DNA of 62,897 nucleotides, counting the filler, from Aduncisulcus paluster (Eukaryota), in NCBI GenBank assembly GCA_024181965.1. It is 10 parts of 10 records of this genome, joined end to end, with 100 filler letters (N's around TTAATTAATTAA, not from the genome) between each part and the next. Parts side by side here need not be neighbours in the genome. Positions count along the whole stretch, not along the records: positions 31,296 to 50,142 come from BQXS01011364.1; 9 more parts are not named here. One strand, given 5' to 3'. This document shows positions 1-62,897 of this stretch, piece after piece. Position 1 is the first letter of the stretch. Every line of letters begins with the position of its first letter. Made by a program: the position numbers and the translations under genes. Under the pieces are notes generated by a model that was not told the origin of the DNA, made no database searches, and saw only the letters and a list, made by a program, of their open reading frames with translations.

Positions 1-480
1 CTGGTCCAGAAAAGGCCGAACAATCTCCTCGGAAAATAGACGCTTTGAGTTCATAGATATTCGTTCAATAATATTATTGTCGAAAACTTTTTTAAAGCAA
101 TCAAATTTATTGAAAATAAAACAGATGGAGACTCTGATCTAAAAATAGATCATGAGAATCTAACAATCATCTTATTATATTAAAGGATTAAGAATGTTTT
201 ATTTTTTGGTTCCGGTTTGGTTTCAAATCCAAAAACTGGGAATTTATATTTTATTTCAAAATAGTAAATTTGCTCCAAGCATAAATTCTGTAGAACAGCT
301 AACACGTTATGGATTTGTAAAATTTGGTACTACCAATGGTAGTATAACACTCTCACGGCCAGTGAGAAAGGATTTTCAAATTCCAATTTTCCGAAAATGA
401 TTTTCGTAACTTTGACAAATTTTAAGAAACTTAGAAGTTGTCATTTTGAATAAGTGTTGAAAGTTTCAACTTGAAACCAT

Positions 481-3400
481 TTATTTACAATTACTCAAGT
501 ATTTGGCATAACTTGAAAGTAAACCTCCATTCACCTTGCACCAATCCATTTGCTCATCATATCTTGGATATATGTAAGGAACAATAGCTGGAACAGTGGA
601 GAACATCGAAATGAGTTCAGACCAGAATTTAATTCCCCATTTATGTCTTCTACTCTTCAATGAATCAAACCATCCATCAAGAATCTCCCTGACATTATCG
701 TATACTTCCAAGGCATGCGATACATCACAACATAAGTTGGAAAAGAATCGCAGAACCTTTTCATGATTATCCACGATAATTTTATCCCCAACGAATTCTT
801 TCTTGACAATATCAACAACCGAGTGGAAGAAAGGCCATATTTCAGAACATATGGATCCGTTAGGAGTTATAAAATCACTTGATAGTGTAATTTGCGAAAA
901 AATACCAACCCATTCTCCATAACACTTACTATCATCATATATCCTCCACCAATCTGTAAAATATGGCTTGATAAGGGTGAGAATAGAGGATCCAACGTGG
1001 GAAGAAATCGAGATATTTTTTATGGCCTTTAATAATTCTATCGCAATATTACCCCCCAACTTTTTCTTACTTCCTCTCTCAAGAATTCGTTGGAGAGTGG
1101 GAAAGATCTTTGGAAGAAAATAGGCCTTTTTATCTTTCACTTTACCAGCATAATTTACACAGAGGACACAAAACTCTTCATCAATATTTTCTCCCAATAT
1201 TTCTTCAACTCTTGAAAGATGAACAATGAAAGTGTCAATAAGATCATTAAAATCAGGAACAGGGAAATATATTTTTGTTTTTGAGGGATAAATAGTATGT
1301 CTAGTAAACTTTCTTAGACATTGAACACAAAGACCAATCTCTTTCTTGTGCTCTTCAATCTCACTCTTTGATTGGAATGCAAGGAAGACAGAAAGAATCT
1401 CATCTCGATGTTTATGGTAGAGTTTGGAAGTTGATTCTAAATCAGGACTTTTCTTAATTTTCTCCTCGAGTAAATCATCCAAATCAAGAGTACTGACAAA
1501 CTTTCCCAAAACAGAAGATATTTGAGGAATTCGTTTTGTTTCAAATGCTTTAACTTTCTGTTCCGCTGCTATGATAATTCGAACCAAATATTTTGATATT
1601 GAACTCGCCCCATGTTTTCCACCAGATTCTTTAATATCATCTAACTTGCTCAATTCAGCTTCAACTCGAATCATTGGTGTCAAAAAGGTCTCAACCAATT
1701 CTTTGAGAGAGGATTCACCAAGTGTCAACATAGAACAATCATCACATTCATCATCATCACAAGAGCCAGAAGATGAACAAGCACATTCATGCCGGACAAA
1801 TAAGGATAAACATTCGAAACAAAGCGTGAATAGAGCTCTATCAGATGCAAGAGAAGAGGATGAATCTCCAATGGGGTTTGAGAAGAATTGCTTGTGATAC
1901 CATTCCTCAAAAATATTCAGAATTCGAGGAGAAGATGCTTTGAAAAGGGAGCTGACAGAAGCTTGAGATGAAGTGTGTTGAATGTCTTCGACTAATGTTC
2001 GGAGCTCATGAACCGAATATGGTCGCATAACTTTCTTCAAATCTTCTTTTTCTTCTTTTTTAGAAGCACTTGAACTTACACTTTTTGGTGTCTTGGATTC
2101 TGATGGACGACTCAAACTCAAACCATCATCCCAATTTGGTTTTAACACAACACTTTGAATTGAAGCATCTTCCTCAACAATACATCCAGGATCACCTTTA
2201 TGCTTGGCAAGCTGAGCCTTCACAATATCGTCAATGGATGGACATTTCCACCCTTCTCCAATCTTTGGAAGAAGAGGTTTGATGGATTGAACTTTCTCAG
2301 ATGCTTCATGAACACTCATACGTTCATCAATGTCAACCTTTGTCAATCCTTCGAATATTTCATTCAGACAGGAATAAACAGGCTTGAACTTACCACCTTC
2401 AATGATTTTTAGAGTTCTGAAAACACGGGATTTGGAGAGTTTTGGACCCATATCACTTTCAATCACCTCTTTGAGTTTCTTGGCAAATAGAATCTCCGAC
2501 TCAATTCCTTGTAACACTTTCATTTGAAGGAAAGGATCCTGACCCTCGAAGACTGCGAACAGGGTCAGCCCGAGTGAGTAAGCATCGCTCTCTTGGCTTT
2601 GAATTCCTTCGAGAGCCTCACAAGAGTTGTACACAAGCGTGCCACAGATGGAACGTTTATATTTGTGTTTAGCTTCAGTATCTTCAGACTTGGATATATC
2701 AACAAAGCTCTTGGAAGTCGTGGAAGAGGAGATGGAGTCTTGGATCTGAGCAAGACCGAGATCAGAGAGAACAATGATGCAATCGATTGTCTTGGGTTCA
2801 ACACGAACAAGGAAGTTGTCAGGCTTAATGTCTCGGTGAATAAGGTCGGGCTTGGCTTTGAACACTTCGGAAAGACACTCGATCATTCCAACACACAATG
2901 CACTCACTCTCAGAGGATCAAGAGTCAAGGGGTCAATGCGAGTGGAGCTTGAGTCAGAGTCAGAGTCAGAGCTTGAATCGGAGTCAGAGCTTGAATCGGA
3001 GTCAGAGCTTGAATCAGAGTCAGAGCTTGAGTCTTCAGATTCAACTGAGGAGCTTGAACATCCACACCCATACTTGCCTCCAATACACCAACTCTTAGCA
3101 AACTCTTTCACACTGCCTCCAATACAAAACTCCATGCAAAACCCATACACACCTTTGTAGTCCTCGTCAAGAAGGTCAAGGATGTAGATGGGGCGAGGGA
3201 TACGGTTGAAACATTTAGGGTTCATGAACAGCTTCACTTGGATCTTAAACTCCTTGCGACACGCTTTGACAACGGCCTTGTCACCGACTTGAAGAAGTTT
3301 CTTCAGAACACACGGTTGAGAAACACCGTCAATACTCACAATATAGACCGAGCCGAACCCTCCTTTGCCACAGTAACTCAAGGCTTTGATACCAGACGCA

Positions 3401-3489
3401 GAGATGAGGGTCTTGTCATCTTTTTTACGTTTGTGACCAAATAATTTTGAAGATTTAGACGGTTTAGTTTTAGATTTGTCTTTTTCCAT
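481..3489 (-). CDS. Ser/Thr protein kinase (N-terminal) fused to lineage-specific helical-repeat C-terminal region, 1002 aa
   Basis: GKGGFG, VLK, HRDIKPDN, DLG (for DFG), GTLVYNSCE, DAYSLG; C-terminal ~330 aa aligns by eye with ORF 48044-50140. Confidence 0.9.
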   Translation of the reverse strand: MEKDKSKTKPSKSSKLFGHKRKKDDKTLISASGIKALSYCGKGGFGSVYIVSIDGVSQPCVLKKLLQVGDKAVVKACRKEFKIQVKLFMNPKCFNRIPRPIYILDLLDEDYKGVYGFCMEFCIGGSVKEFAKSWCIGGKYGCGCSSSSVESEDSSSDSDSSSDSDSSSDSDSSSDSDSDSSSTRIDPLTLDPLRVSALCVGMIECLSEVFKAKPDLIHRDIKPDNFLVRVEPKTIDCIIVLSDLGLAQIQDSISSSTTSKSFVDISKSEDTEAKHKYKRSICGTLVYNSCEALEGIQSQESDAYSLGLTLFAVFEGQDPFLQMKVLQGIESEILFAKKLKEVIESDMGPKLSKSRVFRTLKIIEGGKFKPVYSCLNEIFEGLTKVDIDERMSVHEASEKVQSIKPLLPKIGEGWKCPSIDDIVKAQLAKHKGDPGCIVEEDASIQSVVLKPNWDDGLSLSRPSESKTPKSVSSSASKKEEKEDLKKVMRPYSVHELRTLVEDIQHTSSQASVSSLFKASSPRILNIFEEWYHKQFFSNPIGDSSSSLASDRALFTLCFECLSLFVRHECACSSSGSCDDDECDDCSMLTLGESSLKELVETFLTPMIRVEAELSKLDDIKESGGKHGASSISKYLVRIIIAAEQKVKAFETKRIPQISSVLGKFVSTLDLDDLLEEKIKKSPDLESTSKLYHKHRDEILSVFLAFQSKSEIEEHKKEIGLCVQCLRKFTRHTIYPSKTKIYFPVPDFNDLIDTFIVHLSRVEEILGENIDEEFCVLCVNYAGKVKDKKAYFLPKIFPTLQRILERGSKKKLGGNIAIELLKAIKNISISSHVGSSILTLIKPYFTDWWRIYDDSKCYGEWVGIFSQITLSSDFITPNGSICSEIWPFFHSVVDIVKKEFVGDKIIVDNHEKVLRFFSNLCCDVSHALEVYDNVREILDGWFDSLKSRRHKWGIKFWSELISMFSTVPAIVPYIYPRYDEQMDWCKVNGGLLSSYAKYLSNCK
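2945..3033 (-). repeat. 18-nt coding tandem repeat encoding (SSSDSD)n inside the kinase domain
   Basis: GAGCTTGAATCGGAGTCA-like unit repeated about 4-5 times. Confidence 0.9.
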
Positions 3490-3791
3490 ACGATCAATAG
3501 AGAGTAAAGGAACGATCGACTAAAATATTCAATAAGAGATATAAATGGTATTAGAGTATACAAATTACAAACGATAAATGATTGAGATGCAATTGATTAG
3601 CAGACTATAGGACAAAAAAGGGTGAAATGGAGAGATTGTTGAGGAATATGCAAAAAAACAAAAAAGATAAATAAATACAGATTAAATGGAACTAAAATAT
3701 TTTAAAAAATCGAATAACATACTTAAATCTGGCCGATCAATAGAAAATTTACCAAGGGATGTAACGAAAAGCGAAACCATTGGTTAAACCA

Positions 3792-4276
3792 TGTAAGCAA
3801 TTCTGATTGCTTGAAAATGGAAATTGATTTTATTTGAAACAGTAAATTTGGCCCCTTTCATATTCTTGAAAGATCTAAAATAATATTATTTAGTGCATTA
3901 TAATTGAAAATTTTTTTTTAATTTGTAATTTAATATGGGAAAGAAAAGAAGAGCAAGAGAGACGGCAGAGCGCAATTTGGGCGGCTCTGGGATGTCTATG
4001 ATTGACTCGGCGCTCACTGGAGCCCAGACGCCGATTAGCAAAAGACCGCTAGAGCTAGATCTAGATCAGGATACCCCTGTTAGGGATGAGGTCGGAAAAA
4101 GTGAACGAGAAGAGGATCAAAGTGTTAAAAAAATGATGGAAGAAACGTTAGGAAAAATTATGATGAAGTTAGGCAGGATGGAAGAGGAAAATGAGAGAAG
4201 ATTTGCAGAGTTAGAAATGAGATTAGAAAGTGCTGGAAATAAGCTTGAGCAGTCCCCTGATGTGGATGTAGAAGAA
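3792..4276 (+). mobile_element. Copy 1 of a repeated element (putative LTR-retrotransposon 5' end plus gag-like ORF from 3935), cut by an N gap
   Basis: Near-identical to 4804-5287; identity starts sharply at TGTAAGCAAT with different left flanks. Confidence 0.55.
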
Positions 4277-4296
4277 NNNNNNNNNNNNNNNNNNNN

Positions 4297-4395
4297 CTTT
4301 GAAGTTTTCTCACTACGTTTCACACGTTTAGTTTCACTTTTAGAAGGTTTCTTAGCACTACCACTTATAATATCACCGGCGTCACTAGGGTTCAT
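4297..4395 (-). CDS. 5' fragment of an unknown ORF (MNPSDAGDIISGSAKKPSKSETKRVKR...), runs into N gap
   Basis: ATG at 4395, open to the gap; basic N-terminus; too short to classify. Confidence 0.3.
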
Positions 4396-4803
4396 CACAA
4401 TCACTGAAAGTACTCACTTGTCACACAACACACAAAAATAAGGTAATTTAAGATAATTTTGATCAAAATGTGGTGTTACCTTAGTTATAAGAATAAAACC
4501 AATCTTAGCAAGACTATGCTTGAAGACAATTTACTGTTTAAGATGAATCAGAATCTCGTTGAAGAAATCAATTAATCAATAATCGAATCAACAATGAAAT
4601 ATAAATAAAATAAATATAAATTAAATAAAATAAATAAAATAATTATAAAACAAATAAATAAATAATAATATATATCAAAGATTGAGAAAAATTAGAACAT
4701 CACCACAATATGATAATTTTAACAAAGAGTATCACAACAATCATCGAACATGAAGTGAGTTTCAAGGAGGAAATGACGACAAGAACAAAAAAGAACAGCC
4801 AGC

Positions 4804-5543
4804 TGTAAGCAATTCTGATTGCTTGAAAATGGAAATTGATTTTATTTGAAACAGTAAATTTGGCCCCTTTCATATTCTTGAAAGATCTAAAATAATATTA
4901 TTTAGTGCATTATAATTGAAAATTTTTTTTAATTTGTAATTTAATATGGGAAAGAAAAGAAGAGCAAGAGAGACGGCAGAGCGCAATTTGGGCGGCTCTG
5001 GGATGTCTATGATTGACTCGGCGCTCACTGGAGCCCAGACGCCGATTAGCAAAAGACCGCTAGAGCTAGATCTAGATCAGGATACCCCTGTTAGGGATGA
5101 GGTCGGAAAAAGTGAACGAGAAGAGGATCAAAGTGTTAAAAAAATGATGGAAGAAACGTTAGGAAAAATTATGATGAAGTTAGGCAGGATGGAAGAGGAA
5201 AATGAGAGAAGATTTGCAGAGTTAGAAATGAGATTAGAAAGTGCTGGAAATAAGCTTGAGCAGTCCCCTGATGTGGATGTAGAAGAAGAAGAGGAAGAAA
5301 AGAGCAATGATGAAGAGTCTAAGGGGGAAAAGGAGGTATCAAAGTTATCGTTGGGACATTTAAAATCCAAGATCATGTTGGGTGACGGAAACCCGATTGT
5401 GCAGTCCCAAGCAGGCGATTCCGAAGTTTTGACTCAACTGTTACCGGTAGAAAGTCCTCCAGTTCTGGAAATATTTGAGAAATCCGAATATCTGTTGTTT
5501 ATCAGAAAGTTTCGGGAGTACAAAAGACGAGGAGGAAGATTGG
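4804..5543 (+). mobile_element. Copy 2 of the repeated element, truncated by contig end
   Basis: Same TGTAAG left boundary; ORF from 4946 open to contig end. Confidence 0.55.
4946..5543 (+). CDS. Putative gag-like ORF (partial): basic N-terminus, coiled coil, acidic linker, PPVL...FIRKFREYKRRGG helix
   Basis: Inside the repeated element; purine-rich, with codon use (TTA/AGA/GAA) unlike e.g. the clathrin gene; no pol domains visible. Confidence 0.45.
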
Positions 5544-5643
5544 NNNNNNNNNNNNNNNNNNNNNNNNNNNNNNNNNNNNNNNNNNNNTTAATTAATTAAN
5601 NNNNNNNNNNNNNNNNNNNNNNNNNNNNNNNNNNNNNNNNNNN
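5544..5643. other. Artificial contig spacer N44-TTAATTAATTAA-N44; also at 8818-8917, 12054-12153, 15356-15455, 22035-22134, 31196-31295, 50143-50242, 54800-54899, 59384-59483
   Basis: Identical 100-nt spacer with a six-frame stop 12-mer, nine times. Confidence 0.99.
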
Positions 5644-7863
5644 GAAGTGAATTGCTCTTGTTCAGAACGTATTAATTTCAATGATGAGGCAAAAAGGATG
5701 TTACATGCTTCTCCATTGACATTGGAAAATTGCACGAGTCTTGAAGGATCTGTCCTGAGCTCTGTTGCCATCAGTATCCAACGTATCATGGGAAATGACG
5801 GAAATGCCATGTTTGAGTCGAGTGTCCACGCTCTCCGTGACTCTCTCAAGAAATTGTGTAAGCTCAGTCTGAACTGTACAACCATGTGCGTTGGTATCAG
5901 AGTCTGTGAAGGTGTATGTGAGAGTATTTGTGATTCTGACGAAAGATCAAGAGAAGGTCCAGTAGTGAAACCTTCATATGGAAAGAATACATCATCCAAC
6001 ACAGAAAAAGCAGAAGAAGAAGAGTTCTCTTTGAGCGATAGTGATGAAGAGATTGATTTGCAAAAGAAACAACTTGATACCATGACAATCGGAGATGTTC
6101 AAGACCTTCAAACAGCTCCTCTATGTTCCATTTCTTTCTCTACACCATCTCTGATGGCATTATTAATGAGATATCCGGAAGATACAATTCTTCGGAATGC
6201 TGTTGCCAACAAACTCACTATCTGTCACTCTCTGGTTTGTCATGATGATGATGTTGAACCTGCTTTGTTATGGGACCATCTTATCCCTTCTTCCACACAC
6301 CATGGACATACCTTCTCTTCCTCTTCCACCCTGCACCCTTCCATGTTCCTTCCTTCCACCCCTTCACATCTGGTTGCCGCATTCACTCTAGTCCAGCACT
6401 TGACTTCAACTCACTCCTCTTTCTCAGCCACAAGCCTCATATCATTCATATCCAAGAAACTGCATGAAGCTGTGAAAAACGAGGAGATGGAACATGCTCA
6501 CCGCATCGATCCAATCTATAAGCTGGGTTCGTCCACATCAGACACTTCAGATTCAAGCCTTAGTATGACTTTGCATCGTCTTTGCACCTTATTAACCGTC
6601 TGTGCCCATGTATATGATGAACGTGTCTCCTTGGTAGGTTCTAACTTTTCTTCTCAAGCAAAGAATATGTATTCACAATCCACTGCACAAATATTGCATA
6701 GTGTTCGAACTGTGTTAAGCGATGGAGAGGCTAGTAATCTCATGAACTTTCCAACAACGTTCTCCCCATTGTTCTCATGTCTTTTGTCCTTGGTGACGTC
6801 AGAGTATCCTTCGATTTCAACGATGGCTCTAGGCTTCTTCCATTCCCTTGTGAATATAAGTACGTGCCGTCTTGTATTCGATTCCATTCTCCCTCTTATG
6901 GTTGGACAAGGTGTGTTACACCGCGAGGACCCAACTAAAACGGCAGATTCAAGTGATTCTAGGGAATATGACACTCCTGTGAAGACTGTCGAGATGCTCC
7001 ATGATCAGACCTTGGACCAACTTTCCTCTCCGCCACATTTACAACTTTTGGCCGGCGGAAAGTATGTGGACAGTGGCAAAGTTCAGGCCTCCATCCACAA
7101 TTTCACAGCTCTCCTCCAAGCTTTTGCTTCCCCCTCTTCCCCCTCTCTCTCTTCCGCTCCATTCTTGGCTGCGTTGCTGCATTCTCCTTCTTCCTCTTCA
7201 TTCCAGATGCTATCTTCCCTCTTCAAACACCTTCCATTTGCTGTGAATGGTTACTTGGACCTATTCTTCATCTCCTCACTTCTATATACTCTGACATTGC
7301 CCAACACTTCACTCTCTCTCTCCTCGACAAAGTTATTCGCACAATGTGTCGGTGTGTGCAATTCTGTGTGGTCTCAAGGATTGCCATGGAAACGTCACTC
7401 TCCAACGAGCACGACAGCTAATGGCTCATCCAAGAAAAAAGGAGGGAAAATCGAGGATGTCGTTGTGAGCAAAGATATGTACCAAATGTTGCATATTATG
7501 CAAGAGAAATACCAAAAGGATATGATGGAAGCCTGGTTACAGAAAGATGCGATTATCTCACAAATGATCCATGATCGAGCTCAGGCAGCTTCCGGAACAC
7601 GTGGTGAGCCATCAACTTCAGCTCCCCTATCAACAATGAATGTCCACTCGATCCAAACCAAACGGACTATCACTTCAATACCACTTTCCCACATGTACAC
7701 CATTCCTTCTTCCCCTCTCTCTTCCTCACCCGCTGCCACATCGGTGTCATCTGTGTCTATTTGTGGATGCATCCTCAGTTTCATGAGAATGAGTGCTTGT
7801 GTGAGTATTGTAATACCTTCTCTGTTCGGATGTGCCAAAGTGAAACCGGGCGATTCTCCTTCC

Positions 7864-7902
<39 letters not shown>

Positions 7903-8817
7903 GCTTTCCTGTGTTCCGCCTATTCTCTTCTTTCGTCTCTTCTCTCTTCTCTTGCGAGTCTGTGTGAAGAATATCCCGTGACTGTTTCGACTGTTATAAA
8001 CCATGAAGAGAAAGCAAGGAAGGCAAGAGAGAAAGAGGAATGGAGGTGGCGAGTCGAAATGGCAAAGGAACACCGTAAACTTGAAAAGGAATGGGTCAAG
8101 AAAGAATCCACCGTTCACGATAAACATAAGCATGGAAGTTCTGAGGTATCTCTATCTTTATTTGCTTCCTCTCCTCTCTTCATCTCTTCCTCTTGTGGCT
8201 CGGTTGCTCACCATCCTCTCTTCCTCTCTCTCTTCCATTCCTCTGTACTCTCTTCGCTCGTATCTCTTCTATTTGATCCAATTCACACCCAAAGTGCCTT
8301 CTCTCTTATTCAACAGATAACGCACTCCCTGTCTTCTTACGTGAAAGTATTCTCAGGGCGAGTGTCTGAAAAGAGTGAGTTGAATATTTTACAGTTGTTC
8401 TGTTCTGCCATGATCAGTCTTATATCGGCCAGAATATCTTCTCCCATTTCTCCTGCTATCTCTTCCATAATAACTCACAGACAGGGGACTCACGCGGGTC
8501 ATACAAAGCGTGACAGAAAGACAGTCTCAGATCCATCGTCTTCCTCTTCCTCTTCCTCTTGTTCCCTTTCCCTGAATCAACTTATCCTGATTGCTCAAGT
8601 GTTACATTCATGTGTGTCACTCTATACATTTTCTTCTCGATCCTCTCCTCCTCTATTGTCCCTTAACACCTTAGTCCCAAGTACCATTTTACTATTCTAT
8701 GTGTCGATGTTGTATGGTGGCGATTTGGATGAGTGTAGCATTGGTGTGAAGAGAAGAGGAGAGATTATACCTGGATCTGAGCATGCAACATTCCTCCCCA
8801 GTGGCCCAAAGCCAGAG
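5644..8817 (+). CDS. Internal fragment of a large Ser-rich, probably alpha-helical uncharacterised protein
   Basis: One open frame spans the whole contig (>1050 codons); no recognisable motif. Confidence 0.8.
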
Positions 8818-8919
8818 NNNNNNNNNNNNNNNNNNNNNNNNNNNNNNNNNNNNNNNNNNNNTTAATTAATTAANNNNNNNNNNNNNNNNNNNNNNNNNNN
8901 NNNNNNNNNNNNNNNNNCA

Positions 8920-10233
8920 CACAAGGAACTAATGGAATATTCAGCGTCGATTATCTCATTTTATCTTTTCTCAATGTTTCAAGATACCCTCGATGAACAA
9001 GGAGAAATGATGTGGCAAATGCTCAAAGAAGTTGGAAATAACACATATAATTATTCCATTGGAGAGTTTGCTCGGACTGCCCTCAACAAACACGCGACTA
9101 TTAGAAGCATCCTGCAAGAATTAGGAGTTAATCTGACTTTCAAGAGGAAGTTTCCAACAATATCGCGGGAAGAAATTGAATCTGAAGATGAAGAATTTCC
9201 AATTCCCACATTTGAGGATTCCATTCGTATTCAATCCATTCATCCAAAAATATCATTTTCTTCTTCATGTTCTGGCTATATCTCGACTCTTGGTGCCCTT
9301 CGAGCAGAAGCTAGAGATTTGGATCGGAGAGGAAAGCGTGTTGACTGGTTTAAACCCGGAAGTCACGACAGAAAGGCTGCTTCTGCTTCTTATATTAAAT
9401 TATTTGAAACATTTTTGGACATTTTCCCATTTATTAAACCCATTCTCGATCAAATTGGAATTATTATAACCGAAGACAAGGTGATTTTGCGAGATTTTGA
9501 CATTGATATCGAGAAATGTTCTCCAACCTCTCTAAGTTCTTGGTTAAAGTCATTCGAATTCAAAAAGAAGACCTTAATCTCCTCAATTAATCCGATTCCT
9601 CGCAATGGTTTCCAAATCCTCGAATTCTTCTGCTCCATTATGGTGGAACGGGCCCTTCAATTGAAAAGCAGGCATGAAGAGAATGGGCGAGCTGAGTATA
9701 GTCGGTGGAACAGAAGTGCTGGCATTCCAATATCATTAAATTCAACAGAGGCCTTTGCAATGTTTGTATCGGCTGATCTCATCTTGAATACAATAGCTGC
9801 CCAGTCGTCTCATAAAGAGAGTTCTTCACCACTTCTGATCGTAATATTGCGCAATATTGCCGAACTTACGTATTCTGCAAGTCAAGGGGATACAAATACT
9901 GAATGCAAGAATCTCATGCTTCAAATTATAAGCCTTAGTTCTTTAATTCATGGTTCTAAACACCCAATCACAGCCGAACAATTTCTGGCGACAGGTTTGA
10001 TGTTGAGGGAGTTGGGTGATGTTGAAAATGGAGTTAGATGGACAAGAAAAGCATTTTCTGCCTATTCTGATTTATTTGGAATTGAGGATTACCATACAAT
10101 CTTCACGTATCACGTTTTACTCAAGCTCGAGGTATCCATTGATAGCGGTTTTGAGAAACTCACTCCATTTGAGATGAAACAAGCCATTGACACGATAGAA
10201 TGGACATCCGAAGAAGAGTTTATATGGAAATAG
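8920..10233 (+). CDS. CLU/TIF31 (clueless)-like protein, C-terminal part (end of CLU-central domain plus TPRs), 5' truncated
   Basis: MWQMLKEVGNNTYNYSI...IRSILQELGVNL resembles the CLU-central end; HGSKHPITA and LFGIEDYHT are TPR linker motifs. Confidence 0.6.
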   Translation, partial: HKELMEYSASIISFYLFSMFQDTLDEQGEMMWQMLKEVGNNTYNYSIGEFARTALNKHATIRSILQELGVNLTFKRKFPTISREEIESEDEEFPIPTFEDSIRIQSIHPKISFSSSCSGYISTLGALRAEARDLDRRGKRVDWFKPGSHDRKAASASYIKLFETFLDIFPFIKPILDQIGIIITEDKVILRDFDIDIEKCSPTSLSSWLKSFEFKKKTLISSINPIPRNGFQILEFFCSIMVERALQLKSRHEENGRAEYSRWNRSAGIPISLNSTEAFAMFVSADLILNTIAAQSSHKESSSPLLIVILRNIAELTYSASQGDTNTECKNLMLQIISLSSLIHGSKHPITAEQFLATGLMLRELGDVENGVRWTRKAFSAYSDLFGIEDYHTIFTYHVLLKLEVSIDSGFEKLTPFEMKQAIDTIEWTSEEEFIWK

Positions 10234-10413
10234 CTTCATTATCATTATTAAAAAAAAAAAAAAAAAACAAGATCTATCATAAATGACTAATAATGAAAGA
10301 ATACAACAAGTTTTATATCTCACAATAATTAAAATAATAAACATCGAATTGGAAATACAACGGAGAAATAACCCTAGATTCCTCAAAAGAAGGAGATGGT
10401 ATTTGTTTGGGAG

Positions 10414-11199
10414 TTATGAAGAGAAAAGGTCTTTCATAACATCACACACAATAATACCACCATCGTCTTCAACGTTTTCATCGAGAGTATACCCAGGAAC
10501 ATGCATAAATAAGGAAGATATGGAATCAAACTCATAAGAGAGGTCGTTTCCAGTCTGAGTAAACATCAGGGATGAATAATACAAGTAATTACAGACAAAG
10601 GTTCCAGCATCAGTCCCAACAACCACATCAACAGTGGAGGGAATGCTCAATTGAGGATCAGATCGAATGGAGCTTTGCATATCAAAAACAGGGAAATCAG
10701 TGGATCTTGCAAAACCAAGAGGTTTTGAAGTTTCAATCAATTGTTCATATGGTTGATTTCCTTTCTGGTCGGGAACAGAAAAAGTGGCGTTGTTATGAGC
10801 ATAGTATTCCAAGCGAAAAGCAGGATAGCTATCGTAAAGTCCCATATGAATAAAATGCACATTAGCATACTTTTTTGAAAGATCTTTGAGATCGATTTGA
10901 TCAAAATATTCTTCAACCGCATCAATTGACACTTCTAATACACATGACTGAAGATCGTAAGTTTTTCCAAATCCATTTGGAAGATACTGATCAAAATACC
11001 CAGACTCAAATTTTTTAACAATATTTTGAGTGGGATTATTAGTAGTGGAAGCGAATTCAGAGAATCCAGTGAGATAAATCAGATTCTTTTTTCTGTTGGT
11101 TGTAAAAGCGATGACAATCCAAAGAATAAGCCCTATTGAAATAATTCCAATAAGAACGGTAAAAATAGATTTCTTTTGATCAACTGCTTGGTTGTTCAT
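10414..11199 (-). CDS. PGPEP1: Pyroglutamyl-peptidase I (C15 family) with N-terminal transmembrane anchor
   Basis: LTGFSEF..NPT, IHMG, FRLE (Glu), DAGTFVCNYLYY (Cys), FMHVP (His); first ATG at 11199. Confidence 0.9.
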   Translation of the reverse strand: MNNQAVDQKKSIFTVLIGIISIGLILWIVIAFTTNRKKNLIYLTGFSEFASTTNNPTQNIVKKFESGYFDQYLPNGFGKTYDLQSCVLEVSIDAVEEYFDQIDLKDLSKKYANVHFIHMGLYDSYPAFRLEYYAHNNATFSVPDQKGNQPYEQLIETSKPLGFARSTDFPVFDMQSSIRSDPQLSIPSTVDVVVGTDAGTFVCNYLYYSSLMFTQTGNDLSYEFDSISSLFMHVPGYTLDENVEDDGGIIVCDVMKDLFSS

Positions 11200-35200: not shown

Positions 35201-36672
35201 ATGTAGACGGAATGGCACGTGATGGTCTTCGTACCCTTGTGTTTGCTGAGAAAGAGGTAGAGGAAGAAGAATGGTCTCGGTGGAAGGTCATGTATGACGA
35301 AGCAAAGGCCAGTGTTGTTGATCGAAAGGAACGTGTTTTGCGAGTTGAGAATGAACTCCTTCAGAACATGACATTGTTATCTATTTCTGGTGTTGAGGAT
35401 TTGTTGCAACAGAATGTGCGTACATCCCTTGAGAGTCTGCGTAAGGCAGGGATTAAAGTATGGATGCTCACTGGTGATAAGGTTGAGACTGCCAAATGTA
35501 TTGCTCGTTCCACTTCTCTCGTCGATAGGACTCAAGGATTCTCACAGATCATTGGGAAAGACGAGGATGCTATAAGGAGGAAATTAAAACAACACATTAA
35601 GAATGGTGATGGTAATTGTCTTGTTGTCGATGGAAACACTCTCTTAGTTGCTCTGGCTGATTATCCGGCGGATGGGAGAGTGTCTGACGCTGGATGTTGT
35701 TCAGGAATCCCTCAAAATGGTCCCGGATCTCTTGGAGGTGGTGATAGTCTTGGAGAATTATTGATAGAAACTGCTTGCGCTGCTCCATGTGTTGTTTGTT
35801 GTCGTGTTAGTCCCAACCAGAAGGCTCAGATGGTTAATCTCGCAAAGAAATACACTGGTTTGCAGACTGCTGCCATTGGAGATGGAGGTAACGATGTTAG
35901 TATGATCCAAGCAGCTGATTTGGGTCTTGGTCTTGTTGGTAAAGAAGGGAAACAAGCTGCCATGGCTAGTGATTTCTCTATCGATAAATTTTATTATGTT
36001 TTGAGACTATTGTTTTGGCACGGAAGGAATTGTTATACCCGTGGAGCACACATGACTCAGTTTGTCTGTGCCCGTGGTCTTGTCATATCTATTCTCCAAG
36101 CAGTGTTCAGTGCATTATTCTATTTCTCCTCCATGTCTCTCTTCTCTGGGTTTTTATTGATGGGTTACAGTGTGTTCTATACATCTTTACCAGTATTTGC
36201 TATGTGTTTTGACTATGATGTAGATAGTAACAAAGTGTTATTGTACCCAGAGCTTTATAAAGAGGTTGCAAGGGGTAAGGTTATGAGTAAGAAAACATTT
36301 GGAATTTGGATAATCAATTCAATATACCAAGGTGGTGCAATTATGATATTAACGATTATTTTATTCCACCAGAACTTTTATAGTGTTGTTGGAATTAGTT
36401 TCACTGCTTTAATTCTCATTGAGTTGCTTACTCTGCTCTTTACAGTGCATCATTGGACTTGGCAAATGATTGTGACTGAGATTCTGAGTGTCATTTTGTA
36501 TTTCGGGTCTTTATTCCTTCTCAAGAGCTATTTTGATTGGACTTTTATGATGCGTTGGCCTTTCTGGTGGCGTGTAATCATCATTACTCTCATTGCTTAC
36601 CTTCCTGTCAGGCTGGCACAGTGGATTAACGAAAAATGGGTCAATCCGCCAATGCAAACGAAATTGAAATGA
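32266..36672 (+). CDS. ATP9: P4-ATPase phospholipid flippase, ATP9/Neo1 class, with large low-complexity inserts
   Basis: LDGETDWKLR, IPISL, DKTGTLT, YQASSPDE, KGAD, TGDK, GDGGND; transmembrane segments. Confidence 0.95.
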   Translation: MGVERTIPLNSNIFTSNNEIPFNDNYVRSAKFNILTFLPIVLYEQFKQFNNFYFLVVTLSQFVPIFSVGYLFTFLVPLLFVLAIALFKEGYDDIQRHKRDKIFNSAEYIKLDSESPSGSVVKAMDIKVGDIIVVKPNQRVPCDCILLKTSQHTGATFIRTDQLDGETDWKLRRSIDFTQNLPSISSLLSQKAEIYAEAPHKKIYDFIGKATFHHPPRVSSSSSPSAISTRSPSPQITMLPSVAETTFDKEDLSGAEEDSCGISVSYSSGEKKENLLFDMDKLRDTMTTEPRSHSKQPGSKKRRKKKRRKKTHAQTTAISAYDDDIIHGMSDIVPNFSSKDALSLSDMLDHSGSRMSGGGSTSEKKVTVSGDSKKIGGKPSSSSSSSSSSSSSSSSSSSSSNPSEAAKIVGGDDLSPTATSFNPNSNDTETTVESLSLENTLWMNTILASGIAVCMVIYTGNETRAVLNTTKPRMKRGKFDDEINDFSKLLLVVMFILSFLEVAGSGFKSTWWLDFIRFILLFSAIIPISLAVNLDISKIVYQIFIQTDRKIPHTLVRSSHLPEQLGRVRFLFSDKTGTLTQNEMVFKKLHVGVQCVGSDELGLIRRKVREGLREEKEKNTRQRTGRGRGGTMVEESESESQASVSHSLTSTALLHHSTHGGTHHGGSHGSKKHHRHGKHYRSMISSSSSRGSHSGRAGQVSLSTLLFHSIRACALCHNVTPVQNKGSDDLEEDDWSLCDVVKNIVTIDEVGEDGKPMKKKGKGKGRGKDKDGQQSSSLLNGDADDEEDSLEPGCCTKCMRIGEVEDDEDIKRREKRREKREKEERKRRKKEQKNRKMQSSGSSKDGRFEHTHSTSLLAAIDEGEEHDDEDDSSEDSDDDIPSVTYQASSPDEVALVKFSESVGLTLSERELNWMRITTPSGGSLVYDILEIFPFSSVTKRMAIVVRARDTGKILIIVKGADSVIQSMIRSEGSEWLSENVDGMARDGLRTLVFAEKEVEEEEWSRWKVMYDEAKASVVDRKERVLRVENELLQNMTLLSISGVEDLLQQNVRTSLESLRKAGIKVWMLTGDKVETAKCIARSTSLVDRTQGFSQIIGKDEDAIRRKLKQHIKNGDGNCLVVDGNTLLVALADYPADGRVSDAGCCSGIPQNGPGSLGGGDSLGELLIETACAAPCVVCCRVSPNQKAQMVNLAKKYTGLQTAAIGDGGNDVSMIQAADLGLGLVGKEGKQAAMASDFSIDKFYYVLRLLFWHGRNCYTRGAHMTQFVCARGLVISILQAVFSALFYFSSMSLFSGFLLMGYSVFYTSLPVFAMCFDYDVDSNKVLLYPELYKEVARGKVMSKKTFGIWIINSIYQGGAIMILTIILFHQNFYSVVGISFTALILIELLTLLFTVHHWTWQMIVTEILSVILYFGSLFLLKSYFDWTFMMRWPFWWRVIIITLIAYLPVRLAQWINEKWVNPPMQTKLK

Positions 36673-36787
36673 TCGCCATTTCCTCCTCAACTTTGATTAT
36701 TTGTGTGAATAATACTCCGATTTCTTGTCTGACCAGATTCCTAGCGATTCATTTCTAAATTTTAGAATCTAAAATAAACACTAATTT

Positions 36788-36916
36788 ACTAAATTATTTA
36801 GTGACTAAATTGTCACTTTAGGCCTTTGAGAGGTCTCATAAGTATGGGTATAAATAGCCAAAATACCCTCAGGGTACGAAGGCTTCGAGATCTCGTTCCA
36901 GGACCGAAGCGGGATC
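36788..36916. ncRNA. Candidate structured RNA or inverted-repeat cluster
   Basis: Consecutive stem-loops in a GC-raised intergenic island; no family motif recognised. Confidence 0.25.
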
Positions 36917-37127
36917 AATAATTAGGTCATGATTATTACAACCTTGATGATCAAGAATTATAATAATTACCCAATATCCAGAGAAATCTCATTAATAGAT
37001 TGACAACTCCAGTAAATCAAATGCTTTAGTAGTAGAGCAACGACAGTTTCTATAGAATGAAATGATTCACACAACCCAAATAAGGATGCAAACAATCAAT
37101 ATTCTTAACAATTTTGAATTAATCTCT

Positions 37128-37818
37128 TTACACAATTGTCTCGGGAAATATGGATAAGATTGCCCCATATCTGTATAGAGCAGATTCAGCAGTGATTGTT
37201 CCAGCAACACTCCCACTTTCTACATATGGGTAAAAGGAATGATAACAAAACAAAATTATGCGTATTAATTAAAAGATCATGGATAGACAATGAATATTAA
37301 TCATAAAACATACCTTCAGATACAATTTTTAATTCTTGGTCTTTGGCAATTTCCAGCTTCATTCAATTAAGTTTAACNNNNNNNNNNNNNNNNNNNNATA
37401 TGGATAAGATTGCCCCATATCTGTATAGAGCAGATTCAGCAGTGATTGTTCCAGCAACACTCCCACTTTCTACATATGGGTAAAAGGAATGATAACAAAA
37501 CAAAATTATGCGTATTAATTAAAAGATCATGGATAGACAATGAATATTAATCATAAAACATACCTTCAGATACAATTTTTAATTCTTGGTCTTTGGCAAT
37601 TTCCAGCTTCATTCAATTAAGTTTAACTCAGAATTAATAAATATCAAGTTTCAAAAAGAAAGATTTCCCAAAAATGAACATACTTTTTCTGCAGCAAGAC
37701 GCGCTACCACTCTCATTGGAACATCACGCATGACATTCACGACAACTTGCTTACGAGATGACAATTGAAAGGACGTATTGATAATAAAAGTAATCTTTTT
37801 CTTAGGATACTTATCCAT
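37128..37818 (-). CDS. UFM1-like ubiquitin-fold protein, 89 aa, 3 exons (37818-37684, 37606-37564, exon 3 complete at 37219-37128), no C-terminal Gly
   Basis: Spliced product MDKYPKKKITFIINTSFQLSSRKQVVVNVMRDVPMRVVARLAAEK-LEIAKDQELKIVSEE-SGSVAGTITAESALYRYGAILSIFPETIV* is collinear with recalled UFM1; 37148-37377 duplicated at 37398-37627. Confidence 0.75.
37470..37563 (-). other. Spliceosomal intron 2 of UFM1-like gene (94 nt, phase 1)
   Basis: GTATGT...GTAG, restores frame. Confidence 0.75.
37607..37683 (-). other. Spliceosomal intron 1 of UFM1-like gene (77 nt, phase 0)
   Basis: GTATGT...GAAG, AT-rich, restores frame. Confidence 0.75.
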
Positions 37819-37846
37819 TGTTAATGGAGTTCTCTGTTTGGTTGTC

Positions 37847-37904
37847 AAAACGTCACTTTTGTGTGTGAATAAACCAGCCTGGCCAAAAAAAAAACGTCAC
37901 TTTT
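37847..37904. promoter_or_regulatory. Two copies of AAAACGTCACTTTT upstream of the UFM1-like ATG
   Basis: 37847-37860 and 37891-37904; variant AAAACGTAACTTTT at 13864-13877. Confidence 0.35.
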
Positions 37905-38102
37905 TGAAAAAACGCCGTTCACAAGTAAATTGTTAAATTGATTTTTAAAATTGGGTTTTCGCATTAGTCAAAAAAAGAACCCCGTCGTTCAAAAGTTTTG
38001 AATCAAAACGATTTATTATAAGGTTTGATGAGTCATAAATGATTTTTTTCAGACCTAAAACATAATTGATTAATATTGATAAAAAAACCCAGTACATCAG
38101 AT

Positions 38103-40268
38103 TTACCTGCCCTTTCTAACAAGTTCAATTCCCAATTCTTTACCTCTCTCTTTTTCTGCGGATAAATTTGACAAATAATCTTTGAATAAAGTAAAAATGG
38201 CACCATGCAATGCCTTTGATTGTTCCTCGCTCAAATCTGCGCTCAGAATTTCCTTTTTAATCTCCATTCCCTTTTGAACCCTTGACTTGACAGCATCAAC
38301 ATATTCAGACGGCCAAGATATTGGGCATATCATTGTTGGAGCATGTTTTGCATCCTTTGCGTCCCTTATTTTTCTTATTGTGGGACCCTTCTCTTCCTCT
38401 TTATCTTCATCTGAAGGACTCTCATCACCCCCTTCTCCCCTCAGCACACCGTTGAAGGGAAGGTCAATTGGAAAGACAAAGGGGAGGAACTCGACGGGAT
38501 TCATTAAAGGAGGGGGGATCTGAACACCCCTTTCTCCGATTCCTCGTAATCTCATACGCTGCTTCCATTGAGAATTGGAGCAACAATATAACAGACCTGC
38601 GAGACGAATATCCTCCATAAGTTGTGGATAAAATGTAGAGAAAGGTGCAACGATAGTCTGTCCTGTCTCTGATGCCGATGAAGGCTTTGAACAGATAAAG
38701 ATTGGAGGCACAGCAGATGCGATGCGTATCTCGCACCCAACGCATGATTCCACTCTCATGCATCCACACACAGCATGCACGACAGTATTAGTACACCCAG
38801 ATACCACGACTCCACCTGCCACAGCTCCACAGCATATGATACATTCCTCACACCCGGTTATAAGGATGTGAGATAGGTAAGATGGGACAAGAATAGAACA
38901 ATAAGCACACCCTGCAATACGAAGCACAGGTGGAGGAGAGGCGGGGGAAGGGAGAGGAGGGGTCTGAGTGGAAAGAACAAGCTCAAAGGGATGCTGAGAG
39001 GTTGCGGTTGATGGCATTCCATCGATCGCTTGGAGAGGGTTTGGAGAAGAGACTAAACCGCTCTGAAGGTCTGCACCGTGTTTCTCACCAATCTTGAAAC
39101 GACCATCAGGGGACACGACAACCAATCTGCGGGTGAGTTTGTTGACATACAACACTCCAGTGATATCGCTTGAAGCACCTTTCTTGGTATCACTGTCATC
39201 TCTACTCTCACTCCTTTCAAAGGCAGAAGTGAATGTGAGACCGTCATCCTCATCACTCTCACTGTCTTCACCATAGTCCAGTGGAGTGACACGACCCAAG
39301 CTATCGTCAAAGGACCCTGGAGTTGTCAAGGGTGTGACAGCTGGAAGGATCGAAGAACGTTCACCCTCAGGAACAGACGATGCGAGAGAAGGTGTAGACT
39401 TATGCATTAATGGTTCAGAATACTCCTCATCTTTCGATAAACCGACCTTAACCATAGAAGGAGTCGTTGAAGAGTCATCTGTCACACCCTCATCTGAATG
39501 TCCAAGAAGAGCCTCACATGAACGCACACGGGGGAAATATGTCCCCGGAACCATGATATTCTTCTGAATGAGATGTGATATGGTATGAACTGTAGAGTTT
39601 GAGGAAATGGAGGGGATCTTTTGCATCTTGAACAACCACCGAAGTCCACGAAAGGCCCTAGCAGAGATCGTGAGATGATTAGCACTAACTCGACCACCCA
39701 AAGGTTCCTCTGGATGGGTACTTGCCTCAGCTAAGGCTATTGATGATAATAAAAGCGTAATGTTAAGGGAGATGTATTTCACAGCTAAATTTCTATCAAC
39801 TACTCCTCTATTATCCTTTGAAGCAATATTTTCTGGCCAAGCATCCCCAGCACGATGCCTAGCAGTCTGAGAATCTTTCTGAGAAGTATATTTCCGGAAA
39901 AGAAGAACGAATAGAAAACACATAAACTCAGAGGAACAAGCTGGAGCTCGACATCTTTTTTGAACAGATTTAATAGATTTAATTTGAGTAAATGATGAAG
40001 GTGTTGGTTTCTCAGGATTTTCACACAATAGCTCTGGAGCACGTGAAAGATTGAAAAATTCAAAAAGAAGAATGGCTTGTTTATCTGGAATGCTTAAAAA
40101 TTTGGATGCAATCATAATCCATGTTGGTAAAGTTATTATTCCATTGTTTTCACAATCAGCGAGCCCTATCAATTTACCGATTGAAGGGAGCTTTTTGAGA
40201 TCTAAACTACAAGAGATACTGATTGGAAATGTGCATTGATCAAATACACGATATCTAACAACGAACAT
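38103..40268 (-). CDS. TBCCD1: TBCC domain-containing protein 1
   Basis: Cys-rich beta-helix repeats (ITGCEEC..CGAVAG..VSGCTN..RVESC) followed by APFSTFYPQL. Confidence 0.85.
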   Translation of the reverse strand: MFVVRYRVFDQCTFPISISCSLDLKKLPSIGKLIGLADCENNGIITLPTWIMIASKFLSIPDKQAILLFEFFNLSRAPELLCENPEKPTPSSFTQIKSIKSVQKRCRAPACSSEFMCFLFVLLFRKYTSQKDSQTARHRAGDAWPENIASKDNRGVVDRNLAVKYISLNITLLLSSIALAEASTHPEEPLGGRVSANHLTISARAFRGLRWLFKMQKIPSISSNSTVHTISHLIQKNIMVPGTYFPRVRSCEALLGHSDEGVTDDSSTTPSMVKVGLSKDEEYSEPLMHKSTPSLASSVPEGERSSILPAVTPLTTPGSFDDSLGRVTPLDYGEDSESDEDDGLTFTSAFERSESRDDSDTKKGASSDITGVLYVNKLTRRLVVVSPDGRFKIGEKHGADLQSGLVSSPNPLQAIDGMPSTATSQHPFELVLSTQTPPLPSPASPPPVLRIAGCAYCSILVPSYLSHILITGCEECIICCGAVAGGVVVSGCTNTVVHAVCGCMRVESCVGCEIRIASAVPPIFICSKPSSASETGQTIVAPFSTFYPQLMEDIRLAGLLYCCSNSQWKQRMRLRGIGERGVQIPPPLMNPVEFLPFVFPIDLPFNGVLRGEGGDESPSDEDKEEEKGPTIRKIRDAKDAKHAPTMICPISWPSEYVDAVKSRVQKGMEIKKEILSADLSEEQSKALHGAIFTLFKDYLSNLSAEKERGKELGIELVRKGR

Positions 40269-40756
40269 AATGGGGATAACGGAAAGAAATGATCCATCGT
40301 GCTAAAGAAATCCAACAAGCAAACTCAGAGGGATCAAAGCCTAGGAATATATTTGCTACATTCATGATTTTTTTATTTAAGGTTTTAAAATGCAGATAGA
40401 GACTGAAATTCCATGTCTAAAAAGTTGAACATCATCCATCACTTAATTAAAGACTATATGAATATAATACCAAAAATATATAATAATTATGCTTATTAAA
40501 TATTGAGAGTTTTAACCTTTAACCGAAAATACAACGATTAACCGTTGTGGGAGTTATCGAAGAAACGGGAGGTTGTATCATTATATGAATCAAGTTGAGC
40601 CAAGAATATTATAAAGTAAAATAAAGATTGTGTTCACAGTTGCAATTAAAGTGCGTGACAACGCTGCTACTTGCCATTTACGTATCATCATTCTATTTTG
40701 GGATCTCCATACATGAATCTTCCATTCAATCAATTTTGGAGGCCTTTTCTTATCAA

Positions 40757-41575
40757 ATGAGTTTGCCAATTTCATTTGAACTTTCTGCCCTTTATAAATT
40801 GTTGAATGGTATTCATTCTAGCCTCCCTGAGCCCACCCTGGGTTCTCTGGTTGGTTGCAAGACAAAGCATGGAATATACATAGCTGAGTGTTTGTTCCCA
40901 TCTGATGAAAGGTCTGAAGATGATAAAGAAAGATATCGTTTAAAGATGCTCGAATGTTATCGTGAATTAGGAATCGAATATGATATTGTTGGATTATTTA
41001 CCACTTCTCATGGGTCGTCACATTTAGATGAAGAAATTATCAAATTACAAGCCGATTATCAAAAAAGAAACAAGGAAAGTGTGTTAGTATTATATGATCC
41101 CGCCTCAATTAGTGGTGGATCTATGAAATTGACTGCCGTTCAATTGAAACCTAGATTCCTTGAAGTATTCTCTTCCACAGGTGAAATATTCCCATCTGAT
41201 CATGATCAAGTGAGAAGATATTCATTGGATACAAAGATTTTTGATTTCGTTCCAATTTCCTTCGAAAAGAATATGTTTATTGAAAATGCCGTGAGCTCTT
41301 TGAAAGTTATCGCACCAGAAGTCACAGAGGCCCCCATCCATGCCCCTATTTCTGATGTTCCTGCAATCAATTCCTCCATTCACAGTCTTATCTCTTCTTT
41401 CGAAAGTATTTCCCAGGCTGAGAAGAAAAAAACATCTAGATCGTCTCATTCAAAGGGTGAAAAATCCAATACTTTCCGTGAATTGTGTGTTTCTGACTCA
41501 TTATGCTCTGCCACAAAAGATGTCGTGGTAAGTCTTAAAGCTAAGTGTGATACATATGAAAAGACCTTTAAATAA
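40757..41575 (+). CDS. EIF3H: Translation initiation factor 3 subunit H (MPN domain)
   Basis: YRLKMLECYRELGIEYDIVG, QADYQ..KESVLVLYDP..GSMKL match the eIF3h pattern; ATG at 40757. Confidence 0.85.
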   Translation: MSLPISFELSALYKLLNGIHSSLPEPTLGSLVGCKTKHGIYIAECLFPSDERSEDDKERYRLKMLECYRELGIEYDIVGLFTTSHGSSHLDEEIIKLQADYQKRNKESVLVLYDPASISGGSMKLTAVQLKPRFLEVFSSTGEIFPSDHDQVRRYSLDTKIFDFVPISFEKNMFIENAVSSLKVIAPEVTEAPIHAPISDVPAINSSIHSLISSFESISQAEKKKTSRSSHSKGEKSNTFRELCVSDSLCSATKDVVVSLKAKCDTYEKTFK

Positions 41576-41961
41576 GTTATTTTTTGTATGAAATGAACAA
41601 TAATACCTCCACCATAATAAAATATAAAGAAAGGCGCTGCCTTCAACTCATTGTTTTCGATTGATTTATTTTTCTGGAAAATGGAATCATATATTCTCGG
41701 TGATTATTTCATATCAATCATAAAATGAATGAACTAATTTTGAATTCTTAATGTAATATTGATGGATATCTTAAATTTGGAGTGATCTAGAGAAATTCTT
41801 GTATCACAGGCGTGGCGTGTACAAGGAGAAAATAAAACTGAAAGAAAATTACAATATATAGCATCAAAATCCATTATGATAATTTAGTTCCTCATTGGTA
41901 ATCGCACCGTCAGGACAGTTTGTTGACGTGTTCTGAAATTCACATTTTGATCCAAAATCGC

Positions 41962-44900
41962 ATGACATCACCAATTACCAGGGAGGAAATTGCCAAATTA
42001 GTGGCTACACATGGAGTTTCTCTGGACTCAATTTCCCCTAAAACCTTGTCAATCGGATCAGCTATGGTTGGAGTTGTAGAGAGTCATCCCGATGATACTA
42101 CATCCCTCTTCTTACTGGACCTTACTTCTAATGAAGGTAGACGTACCCCTAGCCCCGTTTCTATGGTTTCTGTTCACCCTTCGAAGAAGGTATTTGCTGT
42201 CCGTGGTGAAGCTCAAATTTCCGTTATTGATCAAGAGAATCGGCAAAAGTTTTCTCTTAAATTTGAAGAAGAAGTTCTTTTCATGAAATTTATGACCGAT
42301 GATATCTTTTCCATTGTTACTCCTTCTGCTGCTTACTTCTGGGTGTTTTCCCGTGAAACCCATGGTGTCGTGTCCGAAGGAAAAGGTACCCTTGCCCGTG
42401 TTTTTGCTATGGAAGCTGATATGGCCTCCATAACATTGACTGATATGATTATTTCTCCTTCTAAAGAGTTCTTCCTTCTCACTGGTGAGGGAAGAGCTTT
42501 CCTATACTCTAAAAAAAGCAAATCTGGAAGAATCTTGCCAGCTTTCGCCGGATCTTTCGCTTCTATCAATGTTGCCCCCGGCTGTCCCGCTGCCGAAGTC
42601 TTTGCCTTTGCCACTATTTCTGACAATGTTGCTCGTCTCAATGTCACTGAATTAAACCCCGTGAAGAAAGAGGATGGAACCACTGAAAGTGGATTTGTCA
42701 AGCGTGTTGTCGAATTGGGCCCATGCAACAACGATTACCCCATTTCTTTGACCATTACTTCCCATGGCTTTGCTTTCGTTCTGTTCAAGAAAGGATCTCT
42801 TCGTGTCGTTGATTTGGGCACTGGTCTCATGTTTTACTCTGTCAGGAGTGTGTGTGGTTCCGATTTGCTCACTGCTGTTCGCACCGACACTGGAATGGTT
42901 GCGGGCTCTGTTGCTGGTCACATCCTTCGGTTTGCCGTGAAAGAGGATCGTGTTATCCCTCACATTATTACAGCCAGACATGACCCTGAGAACGCCTACG
43001 TTATTGCTGAACGTACCAAGCTCCCCGGTGGAGATGCTCTCTTCTCCCACCGTTTCGGTCATCTCTTCTCCTCCAACCAGTTCAAGGCTGCCGCCGAAGT
43101 TGTCGGTAAATCTCCCGGCACCACTTTGAGAAACATGGAGACTCTCAAGCGTTTCATTGATGCTGGTAACGATCCCGTCAGTAATGCTCCTGCTTTCCTC
43201 ATCTACCTCTCTACCTTGATGAGACATGGTCCTCTTACCAGTGAAGAGAGTGTTGAGCTTGTTAAGCGTATTGTTGCCCAAGGAAAGACCGATGTCCTTC
43301 ACAATTACATCCGTGACAAAAAGATCACCTGCAGTGAGGAACTTGGTGATTTCCTTCGTTCCAGTGCTCTTGAGAAGGAAGCCTTCATTGTCTATCACAC
43401 TGCTGAGGCCAAGCATAAGGTTGTAGCTATCTATGCTTCTCGTGGTGAGTTTGACAAGATCATTGGGTATTGTGAGAAGACAGCTTATGTCCCCGATGTT
43501 GGGAAGCTTATCCACGTCATTGCCACTCGTGACCCAGACAATGCCGTCAATCTCGCCCGTAAGTTTGCTGAGAAGATCCCTGATTGTGATGTCCCTGCTA
43601 TGGCTGAGAGTCTTGCTAACCTTGGTCTTGTCAAGGATGCCACTGGTCTCATATTATCTCAGATCAAGGCCAAAGAGTTCAACGAAGAGACTGCTCCTCT
43701 TCAGACTCGTCTTCTTGAAATCAACATCCGTGCCAATCCCGAGACTGCCGCCACCATCCTTGACCGTGGTATTTTGAAGTTCTATGATGCCAGTGTCCTT
43801 GCTCCTCTCTGCGAGGAAGCCCGTATGTTCAGTCATGCTGTCCGTATGTACTCCAACTCTGCCGACAAGCGTCGTGTTGTAGTTAACCACACCAAGGACC
43901 TCCAACCTGTTGATGTCGCTGAGTACGCCTCTATGCTGGAAGATGCCTCCGAGATTCAGGATCTCCTCCGTTCTCTCCTCACTGCCAATCTTCGTGCCAA
44001 TCTCCAGCATGTTATTGCTGCTGCCGTTGTCAGTGTTCACCATTTGTCCCCCAACGGTGTCGTCAGTCTCCTTGACGAGTTCCGTTCTCACGAGGGTGNN
44101 NNNNNNNNNNNNNNNNNNCCGTATGTACTCCAACTCTGCCGACAAGCGTCGTGTTGTAGTTAACCACACCAAGGACCTCCAACCTGTTGATGTCGCTGAG
44201 TACGCCTCTATGCTGGAAGATGCCTCCGAGATTCAGGATCTCCTCCGTTCTCTCCTCACTGCCAATCTTCGTGCCAATCTCCAGCATGTTATTGCTGCTG
44301 CCGTTGTCAGTGTTCACCATTTGTCCCCCAACGGTGTCGTCAGTCTCCTTGACGAGTTCCGTTCTCACGAGGGTGTCTTCTTGTTCCTGCACCAAGTGAT
44401 ATCAGAAGTCGATGATCCTGACATGCACTTCCGTTACGTCGAAGCTGGTGTCAAGACTGGGAACGCTGGTGCTCTTGACGGGTTCTTGCGTACCTCCGAA
44501 CACCTTGATGCTCAAAGGACTCTCACTTTCCTCAAAAACGAGCAGCTTGATGATGTCAAACCTCTCATTGTTCTTTGTGATCGTTTCGATTACATTGATG
44601 AGCTCATCTCCCATCTCTTAGCTCATAACCTTGAGCGTGCCATTGAAGCCTATGCTCTCAAGTTCAACCCTGCCAAGATCCCTGATGTCGTTGGTGCTCT
44701 TATTGACCATGAAGCTGATGATGATCTTGTCACTCGCCTCATCCAAGAGGGTCGTAATGCCGTCGATATCTCCTTGTTGTGCGATGAATGTGAGAAGAGG
44801 AATAAGTTGTCTGTGCTCAGAGCCATGCTTGAGACCCGTGTGAGTGAGGGTGCATGTGATATTGAGACCCACACTGCTCGTGTGAAGGTCCTTGTCCTCG

Positions 44901-47434
44901 CTGGAGATGTTGGTGCCGAGGAAGCCATCGTGACTGCCGATGCCCTTGATTTCCGTGGTGTTGGAGAGTTTTGTGCACCAAGAGACCCTCATCTCGCCTT
45001 TGTGGCCTTCTCTCGTGCTGGCTCCGATTGTGAGGATGAACTCCTTTCTATTGCCTCCAAGGGTGAGCTCTTCAAGGAGCTTGCTCATCATGCTATCGTT
45101 GCCCAAAGCGAGGAACTCTGGCGTAAGATCTTATCTGGAACTCACATTACCGCCTCTTCTCCTATCCCGACTGAAGATGACATGGACGAGCTTATGGACG
45201 GTCTTGTCGATGAAGATGAAGAGAAGGGAGAGGCTGAGCAGAAGAACACTGAAGATCCCCAAGATGACAGTGTATCCACCAAGCTTCGTGACAGTGTTGT
45301 TGCCGAGATTAAGAAGCAACTTCCCCTCTGTGAGAAGATTGAAGAGGTTTCTGGAACCATCCGTGCCTTTGATGCTGCCAACTTGACCAAGGAACTCATC
45401 AATGTTCTAGAGTGTGTGATCTTTGGTGAGTCTTTGTTCAGCAACAACACTTTCCTCCAGAACCTTCTCATTCTCAACTCCATCCAGGATATGCCCGAAC
45501 GTGTGAGCAAGTATGTCAGTGAATTGTCTGACTACGAGGGAAGAGAAGTGGCTGAGAGTGCTGTTGCAAGTGAGTTGAATGAAGAAGCCCTCATTGTCTA
45601 CAAGAAGTTCAACCTCCATGTCGAAGCTCTTGATGTCCTTGTTGATCACATCAGAGACATGGACAGGGCTGAAGAGTACGCTCAACTCCATGATGTTCCC
45701 GAAGTATGGTCTCGTCTGGCTCACTCTCTTCTTCGTATGGGTCGTATCGAGGATGGTATCAAGGCCTTTGTTCGTGCTGAAGATCCCACTGCCCATCCCT
45801 TCGTTATTCGTGCCGCTGAAGAGAGCAACAACCTTGCTGCCCTTGTTCCATTCCTTGAGATGGCCCGTAGTAAGGCTCCTGAACCCGCCATTGACACTTC
45901 TCTTGTCTTCGCTCTTGCCAAGCTTGATCGTCTTGGAGACATGGAGGATCTTATTGTTGGAGGTACTTGCTGTGCCAATCTCTCACATGCAGGACAGAAA
46001 TGTTATCAAAACGAGCTATATCGTGCTGGTCTCTTGATCTTCCGTGCCATCAGTGACTATGGTTCCGTTGCTGCTTGCCACTTGAAGCTTCGTAACTTCA
46101 TTGAAGCAATCGAGGCTGCTCGTATGGCTAACAATGTCCGTGTCTGGGGCGAGGTCATGCGTGTCTGCGTCGATGCTGGTGAGTTCAGACTTGCCAAGAC
46201 TGCTGGTATAAATGTTATTCTTATCCCTGAGGAGATTGACTCCTGCATCTCTTTCTATTTGTCACGTGGTCATGTCGAACATCTCATTGAGCTCTTAGAA
46301 ATGGGAACTACGCACGAAAAGGCTCACATTAGGCTCTTCACTGAACTTGGTGTCCTTTACAGTAAGTACAGTGCCGACAATATGATGGAGTTCGTCAAGC
46401 GTTTCATTAAGAGATGTGACGTCGATCGTATTGCTCGTGCTTGCCAACGTGCTCATTTGTGGGCTGTTCTCGTCTTTGTCAAGCTTGAGAGCGGTAACCT
46501 TGACGATTGTTTGAACATTATGATGGCTCAATCCTCCTCTGCTTGGGATCACTCACACTTCATGAACATTATCGCTCACGTGTCCACCCTTGATGTTCTA
46601 TTGCGTGCTATTGATTTCTATGTTAATCAACAGCCACAGTTGCTCAATGAACTCCTTGTAACACTTGGAGAGAATGAGCATATTGACGTCGGTCAGATTG
46701 TGTCTCGTATCAGACGTAATGAGGCTGGGTTCCTTGCCTTGAATTGGCTTGAGGAACGTCAGAAGATGGAAGATGTCGAATGTATTAATGCACTCCTCCA
46801 CAACCTTTACATTGATAACTTTGACCACGTGTCATTAACCCACTCTGTGAGATCCGTTGCCAACTTTGACGTTGTTCAACTTGCTACTCGTCTCTCCAAA
46901 CACGAGTACCTTGTGTTCAGACGTGTATCTACGGAACTCTTCCGTCGTGCCGAAAAATGGGGAATTGCCATTTCCTTGGCCAAGAAAGACAGAGTATACG
47001 GTGACGCCATTGAAGCCGTCAAGCTCAGCCGTGACGGTGAGATGGCTGAAGAGCTTCTCACTTGGTTCCTTGAGAGTGAAGACTTTGCTGAAGCTGCGAC
47101 AGAAGAGACCGAGGAAGAGGACAAAGAGTTCGATGCTGTCAAGCAACAGCGCCACGAATGTTTCTCTGCTACCTTGTTCAGATGCTCTGACTTTATTAGA
47201 CCTGATATTGTTCTCTGTCTTGCTTGGAAACACCACATTTCCGACTATGCAATGCCATTCATGATACAGACTGTTCGCACATACAGCACCATTGTTGATG
47301 AGCTCCAGAAACGTGTGGCTGTCCTCGAACGTGGAAACGTTGGTAGTGTCGCTTCGAGTGAAGAAGAGGATGCCGCTATGGCTGAGGCTATGGAGGCTGT
47401 CCATGATGATGTTTATGACAATGCTTTTGAGTAA
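41962..47434 (+). CDS. CLTC: Clathrin heavy chain (one gene; apparent split caused by 43842-44098 duplicated at 44119-44375)
   Basis: SPGTTLR, KITCSEELGD, PLIVLCDRFD, CEKRNKL, LQNLLIL, FTELGVLYSKY, DYAMPFMIQ. Confidence 0.97.
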
Positions 47435-48043
47435 TAGGTAATTTTGAATAAAAACAATGAAAGTTAAATAACCTTTTTATAACGTTAATTGATGATTAAT
47501 ACTTTTTTTCCGCTGGTTATGGTTATTTTGCTGTTTTGTTACAATATTCAATAAGTTCAGAGATTTTCGTAAATAATTTAGATTTAAAAGTTAATGTACA
47601 TATGTTATATGAGTTACCTATTCAAGATGCATAAGTAATTATGTATTTATGATGATTGATTTTTTTTACGCTTAAATCAATTGAAATCGGCATTATTGGG
47701 TGTCTTATTGCCTTGTAATTTGCCTTTAAATTTATGAAAATATTCTGATTGATCGTAGTAACAGGTCAAGACGGTGCAAATGAGGTCAATCATCCTCATG
47801 TTTGAAATCCTATCCATCTTTCTAAGAAACTGATTTATTTGATGATTCATATTATTTGGAAAGATTGAAGATATTCAGATCACTCGTGAGAATGGTACTT
47901 CAACAAGATACAGAATTTGGGATTTTTGAGACCATTCATCTTTGTGGATGGCTGGATTATCTTACAAAATCACACATTGATTCAATGTAAAACTGATTTA
48001 GTCTTCTCGACTAATCCGACCCCCTCCTGCCTTTAATTTCTCA

Positions 48044-50140
48044 TTATCCTAAAAATAGAACCTCAACTCCTGCTCCAGACTGTTCGATGCTGTCATAGAC
48101 TGATTGTCTCAAGTGTCTTTCATCTTCAACAGGCATTGATATTGTCATATGTCGTGGAGCAGTATATAGCATTAGAGAAGAATGATTGATGGAGTCTTTC
48201 TCAATGAAGAGCTTGCTTTCATCTGGCTTACAACTTTCTTCGGCGTCCCTTTGCTTTTTTGGGATTTCACAGCAGATCTGGCCTCGAACACATATTTTTG
48301 TTTTGTGCTGAATTGCTACACCCGTTATCACGTTAACGAGGGAGAAATCCAAGAAGAAATGTGTTCCTTTCAAAGATTTAGTAAATTCCATCACAGAACA
48401 TATCCGGGAAACATACTCATATTCACCAGAATCTGGAGAAATCGATGTTTCAAGCACAGGGATCATGGAAACCATGGGAACAGAGGAGATTAGCGGAATG
48501 AAGAATTTTCTTGAAACATATGCGGCAACATTGGAAACATAACGATCGTAATCTGGTTGCTGAGTGGCCTTGTTATCCCAAATCCATTTCATGCTATCGT
48601 CAAACTTGGGAGAGAGAAATGGAATGATCGATGGGTCAGAAGAAAGCATTGAAATGAGACGAAACCATTGTGAACAACTGTGGACATAATCTTTATCCTT
48701 ATGATACTCATACCAAGGAATTAACACATCTTTGACATTGGTGTAGATCTCAGGAATACGGGCAGAATCACAACACAAATTGGCAAAGAATCCAAACACA
48801 TTGTAGTGAGTGAAATCACGGTGGTGTCTTCGAAATGTCCTCATGACAACACTGAACAATGGCCAGGCCTCAGAAGCTAACCGAGCGTTTGGAGGCCCAT
48901 AGTTGGAAGAAAGTGTCATGAAATACAACATATTTATAAGACCCTTTTGAATGAAGATATTGTCAAACCTTCTAAAAAATTTGGCAACAAAGGGTTGAAA
49001 CAGAGAGAGTATTGACGATTTTGTAGAAATGTCGAGTAAAAACACGGCAAGATTGAGAATTCTGACGATAAATTGTTCAATATTTTCCCCAATAAGTTTC
49101 CCCGTGACGATTTCTATGAAGATTCGGGATAAATTAGAATGAATCTTTCCAAAGAAATGTTCACAGGAATGAAAATGATTTTGTGAATAACGCCAACATA
49201 AGATACAAAACTCGTGATCAATCAAACTACCAGGAAGAACAGTTCCAAATCGTGAAATATCGTCAATGAAGGTATCAAACAAATCGTTATAATCATCCTC
49301 GGGGAGTAACACTTGTGACTGAACCTTATGTGGGTATTTACGGAAGATGGAAGGTTGCAGAAAACACGATAGACACTGACAACAATAGAAAATCTCGGTT
49401 TGATTGGATTCAATTTGTGAATTTGTTTTCAAACTCTGGAATAGAGCTTTGATTCGTCCTTTGTAATTATTGTACAGTGTAGAAATAGACTGCGAATTGG
49501 GACATTTGTAGATAATTTCTTTCAGTAACTTGTTCCAAGGTTGGATCTTATTGGAAATTTCAGATGAAGAGCAATGAGCAAGATAACAACAATAATGCAC
49601 ACTTGTCGCACACATCTTTCCATTTAGTTTGCACCATTTCATCTTGGCATCAAATTTAGAAGAGAGTTTTGGAACAAGAGATGGAACGCTGGAGAAATTC
49701 GTGATAAGGCGAGACCAAAATTCAATCCCCCATTTAGATTGTTTCCTTTGATATAGCTCGAACCAAGGGTCAAGAAACCCCTCACACTGTTCATAGACTT
49801 CAATGGTCTGTGAAGGAATGGAACTCAGATTGGAGAAGAAAAGCAGAATAAGAAAATCATATTGGAATTCATTTCCTTTTGCAAATATTTCAGGTAAAAT
49901 ATCAGTCACAGGTTCGAACAAACTCCAGGCATCAGCACATAATGTTAGATTAGGATTATCGTCTTTATCTGGAAATTCAGTCATGTTAGATAACAGAACA
50001 ATCCACATATCCATGCATGTCGGGTCATTATATATGGAGAGCCATTCTCTGACGTGAGGTTTGATAAGGGTGAGAATGGACAATTTTACAGATTGATCCT
50101 TTAAGCTGGAAATATTTCGAAGCGTTCTTAACATGTTAAC
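48044..50140 (-). CDS. Lineage-specific helical-module protein (about 1.5 copies visible) ending in a partial beta module; 5' truncated
   Basis: SILTLIKP, FFSNL, WGIEFWSRLI, PKFD..MKW shared with the 481-3489 C-terminus. Confidence 0.8.
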   Translation of the reverse strand, partial: VNMLRTLRNISSLKDQSVKLSILTLIKPHVREWLSIYNDPTCMDMWIVLLSNMTEFPDKDDNPNLTLCADAWSLFEPVTDILPEIFAKGNEFQYDFLILLFFSNLSSIPSQTIEVYEQCEGFLDPWFELYQRKQSKWGIEFWSRLITNFSSVPSLVPKLSSKFDAKMKWCKLNGKMCATSVHYCCYLAHCSSSEISNKIQPWNKLLKEIIYKCPNSQSISTLYNNYKGRIKALFQSLKTNSQIESNQTEIFYCCQCLSCFLQPSIFRKYPHKVQSQVLLPEDDYNDLFDTFIDDISRFGTVLPGSLIDHEFCILCWRYSQNHFHSCEHFFGKIHSNLSRIFIEIVTGKLIGENIEQFIVRILNLAVFLLDISTKSSILSLFQPFVAKFFRRFDNIFIQKGLINMLYFMTLSSNYGPPNARLASEAWPLFSVVMRTFRRHHRDFTHYNVFGFFANLCCDSARIPEIYTNVKDVLIPWYEYHKDKDYVHSCSQWFRLISMLSSDPSIIPFLSPKFDDSMKWIWDNKATQQPDYDRYVSNVAAYVSRKFFIPLISSVPMVSMIPVLETSISPDSGEYEYVSRICSVMEFTKSLKGTHFFLDFSLVNVITGVAIQHKTKICVRGQICCEIPKKQRDAEESCKPDESKLFIEKDSINHSSLMLYTAPRHMTISMPVEDERHLRQSVYDSIEQSGAGVEVLFLG

Positions 50141-50242
50141 ACNNNNNNNNNNNNNNNNNNNNNNNNNNNNNNNNNNNNNNNNNNNNTTAATTAATTAANN
50201 NNNNNNNNNNNNNNNNNNNNNNNNNNNNNNNNNNNNNNNNNN

Positions 50243-51283
50243 AATACGAAGGGGCACCCCTTTCATCTCCCAATGGAAGAATTTGGCACCGGGCTTCTGA
50301 TCTGACCTGTCAAGAGTTGCACGAATACCGGCCTCCTGGAGATCTTTCATAATCTCTTCACAACGAGCAAAGACAACCTCAGAGTCCTTCTTCTTCATGA
50401 TAATTGGAACAACAACGACCTGATAACGAGCAATGGCTGGAGGGAGGATGAAACCAGTGTCGTCACCATGGACAGCAAGAGTGGCAGCAAGGAGACGGGT
50501 ACTAACACCATAGCAGGTCATCCACACATGCTGGAACTCATTCTTTTCATCTAAATACTTGATATCACATGCCTTGGCGAATTTCTGACCAAGGTAGTGG
50601 GCACCGACAGTCTGCAAAACACGACCGCATGGCATAATTGTATCCATAACCTCACTGCACTCTCCACCTCCGAAACGATCCCAATCAGGTCTAGTCAAGA
50701 TAAGTCCAGTAAAACCAAGAGTTTCTTCGATAACGCGTTTGTAACCAACCCAGGCCATCCGAAGGTTCTCGAGAGCATCCTCTCTGGTGGCGTGGCATGT
50801 GTGGGCTTCATTCCAGGGAATTTCACGAACACGGATCAAGGGACGTGTGTTTTTGGTCTCATGACGATAAACGGAACATGTTTGGTGAACCTTAAGAGGA
50901 AGATCCCGGAAAGAACGAACCCAAAGGCTGAACATATTGTACATGGCTGTTTCAGATGTAGGACGGAGAGCAAGAGGAACATCAAGGTCTTTATCGCCTC
51001 CTTTGGTCGTCCAGAAACATTCGGCTTTAAAACCTTCAATATGACTCTCCTCTTGACGGAGATAAAATTCAGGAATGCAAAGAGGGAATTGAACTTTCTC
51101 AATACCTTGAAGAGTCCATTGTTTCTCGATTAGTTCCATAATCGAAGAGTGAAGGAACCAACCATATGGACGCCATACGGGCATCCCTTTAACGGGATAC
51201 CTTTTATCAACCACTTCACCGGCTTCCAGCATGGTTTCGTACCAAGCTGCAAATTGGTCTTCCTTGGAGATGGGACTGCTCAT
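50243..51283 (-). CDS. proS: Prolyl-tRNA synthetase, archaeal/Giardia type, 3' truncated
   Basis: DKRYPVKG, LRPTSET, YRHETKNTRPLIRVREI, HYLGQKF, CYGVSTR, GVPLRI; ATG at 51283. Confidence 0.97.
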
Positions 51284-51769
51284 TTCGAAGAAAAGAAAGG
51301 ATATTCCTTCAATCATCATTCAACACATGAATAGTCATGAATAGTTCGGGATAGTGGGGAGAAATCATAAGACTCAATTATGTGTTTATTAATAAATGCA
51401 TATTATATACAAAAAATTCTGGGGTCCTGCGTTAGAAATGTAAGTGCGTTTTCTTGTCATTCAAAAGCATTTTAAATATGAAAATAGTTTCTAATCATCA
51501 TGTACATCTTATCTAAAAAATTAAATTGGTAGATTAAGCCTGAACATTTAAATCCGTTCTCTACAATAAGTTTTGTGATTAATGGTATTTATTCATTGCT
51601 CACACATCAATATATAAAAATCTCTTTCACAATTCAAAATTGCAGTTAAAATCTGAATATCTTCGACTGGGGTCTTCTATTGTCGTTCACCGATGAAAGT
51701 TGTTCTTTACATTATTCCAAAGCTCGATAATGGAATGCCACTTATTTATTTATTTAAATTTATTTGTAG

Positions 51770-51948
51770 GTATCATGTTTAAAACCCCGTTTTGTCCTTT
51801 CATACGAGAATACTTTCCCTATGCTTCATTCTCACTTGGCATTGTGTACAAAGAAAGAGAAGACCCAGTCATTCGGTATGGCGCTGGGCTTGCTTTTGAA
51901 TATGGAGAAGGGTTTGAGCATGAACGTGACTCTGATTTGTACCTTTGA
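51770..51948 (+). CDS. Possible terminal exon of a small spliced gene
   Basis: TTTGTAG acceptor then a GC-raised open frame; GTAAGT donor at 51440. Confidence 0.3.
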
Positions 51949-52246
51949 AGCGAAATATGGAAGTGGATGCCAACAATCAATAAACTCACACAAAACCAAG
52001 AAATACATAAATACAGCATTTTGATTTTATTCAATCGGTTTTTAAATCGATTCGATACATTAGTTTCACGGAGATACTAATTTGTTTGCTGTATCTCTCC
52101 GTATTACAAGAATTTCGGGTATCTATTTCGTTATTAACTCATAAAATCATTTGTTTGATTACGAAATCATCCATTTTTTAATATTAATTTCTTAAACAGA
52201 TTTTCTTCTATTGAAATGATATTCTGGTGCGAATATCGCAAGATAT

Positions 52247-54799
52247 ATGGTGAAGTTTCAAATTTTTAAACTTATTAGGTATGTTCTTACTCGTTTTTGA
52301 AATAATTTTTTTTCGATCTGGCTTATTTATCTTTTTTTTTTCTTTTCCATCTACTATTCAGTGGTTTTGATTTGTTTGAGGAGATAAAAATCTTGAAATT
52401 GGTCAAATCCAAAGATAGGGCTCATAAAGCAATTGTGGAAGGGTTACGTGAACCTTTACGTGGGTTGGAATGGTTGGGGTTTCTCGGAGTACTTGGAGAA
52501 GATTCTGGCCATTGGCCCAACGAAATTAAATTTATTACTGATCAATTTTTATCTCATAAATCTCTTGAAAAATCATTGAAGCCTACTCGCAATCTTATAG
52601 CTGATAATCCTCTTGCTGCATGTGAAGGGGGGGTTTGGGATTTTAAGTTTGAAAAGGCCGAAGCAGAGCAAGATATTACAATTGATCTTGAACGTTTGTT
52701 TCCAGAAATTGACTTTTTCCGTCAAGGTTATGTCCAATCAGATTTGCTTAAAATCTTGCGGGCCTGGGCTTTGGATCATAAAGCTCAAGGTTATCGTCAA
52801 GGAATGCATGAAATTGCAGCTGTTTTTTATCTTATTCTTGATATTATGCGTCTCGGCGCTGAAAAATGGATTACCAGTGCTTCTAGTGACTTAAAATCTC
52901 AAATCTCGGAGTACATTCCCATTTTCACATCTGATTGTGTGTGTGCTCTGACTCACGCCGCTCTAACGTGCATATTGAATGTCACTGGTGTTTGGTTTGG
53001 TCTTAAGAACCCTACCCCTGGATCCTCTCAGCGTTCCACCCCATCTATGACTCCATCACACACTCCAGGAACCCATACTCCTCTTTCAGGCGGTTTTGAT
53101 GTTTCTTCAACTCTTCTGGCATCTTCCTCGGCTGTGGATTCTTCTTCTTCGCGTCTCCCACCGGCTACACGTGTTCCTACCCTTTCTGCTGCTCAAATGG
53201 CTGAAGCTATGCTCTCTTCCTTGCTATCTATTCATGATCCTGCTCTNNNNNNNNNNNNNNNNNNNNGGAGTACATTCCCATTTTCACATCTGATTGTGTG
53301 TGTGCTCTGACTCACGCCGCTCTAACGTGCATATTGAATGTCACTGGTGTTTGGTTTGGTCTTAAGAACCCTACCCCTGGATCCTCTCAGCGTTCCACCC
53401 CATCTATGACTCCATCCCACACTCCAGGAACCCATACTCCTCTTTCAGGCGGTTTTGATGTTTCTTCAACTCTTCTGGCATCTTCCTCGGCTGTGGATTC
53501 TTCTTCTTCGCGTCTCCCACCGGCTACACGTGTTCCTACCCTTTCTGCTGCTCAAATGGCTGAAGCTATGCTCTCTTCCTTGCTATCTATTCATGATCCT
53601 GCTCTAAACAGGATCATAACGAAGATTTCTGGGCCTGTTATCGTTGTTCTTAGATGGGTACGTCTCTTGTGGGGTCGTGAATGGGCCATCGATTCTGTAT
53701 TCAGACTATGGGATGTTTTATTTGGCCATAGTTATATGAGCGAAATAGCTCAGGGAAGCAAAACTGGTGGAATTGGAAACAGTTCCAAACCCCGTCCTCC
53801 TCCAGCTCTCTCCCATGTCTGCCCACCCCTCTCCCTCATCCCATCAATTGTCCTTGCCTCCTTTAGATTGATGAGAACAGATATCCTGCCACCTCATCAG
53901 GAAGGTGAAGCTATACAGAGGATCATGGGTCCCATTGGGAAACCAAGTGAGTTGTATGGAAGTCAACAGGGTGGTGGATATTATGTGGTTCCTGTTGAAA
54001 AGGTTATCCAGGATGCTCTAATTCATATCCGGTATGGAGTTGCAGAGAGGAGGAAGAAAGAAGAGGAGGAGAGGAAGAAGAGAGCTATGTTGGAAGCAGA
54101 GCGAAGGAAAGAAGAAGAGAGGAGGATCAGGGATATGCAATCTGCAGAACAAGATGATTTGAATGCTCTTGCATCTGCACCTGTCTTCTTTGATCCTTTG
54201 TCCTCATCAACATCACATCCTTCGGTTCCCCAACAGTCTACCTCTACTCGTTCTGAGACTCCCTTATCGTCTGCAACCTCTCCTTTATCGTTTAGTTCAG
54301 GGGCTTCTTCCACTTCTTCTGGAGGTGCTGTTCGTGGTAGTGGGTCTGCAAGTGGATATCCTGGACCAGTCACGAGCAGTTATGGAAATGCCCAAGGTGG
54401 ACAAGATGCATATCATGGGAGTTATCCAGCCATGACCACGGCCACTTCTTCTGCTCCCGTGTTCCATGATGCTTTGTCTGGATCCGTGTCTCCTGATTAT
54501 CTTCATTCTCTAACACAGAAACCCCACAACTCATACACATTACCACCACAACCAAAGAAAAAGAAGGAAAGTGGATGGAAAACTTTTATTAATTCCTTTA
54601 AATCGAAGCCTAAACAGGCCCAACCAACAGTGCAGAGTTATGATGTTCCTTCCCAACAAGGTTATAAAATTCGCCAGCTTCAAACCAATACAATCACTTC
54701 TTCTCAATCTATTTCTGGAACATCGGTGTCATCAACTGCTTATAATGATCCCCTATCTTCAAGCATAGTTACAACTACCCCTCCCCTTTCTCCTTCTCC
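52247..54799 (+). CDS. TBC1D5: TBC-domain Rab GAP, TBC1D5-like; intron 52279-52361; 3' truncated
   Basis: IDLERLFPE, YRQGMHE, LRWVRLLWGREW; GTATGT...CAG intron joins MVKFQIFKLIS in frame; 52908-53246 duplicated after N gap. Confidence 0.8.
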
Positions 54800-54900
54800 N
54801 NNNNNNNNNNNNNNNNNNNNNNNNNNNNNNNNNNNNNNNNNNNTTAATTAATTAANNNNNNNNNNNNNNNNNNNNNNNNNNNNNNNNNNNNNNNNNNNNT

Positions 54901-54972
54901 GAATCATTCACTCACGATGACATGGCCGAATACGAGCGAGTTATCTCTGTTCTCAGATCAAAAATAATGTAA
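54901..54972 (+). CDS. 3' end of an unknown gene at contig start
   Basis: ESFTHDDMAEYERVISVLRSKIM* followed by AT-rich UTR-like sequence. Confidence 0.4.
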   Translation, partial: ESFTHDDMAEYERVISVLRSKIM

Positions 54973-55670
54973 ATATACAGATTTATTGAGAGAACAATAT
55001 TAATTATATATTAATTAGTGTCAATGAAACGAGTACCATGACTATGATAGTCAGACTATCTCACAGCTGGATATGAATGAAGATAAGGTCCAATGGTAGC
55101 CCATTGGTTCTGTTTTCAAGGAATATAATAATCCTTTCTTCTCTCAACAAATCCTCTCGGCCAAGTCTTGAAGAATGCAAAGAAAGATCCAAAAAGAAAG
55201 AATCCACCGACTATTTCATGAAAGAAATGGGGCGGACTCTTTGGGAATAGAAATAATTTTGTCTTGGACAATATTTTTGTGCCACAATATTACCAGTGGT
55301 AAGAGCCTTTCTGGAGGGAAGTTCCCTGGTTCACTAATGCAATATTATTTATATATTTTATTTATTTCCAATGAAAATAATCACGAATTACCATTAATTC
55401 TCCTCCAAATCTCTCCTGAATTCCCCTGCTAGTCAAAAAGGGCTTTTTTGCTGGATCTTGACATATTTACAACAAAGAAAGTCTAAAAATGGGAATGATA
55501 GTAAAATAAAAATGAATATTTTAAATTTAGATAGTGTCATGTACTACGGATGGATAGTATCCACTAAATATTCGAATTTCGCTGCTTAGCAAAAGAAAAT
55601 TTGGAAAGGATATATAGCCTTTCGTATACTTCTATAATACTTGGCTATTTCTGACTTGAACTCAAATATT

Positions 55671-58600
55671 ATGAGCGATTCTGGCCACATAAAAGCTCTG
55701 GAAAAGGTTTCCGCTGGATATGACCTTAATCACCCACAAAATTTTCAATTCACAACCGACGGAAGTGAAATTATCCAAATGGATGCCAATGAAAATATTA
55801 TTACCCAAAAATTGTTCTTTTCTTTTCATAAATCTATATTCCGGTTCGGAAAGCCTATTATTCTGCATTCAATTCTTTTTTGTATTGACACCCTCATGTA
55901 TCAACAATCTATTAATCCAATTATCCTTAATTTTTTATTTTTTAATGAAGAACGCACATCTTCAAAATCTTGTCAACTTTTCCCCTCACCTTTTGAGTCT
56001 ATTTCTACTGATGAAGAACTATATTCCCCAAGATATCAATGGTATTCCTTGGTATTGGATGACATTGTTCTTCATGAATGTCATATTTTTCAAAACTCAT
56101 CAACCACTGGATCTCCCATCAAACTTTCTCAAATTCAATTTATTGTATCAAAAGAACCTGTTCAAATCAAAGAATATCTATCTCAGTTTGAACACTTTAA
56201 ATCACACCTTGTACTTTCTGAATTCCTTTCGATCCGTAATCACTTGCGACCGACGTTAACTCCTGATTATGCTCCCACAATTAAGCTAAACAAGACATAT
56301 TTCAAATATAAAGCCCCATGGATTAGAGATTCAGACGAGGATTTAGCATCCAAAGTTTTATCTCTTCCTGGATGTTACCAATCCGTTGATATCCCATTTT
56401 TAGATACTTTCTCAATTCAATCTATTAAAATTTGGATTTGTGATCTCCTTTCACCCAAATATATTCAACTTAAATATAGTATATCTGATCCAGAGCAATC
56501 AGATATTGTTCAATTTTATGAAATACCTCCTATTCGAGGTCATTACGATCTTATCTCTTTGTCTGATGGAAATATCATTGAAAATGCGATTGGATGTGAG
56601 ATTACATGCCTTTCCTCCTTCCTTGAAACCCCGTTTTGCTGGTTTGAAACCATTAAAGTGTATATTCAAGAAAAAAGAGAAGATATCGTTGAAGAGTTTG
56701 AAATGGGTCAAGCACAAGGCCTTTATGACGAAGTATCCGAAGATGACGAAGAAGTTATGACTACCGATCTGGATGACACGTCTATTGACCCTGTCCAATG
56801 TGACAATCGTACCCAAGAAGCTTCTACTGGGCATATCATCGTGGGGAAATTGGTCGATTCTGTGGATTGGCATGGGTATTTCGATGAGTCTGTCATCCAT
56901 CCAGATTGTGTCAACTCATTTATTCACACCTATTCCGATGAAATTGTCTCCTTTGAGGCATTTCGGTTCTTCTCAATGGGGTATTACCTAAAATTCCATA
57001 AATTAGTTGTTCCCTTTTCTCGTTCGCACGATATCCACAGTGTCCATATCGTTGGTATGGACCTACCCATTGTTTTGAATGTCCGTTTTATGACTTCAGA
57101 TTCTATGGAGATTTCTTTCTCTTGGAAATTAATATATTCGCTGTCTTCATTTGATGTTGACATTACAAACGTCATTTCATGTTCTATTGAAGTTATTAGA
57201 AGAAGAAGAAGAAGAAGAAGAAGAAAGAAGAGAATTATGTTGTGAACATGGATCCCAACTTCCATCGTGTGTTTTCGGCACTCTTTATTTCATTTCTGCG
57301 CAAGAAGAATCCTTGAAGCGGAAGCAAGAAGAGCTTGAGCATGAAATAGAACGGTCCAGACAATCGTATCATATCCAACGAAGCCTATTCCTGTCAGATC
57401 CAAGGATTATTCCAATTAACACCAAACAATGTTACCTTATCAACGATTATGGCGAGTTCTCATCTCTTCATTGTGAAGAATTCCACTCTTTCCTCAACAA
57501 TGTATCACCTATTACTTTCCATCGTATGTCTCTCCCCTTCTGTTCTCCTCAATCCATTAGTTGTATACATATCGCTGTGAGTGGGGAAGATGGGATGATG
57601 GATCAGCCAAAAGATATCGACATTGTGTTCCATTTGAGTTCAGGGGAGTTGGTCACGAAATATTACGGGATTCACTCCTCAAGGGAATCACTTTTGGATT
57701 GGCAGTCTCTCTCTGTAAAGCTTAAGGATGTCATTCGATGTGAGGTCGTATGTCGTCAATCGTGGTGCGGTTCAGTTTGTTGCAAGATCCACCCGTTGCG
57801 GTTCATTCGGCCCAAGGAATTAGTCAGCGATGAAGTGTTCAGGTTCGACGAAGAGGAGGCCACAATGAAAGATGAGTCAATTATGGCTGAACTTCTTCCT
57901 CGGACTTATAATGGGAACTATGCCAGAGTCCAAAATGACAAATTAAAAGAAATTATGGGAGCTGAAACCATGGCTGCAAAGGCTGATAAAGAGCGTGAAT
58001 TGGCATCTTCCTCATCTTCAAAGGGGATAAAATCGATATCATCTCGACTTTTGCGACTCAGTGTTCCCAAGAATGGGAGTTTGGCCTTGCTGAAGTCTTC
58101 TTCATCTCGGAAGAAAATGGTCGATGATAAACCTTGGTGGGAGACGTGTGATGAACCATACCCGTACGACACAAAGAAAAAGGATACAGAGGAGGAACTC
58201 CAGGGCGATGGGATCATTGATACACAAGGGATGAATTGTGTTCCCATTGATAAATATAATGCTAGAGGTATGTTCGTAGACGTTTATAATGAACAAGAAC
58301 AGGGAATTGAAGGGTTCTTGGATGGGAAGAATGGTGTTATTTTCCACAAAATTGAGCTCCCATTTGCACAATCTTCCCATCTCGAGAGAATTATCCTTTC
58401 CTCATCGGGTGGATATCACGATCCTCCTCGATACTTGAGGCTCACATTCTACATACGACACGGGAGCCATCTATCTCCTTTATCTCAAACAGAGGAAAGA
58501 ACTCTATCCGAAGTATCGCGTATGTTCTATATTCCTGAAGTTATCAATGAATATGCTTATTTCAATCTCCCTATTGATCTTTTAGATGTAGTTGGATGCG

Positions 58601-59383
58601 ACATTACTTGTGTATCGTCATGGCTTGGTAAAGAATTTTGTAACCTATTGGATCTGAAATTCATCCAGAAATCTCCTCCAAGTTTACATGCCAAATCTCC
58701 TAGAAAAGAAGAGTTTATTCACTCCTTTCACCCTCGTAATACTCCAACCTTGGGATCAATTGATAACGGAAGCAGTCATCCTCAGAACAAAGACCACCAG
58801 CAAGAAGAAAAGAAGGAAAAGACCGAGAAAATACATTCTCATTCATCGTCACCCTGTATTTTGTTTGATAGACAATCTATTTCGAAAGAATTGCACCAAA
58901 AGAAATCACTTTCGATGTTATTGGATGATATCAAGTCTGAGTCCGTTGATTCTACTCCGGCCTCATGTGTTTATTCTGGTTCTTCAACTCGTTCGAGTGT
59001 TTCTTGTGTAGATTCTGTTGACTGTGACTCTGTCATTCCGATTATTCCTGCCAAAATGCTTTCATCTCAAGAGTTTTCCAGCTTGAAGTCTCATTTCATT
59101 TTGCCAGATGTTGAGCACGCAAATATTGAAACAATCGGTCACATTTCTCGCACCGATTTCTTGCAGAGATTTCTATTGGTTCAATCATCTCGCATCAATT
59201 TCTTGAAATTATCCATTCCATTCGCTTTCCCTTGTTCAATTTCATCCGTGGTTGTCGGAATTGTTGAAGATGAGTGCAAGTTAGCGAGTGATTCGGATCA
59301 ATCGGTTGTACATCCTCGTAGTTTGAGATTTTCATTCATACACAAAGATGGCTCTGTCTCACAACATACGTTTAGTTTTGCCA
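55671..59383 (+). CDS. Protein with at least 6 copies of a ~150-aa beta-sandwich-like module; frame break near 57200; 3' truncated
   Basis: Recurrent F..L.[IL]PF.....I..I.I...P.....F...[DN]V..C[ED]I.C..SW...C...L.FI in both ORFs 55641-57245 and 57151-59383. Confidence 0.75.
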
Positions 59384-59484
59384 NNNNNNNNNNNNNNNNN
59401 NNNNNNNNNNNNNNNNNNNNNNNNNNNTTAATTAATTAANNNNNNNNNNNNNNNNNNNNNNNNNNNNNNNNNNNNNNNNNNNNA

Positions 59485-60087
59485 AATGACACTTCAATAT
59501 CAATATTCCCAGATAAAACCCCATCCCCCGAACCAGAAAAAAAATATAAACGCGTGAAAGTGAAAAAAGGAAAGAGAAGGACAAGTGGCGTTTCCATGCT
59601 CTCAGCTGATGAAAAACAGAAAAAATTATCATCAATTAGTTTTTTAGAAGGTGCACATACTGCAGAAATGGATAAAGAAGGTTATTCATTAACTCCTGGT
59701 GATATTCAATCAACCAAACAGAAAGATATTTCTCGCTTGCGTTTTTTGCAAGGAGAAGGAGAATCGATGGCTGCGTATCTCGCACAAGGAAAGCGTATTC
59801 CTCGTCGAGGAGAGGTTAATTGGGATGCTGATAGGATTAAAGCTCTTGAAAAAGTTGGTTACGAGATGAGTGGTAGTCGTCATGTAAATGTGTCTCGTGT
59901 CAGAGCCTTTAAGGAGGGTCAGTTGATGGATGCAAGAGCTAAACAGATTGCTAGACAAGAATCCATCACTGAAATTGCTTTGAAAGAGAAACAAGCCATG
60001 GATGACTTGAAACAACTCGCCATGAAACAGAAGAAAGCAATCGATATTAAATCGAGAAAAAAGAGGGTTCTTGGATTTAAGGGTTAG
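59485..60087 (+). CDS. NKAP: NKAP family splicing factor, C-terminal domain, 5' truncated
   Basis: GEGESMAAY..GKRIPRRGE...GYEMSGSRH. Confidence 0.93.
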   Translation, partial: NDTSISIFPDKTPSPEPEKKYKRVKVKKGKRRTSGVSMLSADEKQKKLSSISFLEGAHTAEMDKEGYSLTPGDIQSTKQKDISRLRFLQGEGESMAAYLAQGKRIPRRGEVNWDADRIKALEKVGYEMSGSRHVNVSRVRAFKEGQLMDARAKQIARQESITEIALKEKQAMDDLKQLAMKQKKAIDIKSRKKRVLGFKG

Positions 60088-60802
60088 GATATACTTTACA
60101 ATTTGATAATATTCATTATTTTTGAACAATTTATCCTATATTTCGCGGTTTTCATTGTTATTCTTTCGTTATTTATCCCACTGTTTCGGATATGAATGAT
60201 AAAATATCCCTCTCTTTTGCTTTCCCTGACAAGATTTAGTTCTTCAGGTCTCTTCAATTCTCATTTTGTTGAGAGTGTATGATTCACTGTGTATCCCAGG
60301 CGAAATTGTTTAAAAAAGAAATTATTGAATGGAAATTCATTCGGCATTCGGATCTATTCGATGATACCAATCTTTTGACCCAGGGATTTGTGAAATTTCT
60401 GCAACTTGCATCGTGCTGACATGATGTCTCGAAGACAGATAAATTAGTCATTATTAAGACAATTCAAAGAAGCATATGTTGAGATGGATTATGTTTTAAT
60501 GCTTATCGTGTATCATTAGTTGGTTTTTCATGGACTGTCAGATAATAAACAGATATTTGCTCTTTGCTATTCATCGCAGTTATTCACGAATTTAATAAGA
60601 TCAACTTCATTTTCTTTGTTTTTACTATATTATTTTATTGTAAAATATATGATTTTAAGCTTATTTGCGACGGAAAATTTAATCCTATATTTTGGGGCCA
60701 AATTAGGGAAAATTCGAAAAATTTTAGTTTTAAAATTAATAATTAAAGGAATTTATTTTTGAAAATGTTAATTATAACCCTTTCTTTATTCATGTTTATG
60801 AA

Positions 60803-60811
60803 CAACAGTTA
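60803..60811 (+). promoter_or_regulatory. Candidate Myb site CAACAGTTA about 75 nt upstream of the CWP-like ATG
   Basis: Contains C(T/A)ACAG and, on the minus strand, TAACTG. Confidence 0.3.
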
Positions 60812-60882
60812 GTCAAAATCTTGTCAAGTGATCTGATCAGAATATTCTGGATGTATCAGCTTTTTCTGAATATTTGAAGATA

Positions 60883-62897
60883 ATGAATTCTCGACGGAGT
60901 ATTATTTTGTTGCTTGTCACATTTGTTCTGCTATGTGGTATTGTTATGGCCGAAAGAAGTGATCGTTCTCGCCAATACCCTTCAGACCAAAATTATTCTG
61001 ATGATTATCGTAGGAATGATTATGACGATGAGTACGATAGATATCAAGGTGAAGATGGTGATATGGAAGGACCACGTGGAATGCTTGATGATTTTGGCAA
61101 GGTACACTCTCATGAAGAATTTTCTCATAATAACAAGGATACATCAGATGTTCGTTACAACAAAGAAGAAATTACATGGAAGTTCCAGGGCTATCATGGT
61201 CCAATTACTAAACCATATGATGAATTCTTCCCTCCCCCACACTATCATGTTCATAAGAATGAGAAGAATCCACCGATTTGTAAATTCTGTGATAAAGACG
61301 AACAGTATCATGCTCTTTCACAACTTTATTATTTGACCGAAGGTTGGAATTGGATTCAAAAAGGTAATTTCTTGAATTGTCATGTTCATGTTTGTGATTG
61401 GTACGATGGAATCAAATGTGATCGTAAAGGTCACATTACTGAAATTGATTTGTCGAATAATAATCTTCGTGGTCAATTCCCATTTGTTGTCAATTTCCTT
61501 CCCCACCTCAAGAAATTGGATCTCAGTGATAATTTCATGGTGTCTACTCTTCCTCCTCAAATTTGTGAGCTCACTCACTTAAAGGAACTTGATGTATCCA
61601 TGAATGGACTTACTGGTGAACTTCCAACTTGTATGTGTGAGATGAAGAGTCTTAAGAAACTCGACCTTTCAAGGAACGATTTCCAAGGACCTTTCTTGGG
61701 TTGCTCTGCTGAACAATGGCCCGAACTTAAGAAGTTGTACATAAACTGTAACTATTTCATAACAACCGGAAATATTGAAGATTTGTTACAGAACGGTTCT
61801 CTGAAATGGCTTTCCACATATTACAATGAGTTGAAGAATGAGTGTGAGTTCTGGGATTACTTTGAGTGTCCTGAAGATGATCCCGATGATTGGATGAAAG
61901 AAAGATATGGAATTAATGATCATTCTAGATCCAAGGGCCGTGATGATGACCGTGACTATGACCGTGATGATGACCGTGACTATGACCGTGATTATGACCG
62001 TGACCATGACCGTGACTATGACCGTGACCATGACCGTGACTATGACCGTGACTATGACCGTGACCATGACCGTGACCATGACCGTGACCATGACCGTGAC
62101 CATGACCGTGACCATGACCGTGACCATGACCGTGACCATGACCGTGACCATGACCGTGACTATGACCGTGATGATGACCGTGATTATGACCGCTCTAGGG
62201 TTTCTGGAAAAGACTGGCGTGATGAAGATCGTGACCATGACTATGAGGATGATCGTGACCGTGACTATGATCGCGATGAAGACCGTGACCGTGACTATGA
62301 CCGTGACTATGACCGTGACTATGACCGTGATTATGATCGCGATTATGATGAACGTGATGATTATTATATGGATGAGGATGGTGAATACTATCATGATCAT
62401 GATTATTTCGGTCAACCTAAACATGATGGGGGACGTGGATATATGGATGAGTACGAACCTGGCCCATGGAGACCTAAATCTAAGAAATACTACAAGGAAG
62501 GAGAGAAGAGATATGATAGGGATGAGAAGTGTGATGTCTATTCTCGTGATGGTGAGGACTTCTGGGAAAAGGATGGAAAGATGTACTGGAAGGTTGACGG
62601 TCAGAAACACTGGAAAGAAGGGGATGCTCATTGTTGGGACTGGAAGAAAGAGGAACATTGTCAAGAAGGTGGAACGCATAGATGGTGGAAGAAAGGGCAT
62701 GATCATGACCACAAAAACTGTAAAGGAGAAGAAGACAGAGATTGGTTTGACTTCGGTGAGTGGAACAATGAAAAACGTTGGAACCATCGTACAAGATACC
62801 AATGTAAACCTCCTCACTTCCATGGAAGCTGTGAATCTGCCAAGGAATGCCGTGGTCCTCAAATCAAACACTGTTCCGATTGTGTTGTTATTGATGA
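60883..62897 (+). CDS. Secreted cyst-wall-protein-like LRR protein with repetitive acidic tail; absent from ORF track because it runs off the window
   Basis: Signal peptide MNSRRSIILLLVTFVLLCGIVMA; ALSQLYYLTEGWNW, VCDWYDGIKC, IDLSNNNLRG, ICELTHL, LTGELPTCMCEM, LKKLYINCN; no stop to window end. Confidence 0.85.
   Translation, partial: MNSRRSIILLLVTFVLLCGIVMAERSDRSRQYPSDQNYSDDYRRNDYDDEYDRYQGEDGDMEGPRGMLDDFGKVHSHEEFSHNNKDTSDVRYNKEEITWKFQGYHGPITKPYDEFFPPPHYHVHKNEKNPPICKFCDKDEQYHALSQLYYLTEGWNWIQKGNFLNCHVHVCDWYDGIKCDRKGHITEIDLSNNNLRGQFPFVVNFLPHLKKLDLSDNFMVSTLPPQICELTHLKELDVSMNGLTGELPTCMCEMKSLKKLDLSRNDFQGPFLGCSAEQWPELKKLYINCNYFITTGNIEDLLQNGSLKWLSTYYNELKNECEFWDYFECPEDDPDDWMKERYGINDHSRSKGRDDDRDYDRDDDRDYDRDYDRDHDRDYDRDHDRDYDRDYDRDHDRDHDRDHDRDHDRDHDRDHDRDHDRDHDRDYDRDDDRDYDRSRVSGKDWRDEDRDHDYEDDRDRDYDRDEDRDRDYDRDYDRDYDRDYDRDYDERDDYYMDEDGEYYHDHDYFGQPKHDGGRGYMDEYEPGPWRPKSKKYYKEGEKRYDRDEKCDVYSRDGEDFWEKDGKMYWKVDGQKHWKEGDAHCWDWKKEEHCQEGGTHRWWKKGHDHDHKNCKGEEDRDWFDFGEWNNEKRWNHRTRYQCKPPHFHGSCESAKECRGPQIKHCSDCVVID
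61939..62190 (+). repeat. 21 x 12-nt coding repeat CGTGAY[C/T/G]ATGAC = RD[H/Y/D]D; degenerate second block about 62218-62349
   Basis: Direct count: 252 nt / 12. Confidence 0.95.

Follow-up and report, generated by a model that had tools for sequence, protein, structure and literature searches.

The window analyzed here, a stretch of 62,897 nt (filler included) of Aduncisulcus paluster DNA, consists of separate contigs joined by nine spacers of the form N44-TTAATTAATTAA-N44 (e.g., 5544–5643, 8818–8917, 31196–31295 and 50143–50242), so that genes on opposite sides of a spacer are not neighbors. On the contig that spans positions 31296–50142 (18,847 nt), window translation and a splicing script recover a UFM1-like gene on the minus strand, which is made of three exons and two GTATGT introns and codes for a protein of 89 aa with a Val-TAA end. 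When spliced from the window coordinates, its product is a letter-for-letter match to the GenBank entry 'hypothetical protein ADUPG1_009877' (P0002, 89 aa) of A. paluster, whose C-terminus reads ...SIFPETIV ahead of the TAA. The features of the locus, with transcript evidence from the contigs of one public run (X1), are the following:

37891–37904, minus strand: distal 14-nt upstream motif, AAAACGTCACTTTT on the plus strand, about 73 nt upstream of the ATG
37847–37860, minus strand: proximal 14-nt upstream motif, AAAACGTCACTTTT, about 29 nt upstream of the ATG
37684–37818, minus strand: exon 1, 45 codons (MDKYPKKKITF...RLAAEK), with the ATG, first in frame, at 37818–37816; the loose end of X1 record 2 behind 37356 consists of exon 1 letters
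37607–37683, minus strand: intron 1, 77 nt, GTATGT...AAG; spliced out in the X1 contig (loose end at 37356)
37564–37606, minus strand: exon 2, exon-1-side copy, 43 nt, with the same letters as 37314–37356
37398–37563, minus strand: intron 2 (37470–37563) and the start of exon 3 (37398–37469), in a copy cut by the gap
37378–37397, no strand: assembly gap, 20 N
37148–37377, minus strand: artefactual second copy, 230 nt, 100% identical to 37398–37627, holding the last 21 nt of intron 1, exon 2 (37314–37356), intron 2 (37220–37313) and the start of exon 3
37131–37219, minus strand: exon 3, which completes the split codon and adds 29 codons, ...SGSVAGTITAESALYRYGAILSIFPETIV; X1 record 2 covers 37102–37219 with 0 differences
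37128–37130, minus strand: TAA stop, at the position of the conjugating Gly of UFM1; the next base is A (TAAA)
36673–37127, minus strand: downstream region that the gene and the convergent P4-ATPase gene have in common; X1 record 1 shows it as transcribed and without splicing
18342–18361, 27231–27250, 37378–37397, 44099–44118 and 53247–53266, no strand: 20-N gaps of the window with duplicate flanks

Intron 2 is 94 nt long and has the form GTATGT...TAG. The codon log-odds of the coding sequence are +16.6 in frame vs. −5.2 to −42.5 in the five other frames, and its GC content is 38.6% vs. 24% for the introns. This coding-like codon usage and GC, together with splicing and transcription (see below), supports the view of the first-pass annotation that the gene is not decayed. 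The model drawn there, with three exons, GTATGT introns, 89 aa and a V-TAA end, is equally upheld by the splicing script, the identity to the GenBank protein and the X1 contigs. A different acceptor for exon 3 (AAAG, 3 nt downstream) was considered and rejected: with it the frame becomes non-UFM1-like, and the X1 joint uses 37219.

The interval that contains the gene (37128–37818) also holds a 20-N gap (37378–37397) between two direct repeats of 230 nt that are 100% identical (37148–37377 and 37398–37627). Of the six 20-N gaps in the window, five are bordered by direct duplicates of this kind, which are 230–339 nt in length and 99.7–100% identical, and the published A. paluster assembly is a short-read MaSuRCA draft (PMC9933649); we therefore interpret the duplicates as contig-end overlaps that were left unmerged, i.e., as an assembly artefact. 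Exon 2, intron 2 and part of exon 3 thus stand in two copies in the window and in one copy in the transcript, as represented by the X1 contigs. Because the 230-nt duplicate and the gap lie inside the gene, the real span from ATG to stop is 441 nt and not 691 nt: the first-pass annotation had placed the gene correctly, but the 691-nt span that it gave does not hold, as the duplicate and the gap had been missed. The hypothetical protein ADUPG1_009878 (P0001, 107 aa), whose contig is likewise recorded with a length of 18,847 nt, repeats 18 mid-protein residues because its gene model runs on into the duplicate beside the gap; it is an artefact of annotation at the locus that encodes the 89-aa ADUPG1_009877. 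Elsewhere on this contig, the gap at 44099 lies inside a clathrin heavy-chain gene and splits it into the ORFs 41902–44163 and 43883–47434.

Upstream of the gene, the motif AAAACGTCACTTTT is present in two exact copies (37847–37860 and 37891–37904) with a spacing of 44, so that the duplicated motif described in the earlier reading is real. At up to one mismatch, it has three matches in the window vs. 0.04 expected. The third of these, a one-mismatch copy (AAAACGTAACTTTT, 13864–13877), is located about 90 nt upstream of a minus-strand ORF (12106–13776). Read along the gene strand, the motif includes TGACGT and, judged by this sequence signature, may be a promoter element.

The neighbors of the gene on the 31296–50142 contig are a P4-ATPase, a TBCC-domain protein, a weakly matching MPN/JAB-like protein and the clathrin heavy chain, none of which belongs to the UFMylation pathway; likewise, none of the UBA5, UFC1, UFL1 and UFSP families was found among the six scanned ORFs of this contig. 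The P4-ATPase (phospholipid flippase) ORF (32257–36672, plus strand, 1471 codons, ending in TGA) has a 3′ end that converges on the UFM1-like gene and displays long low-complexity inserts, namely a poly-Ser run and Lys/Arg/Glu-rich stretches. Within AT-rich DNA between these convergent genes lies a GC-richer island (36800–36930) with X1 contig coverage, whose predicted folding is better than that of all 200 shuffles (z −2.84); it may correspond to a small RNA or a 3′-UTR structure. Rfam and tRNA scans around the UFM1-like gene, the former including the island, yielded nothing above threshold. The MPN/JAB-like protein is a 316-aa ORF (40625–41572, plus strand) that matches JAB/MPN weakly, at E = 0.0011 and under the cut-off. 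With no His-x-His motif seen when it is translated, it is best taken as a probable non-catalytic MPN protein; it has no evident link to the UFM1-like gene.

Transcript evidence comes from contigs of run X1 aligned over 36600–37378; such contigs drop rare isoforms, and the label of the run as RNA is a guess that is based on the spliced joints. Record 2 of these contigs covers 37102–37219, skips exactly 37220–37313, covers 37314–37356 and continues with letters of exon 1. The skipped segment is bounded by CT..AC on the plus strand, i.e., by GT..AG on the gene strand. As record 2 is devoid of both introns, the run contains spliced RNA, and the junctions, which the first-pass annotation had singled out for a transcript check, are confirmed, with both introns removed as modeled. 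The same annotation had named a lack of expression and a transcript encoding Val-Gly among the observations that would speak against its reading: the spliced contigs show transcription, and the TAA is unchanged in the X1 contigs. Indeed, all three records over 37102–37131 (records 1, 2 and 3) carry it, and no differing letters, indels or further joints are listed in the X1 contigs over 36600–37378. The mean word depth of the X1 contig is 159.7, a value that shows transcription and is no gauge of expression level.

Record 1 runs unspliced from the UFM1-like gene through its 3′ flank into the convergent ATPase gene. There is no exon that could supply a Gly in 36673–37127, with record 1 covering 36600–37131 and one joint being listed over 36600–37378. 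An alternative GTAAAG...ATAG splice, which had been entertained in the earlier reading and which, if used, would give a V-N end, is not borne out: the sole joint listed over 36600–37378 is that of intron 2, and the contigs are unspliced through the stop. Record 3 (303 nt) has sequence in common with the window only over 37102–37131, beyond which it continues, across a junction devoid of GT/AG ends, into sequence that the window lacks; a search of the window for the 30-mer of its loose end, allowing up to three mismatches, finds no copy. This record may stem from a second allele or copy whose 3′ flank differs.

In the genetic code of some diplomonads TAA stands for Gln. We considered such an alternative code and rejected it: among the ORFs of at least 250 aa in the window, 19 of 27 stop at TAA (seven at TGA and one at TAG), ORFs in the window most often end in TAA with a following A, and read-through of the TAA in the UFM1-like gene would give V-x-R-D-stop, i.e., no Gly.

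We then turn to the affinities of the protein. In a comparison of this one protein with all 24,736 Pfam models, Ufm1 (PF03671) is the sole family at E up to 10 (E = 4.3e-4, 20.6 bits), and the alignment pairs residues 8–82 with profile positions 1–73 of 75, i.e., end to end. Its 20.6 bits lie below the curated cut-off of 27. A HMMER search of PDB sequences (E up to 10) gave two matches, the first of which is the UFM1 chain 6izg_A (E = 0.021, residues 8–86 vs. 14–91 of 95), followed by a cyanate hydratase (E = 0.29). The alignment to 6izg_A has no gap between the YG motif and its last aligned pair, query residue 86 and chain residue 91, after which three residues are left in the query vs. four in 6izg_A; hence, the frame stops one residue short. 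In both the DNA and the X1 contigs the end reads ...PETIV-TAA, and the protein has no C-terminal Val-Gly, whether exposed or ahead of a cleavable extension. At 89 aa, it has the size of a UFM1-like protein (single domain, ~85–100 aa). The collinearity with UFM1 claimed by the first-pass annotation is thus sustained by the end-to-end alignments to the Pfam profile and to 6izg_A; the similarity is above chance level and yet weak, with a family score that stays under its cut-off. As leads only, most of the named Atlas clusters closest to the protein are ubiquitin-like families (Rad60-SLD, ubiquitin, YukD and DUF2604, with scores of 0.85–0.90), and a Ufm1 cluster, again only a lead, is at rank 23 with a score of 0.85.

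Other searches were negative. Single-exon Pfam searches gave zero families for all three pieces (one of which, 37131–37219, was out of frame), and phmmer against 1.84 billion representatives retrieved no UFM1 or other relative at an E of 0.001 or better, returning the protein itself and three repeat proteins. The latter (a WD40 protein, a retroelement-like repeat and a third protein) were rejected, as their scores are summed over repeats. Word-based searches found only ADUPG1_009877 and ADUPG1_009878 of A. paluster among six and four candidates, and a scan of metagenome contigs gave 593 pattern matches with zero confirmed relatives. A single-sequence AlphaFold2 model of low confidence (pLDDT 67.7, pTM 0.57) displays the order strand-strand-helix-strand-strand-helix, which is that of the beta-grasp minus the fifth strand. 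With this model, Foldseek found no PDB match at an E of 0.001 or better (the best, at 0.079, being CBS domains), and VIA-align reached a best Z of 4.4 in the wide search and 4.6 in a second look, with no ubiquitin-like chain listed; the top rows of the fold searches are weak matches to CBS, Rai1/DXO, pilotin and like folds. The beta-grasp fold, which the first-pass annotation had named as a criterion, is neither confirmed nor refuted with this low-confidence model. From the sequence comparisons, we consider it very probable that ADUPG1_009877 is related to UFM1 by descent. Given that both the curated score and the terminal Gly are wanting, we class it as a UFM1-derived variant and not as a UFM1 modifier.

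The E1 enzyme UBA5 activates (adenylates) the carboxylate of the terminal Gly of UFM1; this Gly is indispensable, and UFM1 ranks in general as one of the better conserved tags of the ubiquitin-like kind. Since UBA5 acts on the Gly carboxylate and ADUPG1_009877 has no such Gly, it is predicted to have no entry into the E1-E2-E3 cycle. A close experimental parallel is offered by Leishmania donovani, the last two residues of whose Ufm1 are named Val97-Gly98: the form ending in Val97 (Gly98 removed) is the non-conjugatable control, Ufm1 conjugates only in the form that ends in Gly98, and E1 activity is seen only with mature wild-type Ufm1 and not with G98A (PMC3021533). With the V-TAA end and this Val97-ended control, the first-pass description of a non-conjugatable UFM1-like protein stands. 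Its designation there as a paralogue would presuppose that the genome also encodes a canonical UFM1, and the adaptor or decoy role proposed for it would be a possible analogy with Hub1/UBL5. We conclude that ADUPG1_009877 is probably unable to serve as a covalent tag, barring the addition of a Gly by some hidden route.

Compared with UFM1 (PF03671), ADUPG1_009877 is also a single-domain, collinear protein of about 85–95 aa, and the two have in common an ...AAE... motif in a helix, a YG motif and a tail of the form P-x-x-x-V; unlike UFM1, it ends at Val with no Gly, scores under the Pfam cut-off and has no relatives in other organisms among the 1.84 billion representatives. Furthermore, the K-Y-G of the 6izg_A chain, whose Lys we take to be the chain-linkage site of UFM1, is R-Y-G in ADUPG1_009877. 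Another comparison is with Hub1/UBL5, a ubiquitin-fold protein that has no conjugating Gly and acts by binding; the C-terminus of Hub1 is Tyr-Tyr, whereas the tail of ADUPG1_009877 is ETIV, and it has no Pfam match to the ubiquitin/Hub1 families. The engineered Ufm1 of L. donovani ends, just as ADUPG1_009877 does, in the Val that precedes the conjugating Gly, here Val97 (PMC3021533), but it is a laboratory construct in a host with a working pathway, whereas ADUPG1_009877 is natural and highly diverged in the rest of its sequence too. A resemblance in mechanism only might link it to apicomplexan ATG12, also a ubiquitin-like modifier without a C-terminal Gly: the loss of this Gly went along with that of the E2 ATG10, and ATG12 kept its function by binding to ATG5 without a covalent bond (PMC7600729, where Pang et al. 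2019 is cited). It differs from ADUPG1_009877 in that it belongs to another family (there is no Pfam ATG12 match), and in that a partner and a retained function have been demonstrated for it, while for ADUPG1_009877 they would be inferred. Non-covalent binders of UFM1 itself exist, e.g., the sAIMs of C53 (PMC10183829).

Among the fornicates, Giardia intestinalis has a UFM1-domain protein, GL50803_104982, for which a predicted structure 'not typical for Ub-L' is reported, with UBA5, UFC1 and UFL1 not found (PMC7029713). It is, like ADUPG1_009877, a fornicate UFM1-like protein; it is not among the phmmer (1.84 billion representatives) or word-based matches of ADUPG1_009877. According to a phylogenomic survey, UFM1 is missing in Spironucleus and Trichomonas (PMC10183829).

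On balance, we favor the reading that this is a real, intron-containing, transcribed gene, whose product is a UFM1-derived protein outside the conjugation cycle. ADUPG1_009877 would be an 89-aa, very fast-evolved derivative of UFM1, whose frame ends at the Val preceding the conjugating Gly and which, having no Gly, would have left covalent UFMylation. It could represent a remnant of a UFMylation pathway that fornicates dismantled, with a presumed loss of the enzymes in A. paluster. If it is still working, it might, by analogy with apicomplexan ATG12, bind a former partner non-covalently. The intact frame across two introns, the coding-like codon usage and the transcription argue for such a retained role. 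The broader proposition that in A. paluster, a free-living fornicate, UFM1 was converted from a covalent tag to a non-covalent subunit, with the Gly and, presumably, the enzymes being lost and the protein kept for a binding function, e.g., at a former UFM1 receptor or at the ribosome/ER machinery, is one that we put forward tentatively and hold to be somewhat doubtful.

An expressed relic, UFM1-derived but functionless, with the lost Gly codon and the extreme divergence as signs of drift after the loss of the pathway and with transcription and splicing merely persisting, is an unlikely alternative, for which several lines of evidence speak: the protein is an orphan with no relative in the 1.84 billion representatives, the word-based searches or the metagenome contigs, it matches a normally well conserved family very weakly, and fornicate relatives are described (PMC7029713, PMC10183829) as being without the conjugation enzymes or without UFM1. 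Against mere drift, the frame stays open for 89 codons over two introns that are correctly removed, its codon usage and GC are coding-like, the X1 contig, with its mean word depth of 159.7, shows transcription, and the stop coincides with the Gly position instead of falling just anywhere. It is more unlikely still that we are dealing with a chance resemblance, i.e., a lineage-specific small protein with no kinship to UFM1, in which case the missing Gly would be meaningless. The Pfam score under the gathering cut-off, the PDB E of only 0.021, the fold searches with the pLDDT 67.7 model, in which no ubiquitin-like chain is listed, and the fact that shuffled proteins sometimes reach Atlas scores of 0.85–0.90 are what such a coincidence would produce; yet, with the whole set of 24,736 Pfam models searched, Ufm1 is the sole family listed (E = 4.3e-4), the match runs end to end and the protein, at 89 aa, has the right length, the PDB as an independent library also ranks a UFM1 chain first, and the named Atlas neighbors are mostly ubiquitin-like families.

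We regard as highly improbable that the protein is still a covalent modifier, its Gly coming from readthrough, a rare alternative 3′ exon or a second allele or copy, or the Val being accepted by its E1. A second 3′ context does exist, in that X1 record 3 branches off at 37102, 26 nt past the stop, and ADUPG1_009877 is recorded on two contigs, the longest of 39,528 nt, other than the 18,847-nt contig that carries the gene here. However, this branch comes after the TAA and has no GT/AG ends, the same stop is present in all three X1 contigs over 37102–37131 with no variant or extra joint listed, TAAA is the commonest ORF end, and neither read-through (V-x-R-D-stop) nor the GTAAAG...ATAG splice (V-N) would yield a Gly; moreover, the Leishmania Ufm1 that ends in Val went unconjugated (PMC3021533).

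No paper in the literature searched has both Aduncisulcus and UFM1, and UFM1 in work on Carpediemonas, Kipferlia or Fornicata is not among the matches listed. A natural, transcribed UFM1 derivative that ends in Val would help date the dismantling of UFMylation in the lineage of Giardia. If the conversion of UFM1 from a covalent tag to a non-covalent subunit in A. paluster is true, it would be a second, independent covalent-to-non-covalent transition after that of ATG12 and would constitute a natural experiment on which functions of UFM1 need no conjugation.
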